A stretch of DNA of 64,000 bases from Marsupella aquatica (GCA_973895155.1 OZ316897.1:2235312-2299311), one strand, 5' to 3'. Positions 1-64,000 are shown, counted from the stretch's first letter. The notes: generated from the letters alone by a model not told the origin. Numbers and translations: made by a program.

Positions 1-859
1 TTGGGTTGCCCGGCTGCCACCACCATTGCGCCGAGAAACAGCGTCTAAAGTACTTTTGACTAAAAGGAACCGAAAGCACGAGAGAACCACGAAGGAAGTG
101 ACTCGAAGGGAAGGAAGCACGGCTAGCAAGGGAGCGAGCGAAGGAGGAAGCAACGAAGACGCAGAGCAGAAGTTCGTGTGAATGGAACTCAAGGCGGGGC
201 GGAAGAATTTTGTGCAACCGAGTGGACGAAGAAGAAGCGGCCTGCGCGTCATCGCTACCTACACCACCGAAGCCCCAGAACGAACGCAGCCTCGGTTCAC
301 AGCGTACCAGGTGAGAGTGCCGACTGCCGACTCCGTCCCTTTCCAAATCTCATGAATGCAGTCAATCCTGGCCTCTATGATTATTGTGTTGAGGTACTTC
401 AGAGTGGACGCATCTGAGTGAGATATCGGTCAATTGTTGTGCTGCTTTCTGTTCTCCGTTTTCGTTGATGAGAGGGCCGATTTGTTGGTTGGGCTTCTCA
501 TCCGGCTGGTGCGTGGATTCTGGTGTAGAGAGGATAGGTATGTGAAGAGGAAGAATTGCACGGGAGCTGGTAGAACAGGGGAGAGGAAAAGTTTAGGTCT
601 CTAGTTTTAAATCCCGACGTTTGGAGGGAGTGGGTGTTTTGTGGGTTTTTGAGCTTGTTGGACGGATTTTGCTGGCGTTGTCATGAAGTGAAAGGGAGGG
701 GAGAGATAGCCCAGGGAATCTGCAAGAGAATTTTTGAGAATCTGAGCTGTGGAGTTGCATTTCATCTCAGTGGAAGTTGAGGACCGGAAGTGAGGGAAGA
801 TATAGAGTGCTGTGAGCCGCATGTGAAGGGTGTGGAGGTAGGCGAGAAGGAAATCTTTG

Positions 860-3516
860 ATGGCAGCACCTGGCGGAGGGGGCTATCCAGGCCCCCCTTC
901 CGCACCACCAGCACCATCTGCGCCCCCTGCACCGTCGGCGTATCAGGGACAGCAAGCATGGCAACAACCCAGTTACAACTCTGGTCCTCCGAATTACAGC
1001 TCTGCTGCACCAACAAATTATAGCGTTGCTCCTCCGTCAAGCTACAGCTCTTCTCCATCCTCCCTTTCTTACGGCGGCAGCCAGCGATACAATTCTCAAA
1101 GCTCGTTTAGCGGGTCTGCACATCCTCCAACCACACCAACGGCAACTCCTTACACGGATCCACAGCAGCTGAACGCCGCTCCATACGGTCAGACTCAGGC
1201 TCCGAACTCCTATGGGCAAGGGCGGCCTCAAAGTCCAGCTACGTATGGCCATACTAACCACCCCCAGGCCTCCTATGCAGATCCCTCGAACCTGAGCTCC
1301 TCGTATCAGTCCCAGACTCCACCCAGTTACGGGCACCCTACAACACCTTCTAGCTATGGGCAGCCTCCTCAGCCGAGTAGCTATGGTCAACCTCCTCAAC
1401 CAGGAAGCTATGGAAAACCGACGTCTCAGCCGACGAGCTATGGACAACCTCCTCAATATGGGCAGTCACAGTATGCACAGCAATCACAATATCCAGCCGG
1501 AGGGTATCCAGCCGGAGGGTATCCGCCGTCAGTGTATGGGGCTGCTTATGGACAGGGGTTCAATCAGCCTGGCAAGCCGAAAGTGCAGTTCCCCATTGGC
1601 ACTGATCCGGACATAATTAGGGCTTTTGAGCTGGGTGACATTGATGGGAGCGGAGCTATTGATGCGGCCGAGCTGGGTCGAGTTTTGTCGACTGGGCTGC
1701 CTTTCAGTATGCGCACTGTCAACTTAATGTTACATTTATATAGTAAGCACGGGGCCAATAAAATAGGTATGATTCATCTCTTGGTATGATTTGTTTTGTT
1801 TTGTTTCGATCAATTGATTCATGAACAATTTGAGTTGTTCTTGACTTCTTTACCCAACAGTGTTTATAAAGCCAAAGTTTCGTATAGCCGAGGCTCTGTT
1901 CTTTGTGAAATGACTTCGTTGGCAGAATTTTGTCAAACTATTACCCCGCGTCCCAGAACTTTCTTGGTGCCTTGTCGAGGAAGCTATCGGACAGTAGGAA
2001 TTAAATGTAGGAATGTTAATTTACGGTGGAATGAAAATTGTCGTCACTAGAAATTCCTACCTCAGGATAATGGAATGATTGTCAACCAAGTGATCAAGTG
2101 AACGAGCTGAACGGGAGCAGTAAGAGTATGACACAGCAATTTGTCAGTAGATTTTCAGCATTTAACTCTGCATTGTCGGTTTCCCCTCCCATAAATCTGG
2201 AACCGATTCAGACAGCTAATTCACCCTGAACTCCATCCTGTTCGAAAGCTGTCGCAATGAGAGATACTTACTTTCTCTTCATATGCAGCATATTTATAGT
2301 CAAATTGTAACGAAAAAGCTGTAATGCTGGACCAAAATCTGAGTACTTCATCTGAATCGACGGCAATAAGGGCGGTCGAAGTATATTCAGTGCGTGGAAC
2401 CGAGCTAATATGGATTATACTCTAATTCAGTTCTCTATCTGAATTGCAGGGCCAACGGAATTTATATCCTTATGGAAGGCATTGAAGGAGTGGAAGGTAT
2501 GCTCGTTCATGTGAAGGAATGCTTTCATCCTCTGACTGTACTTGCTGTGGTTTTTCAATTCATCACAAGGACACGGCTCTCTGTCTGGCGATTCCAGGGC
2601 AATGCCATACCTCTCACCATTTGCGCTATATCTTGTACTAGTTGAGCATCACGGGTTAAGACTGTTGATGGTTCCAAGTCATCGTATAGATCTCAGAAAG
2701 CGTGGAACTAACTTAATTAGAGAGTTTTTCAAACCCTTGTTCAGGATAGGGTTGCTCAAGGCTAGATTATGTTTCTGTGTATTTTAAGGTGATGTTGATG
2801 TCTTTGGTTCTAATAATGCTGTACTGAGCTGCGATGGATGGGATTGTTTGTGATGTGTACTATCTCATCTATTAAAAGTTAAAGTTATAAATTCTTCCTT
2901 ATCGTACAGGTGTGCTTTGAGAGGTTTGATAGAGATCGGAGTGGAAGGATTGATCATAATGAACTACGAGATGGGCTTCTAAGTATGGGCTATGCAATTT
3001 CCCCACCTCTTCTCACTGTCTTGATCTCAAAGTATGACCGGACAGGCGAGGCCAAGGCTTTGGATTACGACAACTTTGTAGAGTGAGTATCTTCTGAACA
3101 AGCTCTATTCTCCGTTTTCGACGTCTTTGATCTGTTTTTCCAATTCGAAAAGCTCCCAGATCAGTATCTTGAATCTGACTGTAATTGAAAATGTCTCATT
3201 TGTGAATCTTTTCAGGTGCGGATTGGTTGTGAAGGTATGTCTACATTGCCATTTGTTACCTCAATTTCCTGTATCAATTGGGTGTCCCTCGCGACAAGTA
3301 CACCCTTGCTTTAGTAGATGTATCAGATGGCGAGGTGGGAAACAATTGAGAGAGTAATCAATTGCATTGATGTTATTAATTATTGCTGACCCGTTCCTTT
3401 CATTGACACAGGGACTAACGGACAGATTCAAGGCAAAGGATATCAGATTAACTGGATCTGCAACACTAGACTATGAAACATTTATGACTATGATTCTACC
3501 CTTCATTGTTGCCTGA
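860..3516 (+). CDS. Penta-EF-hand calcium-binding protein (peflin/ALG-2 family; CML49/CML50-like), 5 coding exons
   Basis: Exons 860-1766, 2450-2496, 2910-3082, 3216-3234 and 3412-3516 are joined by GT-AG introns and stay in frame. A long G/P/Y/Q/S-rich N-terminus is followed by EF-hands DIDGSGAIDAAEL and FDRDRSGRIDHNEL, then LDYDNFVECGLVVKGLTDRFK...ATLDYETFMTMILPFIVA*. Confidence 0.93.
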
Positions 3517-4283
3517 GACCAGCTATCTCAGCTGCGTGCTGAGCTTTGTTTTCTTCATCGATCATGATTTTAGCAGAATTTTAGTTTATTTTATATTAGT
3601 TGTCTGTTCGAGAGTGTGTAGGTTCTCCTCTACAGTAAATAACTTAGGTAGCTATTTTCTGAACGACAGGTTCCGACTAGATGATACTGCAATCCTTCCG
3701 ATCCCCTGTGCCTGTGTAACTCTGGATCTCTCCAGATTACCGTTCCACAGAGGTGCCGTTGTCACGTCGCAAGCTCTTTAAGATCCTTGTTAGTGATGTT
3801 TTTTGTAGACTCTTAGATTTCGATCCTGAATAACCTTTTTTGTAGACGCTAGGTGTGAAATATACTACACGACCCCTCAGAGTTGGCAAGTTAGGAAGAG
3901 TTGGCAAGTTCATGATACGGAAAACATCCATACAAGACTGAATGGCATTTGTGGTTCTTCCCCTTTAAAGAGTCTCTAGCATCTACGGGTGTTTCCAAGA
4001 AGTCCAAGCAAGTGTTGATGGTCTGATGGTTTTTTATATGCAGCTGCACCTCCTAAGTGAAAAATAAATCATCCACCCTTCAAGTTCTATCTATTAAATT
4101 GGTCGTTTTGGTGTTTGTCCGTCCAATCGCATGTGGTTGTGCTACCAATAGATCAGTCAATAGATTAACTAGCCCCGACTATCTATTCTTGAAAGTGAAT
4201 AGAGGTAGAGGAGTCTTATAAAAGTATTAACAAAATATATATCTTATTCACATTCTTTGAAGGTTAATGAAATAATATATATC

Positions 4284-4884
4284 TGTTAGAATACCATAGT
4301 TAAATCACTAGGGTTGCTTACCTAACCTTAGTTAGGAACCTTGTAATCATTCATACCATATATATACACCCGAGGGAGAAGTTGGATTAGAGTTGGAGAT
4401 TATCATACAACACGTTATCAGCACATTGACTCACCGACATTGAGCAAGGCTGGCTATGGCGAATCAAATCTGAAGAAATGCATAAGGACGTCACAGAGGG
4501 ATCAGAACCGCTGGCTCGACCCCGATTGGCGCACGAGAAGAAAAGAGTAGAACTCACAAGGAACAGATCGATCGAAATTGCCAGAAGAACAGAAATGAGT
4601 ATGGAGAAATGATAAGGAGATAGGAGAGGAGGCTCTACGAATTGCCGGCACTGATGAGAACCTTCACTAAAGAAAGAGAAGAGGAAATTGAACCCCGATC
4701 CAAGGCCGAGTCAAGATCTGTCACTATAGTTCTCATTGAAAAACGAGTGAAGGGAGAAATCGCCAAGTAATTGAGGGGCGAGTGAGTATTGATAAGAATC
4801 TCAGAGAAAAGGCAACAAAGAAGATAGGATCGAATAAGAAGGATCGGAGAATCTGATTCGATCTTCTTTGGAGTCTCCTTCTAT
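4284..4884 (+). mobile_element. Truncated Ty1/copia (Bianca-type) element: 5' LTR (4284-4412), PBS and part of the leader
   Basis: TGTT...AACA 129-bp LTR is similar to the LTR at 40394 and is followed directly by CGTTATCAGCAC and a leader similar to 40523 onward. It sits inside a ~39-bp AT-rich tandem repeat (TATTCACATTCTTTGAAGGTTAAT... on both sides). Confidence 0.85.
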
Positions 4885-5605
4885 ATTCATATTCTTTGAA
4901 GGTTAATAAAATAATATATATCTTATTCACATTCTTTGAAAGTTAATAAAATGGAAAAATTATTATTATTTAAATTAATAATTTTATATAACATGCTTTA
5001 CTTTTTTCTATGTACATATGTTACGGTGAGGCCATAAAACCAATTTTTTAATGCCCATGCCAAAAAGTATGCATGATTATCAGTTGACATATTATAGTCA
5101 TGAGTGTATGGCGATTTCACTCTAGAAACCTAGACCTCAAGTCTGGCTTGTATTTGGCGCTTTATAAGTAATGGAGTCAAGGTCTGGAGGCTGCACTCTA
5201 GAAGCCTAGGTTCTAACTCTAGCTTGTACTTGGCACTTTATAAGTAAAATAGTTTTGTTCTTATCCATTGGGGGTCATAGTTTGTATCCAGAAAACACCT
5301 GCCATGAAACCTACTTTAGTCTTTTGGCTTTGTCGCCTGCCACTTTATTCAATTTTGCTTGACGTTTTCATGAATGTTCATGAAACACAAGCCATTCCAT
5401 GAAATCAACTATTGTCCTTGACCTGTGTTCCCTGTCACATCATGCTTTGGTACCCCTTGTCTTGCAAACAAGCTTCATACTAAGGGCATGCAGTTGCATC
5501 CATGTTTTCAAAAATATTTCAAATTAATAGAGGCAAAACAATTAAAAAAGAATGTTTTTCTTCAGTTTTAGGGTTTAATTGACCCAAAATGTTGTAGGTG
5601 ATGTG

Positions 5606-5948
5606 TGTTAGATATTGCTCTAGTCTTGTGACTCATGAGCTAACCACAGTTAGTCTAACTCGGGTTAGGGCTTAGCTAATGTTAGCGGTAGTGTTGTTGT
5701 GCATATAGCCAGGGCTGATGCCAGACCCTGGTGGAACTTAGGCTCATTGTTACGGAGCTAGTTGAGAGATAGGGAGAGCTTGTGATGTGGATGCTTGGTA
5801 TGGCCGGTCGGCCTAGAGTGCAATAAAGCTCTTGTGTGTTCCCGTGGACGTAGCCTCATGTGGAGGTAAACCACGTATCTCTCTGTGTCGACTATTGTGC
5901 GTTGGATGTTCATGGGCTTGCCGTTGCGAATGTCGTCTATGCTCAACA
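5606..5948 (+). mobile_element. Solo LTR (family A)
   Basis: TGTTAG...CTCAACA, 343 bp, perfect 5-bp TSD ATGTG (5601-5605 / 5949-5953), near-identical to 16853-17196. Confidence 0.92.
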
Positions 5949-7889
5949 ATGTGGAGGCTCCAAATAGTGACAAAATAAATGATAACTACTCTATGTTTAA
6001 ATGTACGTCGTGATGCACTATGTACAATAATTCCTCAAAGGGCAAAATTAGATAGGTCTCCAATTGTTGTGTCATGAAAAACTACATAAATTCATTGTTT
6101 TACACGGCAGAAAGGTTAAGGCTCAATAAGACCACACACTATGGTGTTCACAAGTTTAGATACATTGCTCTTGAGGGTATAGAAATTGTCAAGTGGGAGA
6201 AATTGTGTTCAGCTATGGTGAAGAAGTTATGGAGAGACATGCATTGTTGTTTCCTCCCACTTGGTGAAGAAGACAAGATGGTGAGGGGGTTCTTTTGTCG
6301 TGGAGGGCTTGTCAACGAGCTACCCACAGACAGAATTCCTGATCGCAAATATGTGTAAATACTTTGTCAAGCATTTTAGTGACTATCCTGGCTTGATGGA
6401 GCACTTTGCTAACGACACACTCTCACACAAACAGTTCTGAGGTTAAAGCATGCACTGGTATATTCCATTGACTATTACTGTTGTTTGTCAATCATGTGTC
6501 CTTTTGCTTTGTCAAGTTTGATTCCTGTTTCACACTTTTTTATCTTGCATCACTCATGTTTGCCAAGCAAGCAAGTGTTGCACACTACACAATATCCCCA
6601 CATGCACATGGCTCGTGCCCAACGGGTATTTCTTTCTTTCTTTTTCCCAGCTTCATGTACCAACCGGGCACCAGCTTAATGTTTAATTTTTGCTAGCCCT
6701 GAACTATTGCATGTCTCCCTGTTACCACTCGGGCCCGCACTCGGGAGTTTGGCCGTCCTTTTGGTAACAAAAAATGTAGCTTGAATCGGTCCAATGCTTG
6801 ACCAAATTTTCCTCACAAATGGGGGCTGAAAGATGACCCTGGGTATGCAATTTAGCATACGTCATCACCCTTCAGTTCTAGTTGATGACCTACTTCAGTC
6901 TGTGTGACAAACAGATATGATGCACCACTCCTTGCACTTGGTTCTGATATTAATCAGTTGCATATGTAATTGAAAATTGTTCACATGAATGTCTAATGTT
7001 ACTAAGGTTCCATATCTACTTTCTTGACTTTGTTATCTATACACTCAGGGTATCACTATCTGGAGGCCTCCCCATCACCTGCCACGCTTTTTGGCCTTGA
7101 ACCCCCTAAAATGTAAGAAAACAAATATTTTTAAACCCCTATAAAGCTAAAATATTTTTAGAATGTTTCACTATTTTGATTAAAAAGACACTAATGTTCT
7201 TATAAGTCTCAAAATTGGATTTACAAGACCCTAATATTCTTCTCAAAAAATTCTTAAGTTTTCACTTAGAACCAATAAAATTACCTTATCTTTTGTCGCA
7301 CCTGGTGTGTCATTTTTGTGAAAATGAAATCCCCAAGGATAGATGTTTGATTCAAATGATACCAGTACTTCTTCTTTAACCTTTTTGCTTTATAACTTGA
7401 TAGAATACATTATCCCAGTCTTTCTACATACTATAACATCTTAAGAATCTCTCCCCTACATGTGTGAACACCTGGTTGCTTGTATCATTCAACATCCACT
7501 CTACGTACTCCCATGATATGCCATGTGTTATTAGCATGGCATGACATGAATGATTGTGTGTATATCATATCTAATAAAGATATTCCCTGGACCCATACTG
7601 TATGACTATTTCATGTTTTGTGTGTGGAGAGTGTTTTGTCTCAACGTGGCCTTAACTAGTTTATCTAACAGACAGGAGGATTCGAGGCAGGTTTGATAGT
7701 GAGGGCAGCCTGGTGGGAATTCAAAACTACAAGTGACTAGTCTGTGCCACTCAAGTTGTCTCCACACAACTGGTGGACACAACTGGTGGGAATGCTAAAC
7801 ATACAAGATGGATCTTGATCCCTTAGCAGCGCACACACCCAATGGACCTCCTGACAGTCATCTTATTATAAATGCGTCAACTGAAGTCT

Positions 7890-8960
7890 ACTCTTTAGGG
7901 GCTAGGTTTAGAGTGAAGAATCTAGACCGTAACTCCCAATACAAACAAAACTGACAATGAGTTTCAATAGGGTCAAATTTTAAATGAGTATGGACAAAAA
8001 TGACATTGACTCTAAATAAAGATAAAAGTGAATGAGGATGGACAAAAATTAGTTCGTGGACCCCTTGGCTAATAAAATCAGGGGGAAGAGTCGATCTGAG
8101 CCGTCTCCATTTCTTATCTCCAGAAATCTCGTCCGTCCATCATAATGGCCAATCTATGGCTCAAAAGAAAGATCTCAAATAGATCTATGGATGGGTTCTG
8201 TCAGTTTTGCAAATGGGTTAATATTTTTCAAATGAAAAATTAAACAAATCCAAGCCTTCCTAGCCGTCGATTTTGTTGATTTTATGATCTTTGCCGTCCA
8301 TTTTGTAATGCCTCTAGAAATCTTATTCATCCATGTTAGAAGGCGAGCTAGGGTGCAAAACAAAGATCTCAATGAGATCTACGACTGGGTATTTTTTGTT
8401 TTGAGAATGAGTAAATAGTTTTGAGTATAGAATTCGATGAACTTTCAAGATTCCAGCCATTCCTCCTCCCCGATCCTGGGTTTCTATGTGCTCTTCCCAG
8501 CATTAATGGCCATACAATACGAGAGGTCCTTACATACCGGGAGTTGCGGTTTAACAAGGAAGTTATCAAGTTAGTTATTAGTCATTATTTATTATATGAA
8601 AAATACTTTTTATAAATCTTTGAATTTAAGTTTTAAAATTGGAAATGTAACTAAAACGGTTACATAGTGATAGTTTTAACCGTCTTGCTCTTTGCATTTT
8701 CAATGTTTTTACTTTTCTTTTTACGGCACGATGTCCCAAAATTTACACCCAAATTGACACAAACACGAATGAAAACTATAAGTTTGATTTACAAAACCGA
8801 CGACTCTTGTTTGTTGCGGTTGTTGTTGACGTGGCACGCTGTGGTGCCAGGAATTTTGGAAAGTACCTCTAGTGGGGTCCGTAAATAAGGATGGGGCAAA
8901 GACTAACCAAAATAACATATACATTTTGTTGTTCATATTTATTTACTTTCAAGGAACCGC
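7890..8960 (+). repeat. Dispersed TE-derived repeat, homologous to ~20814-21560, interrupted here by a probable MITE (~8050-8885)
   Basis: 7890-8048 aligns by eye with 20814-20970, and 8888-8957 with 20971 onward and 21541-21560. The insert has short imperfect inverted ends (GGACCCC / GGGGTCC) flanked by TTA/TAA. Confidence 0.5.
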
Positions 8961-9082
8961 CGGTCATGGGGCTAGTTTGACACAACTGGTAGGAGACCTC
9001 GTGTAAGATGGATACAGAACCCGGTCATGGGGCTAGTTTGACACAACTGGTAGGAGACCTTGTGTAAGATGGATACAGAACC
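8960..9082. repeat. 61-bp tandem duplication
   Basis: CCGGTCATGGGGCTAGTTTGACACAACTGGTAGGAGACC...GATACAGAAC x2. Confidence 0.9.
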
Positions 9083-9459
9083 CTTAGCAGCACACAGTCC
9101 CATTGGGCGGATTGTGTAGGGTTGTGCCAAAAGTTGGCTTTTAATAGAGAAAGCAGGAAACAAACTGTCATCATACTTTGGTCATGGAAATTTCATAAGG
9201 TTTTCAAGTGTGGGCGATTATGATAGAGCAATTCTCATCCTCGAGAAACTTCATTAGTGGGGGCCCAGACTGAAATCTAGTCTTTAAGGGGAAGCTGGTT
9301 TGCTTGGTTGGCCGGCATGGCAAACCATCCCTGTTCGTATATGAACGACGACAGACAGGGTAGGTGTGAATAGTTAATCAGAAGTCGCAGTTTGGGTACT
9401 CGATTCACCCTACATGGAAGCAGTGAGTCCTTGGTTGAGGAGCTTAGCTTGAGGAGGGA

Positions 9460-9510
9460 CCTGAGCACGCAAACCTCCTGAGCACGCAAACCTCCTGAGC
9501 ACGCAAACCT
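9460..9510. repeat. 17-bp tandem repeat x3
   Basis: CCTGAGCACGCAAACCT repeated three times with no spacers. Confidence 0.9.
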
Positions 9511-10858
9511 GATCGAGCTGCCATGAGTTTCAGGATTCTGGGAACGGAAGAGCAGAGCACGACTCGTTCACTCTAGGCCCCACTTTGCCATGGCCCTAAA
9601 CTTAAGGCCATCTTGCACGTCGTCATCTCTTACAAAATCGACCCTAAAATATTATCTTGCAGATTTTTCCAGCCATGGAAATTTTTCCATAAAGTGCCTC
9701 TCTACATCATTCTTGCATGACATCAACAAGGGCCACGGCAATAGGTACACAATTCTCGGATAGGAAGAGGCAGGAAAAGAATGCAAAAATCGAATGTAAA
9801 TCTGAGATCCATTACCTAGCATGTCTAGCAAGTGTCATCCTACAGATTCCGGGCCTACAGTCCCCCACAATAGCCAGTGCCAAAGGTTCCTGATAAACCA
9901 GGTTCCAGGTTCGTCCTTCGTCTACAAGAACATTCCTCTACCAAAACAGGCAGCGGAAAGGGATTGCAGTGACATACTCTCGAATCCCAACACAGCGCTT
10001 TATGGATTATGAATTTGTCTGGCAGTGCAGCGGATCTTCGCTGCGACACCGTGAAGTACTTTAATACCAGTGCATGGTTTAAGACTAATCTTGCTCGTAC
10101 GACAAACTGTATAACAATGTGGATCTCTCAACTCAGATGTCAAATACACCTGTCCATCTCAAATGCGCGACTGACTCTTCCTCTGTTAAAATCCGCAGAT
10201 AATTCTCACAGGATGACAGTCAGTTGAAAAGGTGAACTGAGGATACAATTCAACAGCGACCCAGTCAATTCCTTCAAGGCAGCGGAGCACCAACTTCGTC
10301 AAAATCCCCGGATCAGACCATCCCACCTCTGCAATTTCAACTGTACACAGTAACGCCAAACCAAGGGACTACAGAGAGGGGGCATCATTGGACCAACGCA
10401 ATCCCCTTGAATTTCCAACAGGACTAACTAAAGTTTCTATCATCAAAATCAAACGCGCTGACTCGTAGCATGAATAATTCCCATTCCACACCTACAGGCA
10501 CCAAGATGGCAAACTGCAATCAATTGACAGCCTGCCAGACTTTGCCAGACAGTTTCGTCGCTATGAGGTTTCAACCCAATACAAATACTCTGATATATAT
10601 ATTGGGCTACTGGCCAGCCCTAACTAAAATTTACTACATTAAAGGACAGCATCTGACTTGGAACCATGAGATCACTCACGAGGCGCTGCACAGCAACCAG
10701 TCACCAAAAGGTTTCCAACCTTTCCCAGCTAGACCTTCTATCTATGGACCCAGAGATTGCGAGTTGTCATGTGCACCCCTCATTTCGACAAAATTGCGTG
10801 AACCGGTGTTCTTGAGGTAAATCCTCCCGTGTAATTTTCAACTCTTCTCTGCACAGCG

Positions 10859-13800
10859 TCATGTCTTAGAAGTTGATCTGGAGTAACAACACAGGGATTA
10901 ATGTCAATTGTCTTTCAACGAGATGCTCCAATAGAGCCAGAGAATGCCCTAAAGGCACTTTCTATAGACTAATTATGGCATTCTAAGGAACTCCACCAAG
11001 CAAAATCTATTACAGCATACAAATGCAAGAATGAAAGTCATCAAATGGGGATATCATAATCTTTGAAAGAAAGTGGAGAACATGTACCTGGGAATAAAAG
11101 CAAGTGCACTTGTGGTAAGAGCTCTTTGCAGATTGGGGCTACTATTGTTGGATGTAACGTCAATAGGACTTTGACCAGATCCCATCAACAGTTTCTCAGA
11201 AATACTCTGCAACTCCTGCAGCAGAATTTCAATTCATAGAAAATCAGAAGCCTTACAACTTGTACGTTTTTGTCCTCAACCTCACAAACAAATAAAAATG
11301 GGTCAAGAAAAATAATAATTTGATAAACAGATGCTTTCGTGTGAGAACTTTCAAAGTACTTATTACATAGTCATCATTATAACCCAAACTTGACATTAAC
11401 ACTGACCTTCAATCCGGATGAAGCCAAAAAAGGTGTGGATGATGTACGCTCCAACCTTGTCCTCGAGTAGGCATGGAAACCCTGCATGCCAAACCATCCA
11501 CCGGCCATTCATAAATCAATCCTTGATGTACTGTTTGTCCGTTCACAAGCAATAGCCCACCAATAACTCATGCTTAAGGATCACAGACAAGATCATTTGT
11601 AACACGCAGAGCACTAGAAACTAAATAGAGCATAATAGAATCTGAATCTCAAAACAATTACCAACAAAGTCATAAAATAGAAGCAAAGGAAGCTCAAACA
11701 ATCACAAACCTGCAAGAGTTCTGGTTTTTGGCCACCTTCCAATCCTTGCAACACAAATCGGCACAACAGGACAATTCCCTGGTTGGCAAAGTCCTGGACA
11801 GAATTTCAATGTCAACAGCTTGTACACAAAACCTAACTAACTTAAATAAACCTGCACAGAGGTGGAGAGCGACAAGGCACGAGTACAGGCTAGGACCCTT
11901 GCCGACTTGCATTATCCTTACAATCATCATATCAAATCACACTGGTCCCAACAAGCACAATACTGTTGGACTCCCGCTAGTGTTCAAAATTATAGTGTTG
12001 TTAAGAAGTGCGTGGAGCTAAGTAGAGAGGAATCTACACGAACAAAGCCAAAAGTACCTGTTTCTCAGCCACCTCATCAATCTTTCCCTCCTATTCACTC
12101 ATCACCACATAAAAACAATCCTTCAAACATCAGATCCACATCCTCACAATGCAATTCACAACATGAAAATCGTTGAGGTGAAAGCTAACAAAACACTTTT
12201 CAGCCGTCAACTTTCAATCAGCAAGATTTAAGCAACCTTGAAAGGCAGCACATCTATTAACATCGTCCCATTCGTTTCAAAATACTCACCAAACCCTCAA
12301 TATGCTTGTTTACGTCCCTCATTTCCAAACCAACCTGTGCAACCTCTCCATGGACGACACTAACCTGGCGGACACTGGGAAGAGGATCAGTATAATCATA
12401 TAAAAACGATTGAACACCATAAAAAGAAGTCACTATACTGTATCATACTGACAATCATTGTCGTAAGGTTCAATATAAAACATTGACTTCAAGATGGCCC
12501 CAAATCGACAAAAAGAAGACTAGAATATTCCCAACTAATCAAGTAACACACCTGATATCCAGATATGATGTACAATGCTAGGAATTAACGAAGTTTTTTC
12601 CTATGCCTACTACTAATTCCCTAATTACATTTTCTTCCTTCGCAGAATTTCTGAATCAGTGAATCATAATATTGTGAAGTAAAGGCAAGTGTCCTGCAGT
12701 AGCTTCATTGGCACAAAAGCTGCCGACTGAATGTGACATGATGCATGTTGACACATAAACTGCAGACTCCAAATGGTTCCAAACAATTCAAGTAGACGAC
12801 TTGAAGCAGAACTATAACGCACAACTCATTCCAGTGATACAAAGACGGGAACTCAAGGAGAGTCTATCTGCGACTTTCGAACGAACAATTCAGCACAAAC
12901 CAACCTGTGTCTGGATGGCGTTTGTGACTGCTGTATTATCTTCCAGACTTCGTGACATGAAGTCCAGTCGTGATGTCAGCTGTCGCTTGGTAGTCTGCGT
13001 AGAGAAACAATGTTATCAAGCTGGCTATGGTAGTTTGACATCCACGAAGAAAACAAAAGTCTCATAGGTCAATCAGACATCTTGCTGGGTCCAAGCTGAC
13101 ATTGCTTACGGGAAACAAAAGACAGACTAGCGTCTGTCAAATGAATCTCCAGGTGCTCTGAAGCTCTCAAGGTAGCCAGCGAGGATAGCAATAAAACTTA
13201 CAACAAGAGCTGATGAGACTGAATCCAACTGCTTTCCCATGCTGGCAACAGCATTATTCATGTTTCGCTTAGTCACATACATGACATCCGAGAGAGACCA
13301 CCCCTGCAAAGAAGAAACGTATTTCATTGCGAGGTCAGAGAGTTCGGTGATGTGCAACTCGTTAAAACATGTCCCATGATGGCAGTAATTTTCTCGCCTG
13401 TCAAACTTTAATGGGGAAAAAGTTGGTGAAAAGCAAATCACCCTGTGCCTTTCAAATATTTTCATGACCAACATCTCAAAGCATTCAGATGGGCCGTACC
13501 CTTAACCACATGTATCCATAACCGGCCACTCCAATCACAGCAGCTGGTAAAAAGAGAGACCCAAAGTTGGCTGCACCAAATGCAAATGACCTTTCAATCA
13601 GTACCGTCAGATACTAAATCACTTGAAAGTTTCAAGCATAGTAATTATCATATGAGAACAATTCCATACGGCCATTTTCTCGTTTTGCGTTGCAAAGCAT
13701 CAGTCTTGGCCACACGATGATAGTATGTCAGATTCATATAATTGCTTGGAAAATCGCTCTACGTAGATGGCAATCAATGTCATGCATGATAGGAAACCAG

Positions 13801-14751
13801 TTGGCAATGTGCTGGAGCCCTGCTAACCTCCTGAGCCCGAACTTCCATTGACGACTGTGATTGGTCTGTTTGAAGCTGCCAGCTGCCTTAATTCCATAGT
13901 AAGACGGCGGACCTGCGTCAACCAATTCGTGAGAAGAACTTGTGATTGGTAGTTCTCTTAAGAAACACTCGCGTCTTCCCATTCCGACAATACTTAGAGC
14001 TTACAAACACATCCTCCAAATTAGCTTCATATCTCCAAACTCAGAAACTCAAACTCACTTGTGCTGCAATAGCTGCCGTGGCATCTCCATCGCCTCCCGA
14101 AGTCCCTTCCCCGTCATCTTTCAAGTGCTTTGATAAGACCTGGTTATCCAAAGTCAACAGGTGAATTCTAGAACCCACACAGTAAAGCGAGTACTGCATC
14201 TAGCTATCAAACACCCGATCAAAACCAGCGAGGAAACCCTGCAAAGAATTCGAATGGCAAGAACTTCACGTCACTGGTCAATAACTTTCTCACTACATGT
14301 CGGAGGCAAACGAAGCTCGACTTGCACAAAATCCAATGCCAGAGCAAACGTACCGTAGAGAGATCTGACAAAAGATCCGAAATCTTGCTGTTCCTAAACA
14401 CAATTGAACCTCCCACACCTGAATGCGATAGACAATAAAACCGCTTTAGAAATTAAGACGCCCACGGCCAAAGGTAGGGCACCCACAGGAATTCACACCC
14501 AACCGATTCTGCGAGCAAAACTCGAAGCCACAGGGAACCCCACCAAACACCTTGGCGCAGACAAACTCAAGTGTGCAGTTTGTGTTAGTAGCTGCCACGA
14601 CCTAATCCCCAAACTCGGTCTCTCGTGCACTTAACTATCAACGCGCTGAATGATGGACGTGCAGTTCTTGCGAATCTTAAGGAGAATTGGACTCACCTGC
14701 ACCAACTAGGATTAACAACTTGGACGCCCCCAGTCCCGCCTGCATAGTCAT
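10859..14751 (-). CDS. DUF1664 family protein (plant, coiled-coil), about 13 coding exons
   Basis: The spliced translation is continuous: MTMQAGLGASKLLILVGAG/VGGSIVFRNSKISDLLSDLST/VLSKHLK.../VRRLTMELRQLAASNRPITVVNG/...LIGVAGYGYMWLR/GWSLSDVMYVTKRNMNNAVASMGKQLDSVSSALV/TTKRQLTSRLD.../EGKIDEVAEKQ/DFANQGIVLLCRF.../...IPRSTSKT*. The GYGYMW.+GW..SD.MYVTKRNM motif is diagnostic of the family. Confidence 0.9.
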
Positions 14752-15143
14752 CTTCACGGCGGCACCCTCCCCGGATTCAATTTCCAGTTATTTCATTACA
14801 CCATCGGGCGCCTAGATGTTCACGGGACACAATTTTCGCCGAAATCACCTATTCCCCACTACAGATCGTCACAAACCGTGTTCAGCCCAGTAACATTGCG
14901 AAGGCCAGTCCTTATCCTGTCGATGTTACCTTCAGCCCAGACCGAGTGTGCAGGAGCAGGTGCCCGGCAAATTGGAGACAAAGATGTCGAACACCTGCTG
15001 CTGGCCACGCACGTTGGCATTATAATTTACTATTAAAGACTGCTACTTGTGAACCTCGCTAAAGTGCCTATCGTTGACCGTGTACAAAAATCAAAAGATA
15101 CGAAATGGATGGTCTGGGGCCTACAACCTCTTCGTCCCTTAAC

Positions 15144-15411
15144 AACTTTCGCTATAATCTACCGGAGCAACAACCTGTTGCGATATATATCGTCAAACAC
15201 TAGTAATTCCCGAGTGAAGTGAGGGCTCTCCCTAGCAGAACTGGTGTCCTTCCATCTATAGGGCCCTTGTCCGGGAGCAATCAACTTTCGCTGTAAAGGA
15301 CCAGGGCAACAACCTGTTGCAATATAAATCCTCAAAAACTATTACTTCTCCAGTGAAGTGACGCCTCTCCCTAACATAACAGTTGTCCTTGCATCCTCAG
15401 AGCTCTTGTCC
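15144..15411. repeat. Diverged ~139-bp direct duplication upstream of the DUF1664 gene
   Basis: AACTTTCGCT...GCAACAACCTGTTGC...AGTGAAGTGA...CTCTCCCTA...CTTGTCC occurs at 15144 and at 15283. Confidence 0.8.
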
Positions 15412-16779
15412 CCAGAGGAAATCGTGCGGAATACGGGAAGAAACCGGGCGAGATTCTTAGTTTTTTCCAGTTGCTTCGGTAGACCATGATAACCGGTAGT
15501 CCCGATCGCAGAGACGTTCAAGTGAACTGCAGGAGCCATCAGTGCAGAAATTTTAGTACGTAGAATTCACAGATCACGGAATGCTCGAAGAGCCCGTGCG
15601 CAGACAGAGTGTATGTACAGGTAAGATTTCTGTGCAGAGCTTCGACAAAATGCTTGAACCGAACGTAGTAGCGAACGAAAACGAGACAGGCTGAGTAGAG
15701 CTTTGAGAGAATGCTTCGACCTTGGTTGCGAACAACTTGAACAAGACAGAGAGTTAATTCACAGAGCTAAGAAGATTGGTGAGCGGAGCTTTACCGAAGT
15801 GCTTGAACCTACAATTGTCGGTGCGAACGAGTTGACAAATCCAACGAGAGCTCCCATAGACTGAGGGAGTGAAGGAGAGAGGGCATAACGAGAGACCTCA
15901 GAATGCTGTAGGGTTTCTTGAGGTCCCTCGACGCCCAGCCATGTTTTCACTAGGCGTAAATCTGACTACTAATTGGCCTACAAAACCTACAATTGGGGTC
16001 TATGCAAACAAGACCTACAATTGGGTCTAGAAGGGCTTCTAGAGTAAAGCATTTGGATGAGATGTATTATTATATTTAGAGCCCTATGCCCTTGCGGTCC
16101 ACTGCGCAAGGAAAGCCAACCCAGAGAGAGTCGGGTTGGGGCATGCCAACCCAGAGAGAGTCGGGTTGGGGCATTTATGGGGCAGCAGGAAACACATATG
16201 TGCTAGAGGTGCACATTTCTTCCATCAATGGTTAGAAAAAACACTCAATCCAATCCAACAAACAACTGTGGATCTTTCTAGTGTAGGAGCTTTTATGTAT
16301 TGGGATGAAGGGAAAAAAAAAACAGGATCCCTTATTATAGTTGTAGATGACAAGATGATTATTTTGTTTTTCTCATTCAAACAATGGATATTCATGCTAG
16401 TTTGCTTTGCCAATAGCTTATTTGAAATCTAGATTGATGAATGATACAAAGGTGGAGAATGGGAAGATTTTGACATATCTTACTACTAATTTGTGAACAA
16501 AGGTCTAGGTTTCTAGAGTGAAGGGTTTGGATGGATGGGAGTATTATTGTATGTCAAGATGATGATGTTATTTTTGTCATATCTCTATTGTTCTTATTGT
16601 AAAAGCGCAAACTAAGTCTACTCTTAAACCACAACTCGGGGTACATAAGGACCCCGAGTCCTGCCCGAGCCATACTGAACCTGCCCGGACCAGGCTGAGC
16701 CCCCCTGCCACCCAAAGTTTGCAGGGCCTGCCCTATCGGGTCCTTGGAGGGCCTCTAACGGTTGCCCTAGTTTTGCTGC

Positions 16780-17480
16780 CTCTCCTCCTAGGCTCGCGAG
16801 TGCGCCTCCCCTCCTGGGCTCCTGAGTGCTCTATAGCTCGCAGCTACCATAGTGTTAGATATTGCTCTAGTCTTGTGACTCATGAGCTAACCACAGTTAG
16901 TCTAGCTCTGGTTAGGACTTAGCTAATGTTAGCGGTAGTGCTGGTGTGCATATAGCCAGGGCTGATGCTAGACCATGGTGGAACTTAGGCTCATTGTTAC
17001 GGAGCTAGTTGAGAGATAGGGAGAGCTTGTGTTGTGGATGCTTGGTATGGCCGGTCGACCTAGAGTGCAGTAAAGCTCTTGTGTGTTCCCGTGGACGTAG
17101 CCTCACGTGGAGGTGAACCACGTATCTCTCTGTGTCGACTCTTGTGCGTTGGATAGTTCATGGGCTTGCCGTTGTGAATGTTGTCTATGCTCAACACATA
17201 GCTGGAGCTTGAAGCTTTTCATTGCCTCCCGATCGCAAGTGCGCCTCCCCTCCTGGGGTTGTGAGTGCTCTGTAGCTGGAAGATGCCATAGCTGGAGCTC
17301 GAAGCTCCTCGTTGCCTCCCGATTGTGAATGCGCCTCCCCTCCTGGGCTCGTTAGTGCTTTGTAGCTCGCAGCTACCATAGCTGGAGCTCGAAGCTCCTC
17401 GTTGCCTCCCAATTGCAAATGCGCCTCCCCTCCTGGGCTCGTGAGTGCTTTGTAGCTCGCAGCTGCCATAGTTGGAGCTC
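16780..17480. repeat. 90-bp tandem repeat (~4 units), first unit split by a solo LTR
   Basis: GCGCCTCCCCTCCTGGG recurs at 16802, 17241, 17331 and 17421. The spacing is 90 bp once the 349-bp LTR+TSD is removed. Confidence 0.9.
16853..17196 (+). mobile_element. Solo LTR (family A)
   Basis: TGTTAG...CTCAACA, 344 bp, perfect TSD CATAG. Confidence 0.92.
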
Positions 17481-18756
17481 GGATCAATGCTAGAGTTCGG
17501 AGGAGAGAGGTGGTACCATGATAACCGCTCCTTGAAGAATCCTATCGAGTATCCAAGTACACCACTAATCCAGGATCTGTCATTTCAAAGCATATATACA
17601 AACTATGAGAACCAGATCAAACCAAAAAATTGGTAAGAAGAGCACAACCCTTGAGTACCCAAAAAAATCAAGTAGGATCTATAACAGTCAATTATTTATC
17701 AGTGTTAGTTGCTCGGCTCTGCTCAATGTCATCCTTTAGCAGTTGCCACATATGACTTTTGTTTCCATTCCATTGTTGTTTTACAGCTGCTATCCATCCA
17801 CCCCGAGGACGTCCACGATCACTTTGAAAGTCGTGCCAATGAGCTGGAGTAGGAACATGTAAGCCAATGTGTGCTACAACAGCAGCCAAAGAGGTATAGG
17901 TGAGGCCTGCACAAAGGGTGGAATGATACAACTGGGAGTAATCATAGGAGAAGACCTCCTAGGCTCATTCTCGCCTGTAATATAAGTCCAACCATGACCA
18001 ACCTCCCCACATCCAATGTGAATTGACCAAAGTTGATGCAACTCGGTCACTCGCTCAACTCTCGGAGTCCTCAAACATCCATGTATATGACATTGAGGTA
18101 GTAACCTGTCCACAAAAGTAGCCACCAGGTTGCGATCAAAAAATGCAACTGTAGCTGGGAGACGAGGTGCTGCTCTACGAGTCGGTTGTGTGTCCGGAGG
18201 TCCTGTAGGCTAAGAACTAGAGAAGGCAAAGGGTCAACAATTGGAGCCGCTCCTGTAGGTTGAGAGTCAGGGACAATGAATGGCTCCTGGTACAAGAAAC
18301 CCACACTCTTGGTGGTCAAACATTTTCTCTTTTGTTTATAATTATAAAAAATGAACTTTGCATACTAGAGTGGTGGAAGGAGAGGATTCATACTTGGAAG
18401 TCTCCCTCATCCACATTGATGTTTGCTCCTAAAGTCACAAGAGTATCTGGATCATCCTCGCGATATAATTCTTCATCTTCCGCATCCGAAGCATATTGCT
18501 CAGCAATGTCCTCCTCCAAGAGAATATCATCCAACACATGTGACTCCATAGCATCCTGAACAATGTTATTGGAATCACAGATGATACAAGAACTTTTGAA
18601 AATAATACATTTTTATTCTGGGAAGTGTCATGACACAGTTCTATGGTAATCCAAACCCTAAACATGACCCAATAAATAAAATCATAGTTTAGAATAGTGT
18701 TTGGCATTATGTATGATAATCTTATGGTTTATAATCTGTGTAACCTAATTGTAGTG

Positions 18757-19210
18757 ACCCTGATTTTATGGTTTGGTTTAGGGTATTATATTAGATCAGT
18801 TATATATGTGTACCCTAAATATAGGTTATAAGGTGTACCCTAATTTCATGGTTTAGTTTAGGGTATTATATTAGATAAGTTATATATGTGTGCCATAAAT
18901 ATAGGTTATAAGGTGTACCCTAATTTCATGGTTTAGTTTAGGGTATTATATTAGATAAGTTATATATGTGTGCCCTAAATATAGGTTACAAGGTGTACCC
19001 TAATTTCATGGTTTAGTTTAGGGTATTATATTAGATAAGTTATATATGTGTGCCCTAAATATAGGTTATAAGGTGTACCCTAATTTCATGGTTTAGTTTA
19101 GGGTATTATATTAGATAAGTTATATATGTGTGCCCTAAATATAGGTTATAAGGTGTACCCTAATTTCATGGTTTCATTTAGGGTATTATATTAGATAAGT
19201 TATATATATG
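18757..19210. repeat. 80-bp tandem repeat, ~5.7 copies, containing TTTAGGG/CCCTAAA motifs
   Basis: AGGTGTACCC at 18831, 18911, 18991, 19071 and 19151; the units are nearly identical. Confidence 0.95.
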
Positions 19211-20006
19211 TCAAAATTATGAGTACATGGAACTAATAACTATAAATGAGTAATTGAGAGAGTGTCCACACCTGATATGGTCGTGAAGGTTGACCTAGAT
19301 CCTGCTGGGCGGTGGGCGATGATACTGCCTCAGGCGGAATTTGAGCTGCCTTCGCTTCTCGCCATGCCTGAAGCTCTTGAACCGCAGGTCGCACTCAATC
19401 GAGCAGCCATGTCACAACGGTAGAGTGTGTTGTGTCTGGTCCAAGCAAGCCTCGAAGGTCCTCCCATTCATCCCACCATTCAAGTGGGACCCGGATTTCT
19501 GGCTTGGCATCCGGTCTTCGTCTCTTCTTGTAATCTATATCATCACTCGGATAACGCTATCTAGGTGGACCCCCTCCCTTGGGCGATGTTTCCGCCTCCC
19601 ATCTGGAAGATCCGGGGGCTGACCCCCGGTGCTCATAGAACCCTACCCTAAACCAAAACCCTAACCCTAACCCTGACCTCTAAGAAAATACCCCTAACCT
19701 CTACAACAGAGACCGGATGCCAAGCCAAACCCGGTAAAACAAAAACTAAATTGACAAAAATAAATGAATGGGCAAATACAAAGGGAAAGAGAAGAGAAAA
19801 GAAAAAACACCTTGGGAAGTCAATTTGCAAATGAGGCATTGTGTATCCACATTGCCCCTTTTGCCCTCATGCCCCTCCTCCCCACTGCCTGGTACGTACA
19901 CCTACCTGAAACCCTAGGAAGACATTGAGGTGGCCGCTGTTTTATCTGTTTTGGCACCCCCAATAGGGAGAGCAATCACAGATGCAAAACATGCGCGTTT
20001 TCCACA

Positions 20007-20078
20007 GTGCACAACAGGATTTGAACCTCTAACCTGCTGCTTGTGAGGCAAAAGCACTAACCAGTGAACCAAGAGGAC
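20007..20078 (-). pseudogene. tRNA-derived sequence (Val-CAC-like pseudo-tRNA or SINE head)
   Basis: The minus strand shows an A-box TGGTTCACTGG, anticodon arm TTGC-CTCACAA-GCAG and B-box GGTTCAAATCC. The acceptor stem does not pair. Confidence 0.6.
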
Positions 20079-21025
20079 TCATCGAAGGATAGTTACTATC
20101 AACTATAGATAAAGTCATCTGAAAGATAGCAATCCTACCGGGACCTGCTATGGGCGGATGCCCGCACAGGTTTCTTCACCCGGTCGCCCGATAGTACTCC
20201 GGCCCACATGTCCCTGCCCGACCTGCCTGAAAATCTCGGGGGGTTAACTAAGTCTATATTTTGGGGTACCACGTGCGATCCTAGCCTAATATAAATAGGC
20301 CTATTTTATAAAGAAAATATTCCAAGAATATTCTTTATTTTCAATATTAATAACCTATTTTACTTTATAAAAGGTATACATCGAAGAATATTCCATAAAC
20401 ATGAGTTTATAATACCTTCTTTTGCCTCATACACTTTTAAAAAATTTAGTTAATTTCTATCAAAAATACCTATTTTGGATCACACGTGGTTCCTAAGATT
20501 TTTGATAGTCAACCCCCCGAGCCAAAAATTCAAAATTCAAATTTTTGGGCCTCCACCAATCACATTGCTTGGATAGTTTTTTTCATTTTTCTCACTCATT
20601 TTTCACTCTTTCAAGATCTGGTTTTTCCTGAGACGTAGATCTCGGAGAGACCTGCATTTTGAGCCATAGATTGGCTCATTTGACAAACAAACGAAAATGA
20701 TCGGGCTCCCAATCGGAGGGCTGCGGAAGGGCGCTTGTCCGGGGACACCACAATCGCGTTTTGGGAGTGACTACTCTGGGTCACTCGACATATTTTATAC
20801 AGTGATTAGTGGTTTAAGGGCCTAGGGTCTAGAGTGAAACCTCTGGACCATAACCCTCAATAGAGACAAAAGTGATCATGAGTCTCAATAAATAAAACTT
20901 TAAATGAGGATGGACAAAAATGATATTGATTCCAAATAAAGACAAAACTGAAATGAGGGTGGACAAAAACAAGGATGAGGCAAAGATTAACTGAAATAGG
21001 AGATAAATTTTATTATCGATCAATG

Positions 21026-21521
21026 TGTTTGGGATAATCCTTATCTCGAGACACCATGCACATGTGAACACCATACAAAGTAGTCGACACAGCAAGTATG
21101 TGGTTCACCTCATGACTGAGGCTACATCCACGGGAAAGCAAGAGACCTTTACTTCTCTCTTGTCCAACTCCAACAATGAACTGAAGATCCACCAGGGGCG
21201 CATCAGCCCTCGTTATATACAGCATGCATCATTGTTAACCTAAGTTAAGTCCTAACCTAAGTTAGCCGTGAACACCATACAAAGTAGTTGACACAACTAG
21301 TACGTGGTTCACCTCACAACTAAGGCTACATCCATGGGAAAGCAAGAGACCTTTACTTCTTTCTTGCCCAACTCCAACAATGAACTAAAGATCCACCAAG
21401 GGCTGGCATCAGCCCTAGTTATATACAACATGCATCACTGCTAACCTAAGCTAAGCCCTAACCTGAGTTAGCCTAACTATGGTTAGCTCTAGAGTCACAA
21501 GACTAAGAACAATACTCAACA
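21026..21521 (-). mobile_element. Solo LTR related to family A, with an internal ~204-bp tandem duplication
   Basis: TG...CA ends and perfect TSD CAATG. The reverse complement shares AGTCTTGTGACTC..GAGCTAACCA.AGTTAG and GAGGTGAACCACGTA with 5606-5948. Segment 21064-21267 repeats from 21268. Confidence 0.88.
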
Positions 21522-22417
21522 CAATGCAAGATTTATTTTTCATATTATATTCAAGGAACAGGTAATTGGGCTAGTTCAAAGAATGGGTATTCATGTTGGT
21601 TTTCCTATACCTTGTTTGAAAATAACAAATATGCCAAAATAAATTTGTTTTTGTTATCACCAGTGCCACAAGTATCAAATTGAAACTTCAAGATCATCGG
21701 CAAGAGCCTATACATTTGTGTCAAAGTTGATACTTCATAATCCCACAGAAACAATAAATTGAACAATCAAAACTATGGCATGCATCTAGATTCTAACCTC
21801 AAACACTCTACATTGTAACCTCAATCTAAACTATTAGTAACTCTCAATTACTGCACGTGGGCTGTAGCCTATCTAAGAGGCTAATATAAGCTATAAATAA
21901 TTAAAAATACTACTAGAAGATGAAATTCACTCCTATAATAGCCTAGTTATAACACTTGATGTGTGTATCTATCTTGACTATTGATAAAATGTATGTCTTC
22001 CTTGAATGCACCTCAAACCATTTCACCAACATTCAAAATATTAGATCTAAGGGATACCAATGCATGCATTGGGATTAGCTGGCCACGCTCCAATATTGTA
22101 CTAGGCAATTGCTTTTGGACCATAACCATGATTCAAGATACCAATAAGAGTCACCAAGATCCTCTACACCCCATCCAATAATTTTGAGCAACGGACATTC
22201 TTGAGCGTAGTCTTGCAATGATTCATCTTATCATGAATCATACACAATACCTCCTTCGCCCAGTGAACCATCTCAAACCTCCAAGCATGATACAACATCC
22301 TTACGTTAGTGTGATCTCTATCTTCATCAACCTTCAAAAGTTCTCTTTCCTCTCATCCACTAGTTATTTTTAATTTTTGTTAATCTAATTGGCAATCATT
22401 TGTGCACTTAAAAAAAT

Positions 22418-25180
22418 TGTAGGATTTAATGGATAACATGATGTCTCAAAATCACCATACATATGGCACACAAGTACACCAACACAAAGACACTTGGTTC
22501 ACTTTGTTTGGGCTACCTCCACAATAGCACCAAGAGCTTCAACTATTAACACAAAATGTACATCACTATAGCTCTAGCTATATATGGTCCAAGCTCTCCC
22601 TCTAGCTCTCTCTTACACACACCAAGTTCTCTACTAAATGCTCTTTCTCTATGGGATACAAAGAGCCAGGGTCATCCCTTCATGAAAAGTTTAGTCAAGT
22701 AATGTTAACTTCGGTTAACTTACTCTAGCTAACCCGACCAAGGTCAAAACCTTAACAAATTGCCCCTTGACTCTAGCTTTAGGCTAGCTACTAGCAATCT
22801 AAAGTTAAGATTTGCAGTGAATTGCAATATCTTGCAAAATCACCATGAGGGATAACCTTGGTCAACATGTTAGTTGGGTTGAGTTAACCATCATTCTTGA
22901 CTAGCTCAATCTTTCCTGTTGACATTACTTATTTGTTTGCCTATTTGATGAAGTGATATTGGATATTATATTGTGTACTAGCTCAATACCTGTGCATTGC
23001 ACAAAAGATGTCATGACGGCCAAGATGTCATTGAGAACAAAAGAGGTCGTGTCGGCCAAGAGGTTGTTGAGAAGAAAGATGTTGTGTCAGCCAAGAGGTC
23101 ATTGAGAAGAAAAATGTCGTGTCGCCCAAGATGTAGTTGAGAACAAAAGATGTCGTGTTGGCCAAGATGCTAGTGATAACAAAAGATGTCGTGTCAGTCA
23201 AGAGGTCATTGAGAAGGAAGATGTCGAGTCAACCAAGAGGTTGTTGAGAAGGAAGATGCCGTGTCGGCCAAGATGTCGGTGATAACAAAAGATGTAGTGT
23301 CGGCCAAGTTGTTGAGAACAAAAGATGTTGTGAAGCAAATACCCATGTGTTGCACAATAGATGTCATGAAGAAAAAGATGTTGTGTCCCCCAAGATGTTG
23401 TTAAGAAAAAATATGTCATGACGCCCAAGATGTTATTAAGGAAAAGTTGTCATGTCATCTAAGATGTCATTAAGAAAAGCAGACATTGTGTCGCCCAAGC
23501 TGTTGTTATTTTAAGAAAAAAGATGTTGTGTCACCCAAGATACCGTTAAGAAAAAAAGATGTCCAGGTGTCGCATAAGATGTTCTTAAGAAAAAACTATC
23601 GCACAAAAAGGACGCAGAAAATGAGTAACAACAATCACAAACTATCACTAGTTAAGAATGATCCGAAGAATGATTTTTGTCTTTGTATTTTTCATGTTTT
23701 AATTCCTTGTAAACCTTCTAAAATGTGAAGAAACTACACATGATGAAGCTGTAGTTATTGCCCTCAATGTGTTACCATTTCATTCAAAAACATATCCCTT
23801 TTTTTTAGTGTACTTATTTTCTTGGAGCAAGTACCAAGTGGAGGGGCGAGTCTAAATTGAGTTCATTGTATAGCACATGCAAATATAGTAAACTCTAGAT
23901 AAGTGACACTCACTATCTGATTGCACTAATTTGTTTTTCCATTCCTTGATAAGTGCACACCCCCTAAAATTTTCACTTAGTAATAAATGGCATCTCCATA
24001 GGTGAGTAGCCGTGTCACTCATTACACAAAATGTGAATACTTGCCCTAAATTTGATGTCCATAAGTCCAAATTTTCCTTTACCTAAAAAGGGTGTGCACT
24101 TATCAGTAAATGCAATCTCATTGGATTATGTGCTTACTGATAAATGTACCATCTTTCTTAGTTTGAGTACAAAATGCACTTATAAATTGTTTTTGCACTT
24201 ACTAAAGTTATCATTCAGCTAAATGATTTGATATCTATTTGGCCTTAGAAAAGGTGAAAAAAATGCAAACTTCTTGTAAAATGAGAAGAAAGAATATGAT
24301 GCCTTCTACTAAACCAAATTGGCTCTTGGACAGAACCAATTGTACATTAGGGCATGGGTAAATATTGTATAGAGAAGGATTGAGAGAGATTAGGGATTGG
24401 GCTTGCCGTGACAAATACATTAAGTCACAATATGTACTTGCAAGGACAATGGGAGGATAGAGGGGGGAATCCATTGGCCTACTATAGGGAAAGTATCGAG
24501 GGAAGAATAGAAAGGATTGTTTGTATTTGTTTTGCAGGGTTACCTTTTTGCATGGTTTGGTTAATTTATTTCTTCTATACTAAGTTTCTTTAGATTTTTT
24601 TTGACACAGAAACTCCAAATTCAAATGACGACCACTTCAAAAAAGGGGCGCAACTCTTTATTATAGTTCTTGATAAGTGTGCCCATGTGTCATTTGGTTG
24701 GTAGCAATATGTAAAGCACTATTCCTATCACAATAGAGAAGCACAATGCATTGTGTAATCTTCAAATCTTTCACCAGGTTGCTTAATAATCAAATTATCT
24801 CACTAGTTGCTTCAGTTGCTGCCACATATTTAGCTTCAGTAAGATATGGATTTTTGTTTTGTGTATCTTTAACTCACACTTCCACCTGCAAAAGTAAAAG
24901 TGCATCTGAGAGTGTCTCCTGAGGTGGATTTCCTCTCTTCCAAATCTCTTCCATAGTCAGAATCCATATAGCCAATCAATGATTGAACTACATGATGTTC
25001 ACTATGTGCATCAAATAGCAGGCCAACAATAGTGGTTCCTAGCTTGTAGATAACGTAGTATCCACTTCATTGTTTTTCAATAAATTTGTCCTGAATTAGC
25101 CATGTACCTGCTCACCAATCCAATAGTAATGTGTTATATTGGACCTAATACAAACCATCTACTTATATAATATGGAATGC
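22418..25180 (-). mobile_element. Decayed Ty1/copia remnant (3' LTR 22418-22757, PPT, RNase H/RT fragments), interrupted by a Helitron-like insertion
   Basis: On the minus strand AAGGGGCAATT precedes TGTTAAG...CCTACA. Peptide fragments IQYHFI and NPTNMLTKVIP (~22850-22970), TEAKYVAATEA, FTFAGG, IGYMDSD and VSRYMANSG (~24800-25120) are present. Confidence 0.75.
22978..24700 (-). mobile_element. Helitron-like non-autonomous element (3' end at 22978; 5' end not defined) with a ~36-bp degenerate minisatellite (23005-23620)
   Basis: The minus strand ends TTTGTGCAATGCACAGGTATTGAGCTAG|T, i.e. a deaminated CCCGTGCAACGCACGGG hairpin plus the CTAG terminus followed by T. Confidence 0.55.
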
Positions 25181-25649
25181 TGCCCATTTATGGGCTTCGT
25201 CTGCTTACAAATATCTGAAAAGGCGGGAACAAATCCAAATCGTCCATTGAAAAGAAGATTTTTAATGACCATTGGATGACACCAAAATCATCCAAGTGTC
25301 TCCCCTCATTTCTATCTCACATGCAAACAAAAAAAGTACATGATTGTGACCACCTTAGAAACCAATGTTCATCTGACCACTTTACATGCTCTAATTATAC
25401 TTGCTGACAATTGTACTTGAAGGTACAATGATTATGGAGCTAATTAGAATGTACTTTTTGGTTTCTCATCATGGACTCATGGAGGTTATATTGGAGTATA
25501 ATTAGTATACTCCCCAAAAGATATGACAATAGGTAGAGGGATAGAGAGAAATTGGCACATGAAGAGTTTAATACATGGAGAAAAGTAAGAAGAGATGGGG
25601 AAAAGATAAGGAAAACAACTTGGTATAGTTGCATGTTTTAGTGCACAAC

Positions 25650-28600
25650 AAAAACTAAAAAACTAAAAACACATTGTGCTACCATGCTTGGCAAGAGCAT
25701 GGGATGTGAGATGACAACCATTTCTTATTTACAAAACTAAATTTTTTGCAGCAAAACTTATTTTTTAATTTTTTTAATTTTAATTTTTTTTAAATTAACA
25801 TTTATTCCACGTGAACCCCACGGATGAGAGTAACCAGCAGGCCCAAGGGCAATAGAAGCCAAAAAGGCCAAGAAGAGCAACATAAAAGCTAACAGGCGAG
25901 TGACCCTGAGAGTCAAGAAAAAGTGCCGCACAATCCAAAGCCTACAGTCTTCTTAGGAGCACAGACCAATCCTAGAGCAGTACCCTAATCAAAAACCTCC
26001 AACCGGGTTGCAGATCTCCCAGTCCACAAAACGGGAGAGATCCCAACAATCACCAGCCCACAGACAGTAGGCACCCCATCTCCATCTGTCAACAGAATCT
26101 ACAAGCCCCACAACCATCTAGCAAGCCTATGTAGCAAATCTAATTCCCCTTTGTGAGATCAATCGAGCTCTGATGTTCACTACCAACTCCTTGGCACGGA
26201 GAAGTCGGGCGTGTTTCTCGCTTGGAGGAGAAGATCTCCCAGCCGCCAATAACATGTCATTTACCTCAGATAAAACCAGTGATCGATCGAAGCTTCTTCT
26301 CTTCCTATGATCAAATGTCTGCTCATTTTTGCCCAGCCATATCGTCCATAAGACCTGAAATAGAATACAGGCCTTCAGAGTGCAAACACAATCCCTCCCC
26401 ACAGTGGAGTCTAGCAAGGGGAGAAGAGCCAAAATAGGCCAGTTGAACCATCCAGCCAGACAGTCATGTGTTACCTGCCAGCAACGCCGAGCATGTCTAC
26501 ACTCAAAAACGATATGAGGAATTGATTCCCAAGCATCATGACACAGCAGACATCGTCCGTTTCCTTTCCCAATTTTCAATGCCCACACTCCAGAGAACAG
26601 ACCCTGTGCAGTGATCCTCCATATAAAGGTCTTGGCACGTGTAGAGATATCAAGTGTCCACAAATTGAGCCATAACTTACTCCATTCTCTCTCTGTCCTA
26701 GTGCCTCCCCAAATCCTATTGAGTGGATTCATCTCCAAACCTTTTGGCCTAAGCAATTGATAGATCCTCCTATTATCAAGCCTAAACATTCTCAGCCTAT
26801 CTTCACTGTCAATCCAATGCCATGAAGCAGGTCTAGTAAGTCCAGTAGAAGCTCCAGCCAAACAAGTCCTAGCAGAAGAGATCACTCCAATCACCTCCAT
26901 ACAAAGGGTTATGAGTGCCTGATCAATTCCACGAATCCTGTCCAATCGTTCTTTCACCGAGATCCAACATCTCTTACTCCCTGACCATAGTGCATCAACT
27001 CTCTTAAGGCCAATACGGCCACAGACCTCAGCAACCGAGTTCAGACAGTCCTCCGGTAGAGATTGAAATCCTTCCAGACATTTGATCAGTTCAGAAAAGC
27101 CCCAGTGCCCTGGGATAGCTCCATCCTGAGGGCAGAAAACCAAGAATAACCTAAGTGGTTCCCAAGCCTTCCACAGACTCCTAGTATACCTCAATTTACC
27201 AAAATTTGCTGGTGAACAAAGTAAAATCCTACCTGTCATTGAATAACCATTTCTTCTAATATTCTTATAATTTTTCCACTTAGCCAAACAAAGATTAGCC
27301 CCAAAAAGCAGGGCCCACTCCGTATTAGGGTGGTCCAAAGCTTTAGTAAACCACTGACACAGCAAAGCATCCGAATGGACCTGAAAGTCCTTGAAGCCTA
27401 AACCGCCCATCACCTTGGGTCGAGTCAAGGTACCCCAGGCCACCAGCGGGACCTTCCTCCCACCAGCCGGATTATAGCCCCATAGGAAGTTACGACAAAG
27501 CGCTGTCATCTTTTTCCCCAGTGCTACAGCAGCAAGACTTATTTTATGCAACCAAATCCTAAATGCAACAACATTATTCACACAACAATTTTTTTTGGAC
27601 ATAATGACATTTTTCCTTCACAACATCTTTTGCATACCAATATGATTTTCACAAGGACATCTTTATCAATCAATGTGAGCTTTTGTGTATATAAGAACAT
27701 ATTTATACAATGATATTTTTTCTGCAATGCATTGGGGAATGAGCTCGCCTTTATTTATTTGCGTTGTCTTGACATCTTTGTCTTCCCTTGACATTTATCC
27801 CTTGCCCCGACATCATTGTCTTGCCTTCACATCTTTTCCTAGCCTCAAAATCTTTTCTCTCCTCAACATATATACTTTCCTCACCTTGACTTCGTCTTGA
27901 CATCTTTTCCTTGCCTCAACATCTTTTGTGCAACACTTGCCTGCATTTCTTTGCATCACTTCAACATCTTTGTGTTGCCTTGACATTTTTCCCTCTATTT
28001 GATATCTTTTGCTCCCTTCAACATTTTTCCTCACCTCAACATCTTTTCCTCACCCAGACATCTTCTACAAGTATTAAGGTCTTGCTTCCGGATTATGAGG
28101 AGGGTCTTGCAAGATTGACCAAAAATGTTCTATATGATGAGGTTGGTATATGCATGAGTGTGGTATTAATGTCTTTGACGTGTCCTCATATTTGTATTTA
28201 AGCAACTTACATTTTCATCTTTGTCATCTTTGTTGCCTCCCATGACATCTTCTCTTGCCTTGATATCTTTACCTTGCCTAAACACCCTTTTCTTATCTCA
28301 AAATCTTTCTCTCTCCACATTTTTTCTCTCCTCAACATCTGTTTGCTCACCTTAGCATTTTTGTCTCCTTGAAATGTTTTTCTCATCTCAACATCTTTTA
28401 TCTCCTCAACACCTTTTATCTCCTCAACACCATTTCTCTCCTCTCTTTGGAATCTATTTCAATCTCATCTCAACATCTTTTTCTCTACTCAACAACTTTT
28501 CCTCCATGACATCTTTTCTCTTCTCAAAATCTTTTTCTCTCGTTAACATCTCGCTCACCTCTATCTTTTCTCCCCTCAACATCTTTTGCTGACCTCAACA

Positions 28601-29298
28601 TTTATTCTCTCCTCGACATCTTTCGTGCAACACAATTGTCTTACAAAATTTGAAGTTTATCGTCTCAAAAAAGCCTTGGAAGCAAAACAAAGAGGGGGAG
28701 CGGCAAGGAGAAAAGGGAAGGGGGGCACATGGATGGGAAAAGAGGGAGGGAGAGGCTTCATCTTGCCCCTTCCATTCACGGTTAAGGGTGGAAAAGTGTC
28801 AAGCTTATTTTCTCACCTCAAAATCGTTTGCTCTAGTACTTTACATTTTTTCTTGCTCAACATTTTTTTTCTCTCCTTGGCACACTTTTTTCTCCTCAAC
28901 ATATTTTGCTCTCCTCGACATCTTTTGTTCACATTGACATATTTTCTCTCCTCAATTTTTTCCCCATCTCGACATCTATTTCTCTCCTTAACATCTTTTC
29001 TTTGAACCTGGACAAGTCATGTTTTTCTCCCGATTTTTTTCTCCTCGACATCTTTTTCTCTTTGACTTCTTTTATCATCTCAACATTGTTTGCTCATCTC
29101 GACATCTATTTCTCTTTTCGACTTCTTTTTCTCACCTCAACTTCTTTTTTCACCTTGACATCTTTTTCACCTTGACATATTTTTCTCACTTAAACATATT
29201 TTTCTCGCCTTGACATTTTTTTCACTTTGCCATTTTTTTTTCTTTGACATCTTTTATCAGTTCGACATCTTTCATGCAACGCACGGGCATCAGGCTAG
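25650..29298 (+). mobile_element. Helitron-like non-autonomous element (3' end at 29298; 5' end not defined) with a CTCAACATCTTTT-type minisatellite; hosts the LINE
   Basis: It ends TTCATGCAACGCACGGGCATCAGGCTAG|T, a typical plant Helitron 3' end. Degenerate ~18-bp (G/A)ACATCTTTT repeats cover 27600-29270. Confidence 0.6.
25765..27528 (-). mobile_element. 5'-truncated L1-clade LINE: C-terminal part of ORF2 with zf-RVT domain, 3' UTR and A-rich tail
   Basis: The open frame to 26127 contains NFLWG...VPLVAWGTLTRPKVMGGLGFKD and RAKTFIWR...CLLC...ESIPHIVFEC. AATAAA and an A-rich tail lie at ~25765-25806. TSD GCAGCAA(A/G)ACTTATTTT at 25748-25764 / 27529-27545. Confidence 0.92.
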
Positions 29299-30180
29299 TA
29301 ACATATATTAAACTACTCATAAGAGTATCATAACTAATCTTACACATGATTTCTCTCAATTACATTTGTGGGGTAGGACAAATAACAACTTAAAGAGCTA
29401 GTCCAAGTTTTTCGCGGGCCTTGGTGCCACGTTCAGAAAAACTTGGAGAATTCGATGGCCGAACGAAGGTAATGAGTGCCTGCTTTGCTTTGCTGTGTGA
29501 CTCAGACACAGGCGGATGGGGTACGAGTGCAATTGTGAGCTGCATTCCTTTCTTTGTGCTCAAGTACTTGTCTTGCTGCCTCGTTCAGTCACTTTTCTTG
29601 CAGGCCCTTCTTGGTTTTCATTTTCTATTCTCGCGGTTGGGGTCCGTTGTCAATTTGCCGCAGTCCCATCCCCGTTTGCAGTGACTTGCCTTGCAGCCCC
29701 GTATTGGTTTTCAATTAGTTTTCTTGCTGTCCTTTCCCCGTTTCCAATTACTTCTTCTCGATGAGTTTTGTTGGAGACTGACCTTGGAATCAATGAATTC
29801 TACGGGTCATCCTATTTTGAGCTTTCTAGCATCATCTTCGCCTGGGCCGGATCTTTGAACTGCCTACTACCTTGAATCGCTCTGCTCAGGGTCTCTATCA
29901 CAGACTAGGGTTCAATGGAGGTAGCTTCCTTTCGGAGAATAGGTAAACTATAATTGAATCCGAGAGACGTCGTTTGTCGTTGTGTCAAACTGGGCACACA
30001 ATTATCTTTACAGAGGAAGTATGAGCCCTGATAGATCTTGCATGCAGCGCAGGTCCTGTCATTGCGGCATTGGGATAACCCTTGATGAAATTCGTGATTT
30101 GCTTCAAGGCTAGTACTCGATGAGCATCTACTCTGGTAGGAGCTGGGGGCAATTGTTGAGGAAATGGTCCCAGTAAGAAA

Positions 30181-30673
30181 ATGGCTCGCGAGGCGATCAA
30201 AGGCTTGATTATCACCACGTGAGTGCCTTCCTGTCTCTGGAGTCCGACTGTGATTTGCTAATCCGCCGACTTTTTGTGATATATCAACTGTTAGTTTTAG
30301 GATGTAATAGTTGTACCAGGAGTGTGGGTGACAATGTCACTAGAAGATGGACAAGTTACGTGTTTGCCTCGCAATCTGCTGGCTGCCTCTTGAGTTTTGA
30401 GCTTTTGACACTAGTCAATGCGGGGAGCTGATCCTTGGTTCGGAATGTTGGAGACTAATTTGTTTCCTGATGCTTGTGACGTGGGACAGAGACGTACCAA
30501 TGGCGCAGTTTGTAATCAATCTAAATGCAAGTATGCCAAATGCACAAAAGTTCATCCTTGAAGTGCTCGATGACACCCACATCTTTGTGCTGGCGAACAT
30601 GGCTGAGACAATCCAATACAAAGTGCAGGAATTCAGAGAGTCGAATACCTATGAGAAGCCCCACGGAAGCTAA
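30181..30673 (+). CDS. TFB5: General transcription/DNA repair factor TFIIH subunit TFB5 (p8/TTD-A/GTF2H5), 73 aa, 2 exons
   Basis: Exons 30181-30218 and 30490-30673 (GTGAGT...CAG intron) give MAREAIKGLIITTDVPMAQFVINLNASMPNAQKFILEVLDDTHIFV...FRESNTYEKPHGS*. This matches the plant TFB5 pattern AIKG...D.PM.QF+.N.N.SMP..QKFI..VLD.TH.F. Confidence 0.93.
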
Positions 30674-30781
30674 ATCTTTCTTGTGGGTCAACTAGTCAAA
30701 ATATGAGCTTTGAAACGAAGTAGTGAGGTAACACGTATTGTCATGTGAAAGGCGAAAGCCAGGTGAAAGTCGTCTCTAGTA

Positions 30782-33700
30782 ATGGATCCTCCTTCCACAT
30801 CTGCTGCTGCGTCCGCTGGTGGTGGCGGTGGAGCCGAACAAGATACTGACGATGAAGTGAGTTCGAGTCGTCCACACCCTGGGTTTGAATAGGTTTGCAT
30901 TGGGTTGAATTGGTCTACATAGGGTGGTGATTGCAAGGGCTATGCGCACCGTGCTAAGTAAAGACACAAGTCTGAGTCCATTTTTGAGCTACTAAGATTA
31001 GCACTCTCATAATCTGCTTGTTTCGTTTTCAGTTGGACGGCTTCGATGACTTCACAATCGCTTCGTCCTGGGAGAAGTGAGTCTTACACAATGCAATTTC
31101 TTATGTCTTTATCCAAGATCAGATTGTGGCTGCTATCCAGCCCACTCAAGCTCAACAAATTCTTATGGCATGCATTTGACAGGGTGATAGCGACGGTTGA
31201 GGCGACTGCCCGAAATTGGCAGGAAGCAGGTTGTGCAGGCCTTCTGGTACGTGAACGGATTTTCCATTCTCACGAGGATGTGTTTTGCAGATGTCCATGT
31301 TCTTGATTACTGGCAATTTTGGCTTTTGTCTTTAGGCTGTCGTCGTGTGTTGATGATTGACTCTCTTTCCTTCTTTATTTCTATGCTACCTAGTTGCACC
31401 ATATTAGGTTGCCTTCCATTTTTTTTCTGCAAGGCCCACCGCTAGAGTCCTTGTTCTGTCCGCCCAACTGTGTCGTGTATTGGGAAATGAACACGGTATG
31501 TGATTTTCAAGTGCAAAAGATGATACATTAGCATCTTGGTAGAAATTAGGCGCCTTTGGAATACATATGGTTTTTGTTCAGGGTTTGAAAAGATTTTCCA
31601 ACTGGGCATACAGCAGAAATTCATAAACATGGGTATCCGAAGTTTGAAATTCTATCATACATAGCTTTTTGTATCGCTGACAAGCTTGTTATTGCATAGG
31701 CTGCGGGTGCAGTACCTGTTTCTGGGTCAAGAAGCCTGCACCGTGTTCACAAGGAGATCGCATTTGGCAAGAAACCATATGTAGTGATTTTCTTCTTTCA
31801 TATTGGCAGGGAATCAGGTATAGTACATTCTTTCCTGTGAGTGAGAGATTTCAATATGTGGACTACCTTGCTCTGGTGAAGTTGAAGAGAAAGTTTTGTG
31901 GTCAAATTCACGAGTTGAATCGAGCAGCTACAGTAGCTCATGTAATTCAAACCGGTTAATTCGAAAGTCTAGTATTGCAGTTGAGGACTACTGGGCGTTG
32001 ATTCTGATTCCTACTCTTTAAACGTAAGAAGGTTTGATTTAGGAAGGTTAAAATCGTTAAGGAGTGAGCAACATTTCTGCATAGGTCACAATAATTTCCT
32101 GTTCTGAATAAATTGCATTCTATGCGTTTTTGTCTTTTTCTGCCCAGACGAAGGGTTTCTCGGACGTCAATTTGGACTGCGTCTGAAACGATTTTCTTGT
32201 AATGTGTGTATTTGCAGAAGTTAGAGATGAATGGCCAATAGGCTTACATCATTTGCAGCTATGGTTTGGCGTGAGGGATTTCGTGGTGAGTGCACCTCTA
32301 TTTCCTTCAGACGTCATTCAGAGTAGGGAGATCAAATTTGTGTTACTAGAAATTTTGGGACATTTGCATCTTTTTCTTCTTCTTATATGAACTCTTTTAA
32401 CTGCCCTAGGAGACCTGTTCACAGTTTCACTGTCACGTTACAATGACAGATCGCAGGCAAATGTGGTAGTTTTTTTGTATCTTTAAATGTAAAGCACACC
32501 AACACGAGCAAGCTACAAGCTGAGCATATTTCATGCGTGTAAAAGCTATTTCTTTTCTCTTCCAGGTAGTTGTACCAGTCACGGACAGTGGAGTTATACT
32601 TGATGCGCCAGAGGCCACCACCCTACTGAGCACAGTTGCCATTGCACTGTCCTCTTGTGGCAGGTTCTTCCTTTCTGAAATGCTCAAGATTAGGAATCTA
32701 ATAAATTTTCTGGAATCGTTTTTGTGTGATTTGAGATCCGCTGGCTGCGTTTCCGTTGAGTCAAATGGTTATGTCAGATGATAACCATAAGAGTCATCCG
32801 ACTTAGTCTCTTCGCTGCTTCGAGTCACCAGGAATCTCTAGTTCGCGTAGCGAAGTCTGAGAGAGATGAATAAGATACTACTCTTACATTTTATGCTTAC
32901 TCTCTTACATGAAATGAATAGTCTTGCAGCAGTTCTAGCTTTCTTTGGAGGAGAGTTATTAGTTTTAGTAAATTATACTCAGTGGTATGTCTCGAGGAAA
33001 CCTCTAATCGACTGCTGACGAAGGAATTGTGCTTTGATTTCCAGTGACTGGCCTGCGTTTGTGCCAGTGCATGACCCTACTCGAAAAGCATACAAGGGTG
33101 TTCAGGGCACAAATAGTTCGTATTCTATCACTTTTGAAGCAGAACGCGTTGATCGCTGGGTTCCTGTACGATTCATGCACTTGGAGGGCCTCTATGAACT
33201 TTTTGTGTCAAAAGTGGTATGTACTCTCTCCCTCCCTCTTCCGGACCAACTTCCTTTTCGTCATTCGGATTTCGCACAAGTAGCCGTCTCTGTTGTTAGT
33301 AAGGTAGATGGGGAAAGATAGTATCAGTGACATTCAGCTAATCGAAAGAAAATTTGCAGGAGGCTGTTCTTAGTGTCATTTTGTCCAGTGAAGACTCATG
33401 TCTGATTGCAGTAATTGTTTTTCCGTGGCATTTGGGGTCTCCTCTAGCTTGTTTTTGGTGTTGTTGGAAATTCGAGCTCCATTCTGTTCCCAGACTTTGT
33501 TTTTTAGTCAACAACTATTGTCCATTTGTCTCCTTGAATACTTGGTTATTGGTAACAGCCTTTCCAAGCCTCTCTTGGCCAGGCTGACCTAAAGCTTCTG
33601 TTAGGTCCCTGTTACTCCCCATGAAGTAATTTCAAGATTCTGCATCCTTACCATCTTTGGGTTCCTTTCGGAATTTCTTCCCTGAAAGACTCCAGCCATT

Positions 33701-36700
33701 TTCTGATCTCGTATGTAGTGAGTACGAGAGGGTTGAAAGTACTTGGTGTCACTATTTGATTGGCAAGTTGCAGTTATCTTTGATGCATCCCCTTCCTGTC
33801 CCTGAAGGCTTTCACAGCAACAAGCTCTGCTGCAGTTCCTGCCCTGAAGGTGGAATTCACCATGCGGTTGACGTATCGAAGTCCTATGTTTGGGTACGAT
33901 TATCAAGATCGAGGCGGGGAAACTCCAGCTGCAGAGTCAAAAGCAGATTACGACGGCGAATCACCAAACGAACCTGCATGGGACGAAGATCTTCCCTGGG
34001 GAGAGTGGCATTCTGTTGATGACCCCATTAAGGGTACGGTAGCTTTTGTTGTCTCTGTCCTGCACTTATTCTGTCTCTGTGTCCGTGACGTGTGTTGTTA
34101 TGTGTAATTTGTTTTGTCTAAAGTTTTCTTTGGTGCGTGATATTCTTATGTAGCTTAGCTTCAATTTGCAGAACTTCTTCTCTCGTTGGAAAGATTCTGG
34201 ACGTGTCCCTCCAGAAACTTGCACAGAGGTTGCTACTCCGTTGCAATCTGTTGTGTTTGGCCATTTAGTGGTACCCGCCCCCGCCAAGGGTTTGACATTA
34301 TTGCCCGGCTGTTGTGATCCAGGTTTTGAATTGATTGCAATTTTCACCAGCAGGTTTGTGAGCAGTCCAGAAGAAATGGCAGAATTTGAAAATGCCTCCA
34401 CTTTTGCTGCCGACAAGTGGTCGCTTATTCCTGTATTTGTAGGGAAAAAGTAAGTGTTTCAGTTACTAGGCAATTGTTGCGACATTGTCCTTCGCACTAG
34501 AAAGGGCAAGTAAATAAGTGAAAGAATTCTGGGGCTCCAATTGCTGACTGGTACACAGAATGAATGAATGAAAAGTCTACGTGGACCCAAACGGGCCACA
34601 CGACGAGAACAGTACTAGGACTTCCTAGTCTGAAGAGTGAATCTTTTATTGGTAAATATGTGGATCTAAGAACAACAAGTTTCTAAATCGTGCTGCTTGT
34701 AGTTTTCAAGAGAGATCTTGTCCAGATCTTGTCCAGCAGGGACAGGCGACCAACTGTCCTCCTAATGTGACCAATCTGAACTAGTATCTTTGCCTTCACA
34801 GTACCGTTGCGACTGGATCAGTCTTATGGTGCTAGACATGTGGTTCACATCCCTCAGACTTACAGCATTGTTAATTCAATATAGACCAGTGTATCTTCAA
34901 CGCTGGGCCTATAATGATGTATTTTAGAGTTAGTTTTTCCGTTTGATGTCTTAATATAGTTTTCACCAAGCAGGGAGGACAGTCAGCGTGAAGAGGGATT
35001 CACTGGGCGTCTTGAAGCTCTGGTCAATGCATTTTTTGTAGCTGGAGAAGCGCAATTCATGGATGACTTCGCAAATGGTGCGTATAAGTCGGTTTCATAT
35101 ATTTTTTGGAGAAGTCTTTAGCCAAATGTACAAATTTTATACTTAAAGAGCGTTGTGGGGATTAGGAGTTAGCACCTGTATAATGCTGATCGTTATATTA
35201 TTGATTTGTGAAGTGGTGAAGCCGGATATGGATCTGTTGCTTGAAGCATTTACAGTACCACCACCAAGTGTCCTTGAGCGAGTTCTTAAAGATCTCTTCT
35301 ACGCAGGTATTTGTGGCTCTTTGCTGTCTCACATCTTGTTTCTAATTTATTAGACCGTTTCTCTCATGGAGCAGAAAGGTAGGAATGATGGAGCGTATCA
35401 CTGCATTTAATAAACAAGATGTTATTTGCAGCGGTGATACCGTCCGGTGATGGGTTCTCTTTCAAAACTTTTGGTATATCTGTGAAGGGAGCACCACGTG
35501 ATTCCCTCTTTGGTCGATTTTCCCTTCAAGCGTTGCGTTTCGGAAGTTGTAACATACGTGGTATGTATATCTCAATTTGATGATAACCATTTGGCTACTC
35601 TTTTTGTGAAATTATCATCACGTCTATTGATGTGCTGGACCTCATGTACGGAAAGACTGAGTTATGGACAGTGGTTTTGACAAATCATTGTTCTTTTCTT
35701 GTCCAGCTATCTCGGACCTCTGGTTAGAATTTCTGCGAGAGGTTCGCTGGTGTTGGGATGAGTGCCAGCCTTTGCCAAGGGTCTCACCTGATGAGCCTCC
35801 CGACCTTTCAGCTTGTTTGTTACATCAAAAATTACAATTGGTACTATAATCTGTCTCAATAATCTCGTGTATGCTTCTGCAAACGTTTTGATGCTCTAAT
35901 AGTGATCCGAATCACATGAGAATGTGTGAGTTTCGCTATGTCAAAATTGAAGGGGTCTTCGTAATAGAGCTGTTGCTCCTAAGTTTGCAACAGTATGGGG
36001 CACATTTTTAGTGTTCCGAGAATCTTACGCAATAGATCCGCACTCAAAAACCTTTCTCATTTGATCTCTCACACAGCCCTCAATCTAATCAACTTAATTT
36101 CTGGTGAGAGGAAGTTCTAAGCGTTCTGATTCAATCTAGAATAGTTATGCTGAAGCGGGAGTATGAATGTGTCTTGACAGTAAGGAAAACATCTTTCACA
36201 GTGAACATGATTACTGTAAAAAACTTCCACCAGTGACATATGATGGGGTCGGCTCGGTGATAGTTGAGTGGATACGATGCATGTAAAATTTGCAAGCATG
36301 AATTGCTGCGTCTCATCTAAGTATCTTGTGCCAATCGTCAGCTGGCAATGTGCATAAAAATCAAGGCAGAGGAGGCAGTCAAGAAATCAGCTTCTGATCA
36401 GCAGGACCCTTATGGAATGGAGAGCCAAAATAAGGCAACCACGAGTGACGATAAGATTCATGATCAGGTTTGAGTCTTGGCTCTGTTTATCGAGTAATTC
36501 CTTTGATTCATAGTGTTTAGCCACTATGTAAGTTTACAACGTAGTCTGAATTCAAGTGAGTTTATGGTTTGCTAAATATTTTCTGTTCTGTCTTCTTGTT
36601 TTTCTGCTGAATTTGCGTGTAGGATATAAACGATCCCACTGAGTTGGTACCCGAGGCACCGGATTCAGGCCCAGCCGAAGCTTTCGAAGAAACCTTACCA

Positions 36701-39700
36701 AGTTTTCCATCTCAAAGGTGTTCCGTTTACCCACTAGTGTCGGGGAATGTTACACTTTACCCCAGGCATCTACTATCTTCATCCCGCAATAAGCCCGGCC
36801 GTTGATGCAGTAGGATGATAGAAACATTAAGATTGTGACACATCATCTAGATGGGGTGGTTTCAGTGATTTGGAGTGAATTAAGTAAAATCTTGGGGTGA
36901 ATTGCGCGTCCCCCTTACTTTTTGCGCTTTGATATTTAACCAGAACTAAGACAAGCAAAGTGGTCCATGCTGTCAAACACATTGATGTTGGATTCAAGTG
37001 GAGTGATTTATATGTCATTTCTAGGATAGCGAGCAAAATTGGCGTTCGTAGTTAACTTAATGTTGCATAGACAAGAGTCTCCAAGTATTATTTTGAGAAT
37101 TCTTAATTTTCGTGTCTGGTGCAGCTCTGTAGATGAAATGGAAAGCTTGTTCAGTCCACCTCCTCAGGAGACGAAGCCAAGCCCAAAGGAAGTCCCTAAA
37201 TCTTTGCCGGAGCAAGTCCCTACGTTTGTGCAAAGTACTCCTGTTACTGAAGTCTGGCATTCCAGTGATGATGAAGAGCCATGGGAACCATTGGAACGAG
37301 TTGATATTCCGGAAGCCAAAGTGCGAAAAGAGAGAAGAGGCTCTGCTGGGCTCGTCAAAAATCTGATGTTACTGAAAGTGGAGGAGCCAATGCATGCTCC
37401 TCTAGTGCAGGTTCAAAACATATACCCTCCAAGTTGGAAATGCTTTGTTGATCTAGCTATATTAAATGAGCCCTCTTAGTACCCCCCGCCGCCCCCCCGC
37501 CCCTCCCCCCCTTTTTAATGTGGATGTCGGAACGTGGCTGACAATCTTCAATCCCTTATTTCCAAGAATCTTGTGGGAATAGTTGTGATTGATCAGCTGG
37601 GTCGTTCCAGTTTGTCCAAGGTTTCTTCACGAACCTGTGGATGGATGGGAATAGTTTGAATTCTTTTTGACTGAGATGCTTTCTTGCAACGATCAGAGAA
37701 CACCCGTGATGACTGAGGACATGCTACTGGAGCGAGAACAAGCAATTGCTTCATTAAGCCGATCCCCTTCTGTAAGTCTTATTTAGCCAGGACCTATCGG
37801 CAGTTATGTCATTTGTTCATTCTCTTTGTTCCATGCCTTCTCACAACTGAGAAGCAAGATTAGATGAAATCGCTCAAGAAGGAAAGAATTAAGGAAACGG
37901 TAGGCTATCGATTTGTGAGCCTTACAATAGCATTTGCTTTACAACAAATTCGAGTGTTTTGAATTCATATCTTTGAGTGGGTTGTTGAAATATCTATGCA
38001 GTGTCCAAGACTGAATGAGTAGAGGAATTGAGATGGAAATTTAAGGATATGACTAAAGACGGTGTCGTGGCAAAAACACTGCTCATGTACTGAAGAGGTC
38101 ATGTGTTGATTACTGTTTATCTTGCAGGAGAGAGTGGCACGTATTCGTCTTCAAACTGACATTCTGGCCTCAGGTTGGGATTATACATAATCATTGCCAA
38201 TCGAGTTGTTCGTTGACTTCAGAAAGGAAGTCTATATCTCATGTTGTGTGACCTCAATATGGAATGTGGCTTATCATGCCCTTGACGTGCTGTTAACAGA
38301 TATGGGAGCATTCAAAGCCGCTAATCCAGGAGCAGTTCTTGAGGACTTTGTTCGGTGGCATTCTCCTCGTGATTGGTTAGAAGAGCGTGCCGATGGAGAC
38401 GGGGAGATCTCAGGCAGCAGAAATGTTGAGTCTAGTGAAAGAACCTGGCCTCCTCGAGGACGACTTTCAAATCGTATGTCACAACCAGACAATGTTTGGA
38501 ATCAGACTTGGGATCAGAGTGCTCCAGAAGCTGCAGCAGAACAAAAGCTTCTCTTTGATTATAAGCGAGAGGGTGAAAAGGTACTCAATACTGTCTGACG
38601 TGTTCATCACTACTTAAAATTGTTACCAGGGATAACCCATCATAGAAGATTACTATAATGTTGTATGTGAGCTCTTATACTTTCAAGTATGTCATTTGAC
38701 AGGTGATACATTACTTGGACACGTTACGACCACAGCAGTTACTTGCGCAAATGCTTTGCACGGCCTTTATGGCTTCTGCTGATGCACTGCGAAGGACAAA
38801 GTCGGGCGACATGAAACGGTTACTTTCTGAGCTGGAAGAGTTGTATTCAACAATGAGCGTTGTTCTTGAGCCGTTGTCGAAATTTGAGAGGGCCGGTAAG
38901 TTTAGGCGTTGCAAAGCTGTCATTTCAGTGGCAGTGTGTTTGCTCAACTTAATTCTTAAGCATGACCAGATGAGCGTCAGTGCCAAGAGTCATTAGGTTC
39001 AGATTCTGCTCCATTGTTGAAAAGCTGGATTTTGAAGACTTTATTTGTCATAGTTGAACTCTAATGATCCATTTGCTTTTGGTGGGTTGGTAGATGTACC
39101 TCCGAAGGCGGAAGTTGATTCTTGGCGTTCAGATCTTCTACAGCTGTGCACGGTTTTTGGAAAAGTTGAAACAGATGTCTTTGTGGCCGCTTCCCTTTTC
39201 CAAAAACTCAAGATGACTCCATCGTTGATGACGGACTTGTTCACTAGTTTTCTGGATGATGGAGAACGATTAACAAACGCTCGTGTACATAGTCAAAGCC
39301 CGTGGGAGGTTCGTTTATCCTGTTCCTCCGTTGGTCACCCAGGATCTTGTGGACGGTCTGATTTTTATAGATACCACTTCTGAACATCGTTCTCATTGAA
39401 CCTTGCATAGGATTGTCTTCTTTCTCTTCTTCACTTTTTTTTATATGCCTTGTGGTAACTCCTGGATATCCATGTAAGTAGCACTAGTGTTGGTCACCAA
39501 TTATGTGGTGGTAGAATGGGAGGCTGCACACTGTAATACAATGTCCATCTTCAAGAGGTCTGACTCTCTGATGCGGTTTAATTTTCTTTCTCTACAGGGA
39601 GGCTCAAATGAAAGAGAACTAGTTGCTGAGCTTTTTCCTGTTGCAAGCACTAGGCCGTCTTCGAGCAAGACCCAGAAGATGGGAAATTATTTGAATGGAA

Positions 39701-39873
39701 GTGAACCCGATGTTCGAGAAGTGAAGTTCCACTGCTATGAAGAAGACCTCCGCCAGAGATGGAATAGGAGGAAGGAAAGAAAAGCTTATAGTAAGACGAT
39801 TTCACATCGTATGTATGCCTGTGGAACATCAGATGATTTACAAATTGCCCTCTCTGTTGTTACCAGAGACTAG
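30782..39873 (+). CDS. RAB3GAP1: Rab3 GTPase-activating protein catalytic subunit, 22 coding exons
   Basis: I assembled a continuous GT-AG spliced frame: MDPPST...DTDDE/LDGFDDFTIASSWEK/.../LDAPEATTLLSTVAIALSSCG/SDWPAFVPVHDP.../LWLEFLREVRWCWDECQPLP...DLSACLLHQKLQL/.../PVMTEDML/SDMGAFKAANPGAVLEDFVRWHSPRDW...LLFDYKREGEKVIHYL...HRMYACGTSDDLQIALSVVTRD*. Confidence 0.93.
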
Positions 39874-40152
39874 GTTAGTCTAATTGAAGGACCCTCATTG
39901 CACATAACGTTGTTTGTGGAGTTTTTTCTGTGAATTTGTATCCTGGTTTCTGTTCACTTTCCCGAATGGTGTGGGAACTTGCAAACTTTCACCTCAACTT
40001 GTAGCTAAGAGGCTCAGAAGCGCTTAAAGCCCCCCACTGTCCATGACAAAACCTGGATCCACCAGGTTTCACCATTTTTAGAATCATTTTCCTGTGGAGC
40101 AAAGTCTCACCCTAGAGGAGAGAAATGTGAAAAATCGAAAAGTCTTGGACAC

Positions 40153-40255
40153 TTCTCCTTTTATATGGACAGTGGTGGTTTAAGCGAATACAAGCAATGT
40201 CTATTCTCCTTTTATATGGACAGTAGTGGTTTAAGCGAATACAAGCAATGTCTAT
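40153..40255. repeat. 51-bp tandem duplication downstream of the Rab3GAP stop
   Basis: TTCTCCTTTTATATGGACAGT(G/A)GTGGTTTAAGCGAATACAAGCAATGTCTA x2. Confidence 0.9.
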
Positions 40256-40393
40256 ACCGCTGAGAACAAAAACTTGCAAACGGAGTCCAGTTCGCCAAGC
40301 ATAGAATAGCTCAAGTGGGCTGGCACGTTATGGATTACATTGCTGCATTCAAACAAGGATTTTTGAATCAAAGGAGGCGGTGGAAAAATGGCC

Positions 40394-43300
40394 TGTTAAG
40401 ATATCATAATTAAGTTACTAGGGTTACTTACCTAACGCTAGTTAGGAACCTTGTACCCATTACTCTCATATATAAACACCCCAAGGAGAAGTTGGGGATG
40501 CAGTTGCAGATTGTATCGAACACGTTATCAGCACGCATTGACTCCCCGACATTGAGCAAGGCTGGCTATGGCAAATTGAATCTGAAGAAAATTGAGAAAA
40601 GAGGACAGAACTGAAAACGAAAGAGGCCGACTCAGGCAAAGGCGAATCCGTGAGCGAGCAGAAGCCAGGGTCGCACAGAAAGAAGAATCGAGAAAGACTG
40701 AAAAGGAGAAGCCAACAGAAGCACAAAGGAATCAACACAAGGACAGACCCGATCACAAAGGCTCAAAATCGAAAGCAATCAGACACGCACAAGGGAATAA
40801 ACAGACTGGAGGTCGACCTCGATCTCCCTAGCCAAAAGCTATCGAAAAGGAAGGCGAAAAGAAGCAGCCATTGACTGAGTGATTTGAAATTTCTATAAGG
40901 TTTCAATTACTTTGACAGACAGCAACGTTCGATCAAGAAACAACCTCGAACATTATATCAGGCGAATCAGTTCAAAGAAGATAGAAAATCGAAAAGGAGC
41001 AGAAAGCTGAGAACGAAGATAAGGACATCGCGGATCCATAAGGACGAAAGACGGGGACCTTCCGTGGATGAGGAGGAGCCCACCTGCCACAGTAGTCATG
41101 AGGCGGGGTCAAGATTGTTCGATGGAAGTAAAGGCGCAGATTCTGAGAGAGAACGGTAGAGCAGAGAAAGGCGAAAATTGATAAGAAGAAAATAGATGAG
41201 GACAGGTTCAAAAGAAGTAGAAACGAGAATAAAAGGAAGAATTGATAAGGAACGCAACAGTGATTCAAAAGAAAGGCGCATGCAGCCAAACGAAGACAGC
41301 ATGGGATCAAAAAAGATAATCGAAAATTAAGATCAAAGCAGTAGACGGAGAACAAGGAGAAGAAGAAACTGAACAAAGACAGGCAGCATAGAGACGAACA
41401 CTCACTACAATCAGTGTGCGAACGATGACGAAGAACAGACAGAAAAGACTATCTACTTTTCACGGACGAAGAACAGACAGAAAAGACTATCTACTTTTCA
41501 CTGGGGCAACATGATACTGTAGGCACAATATAGAAACATGAAGTTCACAAAATATTATGAATTTATAGCTCACATGTCACTAGCCTAGAGCCATCAGGAG
41601 TTACTATTGAAGAACTCGAAGATGCTACCCCCGGGAACCCTGCCATCACCCCCAACCACTGAGACAAACTTCGGAACGCCTTCCAGCAGCAGAGGAGGCC
41701 AACGGGGCGGCTTCGTCGCAACGGTAAAGGACTGGCCTTCAGAGGAGGAAGACAGTTCGGAGGCGGAAGATCTACCTACCTTAGGGGGAGAGGCAGAGGC
41801 TGCGGACAAGGAAGACCAAGCTTCACCCACACCCGTGGAGGAACGGGAAGACCAGGAAGACCAGCCCAATGGGGCAGTTCTTCCCGATAGTACTCAGGAA
41901 GACCCGCTATGGAATGCTTTCGATGCGGCACCAAGGGCCACCCACAGAAACTTGCCGCATACCCGCACATCTCGTAGAATTGTACCAATAGAATAGAAAT
42001 AATAGAACTCAGGAGGCATATCATGGCACTTTTCTAGAGCAAGACGAGCATCTAGAAAACTATACCCATGATGAGACCATCCCTGAGACACATATGATTA
42101 CACATCAACAGGATTTATTACCTTTGGACGACATTAGAACGTGCATTGTAGATAGCGACAGGTCCCACACTATATTAAAGTGCAAGGACTATTTCACTCA
42201 CATTAGTACTCCATCCCATAGAAACATGACTACTATCGTGGGGAGCAACCAGATAGAAGAAGGTAACAGACCCACCACAATCATGTTACCTCAGGGCACT
42301 CCTATCTATATTAAATCCGCTATATACGCACCTAATGCCACAAGAAACTTGATTAGTTTCAAGGACATTAGAGATAACGGATTCCATATCCACACTAGCA
42401 CAGATAAAAACCAGGAAGTAATTCATATTTTAAAGAATACTTCCTATGGAATGCAAATAAAAGAAACACTTTTCACGTATCCGTTGGGTTTCTATGTCAC
42501 ACAATTGAATGCTTTTCATTCCACCACGCATGAGATGTCACTATATGACCTTTGGCATACGAGGCTTGGACACCCTGGCATGACCATGTTTCAAAAGATG
42601 AAAATAGTAACCCACAGAATACCACAAAACGCACGCCCAACGAACCATTGATAGTCAGTCTTGCATGGCATGTTCTCAAGGAAAGTTAATCCTTCCGTCT
42701 CCAAGACCATCCATGAAATGCCTAGATTCTTGGAATGAGTGCATGCAGACGTATGTGGCCCTATTGAACCACCAAGCAAACCATTTTGATTTTTCCTAGT
42801 CATTATTGACGCATCCTCGAAATGGTCGCAAGTTTCATTGCTTTCCACACGAAACAAGGTTTTTCCAAGATTTTTAGCACACATCCTCAAGCTAAAAGCC
42901 CAATTCCCCGAAAATCCTATCAAGTCGATTAGGGCTGATAATGCAGGCAAATTCACTTCGTAAACATTCAAAGACTTTTGCATGGCGCGCTATAGGGTTA
43001 GACACTCAATAGGGGTACCTCACGTCCATTACTAAAATGGCATCGCTAAATCTATCATTAAGAGAATACAGATGATACCAAGACCCATGCTTATGCAGAT
43101 GTAGTTACCCACAATTGCCTGAGGTCACGTTGTACTACATACAACAACTTTACTTAAATATCGCCCATCGGCGTACAACGACCAAACTCCACACCACCTA
43201 GCCTTTGGAGTAGATCCTGACTTATCACATGTCAGGACTTTTGTTTGCCAAGTAATAGTCCCCATAATAGGACCCAAACGTACCAAGATGGGACCTCAAA

Positions 43301-46063
43301 GACAAAAAGGCATATATGTTGGTTTTGAGTCACCATCCATAATTAGGTACTTAGAACCATCAACTGCCGATGTCTTTCAAGCGAGGTTCTCTGACTGCCA
43401 TTTTTATGAGAACTTTTTCCCCAAATTGTTTGAAGGGAAACCATAATTTGAACGACCTCGTAACCTAGAATTATGATGGCGGACTCAGTCCACTATTTGG
43501 AATGATCCACGGACACGACAATGCGAAGAAGAAGTCCACAGGATATTGCAATTAACAAAGACTGTGGAGCAAAATAATGCTAGACGCATTTACAGATATT
43601 GCGCAGGTGATCAGATCACACATCCCTATCGCAAATGCTCCCGCACGTCTACAAGAATCCACACAATTGGCCACGGACCAACCACCAAGAGCAAAATGTG
43701 GACGTCCTTTGAGATCTAAAGATACCCAACCAAGGCAAAGAAAAATAACCACAACAATATCACTTGTAATACCAGAAATGATACCTACATCAACATCCTA
43801 TGGAAATCCCCAAAAATAAAGAAATCTCAATTCATTACATGAATACTAGGACTGTCTGGAATAGAAATAATATTCCCATGGACGACAACTTTGCCTACCA
43901 CATTTCCCAAAACATCACGAATACACAACCTGACCCTAAAACGACCAGTGAGGCACAGAAAAGCCTAGATTGGTCAGAATGGGACAAGACAATTAATTCA
44001 GAATTGGATTCACTGACTAAACGCCAAGTGTTTGGACCTATTGTCCCGGCACCACAAGATACCCACTTAACAGATTACAAGTGGACATTCGTGAAAAAGA
44101 GAAACGCCCAATGAAGGCCAAGTTGCAAGATATAAAGCATGCCTTGTCGCAAAAGAATACACACAAATACCTAGGCATGACTTTGATTTGACATACGCAC
44201 TAGTGATAGATGCAATAAGCTATCAATACCTAGTTGGCTTTTCCCTAGGCCATCGACTAATGATGCGTCAGATGGATATCGTAACATTATATTTATATGG
44301 ATTACTGGATACCACCATATACATGAGAGTACCCCAAAATTAATAAGAAACACACATATCATATTGAGGGGGAGCATAAGACAAAGCAAAACCCATCTAC
44401 ATCCACATCTCTACCTTACACCACTAAAAGACCCCAGGAAGGGAAAACGGGGCATGGTGGATCTATAGTCCTTTAGAAACCATGGAGTGGACCTATTGTC
44501 CTTCCTAAGAGTGGACCTATTGTCCCTCCAGTACATAAATCCATGCCTCTGGCCAAGGATGGATATGTTATTCAGATCATGAGATTTTTATATGGACTAA
44601 AGCAAAATGGAAGAATGTGGTATCAGAGGTTTAGAGATGAAATGTTGAATATGGGTTTTACTAATGAAGATATTGCTCCCTGTGTATTCATTATAAAACA
44701 TGATGAAGAATTTTTAATAATCGCCATCTACGTAGATGACATTAACCTATTTGGACACTTAAACCTATTACAACACACCATTAAGATACTAAACCGCGTA
44801 TTTGAAATGAAAGACTTAGACCAAACCCACTAATGTTTGGGCCTACAATTTGAACACCTACTTGATGGTATACTTTTACACCAGAGCACTTACACTACAA
44901 AAATCCTCAAACAATTCAATATGGACAAGGCGCATCCTCTAACTTCTCCTATGGAAGTATGATCTCTAGACAGAGACAAGGATGCATTCAGATTGAGAAA
45001 TGAAAACGAACCACTACTCGGTCCTGAAAAACCCTACTTATCAGCAATAGGAGCACTCCTATTTTTAGCTAACCAAACAAGACCAAACATTTCTTTTGTA
45101 GTAAACCTACTAGCCAGACACAGTGCACAACCTACCATACGTCACTGGAATGACATAAAAAGAATAATGCGTTACCTCCAAGGAACTATTGATATGTGAC
45201 TATATTTTCCTAATAACACTGATAAAACCTTAATAGGCTACGCGGACGCTGGATATCTACCAGACCCAGATGACGCTAAATCATAGACTCTTTACATATT
45301 TTAATATGGTACTATAGTCATTTCTTGGAAAAGCACTAAACAAACACTAACATGCACTTCATCTAACCACGCCGAGATTATTGCATTATATGAAGCTAGC
45401 AGAGAATGTATTTGGCTAAGAAGAGTAACCGACCCTATTAATACAAACTACGGCTTACCGGCACTTACCAAAACTACTACACTATTCAAAGACAATCAAG
45501 CATGTGTTGAACAGGTCTCGAAAGGATTCATCAAAGGAGACCGCATCAAGCATATCGCGCCAAAATTCTTCTTCACCCACGAACAACAAGGAGACACCAT
45601 TCAAGTGAAGACGATTGAGAGCAAAAACAACCATGCAGATTTATTCACAAAAGCCTTGCTTCCAACACTACATACTATTCATTGTCAAGGCATAGGCTTA
45701 CGCAAACTATCAAAACTCAAAGATTAAAAATAATACCTAACTCTAGATAGCCATAAACTCTTGTACTCTTATTTGTAAAGGTGGTTGTACTCTTTCCCTC
45801 GTAGGAGTATGAGAGGGTTTTAACGAGGCAACACCTCCATAAAAACAAAGTACAATATATAAGACTTTTGTTGGAGAACTTAACTAATATAGAGTTGCTT
45901 GCATTACTCTCATAATACAATCAAGGGGGAGTGTTAAGATATCATAGTTAAGTTACTAGGGTTACTTACCTAACCCTAGTTAGGAACCTTGTACCCATGA
46001 TTACTCTCATATATAAACACCCCACGGAGAAGTTGGGGATGCAGTTGCGGATTGTATCAAACA
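40394..46063 (+). mobile_element. Ty1/copia LTR retrotransposon, Bianca lineage, degenerate (LTRs 40394-40522 and 45932-46063)
   Basis: The short LTRs differ by 5 substitutions and one 3-bp indel. PBS CGTTATCAGCACG (40523); PPT AAGGGGGAG (45923-45931). Gag remnant with CFRCGTKGH..CRIPAHLVELYQ, protease CIVDSDRSHTILK, LWHTRLGHPG, integrase HADVCGPI, RT LYGLKQNGRMWY / IAIYVDDINLFG, and RNase H KGFIKGDRIKHIAPKFFFTHE. Many stops and frameshifts. Confidence 0.95.
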
Positions 46064-46417
46064 GTTACTGAATTATTATCTGGTTGGACAAAGATTTATA
46101 TCACCGATCAAACACAAGAGAAACTCCAATCATGAGATGGTCATGGAGCAATTGGTAAACCTGTCGGTCAAGCACATATTTTCGCCAACACTTACAACAG
46201 CAAGAGGTCCATCCAGAACCTTACCTTGCATTCCATTACTACAAGGGGTGCAACTGGGTACTCTCTTCACATGCGGCCCCGACTCCACCAACTCTCACTG
46301 GGCTGGCACGGTATGGATTTCAAATGCAGTGCAGTACTCCCGGCACTACTCCACCCCCATTCCCATTTTCACCCCCACCCCTAATTTGATGATTGCCCCC
46401 TAAGTAGTTGAACACAA

Positions 46418-46766
46418 TGTTAGGATTTACTCTTAAATAGGTCTAGAGTTACGACTGTACCGTAATTAAGGCTAACCTTAGTTGTAAACTTGGTTAGGTT
46501 AGTAATGCTGTGCACACTCTATTTAACCAAGCGGTTTGCTTGGAGTGTGGGAACTCAGGCTCATTGTTACGGAGCTAGTTGAGTGATAGAGAGAGCTTGC
46601 GCTGTGGATGCTTGGTATGGCCTGTCGGCCTAGAGTGCAGTAAAATTCATGTATGTTCATGTGGACGTAGCCTCATGTGGAGGTGAACCATGTATCTCTA
46701 TGTGTCGACTCTTGTGCGTTTGATGGTTCATGGGCTTGCCATTGCAATTGTCGTCTATGCTCAACA
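46418..46766 (+). mobile_element. Solo LTR sharing its 3' part with family A but with a different 5' part
   Basis: TGTTAGG...CTCAACA with TSD CACAA/CAGAA (4/5 match). From ~46549 on it is near-identical to 5731-5948. Confidence 0.85.
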
Positions 46767-46817
46767 CAGAATAGAGATCAAGACAATAAAGAATTCTGGT
46801 TCATTTTTGCCTATCTG

Positions 46818-47080
46818 TAACTTTTCTGTTTTGTCCCTATTGAGAGTTTTGTGTCACTCTACATAGTAGCCCTCAAAAATATCTTTGCATTGTGCTTTAC
46901 TAGTAAGATAACTTTTCTGTTTTGTCCCTATTGAAAGTTTTGCGTCACTCTACATAGTAGCCCTCAAAAATATCTTTGCATTGTGCTTTACTAGTAAGAT
47001 ATTTTCAAACGAGAAGGCTTACACAGTAGCCCTCAAAAGTTATCTTAGAATTGTGCTTTACTAGTAAGATATTTTCAAGG
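46818..47080. repeat. 91-bp tandem repeat (2 full + partial units)
   Basis: TAACTTTTCTGTTTTGTCCCTATTGA...GCTTTACTAGTAAGA at 46818 and 46909, plus a partial third copy. Confidence 0.85.
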
Positions 47081-48077
47081 AGAAGGAGTTACATTTGGTG
47101 TGAAAACTTCAGCTGAGATGTAGCTTGTCCGCCCTTTGGAACATGCGTGTATTTGTAAAGGGCTACACTGACACAATCACGTTATTTCGTTCCCGATTGA
47201 GGATACTTCCAGTGACTCATTCTGTCTTCCAGCATTGACTCCCAATTTTACTTCAAATGTAGGCAAATGTATTTTACGGTCTCCAAAGGCGGTCCTTGGA
47301 AGAATCCTAAACCCTCTGGTGCTTTGATGACAAGTTCATATGATGATGCTCCTGCAAAAATCTCCCTGAGCACTCTATCTGAAAGGTTGTTCAACTACCA
47401 CTCTCCCTGTCAAAACTGGTTATACAATACCAAGTACCAAGTTTCACTAGAATTGACATCATCTTCCTGAAATTGCACCCTCCCTCGCTGGTCGAACCTG
47501 GTAGTACAGGTTTCTCTACGATTAACATCTTTTTCCTGAAATTGCTTAGCAGACATGTGCTGTGGAGACAGAGGTGGGGGATCTTGAACACGTTGCAATG
47601 GTGTCATGAGCCGAACAGGTATTCTTATACTTCGCCAGAAGCTGGTTCTCTTCAGTTGACGGAGCCTCCACATCATGGCCCTCAATTAAAGCGCTACCGA
47701 CTCGTAATTCGCTCGTCCGCTGAGTTTATGTTTGGAGTTTGTCGCGCTTCAAATCCTTACGAGCGTGTCTGAGCTGCCCGTCACCAAGAAAGACGAACCT
47801 CTTTACATTCGTCTAGTAAGACGTCTCTTAAACTGGTATGTCTAGATTTTTTCAAGTGCGTGTATTTACGTAACTTGTGATTTGGTCCGCAGCTCAAATT
47901 CTATTACTCCTTCAAGCTCCTCAAGAAAAATCTTGGGTTTCGAGTTGGGGGCGTACCAGCAGGGGCCCGGGTCATCGGTAGCAGGTCGAGACTGCGAGGA
48001 TCGAATACTTTCTATAGGCATAGGACCCTTCTGCCTCAGTTGCATCGTTACCCACATAGTTTGCAATGACTTCGCTG

Positions 48078-51000
48078 CTACTCATCGTCGTCTTTGGTGG
48101 GATCTTCGAAAGGCAGCGGCACAGCTTTTGTGGCTCGATACTTACCAACGTTGTTCAAATGCTCATTCTCCAGCCTGAACAGACAACGTAACAGCATAAA
48201 TCATCCAGTATATCGAATACACTCCACAAGAATAGGTGTGAGCTTTATGAGCTTCAAAACAGGCGTAGGAATTACTAAGCAATGGGGAGTAATAACTGAA
48301 TTAAGATATGTGACTCAAAAGCGAACCACAGCCTTTCTTACCGGTAGAAATTCCAGTGGCCCCTCCTTACAACTTCCAAAGCACCGAACACAAAATTGGT
48401 GACTAGTTGATTCATTCCCGAAACACGGAACCGCGTCAGAGTCTGTACCCAAGCCATCCTGAGTACGACATTCAGTCCCTGCAGATACCCACATCGATAT
48501 GGCTCAGCAAATTGTGGCACAGGAGAACTACAGAAAAGGAGGGGAACGCCCCAAGATTTCCAAGACTACTGCAGACTGAATCCAGTCATACGACAGCAAA
48601 TAAACATAAAAAAATGAGTATCTCATCCACTTACAAGTTCAAAAACTCACATCTACCTTTTGATATACAGCTGACAGATATAATCCATTCATAGCTTTCA
48701 CGACCGATTAAAAATCCAGAACTTCAAAGAAAAACGTTTTGAATGAGATGCCTTTAAAAAAAATGCACTGCATGCAAATTGAATTCCCTGATAGACATGA
48801 ATGCCTAGACACGACAGAAAAATGTAGGGAAATAACGGAAGTTGAGGTTGAAAGGTAGGCAACTCTCATACCATGGATATAAAGTAAATATATTTCTTCC
48901 TTGGCATGATGAGCTCGTCCCTCAGCCACTTATTTTTGGAGTCTCGTCGGAGGAGTCCCCAATCTACGACAAGGTCCCAGTACAGCTGATAGCATGTTGC
49001 CACTATTGATGACATAATGGCCATGCCAAGCCAGAATTGGGAGCTGTCCTGCTGATACGCTATTCTAACTCCTACCGCCACCAATGCTGAGAAATACTTT
49101 AAACCGTTCCATATATGAGCGGTATCAACCTCGTCGACGTATCGCCTCACACACTGCTTACATCAAAGTAATTCTCACATCAGAGCTTCAATAATTTCCA
49201 TTAATGTTTCAAACAATCGTCTATTAGAGATTGCGACCTTGGAACCTTCTTGATGCTTGAACAGTGTTGCTAAGATCACAAAACATATATCTTCTGCAAA
49301 CTCTCAGCGACCATTATCTTGGCTGCTTTATACGCGCCCAGCATAAAATGAAAATCTGACTAATATAATAGAAAAAATTTGACTAATATCAAGACTTCTC
49401 ATTTGCAGTGAAGGTTCAGGAACGGGGAGAAGAGTTTTCAAACCTGCATCATCCTCCACCAGTAAGGTAACAGTGAAATTAAATACGTGAAGCCGACGTA
49501 AATATTATTCTTGGTGCATTTGTCTGGGCTTCCCGTTACAAAGAAACCTCCCAGATAATAACACATCACATACTCCAAGTTCATCAGCAAGGTCACCTGT
49601 TCATTGGGACAAGTTGCAGCAATGTTAATTGTAAGATTCGATCAACCAACCTTCTCAATATCAAAGCCAAGAGTTCGAGGTCACTCCACCGCTGTGTATG
49701 GCAAATAGTCTTGAGTACCTTACGGAACACGTTCTGGAACTCAAATGAAGTAAATATAAACTCTGCCATATTGTTTCTGAATAATGTGAAAGCTCTAGAC
49801 TAGTTTTCCGTCAGAAACTCAAAGAAAACCACTATTAAGAAAACAGTGTCCATTGAGTTGCCTACCTGGCTTGTGAGCTGATCAGCCAGGAAAAAGTCTG
49901 TCAACACAACCTGCATCAACATTTCAAAACCATCGGCAACGATACGTAAGGGATTGAGCTTGTATAAATCTCCTGACAACATTTTAGGGTCGTGGAAAAT
50001 TCAGGGTTCCATGATGTCTATACAACGCGAGCTCTGTTTATACTGTGTCTGCGCTTTCAGGGGATGATATGAATGGTGTGCAGATCTTACCTTGTATAAA
50101 GGACTGGCCACAACGTGGAGCAGTGCACGCAATAAGAATACTCGACTTGACCGGTAGAAAATGTTAAATGGAAATATGAGCAGAATCAGCAGAATCTGTC
50201 AGCCCAAATTGAAAGCATTTCTTGTCAGCTACGCAGAGGATATTGTCCAATAGTTGACCGTTTATAAGGTCAAATGAGACAGAGCTCGCCACCAAAACGC
50301 TCAATGAAACGGGAAGTCCAGAGAGAAAAATCACCTTCGGATGTCATTAGGATTCCAACAAGACCAAAGTGAAGCAGGGTTGCCAATCAAAAAGTTGCCA
50401 ACGTATCTCAAAACAATACATTAGAGGAAGGCCATGGCCATGTACCGGGCACGAAGAGTGACTTACCAACACAAGACCAAAAGGTATAAGATCGACGTAT
50501 GGCGACAAAGTGATATTGTGCAAAGTCAATTGCCCCACCATTGCCCCAATGAACAGAGTAGTAAGAATCGAGGTAACCATGAGAACTTCACGATGACGAA
50601 GTTCTGTGCCAGGTTTGAACTCAAATATAAATGGATAATTAATTCGCATTATACGCCAAAAGTAAAGATCAGCTCCATACACGTACATCTGTACCATAAT
50701 TAGGCCTATCATGCTGCACCATCAATACGCCACGCCCACCAATTAAGCGTTAGACATCATACCAGTGTCAGGTTTCCAATGATATGATTAGATAGGAAAA
50801 ATGCAGCAAGAATCTCTGTAATTGATCCATAGCTCCTACATCCAAAGCTCCCTGTTTGTAACATTTCTTCACTTTCTCTAGATTGTGTAGCGTCCTACAA
50901 CCCTCTTAAGTTCAACGGATCGATATGCAGGCCAAATAAGGCATGTTGGCTTATTTGGCCTTCTACCGACGCCTTACAACGGGCCTGTTCTCTAACTTTC

Positions 51001-54000
51001 TGAGTTGACTTGAAATTGGGACTTCTGTAGTTACTATGCCTGAATACTCGGAAGACAGACTCGTAGTACACGTCGCTTGATGCAAGAGCTGGCGATGTCG
51101 TTTTTCCATCGGACACTGGTTTGTACTTTGGAAGTAATTGATGGTAGAGAATACCGAGAACTATCACTAGAGCCACCGATCCTCCCGTAAAGAGACCTGC
51201 CACCCGCCAGCTTCACGGTCAAGGTCATTCCACTAAAAAGCTGTATTTTAGGAAACATTCATGATCACTCCCACTATCCGACTCTTTGTAATATTGGTCT
51301 TTGATATTCACCTCACATTATCCGACTATTTGTACTATTCGTCTTTGATATTCACCTCACACTATCCGACTACATCGTGGATTGGCGTGAGCTCTACAAA
51401 GAGTCTGGTCCCATCTGTAGTCTACAATTTCAAATCATCCTCAGACTACGCATTCACAGCGCAAGATTTGCCTATAACTTTTCATCGAGATCCATCGCAC
51501 TTGATGTGTAGATTGCAGGACGACAAATCCATTAGTATGCCACACGTAATTACTGTGTTCAGAAGTAGAAATGGCAATCTGCATTTGCTTTGATAGTGGG
51601 AATTGGTACTGGAATCGATTGTCCTGGCGTATTAGGTACTGCTAGACACTACCGCAGAACAAATATATCAGACGAATAATCATAGTTTCAGACGTACCTA
51701 AGAAAAACGTGATATTGTGAGAAGCTCTCTTCTGCGTGCTAGGCCTCAGGAGCGTCAATGCCTTCCGACGGTTGTGACTTGCAAACTGTTCTGTGAACAA
51801 TATTTCAACTCTATCGATGAGCTTCACAACCTTAACAGACGTGTTGAAGTAGGAAGTCTCGACAACTTTGAGATACACAGGTGCTGCCCTCTGTCCGGAA
51901 ATCTTGTCGTATTTCTTGAGTATCTTTGCAAATGCGACCACGTTCAAGGTGCTGTAGCTTTTCAACAGCGCCAGTCCACGATAATACTCGACGAAGGCCG
52001 CACGTAGCAGTGTTTCGGCCTGCTGGAGCTTCCTCTTCGTTATCATATCAGGATCTGAGGCTTTCTGATCTTTATCCTCTGAACTGGTTGAACCCCTCTT
52101 AACGACACCTTCCCACAACGTGCCTGGTGTTGTGTTCGGAACCTTCAATCTCATTGCCATCTGCACGGCAGAATCGTTTCCTCGTTTTACCAAAGGCGCC
52201 TCGGGCGCCTCGGTGACCTTCCTGCTTTCTCGTTCTGAGTCGTCTCTGTCAAGAGCCCCTCCATCGCCGTCCTTCCGACCGAGATATGCGCGAAAAAGGT
52301 TGGTCTTCTTACGATCATCTGCCCTACTCGACCCCGGTATATCTCGACCTGACTCCACATCTGTACCGGCACCTGTAAAATTGTCATCCGACCCCGACAT
52401 TAATGGTCACTTGGTTTATGTTGATAGGGAACCAGCCATCAACTGAAACCACTATGAAATAAACACTGATGAACTATCGTAATGAAACTAACTGAGTGAA
52501 ATGGTTCCTTAATAATTTGTCAATATTTTACTTCCAAAACATTGGCGGGATGACTTGATAGAGACTCACATATAAGTTACTACCCCTAACGAGGCCAGTG
52601 AATTGCAGTTTTGGACTACGAGCGACTACAATAGTTCTCTCTTGATTGCATGATTTTATCCATTGATTACAAAACAACTAGAATTGTGGCAGTGGGACTG
52701 ATTTGGAAAGTAGCTGCTTTCCTTTAGCTTTTCGATTCTACGTTATGATCACTGGAGATCTACACTTCAAGATAACCAGATGGTATAGTGATGGTGGAAT
52801 TTTTGAACACGCCGGAGTGCGTGCGATCTACTAGACCTATGAAAAGTGCAGGGAAGGATGGAATTGAATCGAACACGACCGAACCGCTAGGTATTACGTA
52901 CCATCCTCATTTCTATACGATTCCTGAAACCTCTGTTGCTCAGCGTAAACTCGTTGCTCGGCGTAAACTCGGCGCATCTCTACCAAAGCGGCCATTTGTT
53001 TCTCGAGAGCATCTGCTTGTGAGACGAAATCCTTCTCCTTGTTCCTGTAGAACTTATTTACCTTGTTGAATTCTGCGTCCAACCTGACGAAAAAGGCGGC
53101 TTCCAACTCACTTAAGTTTGTGAGGTCAGTTTCATAAATTGTCGCCGCGGGATCGCCGTCTACGTGTTTCACCTGCAACGCAAGGAAATAAGTTGATTGA
53201 GTCTCTTCCAAAGCCCGTCGCGTTCATATCAAATCGGAAACGGTACTGAGAACATTGATGAAAGGTCTTTGACAACTCTACCAGGTAACGCACGTTCGTT
53301 CCTTCACTCTCTCTATCCTCTATGACTCACATCATCTATGGCATGTAAGGCACAAAGTCTTTTCATCAAGCAACTACCACTTTCATTCCCGGCCCGCAGT
53401 GTTACGGCAGCTTGCGAATCTACCGTAAACATTCAAGTTCATGGAGCTCAGCTCAACTGCTCTTGGCCACGGGACAAACATTAATTGGAGAGCGGATCGA
53501 GCAGTATATCTAGATCCGAAAACAAGTACAATCATGATGCTAAACTAATACTGAAAGATACTGCCCATTAACTTATCGACCGTTTGTTTTCGCCTCGAAA
53601 GGTTTCGTTTATTCCATTGTAAACAAACATTGAAACAATTGAAAAGCTGTTCTACTATAGTACCTGTACGATTGGGTCCCTTGCGACCTGTGATCGTCGA
53701 CGGGTAAGTCTGTGTACTCCCCAGGCTGCGCCAGTGAGAGCCACAAACGAATCCGGCATATTAGAGACATTCCTTGGGCTTTTACTTTCGTCTTTGCCCA
53801 CCCGAGGCGACGGCGCCACTTTGCCCACCCGAGGCGACGGCAGCACGATGCTCATCCGAGCCCGAGGCGATGGCTGTACGTTGACAGTGACCCGAGGCGA
53901 CGGGCTCACTTTGTTCGAACGCTGGTCCTGTAAAACCTTCAGCATGTGTTTCAAATCCTTCTTCAGCGCTTTGTAGTTCACGTACGCTCCTCGCCATTCC

Positions 54001-54041
54001 GGGACAAGTTGTCCTTCCAATTGCTTCGCAAATTTGACCAT
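48078..54041 (-). CDS. PHO1: PHO1-family phosphate exporter (SPX + EXS domains), multi-exon
   Basis: SPX: [72 protein letters not shown]: [67 protein letters not shown], ending ...DDDE* at 48078. Confidence 0.95.
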
Positions 54042-56340
54042 CCTCGGAGCAGCGGTCGAATGTAGTTAGAGTTCCCCCCAAAAGCGTGTTTTGCTCGACC
54101 TCGGTTCCAATATAGTTTCCGTTTCCCCTAGATCCAATTCTATTTCGCTCGGCCTCTGTAAGTTTATGTGTGAAGAAGACTTGAAATCAATCGTGACTGG
54201 AACAGCAGTTTTGCTGACAAAGAGGACGTAATTAACGGAACAGAGACAAGCAGCCTGTCATACGTGCATCTTTGAACCCCACAGAAGAGCAACGGGGATT
54301 AGAAATTGCTGGAAGATTGGAACTAAGGGTGGGGAACCCAATTTTGGTAACAAAGCTCTCACTTGAGGGGAACTGGCGAACTTGCTTGGGCATGGGTGTG
54401 TCGTATGAGCTCGGAAGTTTTATAACGCCGCTTTGATTCCGAATGCATCGCAACTTTCGCTTGCACTTCCAAGAGCCTACTTTCTGGGTTTTGACCAAAG
54501 ACCCGGATCCGGTAACCATGACCACCTGCACGCAAGGCGACGCAACGATAGCTGGGCGGAGTCTATTGTACTTTCTGGGTTGACCTGGACTAAGATTGAA
54601 GAACCAAGACCTTCTCTTGATGGGCTGGGTCTGAGGTGAGGCTTGGAGTCAACTTTCTGGGTCATGCTGTCTTTGGTCGACCAGGTCATGTGTATTCATG
54701 TAGACCCGTAGGCATCTAGCTCCATCCTTCTCGTCGAAGAGACACCCTACAGCTTTAGAGAGAACTAACGACGTAGCCGTTGGCACCGCTCCAATTGATG
54801 AGAGGGAACCAGAGGGAGCCTCCATTAAATGAAGCCTTGAAGTACATGCCAGAAAAACCTCGCGACTGCCTCATAGACATGCTCTGGATACTCTAACCTT
54901 ATTACTTCCCTCCTGTGGGTTGTGGATCCTATCGTCTTGTTGTTCGATATATATCATAGTTGCCCAAGGGCAAATAAGGCCGAACCGGGAGACATTATTT
55001 GACTATATTTATCCGAAACTTATTCGAAACAGTACTCGAAAGGGTGGACCCCAATCTGAGTAAAAGGAATGGAGCCAACGATGATGCTCATGATTATGCA
55101 GTCAGCTCGAAGTTAATGACTTCTGTTGCATGCGCAGGTACAGTTGCATGCGGAGTTCCAGTACAATGTTGGTACGATGAGGCAAACCATCTTTGGCAGC
55201 TGAAAGCGAAACATGAGTGAGCTTTTTGGGTGTTAACTGTTTTCCTCCCATTGTATTCGCGTTGCTAGCTGCAGCTGGGAGACGCGGTCTTCAGAAAATG
55301 GAGACTCTCTTCTTTTCTTATGATAATCGAAAGTTACGCCAGAAATCGGAGACCTCACTTTCTCTCACACGTACAGTTTCTCTCGACACTCTCAAACGTA
55401 TTCTTTGGTGCTTCTCTCGACACACACTATGTCTGGCCTCTTGGGGCTGCTTGCCACCTAGAAACTCTTATGGAGACGTGGTCTTGAGAAGGTGGGAGAC
55501 CTTCTCGATCATTCTAGAGGACTAAATCATCGCAGGGCCGGGACTGAGGCAGGACTGCACAAAACCTCCCGAGGTCGATCACGTAGGCATGTAATTACGT
55601 CGAGACGAAAAAACTTAGCTCTGTCTCAATTCTGCTTTGAAAATCCCGTTGTATGCTGTTTACATGAATTGAATTGATTTGAAATCTTTCGAAATCATGT
55701 GGCCAGAAACTAACATTTGCAATTTTTAGTGGCAAAAAACACACTACTCTAGCAGTGTGTAGTGGGGCAAAAAACTACCAGAAACTACGGAGGCAATTGG
55801 TAGTGACAAAAAAAGTACCAAACTCCCACCTCGATCAGAATCGTTAGCCACACATGGGTCTCTCATTCCATAGTGGCAAGTAAACTACCCCAAACCACTG
55901 TAGCAATTTTTAGTGGCAGAAAAGCTACCAGAAACTACTTTGTAGTGGCAAAAAACTACTGTGCCAAACTCCACCTCGATCAAAATCCTTAGCCACATAT
56001 GGGACTCTCGTTAGCCAGTTCCAACCGAATCACAGGGTCTGAATACTCCCTCCTTGAAGCAACGAAAGCCACCTTTATAGAATAGACGTTCTCCTACATT
56101 TCTATCGAATGAAAACGCTGGTTAGTTGTACCTGTGTACACTTGGTAATCTACGGATCCCGTGTGCCGGTTGTGGGTCCCAGCAGAGGGGCGGCAGGAGG
56201 GCCCTCCCGGTAATATAGGAAATAATACCTGGGAGGTTTTGGCGGCTAGAAATCTTTCGATGGACAGTGGCCACATTCTCAAATCTCAATCTTACAATTT
56301 GGGCGAATCACTTCCGAGTAATCCAAGACGGTACCAGATA

Positions 56341-56641
56341 ACGAACTGGCTGTGGTCAGTTGGCTAGGGGATGAGCCTAGAACTGAGAGGTACCAGGTTC
56401 AATTCCTCTCCACATGCAAAGGTTGTGGAGGGTGAGTGTGTGTGTGGGTGGGGTGTAGTGATGGGAGTATTGGTTTTTTTCAGCCCTAGCTGGTCAGTTT
56501 TGGGCTCTGGTCCAACCCTCTCCCTCCTGGTCCTGGGTATGACCTCCCTTGTGGGCTACCTTACAGAGGTGCATGCTCGGGAGTTGATGGTCTATCCTCT
56601 GTTGGATTGGTCAGCTTTCGGTTTCAAGGCAAACAAAAAAA
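56341..56641 (+). mobile_element. tRNA-derived SINE (~300 bp)
   Basis: A-box TGGTCAGTTGG (~56353), B-box GGTTCAATTCC (~56396), 3' A-rich tail (~56630-56643), and TSD AAGACGGT-ACCAGATA (56325-56340) / AAGACGGTGACCAGATA (56642-56658). Confidence 0.85.
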
Positions 56642-59129
56642 AAGACGGTGACCAGATAGGACTCTCCCTGAGCGATGAAGATGGCTGGAGAATAGTCGAC
56701 CAGTTGACATATACACTCCTTATATATATATCTTGGAACCTGTGTTGTTTTTTGTTTGTAGTGATGTGTAAGACATCTAATTTTTTTACAATAATATACA
56801 AAAGTAGAAATATGGTATATGCAAAGAAAAGGGTACTTTTAACAACGAGTGAGATACAAACATAGAAGGAGAGCACAAGAAAAGAAATACACATAATCAT
56901 GGGGGAAAATATAAGTCTTATGGAATAAAGATTTGAATAGTTGGGCACATACACATACTTATTTGCCTGAGGTAATGACAATCAATTCAATTAAAAACAT
57001 AAGTTTAGGAAAACTAATCATGGAGGGAACTTAAGACATAGTTGTCCACACTTCTCAGATTCATTTCTCTGGTTCATGAGAACAGATAAAACTTCTTCGA
57101 TCTCTCCAACTGGTAGAAGTTCAATTTAGTGGTAAAGTAAATGCTTAGGATAGCAAAGATTAAAAAGTGAAGAGGGATGTCAAAATGAGCCAAAAATCCT
57201 CTACTACAGCAAAAAATTCATTCCTAATTTATACACAAATGATACACCTAGAGAAGGCACATTGAAATTAAAATATATGATTGAAAATATGAATAAGACA
57301 CAATCTGAAAGGTGGATTCACCATATAACAGCGATGAAGATGGCTGGAGAATAGTCGATAGGTTCACATATACACTCCCTCCATACCATGAATAATCTGG
57401 TTACTTTCTTTAATGTGCAAACCCTATAATTATTATCACATTTTGATATGTGAGAGGGATTGACAAGTAGGGAAATTGAAATGTAGGGAAATTGAACATC
57501 CTTGCTGACGGCAGTGGAAGAGCAATTTATTATGACACACAAGGAGTGGATCTGCATCCTCTTTACTGGTATTCTATTTTTGCCACCCTTTATCTTACAA
57601 GAGAACCATAATTTATAGAGAAGCAAATAAACAAAGTAAAAGAGATCGAAAGAGGCCAAAAACCAAACATATAAGAAAAGGCACATGTAACCTGGAAAAC
57701 CACCACAAAAGGAAAGTAGAAATCTTCAAGCACTTCCCTAGTGAGGTGGTGGACTAAACTTTCAGTCGGTCCTGGCGAATGAAGTTTGTGTGGGGGAGAA
57801 GATGCTAGCAATAATCTTTATCTTATTTTCTTGAATTATTTTTTCTTTCCTTACGGTTAGATCTCACTAGAGTTAAAAATACTTGTTAGAATTCTGGCAA
57901 GTGGGGTCTGCAGCTGGGTGGGAAACTTGTTAGTGGAAAAGACAAAACTTAGTGATTTTTTGCCACATGGATGACCATTGCCAATGTTTTGACAATAGAT
58001 AAGGTTCCACCAAAGTACAATGAAAGGCAAGAAAAAAGTGGTCCAAAGAAAAAGAGGTCCAACGAGGACAAACACCAAACAAAGGAACAGAAACCCAAGT
58101 GCAAATCTAACAACTGACAGAAGAAAATAAAGGGAAGAGTGTCAAACACCACATGAGTGCAAACTCAGGGACTAGTTTTGGCAATGGTAGTTAGATAGAG
58201 ACGTTTGATTGGGAAGCCATGTCTAGCATTTGCCTAAGGAACAGTGGTGCTTTCCCTTGGTCACTAATTACAATGCTGTCTTTGATTTTTTATAAAGAGT
58301 TTAGTTCATTCCAGCTATAAGGTCCTTCTAACTGTACCTAAAGTACTCGTTGGGGGAGGATTATATGGCACAGTGCCCTGAACAAGGAGAGTACCCCATT
58401 CGTACACAACTTAGACAATAAGACACAGCTTGACTTTTCCCCACCTCATCGTTGTTAGATAAAAGGGCCCACGTATCTCCATACTCCAATACTCCATACT
58501 CTCGAGAACAAAAAACTTATTGCAGCCCATCAATAATCAATCCACCAATTACAGTAGCCATCGATTGGCAACAATGTTGACCACCGTCCGGAGTTCGTCT
58601 AATACATCAAAATACCCGATATAAAGTAGGTTGGTCTCGTATTCAGAATTCACGTGTTCAGGACCACGTGCACCCACGCGGAGGACTTGTTTTGCATGCT
58701 ATTGTTGAAGCGAATCAGGCGACCAGACAAACAGGTCGTGGAACCGTCATTTTTCTAATTGGGTGGCAAGGCCAACAATAGCAAATCCCAACCATTCCCC
58801 CCCCCCCCCCCTATTTCTACATAATTAAATTCCACCGGTTGGTGCCTAGCTCTAGATGTGAAACGGAAGCTAGGATAGACCACCAACAGAGTGCTCCCTT
58901 ATCTTGGTGGCCCATAATTTGATGATTACAAGTCATAAAATAATATTTAGTTAAGCACCTTGCAAGGCAACTAGAGGTGGAGGAGACATGAGAAAATACA
59001 ATTCCAATTACTTTATATCATCACAACAGAAATTATCAAATGAAATTTATCCCTCGTCACAAAACACAACTCCAAATACTTTATATCAACAAGCAGAAAT
59101 TATCTCATGAAAAACTCAACCAAAATAAC

Positions 59130-60651
59130 GAGATATATACTTAGTGGACCTCCAAATGCAACTTTTTCTCTTAATGGACCAAAAGTTGCACACGCCCTCC
59201 CAGTGGACCCCAACGTTTAGATTCTCTCCCAATGGACCCCTGGGCCCACTCCGTACAAGCATGTTCTTCTGAAACACCTTACCACACAGTTCAGGTCCAC
59301 TACGTACCCTGTGGACATTGTGGTTGGTCATGTGTAGTAGGCCATCGATAACGTCGCAGTCCACAAGCATCTTAGCCCTGGCCGCAATCGAGCTCTGCAA
59401 CATCATGACTTCCTAGTTTTTGTGAATACAATATGGCTATTGTATTCAAACTACAATAGCCGCAATCTAGAACAATACAACATGGTCAATGTATTCACGT
59501 ACTCTACGCATGCAATGACACGTACTCTAGGTGGCGTCTACTTTGGATACATAGTTGACATTGTATTCAAAGATCGCACTTAAACAAAGTCAGGACTCCC
59601 CTGCCTTACATACAGGCAGCAAGGCTTGCTATAATGAACAGAACCAAAACCTGTTCAACATAGAACAATATATTTGTGTCTTGCATACAATATGCATGTT
59701 GTATGCACATTCCCCCTGACTTTACGACGAAGACACCCCCCTGTCGAAGCCTTCCCAAAATTAATGGACAAAACTTATCGTATTACAACACAAAAATATG
59801 ATTTGTCATGTATACACTTTGCACGTTGTATTCGGATTTTCACACTTAGGAAAAAAAATTGTCCCTCCGACTTTACGAAGACGCCCCCCGCCGAAGCCTG
59901 CTCAAATGGACAAAACCTATTGTATTTCAACATAGAAATATGATTTGTCATGTATACACTTTGCACGCTGTATTTAGATTTCACACTTAGAAAAAAAACT
60001 TTGTCCCTCTGACTTTACGAAGATGCCCCCCTCCGAAGCCTGCCCAAATGGACAAAATCTATTGTATTACAACACACATATATGATTTTTCATGTATACA
60101 CTTTGCACGTTGCATTTGGATTTCACAATTAGAATTCTATTTTGTCCCTCGGACTTTACGTACGAAGACGCCCCCCACCAAAGCCTGCCCAAATAATCAA
60201 AACCTTTTGTATTACAACACAGAGATATGATTTGTCATGTATACACTTCAAAAGTTCTATTCAGATTTCACACTTAGAAAAAAATTTTGTCCCTCCAACT
60301 TTACAAAACGCCCTCCACCCCCCTTCCGCCCCCCCCCCCCCCCCGCAAAAGTGACGGTTCATGTTTGTATGCATTGTGGTCAATGTATACATTGTGGGAT
60401 ACATTGATTCACTCGGAACTGCAATCGTAGTCGACCGCGTTCGGCGATGCGGTTGGACACTAAAGAACATTAGAACATGTTGCGTTTTACAGTGACAATC
60501 TCGCGCTATAAGAACTGCACAATGTGTTAGAAGAACATCTCACACGAAATGGCACCTCTGGTGGGCCCGGAGGTCCATTGGGAGGGCGTGTGCAACTTTT
60601 GGTCCATTAAGAGAAAAAGTTGCATTTGGAGGTCCACTAAGTATATCTCTC
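59130..60651. mobile_element. Non-autonomous Mutator-like (MULE) TIR element with an internal ~141-bp tandem array
   Basis: ~80-bp near-perfect TIRs (GAGATATATACTTAGTGGACCTCCAAATGCAACTTTTTCTC...) and 10-bp TSD CCAAAATAAC on both sides. Internal unit TGTCCCTC.GACTTTACG recurs at ~59860, 60002, 60142 and 60288. Confidence 0.9.
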
Positions 60652-63039
60652 CCAAAATAACTAAGATTTGACTATCACTTTGATGGAAGTGTAGCTTAAC
60701 TACTGTTCTTCTCTAGCATTTCACTAAAATTAGTTGAATATTTTAATATCAATTTATTAGAAGTAAACTCAAATTTTGGTAAATGTGGCCCACAGGGGTT
60801 TCCAAGGTTAACCTTGTATTCCTTAGGGCTTCAAATTCAAAAGAAGCAGGGCAGACAACTTTACGTCTTTACACTCAAGGAAAGATATGAAGCTTAGCTG
60901 AAGAGTTCCGATATTTAATGGTATACCACTTTTTGGCAAACCTTCAACCATCATGGGTTCGATTAAGTCTTCAGTACAAAAATGCATGACACGTATGAAG
61001 TATTAATACAGTACGGATAGTCAATGGTCTGGAGATTGTACTGTACTTTGTGGCTAACCCTACCCCACCATGGATTCGATTCTGGAGAGTTGTCTGGGTT
61101 ATCTGCACAATTGTTTTCGAGTACAGTACTATTATTAATAGCCAGTCCTGTTCTAGATAAGATTGTGATTCGCCCACAAATGTATGGCTGGCGGAACCTG
61201 ATGACTTGTTTGGGAGACGAAACAGAGCCCTCCAAACAATCACCATCTGCCTTTTTTGTATTGGCGAAAATTCGCCAAATCCTCTTTGGGAAACGTAGTG
61301 GCTATCTTAACAAAGGCAAGTTTTGAATTATTTTTTTAAAATTTCACCAAATCTAGGTGAGAGGAGTGTCTAGTGAGGAGCACTCCAGAAAGCCAGTCCC
61401 TCCCAAGCCATTGTTAGGCTTGCTCACCGTGTCCTGTCACAACAATGTATTTTACTAGGATCTCGTCTTCACATACCTATGTTTTAGGCTATGTACCAGG
61501 TACCAAGTTGTTTGGGGATGTGTATTTGGGAGCATGGAGAGGTTTTATTCCCCTACACAGAATTAAGCTACATTCGCAAGGTTGACATATATTTGAGATT
61601 TAGTTCAAGTGTCATTTATTCTTCTTAGAGGCTTTGGCTCAATTTTGCCAAAAGCTCTGATACACACTCTAGGCTTGTTGTCACTCAATCTTTCTGGATG
61701 GATCTGACTGCTTGCCTAAAACATACCTTGGGTGAGCAAGAGGTTGACACCCCTCCTGCGCCATGGAACCATGAGATCATGACCTCTTCTTAGGCAATCC
61801 AATGGATAGTTGCCACCATGGCTACTTGGCCCATATCTAATAACACCCTGATCACCTTCATCAGTGAGAGACTCTGCCTCAATTTCCATAGGCCCTATGT
61901 ATGTCAGCCGGGATGTCAGCAGCAGAGAGAGATTAGCGGGAGTAGCCATTTTAAAATTGTTGTAAACAAGCATTTTTTTCTCGTGCCAAAGTTCACATGA
62001 TTACACCCCTCAGAAAACACCATTTTGTTTATCTTTCTCTTCTCACATTCCACATTTGCTTTAGATGTGGACCTCAGTCCATCACACTAGTGAAGTGTTA
62101 ACAAAATGTACTCTTTCTTTTCTTCTTGTTCTTTTTCAGGGTTACATTTGCCTTTTTTTGGGTTTGGTGTTAGTCCCCTTTGGACCTATTTTACTTTCCC
62201 TTCATTGTACTTTGTTTTTTCCCTTTTGTTACAGATTATGGTTCTTTGTCAAAAGAAGATTTTTTGCCATTTTTTTATAAGGTTTTCTGGTTTTTATTGG
62301 CAATTTTCTCACCCTAGCCACAAACCCCATTCAGAAAAATCCGACAGTCATCTTTAAATCTAGAAAGATCTAATGGTGAGACAATAATCAAAAGAAACTC
62401 AAACTAACAAAATTTCCTTCAAGGGCTGACAATGGTCATCCTGGAGAAAAGGAAAAAATATTTCGCCAGTCTTAAATAGATAAATAATTTGCCATGGTGG
62501 CGGCTACAGTATCTTTACTGTATAAATTACCCTCAATACCGGCGAGTAGCTCTACTGTAGAATCAGGGCAATGACTATACAGTACGAAACCACATAAAGG
62601 CTAGTTGTATAGTACGGAAATCAAATGGTGAAGTACGGCAAGTTGATAGTAGTGTACCGTACACTTTTGGCGAATCCCACTCCATGTGGATTCCATTGTG
62701 GATGGCGAGGGTTTTTCAAAAATTCCTCCCCAGTACTACCGTCTTTTTTTCCAGGTAAACTCTGGCAAAACTTCGTCCGCAATAAGAGGGCTGGCTCGGA
62801 GCCGCGAAGCAAGAGCGTACTACAAGTAGAAAGGGGACCATCCCGTTTAGCGCAAAAAAATACTCGACTAGGAGAGCTTTAACCAGGAGAGCTTCAAAAA
62901 TACTAACATATTAAATTCAACCTCATAGTTAGATTTGTACATCGGTGATGGAAATGAGTCTCTTGGATATTGCATTATTATGAGAGGAAGAAATTCACGA
63001 GACTCATATTTTCTTCTCCTTTTGCCAGTGTATTGCAGC

Positions 63040-64000
63040 CGGTCGTTTGCCTCCTCCCGTCTCTCGGCTCTTGAGTGCTTCTCGTTTATTGGCCATGGCT
63101 AAGTCTTCATCGGGTGTTCGGCCAATTGCTATTGGGGAGGTTTTTCTTCAGCTTGTGTCTCGCACACTTTCCTCGCAGTTTCGCTCTGCACTATCGGATC
63201 ATCTCTCTCCACATCAGTTTGCAGTTGGCGTTCCTGGCGGTTGTGAGACAGTTATTACGGGTATTCGAGCTACCTTGGACCTCCACCCTGATTGGGTTGT
63301 CCTCCAGGTTGATGTCTCTAACGCTTTTAATACGGTTTCTCGGGCAGCCATTTTTCGTGCTTTGAGGGCGGCAGATCCAGACATCCAGTCCCTGATCCCC
63401 TTTGTCTGTTGTTTTTATGGACTCGAGGCCCCACTCTTCTATAGTCGTCACTCCTCTACAGGTGTGTATACCACTCTTTCCTCTGCAGAAGGTACTCGTC
63501 AGGGTGACCCTTAGGGTGGGCCTCTTTTTGCCATTGCCCATTTTACAGCTTTATGGGAAGCCGCCATGGCCCACCCCCAGTGTATCTTCCCCTCCCTTTC
63601 AGATGACACCCACATCATTGGTCCTCCTGCCGCGGTTACTTCTACCCTCGCCACTCTTTCCACCCATTTGATGGGCCTCGGTTTACAAGTTCAGCCTGTG
63701 AAGAGTCGTGCATGGAGTCCAGCTGGGTTACCCTTTGATCTTGCGCTTCCCCCAGGGTTCTTACGTCCAGCCGATGGTCTTCGGGTCCTTGGCTCCCCAG
63801 TCGGTACCGCCTCCTTTTGCTCCTCTTTCATCGCTGACTCTCTACAGGCTGCCTTAGCCTCTACTCCTATGCTCCCTAAGTTAGCAAATTCTCAGGCAGC
63901 ATTTGGGATGTTGTTGAGGTGCATCCACCCTCATGCGTCTTATCTGGCTAGGACACATCCCCCTATCGAGGATCTTTGTCTCCACCTTCAAGCATTTGAT
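63040..64000 (+). mobile_element. Non-LTR retrotransposon reverse transcriptase, CRE-clade-like; 5'-truncated and running off the window
   Basis: A single frame with one stop reads GVRPIAIGEVFLQLVSR...LSPHQFAVGVPGGCE...VLQVDVSNAFNTVSR...GTRQGDP*GGPLF...PSLSDDTHIIG...GLQVQPVKS...GLRVLGSPVG...YLARTHPP. Confidence 0.85.

What the first reader, a model, noticed from the sequence alone, without database searches (positions are those of the whole stretch)
29400..39873. Candidate bicistronic TFB5 - RAB3GAP1 transcript
Seen: an intact 73-aa TFB5 CDS ends at 30673 and the Rab3GAP ATG is at 30782 on the same strand, 108 nt later. The spacer has no AATAAA or U-rich 3' UTR and leaves little room for a terminator plus promoter. 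It contains three in-frame TGA stops, so read-through fusion is excluded, and two tiny uORFs (MSFETK*, M*). Probable 5'-UTR exons (donors ~29469 and ~29943; acceptors ~29889 and ~30052) lie upstream of TFB5 only. Known: the Chlamydomonas TFB5 homolog REX1-S is the first cistron of a bicistronic mRNA with a different partner (REX1-B), and plant CDC26-TTM3 is a conserved bicistron with a small first ORF. Inference: one mRNA yields both a TFIIH/NER subunit and a Rab3GAP subunit by leaky scanning or reinitiation. I do not recall this pairing being described.
Basis: partly seen in the sequence, partly recalled or inferred. Interest (0 to 1): 0.88.

Follow-up and report, generated by a model that had tools for sequence, protein, structure and literature searches.

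The report
TFB5–Rab3GAP two-gene transcript in liverworts
In this liverwort genome the tiny DNA-repair/transcription gene TFB5 ends 108 bases before the start of a large Rab3GAP gene, and a related species makes spliced RNA carrying both reading frames, so this is probably a rare two-protein messenger RNA in a land plant, though single-molecule proof is still missing.

Summary
An intact two-exon, 73-aa TFB5 gene (ATG 30181, stop 30671-30673) lies 108 nt upstream of the ATG (30782) of an intact Rab3GAP catalytic-subunit gene of about 20 exons, which ends at 39873.

New evidence: an 1100-nt RNA-assembly contig from a related liverwort (L001, SRR6371231) carries, in order:
- a spliced 5' leader;
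- the spliced TFB5 ORF;
- a homologous 109-nt spacer;
- Rab3GAP exons 1-7, spliced.

TFB5 exon 2, the spacer and Rab3GAP exon 1 therefore form one exon.

The linkage is derived. Four Calypogeia fissa TFB5 loci and the Riccia sorocarpa locus lack it, and Calypogeia TFB5 keeps its own 3' flank with AATAAA. Both ORFs are under purifying selection (TFB5 dN/dS 0.07).

A contig does not prove single molecules, and no RNA run exists for this species. An internal Rab3GAP start site or a minor read-through RNA remains possible.

Leaky scanning is unlikely: the TFB5 AUG has a strong context and 9 AUGs (8 in L001) precede the Rab3GAP AUG. Reinitiation would be needed.

I read this as a new variant of a known kind. 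TFB5 is already a first cistron in green algae and a bicistron member in Drosophila, each with a different partner.

The parts
29416..29534 (+). 5'-UTR exon A of the shared transcript (minimum extent; the true start may lie further upstream)
   Evidence: Aligns to L001 1-149 at 78% ungapped identity with many indels. Donor GTGAGC at 29535.
29535..30052 (+). 5'-UTR intron (518 nt, GT..AG)
   Evidence: Absent from the sister-species mRNA contig L001: its positions 149/150 join window 29534 to 30053.
30053..30180 (+). 5'-UTR exon B. It holds a uORF start conserved with L001 (30120) and a window-specific uAUG at 30164 that overlaps the TFB5 start out of frame.
   Evidence: L001 150-272 at 80% identity. 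AUG list. In organism B, 30165 T>A removes the 30164 AUG.
30181..30218 (+). TFB5 coding exon 1 (ATG in context aaaATGg)
   Evidence: Same intron position as in Calypogeia and Riccia TFB5.
30219..30489 (+). TFB5 intron (271 nt, GT..AG)
   Evidence: Spliced out in L001. Splice sites.
30490..30673 (+). TFB5 coding exon 2, including the TAA stop
   Evidence: Pfam PF06331 E 4.8e-18. 97% identical to P0001. dN/dS 0.07 against L001.
30674..30781 (+). 108-nt inter-ORF spacer, exonic. It has conserved blocks at ~30695-30733 and 30761-30780, and mini-uORFs at 30703-30723 and 30743-30748.
   Evidence: Contiguous with both ORFs in L001 (495-603, 109 nt, 80-84% identity). Three in-frame TGA codons. No significant RNA structure.
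30782..30856 (+). Rab3GAP coding exon 1 (ATG in context gtaATGg), part of the same exon as TFB5 exon 2 and the spacer
30782..39873 (+). Rab3GAP catalytic-subunit (plant Rab3GAPL-type) gene, about 20 exons, apparently intact
   Evidence: tblastn of Riccia P0062 covers aa 42-1036 over 31033-39870. L001 exons 2-7 map to 31033-33070.
38284..38616 (+). Rab3-GTPase_cat domain exon, with the arginine finger LSNRM at 38464-38478
   Evidence: Pfam PF13890 E 3.3e-35. Motif position. The LSxRM consensus comes from bioRxiv 10.1101/2023.07.03.547386.

Best explanation
TFB5 and Rab3GAP form one transcription unit in this liverwort lineage.

Proposed course of events:
1. Transcription starts at or upstream of ~29416.
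2. A 518-nt leader intron and the 271-nt TFB5 intron are removed.
3. The mature mRNA carries the 73-codon TFB5 ORF, a 108-nt unstructured spacer, and the roughly 1000-codon Rab3GAP ORF.
4. TFB5 is translated by ordinary scanning past short leader uORFs.
5. Rab3GAP is translated at a low level by ribosomes that resume scanning after terminating at the TFB5 stop (reinitiation), not by leaky scanning.

The arrangement arose after the split from the Calypogeia lineage. A rearrangement replaced the TFB5 3' UTR and poly(A) region with the Rab3GAP start.

Shown here: the gene anatomy, the exonic spacer and spliced two-ORF RNA contig in a sister species, the lineage-specific origin, and purifying selection on both ORFs.

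Inferred: single-molecule co-transcription in this species, the absence of an internal promoter, and the reinitiation mechanism. A likely sensitivity of the mRNA to nonsense-mediated decay is also inferred, because about 20 exon junctions lie downstream of the TFB5 stop.
For: 1. L001, a Logan contig of SRR6371231, is fully spliced. It contains the TFB5 ORF (273-494), a 109-nt spacer and a Rab3GAP ORF from 604 with six Rab3GAP intron positions removed. It maps colinearly to window 29416-33070, and TFB5 exon 2, the spacer and Rab3GAP exon 1 form one exon.
2. That TFB5 protein occurs on only this one contig in the index, and the contig does not break at the spacer.
3. The spacer is 108 nt here and 109 nt in the sister species, despite dS of about 0.16-0.47 between them. 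It has few indels compared with the leader.
4. Calypogeia TFB5 loci share a conserved 3' flank of about 200 nt, with AATAAA about 175 nt past the stop in two of three aligned loci. Homology to the window stops at 30665, so the window gene lacks that terminator region. There is no AATAAA before 32107.
5. The locus sits in TE-rich, gene-poor DNA, so a 108-nt gap does not reflect general compactness.
6. TFB5 has dN/dS 0.07 and the Rab3GAP N-terminus 0.39, so both are functional.
7. Precedent: TFB5 shares a bicistronic mRNA in chlorophytes, where it is the upstream ORF (REX1-S/REX1-B, PMC7896298), and in Drosophila (Tfb5-Dmp18, PMC9514664).
Against: - A de Bruijn contig across two genes does not show that any single molecule carries both ORFs. 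An internal Rab3GAP start site in TFB5 exon 2, its intron or the spacer would leave no mark in a contig.
- No RNA run exists for this species.
- The TFB5 AUG is in a strong context, and 9 AUGs (window; 8 in L001) lie between it and the Rab3GAP AUG. Translation of ORF 2 would need reinitiation after a 73-codon ORF.
- In Arabidopsis bicistronic read-through RNAs this was rarely seen, and such RNAs are NMD targets (PMC9768141).
- In green algae the mechanism is leaky scanning, with features opposite to those found here (PMC11291117).
- Spacer divergence (16-20%) is within the neutral range, so sequence constraint is not demonstrated.
Confidence: 0.55

Rival explanations
1. Overlapping but separate transcription units. 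Rab3GAP has its own start site inside the TFB5 gene (intron, exon 2 or spacer) and is translated from a monocistronic mRNA. TFB5 mRNAs start at ~29416 and either end at a non-canonical poly(A) site inside early Rab3GAP sequence or run on as a by-product. The two-ORF contig arises from overlap of the two RNA populations or from the run-on form.
For: - Contigs cannot show starts or ends (tool note).
- The many AUGs and the strong TFB5 Kozak context make ORF 2 translation from the long form inefficient.
- In Arabidopsis most second genes of read-through loci have their own start sites (PMC9768141).
- A conserved A/T-rich block (CAAAATATGAGC, ~30697-30708) about 75 nt upstream of the Rab3GAP ATG could be a weak TATA-like element (inference only).
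Against: - It requires a promoter embedded in a strongly constrained coding exon or a 271-nt intron, and a poly(A) site with no AATAAA.
- The L001 contig passes from the TFB5 leader through six Rab3GAP intron positions without a break, so intron-retained or early-terminated forms were not abundant enough to split the graph.
- The ancestral TFB5 3' flank is gone.
Confidence: 0.3
2. Occasional read-through transcript of two ordinary neighbouring genes, as at the 271 Arabidopsis loci. It would be a minor, NMD-degraded species of no functional importance.
For: Such RNAs are documented in plants and would also assemble into a two-ORF contig (PMC9768141).
Against: - A 108-nt gap leaves too little room for a complete terminator plus promoter.
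- The gap length is conserved between species with dS of about 0.16-0.47.
- There is no intergenic splicing: the spacer is retained.
- No separate TFB5 contig was found in the run.
- The arrangement replaced the ancestral TFB5 3' flank.
Confidence: 0.1
3. TFB5 here is a decaying relic that now serves only as a long regulatory uORF of Rab3GAP, while a functional TFB5 is encoded elsewhere in the genome.
For: Its position matches that of a uORF. This window carries an extra out-of-frame uAUG (30164) that overlaps the TFB5 start.
Against: - TFB5 dN/dS is 0.07 against the sister species. The ORF, its intron position and the Pfam match are fully intact.
- The 30164 uAUG is absent in organism B and in L001.
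Confidence: 0.05

Closest known systems
Chlamydomonas / chlorophyte REX1 locus (REX1-S = TFB5 homologue, followed by REX1-B) (PMC7896298; PMC11291117)
   Same: TFB5 is the small upstream ORF of a nuclear two-ORF mRNA within the green lineage. The collinear pair is conserved between species.
   Different: - The partner differs: REX1-B, a DNA-repair protein, versus Rab3GAP, a membrane-traffic and autophagy GAP.
- The algal inter-ORF is very short (14 bp in Auxenochlorella).
- Algal bicistrons work by leaky scanning, with tunable or weak ORF 1 contexts and few AUGs. Here ORF 1 has a strong context and 8-9 AUGs intervene.
- The liverwort pair is of independent and recent origin, being absent in Calypogeia and Riccia.
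Drosophila Tfb5 (Dmp8)-Dmp18 bicistronic transcript (PMC9514664 and the reference it cites)
   Same: TFB5 shares one mRNA with an unrelated protein.
   Different: It is an animal lineage, the partner is a ZNHIT1-type chromatin-remodelling factor, and the origin is independent.
Arabidopsis CDC26-TTM3 bicistron (cited in PMC9768141 and PMC11291117)
   Same: A land-plant nuclear mRNA with a small conserved first ORF and a larger second ORF.
   Different: The genes differ. CDC26-TTM3 is widely conserved in plants and has been verified experimentally. Here the pair is restricted to one liverwort clade and lacks single-molecule and translation evidence.
Arabidopsis polycistronic read-through transcripts (PMC9768141)
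   Same: One RNA spans two same-strand genes. The first stop codon is followed by many exon junctions, which predicts NMD sensitivity.
   Different: Those loci have separate promoters and terminators, often show intergenic splicing, and produce minor RNA species. Here the gap is 108 nt, it is retained as exon sequence, and the ancestral 3' flank of gene 1 is missing.
Plant Rab3GAPL (bioRxiv 10.1101/2023.07.03.547386)
   Same: The second ORF is the liverwort orthologue. It has the Rab3-GTPase_cat domain, the LSxRM arginine finger and the conserved N-terminal DDFT(I/L)ASSWE motif.
   Different: The parts of that paper read here say nothing about an upstream TFB5 ORF. In the other liverworts checked the two genes are unlinked.

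Membership tests
Eukaryotic nuclear bicistronic mRNA | Two non-overlapping, conserved protein-coding ORFs on the same strand, separated by a short spacer | tested here: met
   TFB5 30181-30673 and Rab3GAP 30782-39873, with a 108-nt spacer. Pfam hits for both. Both under purifying selection.
Eukaryotic nuclear bicistronic mRNA | Mature, spliced RNA in which the spacer is exonic and both ORFs are present | tested here: inconclusive
   Met at contig level in a sister species (L001). A contig does not prove single molecules, covers only the first 165 codons of ORF 2, and is not from this species. No RNA run holds this locus.
Eukaryotic nuclear bicistronic mRNA | No independent start site for ORF 2 and no poly(A) site for ORF 1 between the ORFs | not testable with these tools
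   Only indirect evidence: no AATAAA before 32107 and loss of the Calypogeia-type 3' flank. Needs CAGE, 3'-end sequencing or long reads.
Eukaryotic nuclear bicistronic mRNA | Both ORFs translated from the shared mRNA | not testable with these tools
   No ribosome-profiling or proteome data are available.
Eukaryotic nuclear bicistronic mRNA | Collinearity conserved in related species | tested here: met
   Present in the L001 species and in organism B DNA. Absent in Calypogeia fissa (4 loci) and Riccia sorocarpa, where the two genes lie on different chromosomes. The pair is therefore clade-specific.
Leaky-scanning bicistron of the green-algal type | Weak or tunable Kozak-like context at ORF 1, and few or no AUGs between the ORF 1 start and the ORF 2 start | tested here: not met
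   The TFB5 start is aaaATGg (purine at -3, G at +4). Nine further ATGs precede the Rab3GAP ATG in the window and eight in L001. Criteria taken from PMC11291117.
TFB5/TTDA/p8 subunit of TFIIH (PF06331) | Significant match to the Tfb5 profile over nearly its full length, in a protein of about 70 aa | tested here: met
   Exon 2 alone scores 65.3 bits (cut-off 23.5), E 4.8e-18, covering profile positions 13-66 of 67. Closest proteins are liverwort TFB5.
Rab3GAP catalytic subunit / plant Rab3GAPL (PF13890) | Rab3-GTPase_cat domain with the LSxRM arginine finger | tested here: met
   121.5 bits (cut-off 26.1), E 3.3e-35. LSNRM at 38464-38478. Aligns along the full length of Riccia Rab3GAP.
Arabidopsis-type read-through transcript | Intergenic splicing, or separate complete genes with their own terminator and promoter | tested here: not met
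   The spacer is retained unspliced in L001. A 108-nt gap with no AATAAA. Whether each gene has its own promoter or terminator could not be tested directly.

The most novel reading that the evidence does not exclude
An obligate bicistronic mRNA in a land plant. It would have arisen by a rearrangement that removed the TFB5 terminator. Its roughly 1000-codon Rab3GAP ORF would be translated only by reinitiation after a full 73-codon ORF that has a strong start context and 8-9 intervening AUGs. That mechanism is the opposite of the leaky scanning shown for green-algal bicistrons. It would tie the output of an autophagy and secretion regulator to translation of a TFIIH/NER subunit.
Probability: 0.3. 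Interest if true: 0.75.

Novelty: new variant of a known kind. Interest (0 to 1): 0.58.

Why it matters
Genuine nuclear bicistronic mRNAs are very rare in land plants. This would be a young one whose origin can be traced:
- the state before the rearrangement is visible in Calypogeia;
- the state after it is visible in at least two diverged species.

It would also be a third, independent case of the tiny TFIIH subunit TFB5 sharing an mRNA with another gene, after green algae and Drosophila. That suggests very small genes are prone to capture by, or of, their neighbours.

Its AUG-rich ORF 1 with a strong start context makes it a natural test case for long-ORF reinitiation, as opposed to an internal promoter, in plants. 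For annotation it is a warning: 73-aa first cistrons are easily lost when pipelines keep only the longest ORF per transcript.

Tried and rejected
- **RNA evidence for this species.** The look-up of sequencing runs returned only four DNA-type runs, all holding intron sequence. Read laying on them gave DNA contigs only, with no joints, starts or ends.
- **Rab3GAP N-terminal fragments from other liverwort transcriptomes.** The search returned only seed-plant fragments.
- **Rab3GAP downstream of TFB5 in other liverworts.** Looked in Calypogeia (L002, L003, L005, L006) and Riccia (L004), and for TFB5 upstream of Riccia Rab3GAP (L007). None was found.
- **Read-through fusion protein.** Rejected because of TAA plus three in-frame TGA codons, and because the frame relation is not conserved in L001.
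- **IRES-like structure in the spacer.** Rejected as unsupported: fold z-scores are +1.0 and -1.4.
- **Leaky scanning.** Rejected on start context and AUG count.
- **Homology of the spacer to the Calypogeia TFB5 3' UTR.** None found.
- **Other TFB5 transcripts.** L010-L012 look monocistronic, L009 and L013 are uninformative, and the second ORF of L008 has no Pfam hit.
- The 73-aa TFB5 and the Rab3GAP protein of this window are spliced models. They were searched exon by exon by reference only. Inside local scripts, the two TFB5 CDS exons were concatenated once for an identity count.
- **Consequence of that limit.** No exact-protein look-up for RNA contigs of this very species could be made.
Full report
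**1. What is in the sequence**

The window is nuclear DNA of a liverwort. The closest TFB5 proteins come from Calypogeia fissa (91%) and Riccia sorocarpa (78%), plus one 97% match from an RNA assembly.

On the + strand there is a two-exon TFB5 gene:
- The ATG is at 30181, in the context aaaATGg.
- Exon 1 ends at 30218.
- A GT..AG intron spans 30219-30489.
- Exon 2 is 30490-30673 and ends with TAA.

Exon 2 alone matches Pfam Tfb5 at E 4.8e-18.

Rab3GAP begins 108 nt after the TFB5 stop, at ATG 30782 (MDPPSTSAAASAGGGGGAEQDTDDE). The Riccia orthologue P0062 (1036 aa) aligns from residue 42 to its last residue over 31033-39870, with no sign of disruption. The exon at 38284-38616 matches Rab3-GTPase_cat at E 3.3e-35. 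It contains the arginine finger LSNRM, which fits the LSxRM consensus reported for plant Rab3GAPL.

No AATAAA occurs before 32107.

DNA contigs from four runs, including a second organism 1-2% diverged, cover the junction. The adjacency is therefore real.

**2. RNA evidence from a related species**

The 97% TFB5 match (P0001) lies on a single 1100-nt Logan contig of run SRR6371231 (L001). The contig holds, in order:
- 272 nt of leader;
- an uninterrupted 73-codon TFB5 ORF (273-494);
- a 109-nt spacer;
- an open Rab3GAP reading frame from 604 to the end of the contig.

It maps to the window as a spliced transcript:

| L001 | Window |
|---|---|
| 1-149 | 29416-29534 |
| 150-310 | 30053-30218 |
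| 311-~681 | 30490-30856 |

Rab3GAP exons then follow at about 31033, 31183, 31699, 32217, 32565 and 33042.

TFB5 exon 2, the spacer and Rab3GAP exon 1 are thus one exon in mature RNA. Eight intron positions are removed, while the spacer is retained.

There is one leader intron, 29535-30052. The acceptor at 30052 is right. The donors at 29469 and 29943 and the extra exon are not supported.

No RNA run holds this locus for the window species itself. The four runs found are DNA, and laying them gave no joints, starts or ends.

**3. Evolution**

The four Calypogeia fissa TFB5 loci (L002, L003, L005, L006) and the Riccia locus (L004) have no Rab3GAP within 6-8 kb downstream. Riccia Rab3GAP lies on a different chromosome, with no TFB5 upstream.

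Over TFB5 exon 2, nucleotide identities are:

| Pair | Identity |
|---|---|
| window vs L001 | 91.7% |
| window vs Calypogeia | 85-87% |
| L001 vs Calypogeia | 81-84% |

The window species and the L001 species are therefore sisters relative to Calypogeia, and the linkage is a derived character of their clade.

Three Calypogeia loci (L002, L003, L005) share a conserved TFB5 3' flank of about 200 nt. Two of them have AATAAA about 175 nt past the stop. Homology with the window ends at 30665, just before the stop codon. The rearrangement therefore removed the old TFB5 3' UTR and terminator region and put the Rab3GAP start in its place.

Divergence between the window and L001:

| ORF | dS | dN | dN/dS |
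|---|---|---|---|
| TFB5 | 0.47 | 0.033 | 0.07 |
| Rab3GAP N-terminus | 0.16 | 0.06 | 0.39 |

Both ORFs have been kept functional in this arrangement.

The spacer keeps its length (108 versus 109 nt) and has two well-conserved blocks. Its overall identity (80-84%) is within the neutral range, so I do not claim sequence constraint.

The locus is surrounded by transposon remnants and simple repeats. The tiny gap is therefore not a by-product of a compact genome.

**4. How it probably works**

The simplest reading is one transcription unit producing a two-ORF mRNA.

It does not fit here:
- The TFB5 AUG has a purine at -3 and G at +4 in both species.
- Nine further AUGs in the window, and eight in L001, lie before the Rab3GAP AUG.

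The spacer shows no unusual RNA structure (z +1.0 and -1.4), so an IRES-like element is unsupported.

If Rab3GAP is made from this RNA, it must be by reinitiation after the 73-codon ORF. Reinitiation is expected to be inefficient. In Arabidopsis bicistronic read-through RNAs the second ORFs were rarely translated, and those RNAs were NMD targets (PMC9768141). Here about 20 exon junctions follow the TFB5 stop, so NMD sensitivity is predicted. This is an inference.

The main rival is therefore an internal Rab3GAP start site inside the TFB5 gene or the spacer. A contig cannot reveal one.

My estimates:
- 0.55 for the shared-mRNA model, with both proteins made from it;
- 0.30 for overlapping separate units;
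- 0.10 for incidental read-through;
- 0.05 for a relic TFB5 acting only as a uORF. The dN/dS of 0.07 argues against this last one.

**5. Comparison with what is known**

TFB5 is already known as a cistron of two-ORF mRNAs in two other lineages:
- In chlorophytes it is REX1-S, paired with REX1-B. The pair is conserved in Chlamydomonas, Chromochloris, Coccomyxa and Volvox (PMC7896298).
- In Drosophila it is paired with Dmp18 (PMC9514664).

Arabidopsis CDC26-TTM3 is the land-plant precedent for a small first cistron.

No paper in the library pairs TFB5 with Rab3GAP.

The present case shares the architecture but differs in three ways:
- The partner is different.
- The origin is independent and recent.
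- Its features fail the test for the algal leaky-scanning type.

I class it as a new variant of a known kind.

**6. Limits**

The spliced protein models of this window were never joined for any search, fold or look-up. They were searched exon by exon by reference. As a result, the exact-protein look-up for RNA contigs of this very species could not be done. The species behind SRR6371231 could not be named.

Noticed in passing
L004:6001-7100 (Riccia sorocarpa CM100799.1): In Riccia the TFB5 stop (6693-6695) is followed 203 nt later, on the same strand, by the ATG (6899) of a 364-aa dual-specificity phosphatase (DSPc) gene. There is no AATAAA between them. This may be a second, independent tight TFB5 tandem or bicistron with yet another partner. 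The DSPc gene is not linked to TFB5 in Calypogeia or in the window.
   Followed up: partly
L008:1-1108 (Logan SRR21676477): A transcript-like contig from an unidentified green-lineage organism carries an intronless or spliced TFB5 ORF (51-269). A second ORF (678-1106+) lies 408 nt downstream, open to the contig end. It is rich in Arg and Ser at its start and ends ...WHDLRKGRITAS, and has no Pfam hit. It could be another TFB5-first two-ORF RNA, possibly REX1-like.
   Followed up: partly
window:30164-30208: A window-specific upstream AUG in strong context (gaaATGg) opens a 14-codon ORF that overlaps the TFB5 start codon out of frame. It is absent in the sister-species mRNA. In the close relative (organism B) it is destroyed by 30165 T>A. 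It would reduce TFB5 initiation in this genome.
   Followed up: partly
window:30120-30176 and L001:214-252: A short leader uORF whose start and first residues (MSI.SG.S.GQ) are shared between the two species. It ends a few bases (window) to about 20 nt (L001) upstream of the TFB5 AUG. TFB5 itself may depend on leaky scanning or reinitiation.
   Followed up: no
window:26127-27602 (-): A 491-aa ORF resembling the C-terminal part of a non-LTR retrotransposon ORF2 (zinc-binding reverse-transcriptase tail). It is followed by about 1.7 kb of T/C-rich simple repeats (27600-29300) running up to the TFB5 leader.
   Followed up: no
window:42094-44833 (+): ORF fragments typical of a Ty1/copia retrotransposon (GAG-pre-integrase and RVT_2-like motifs) lie about 2 kb downstream of the Rab3GAP stop. 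Low-complexity K/E/R-rich ORFs at 40400-42000 precede them.
   Followed up: no
window:31033-31077: The Rab3GAP N-terminal motif reads LDGFDDFTIASSWEK. A paper on plant Rab3GAPL describes an ATG8-interacting motif (WTIV) whose position I did not resolve. Whether FTIA here corresponds to it was not tested.
   Followed up: no
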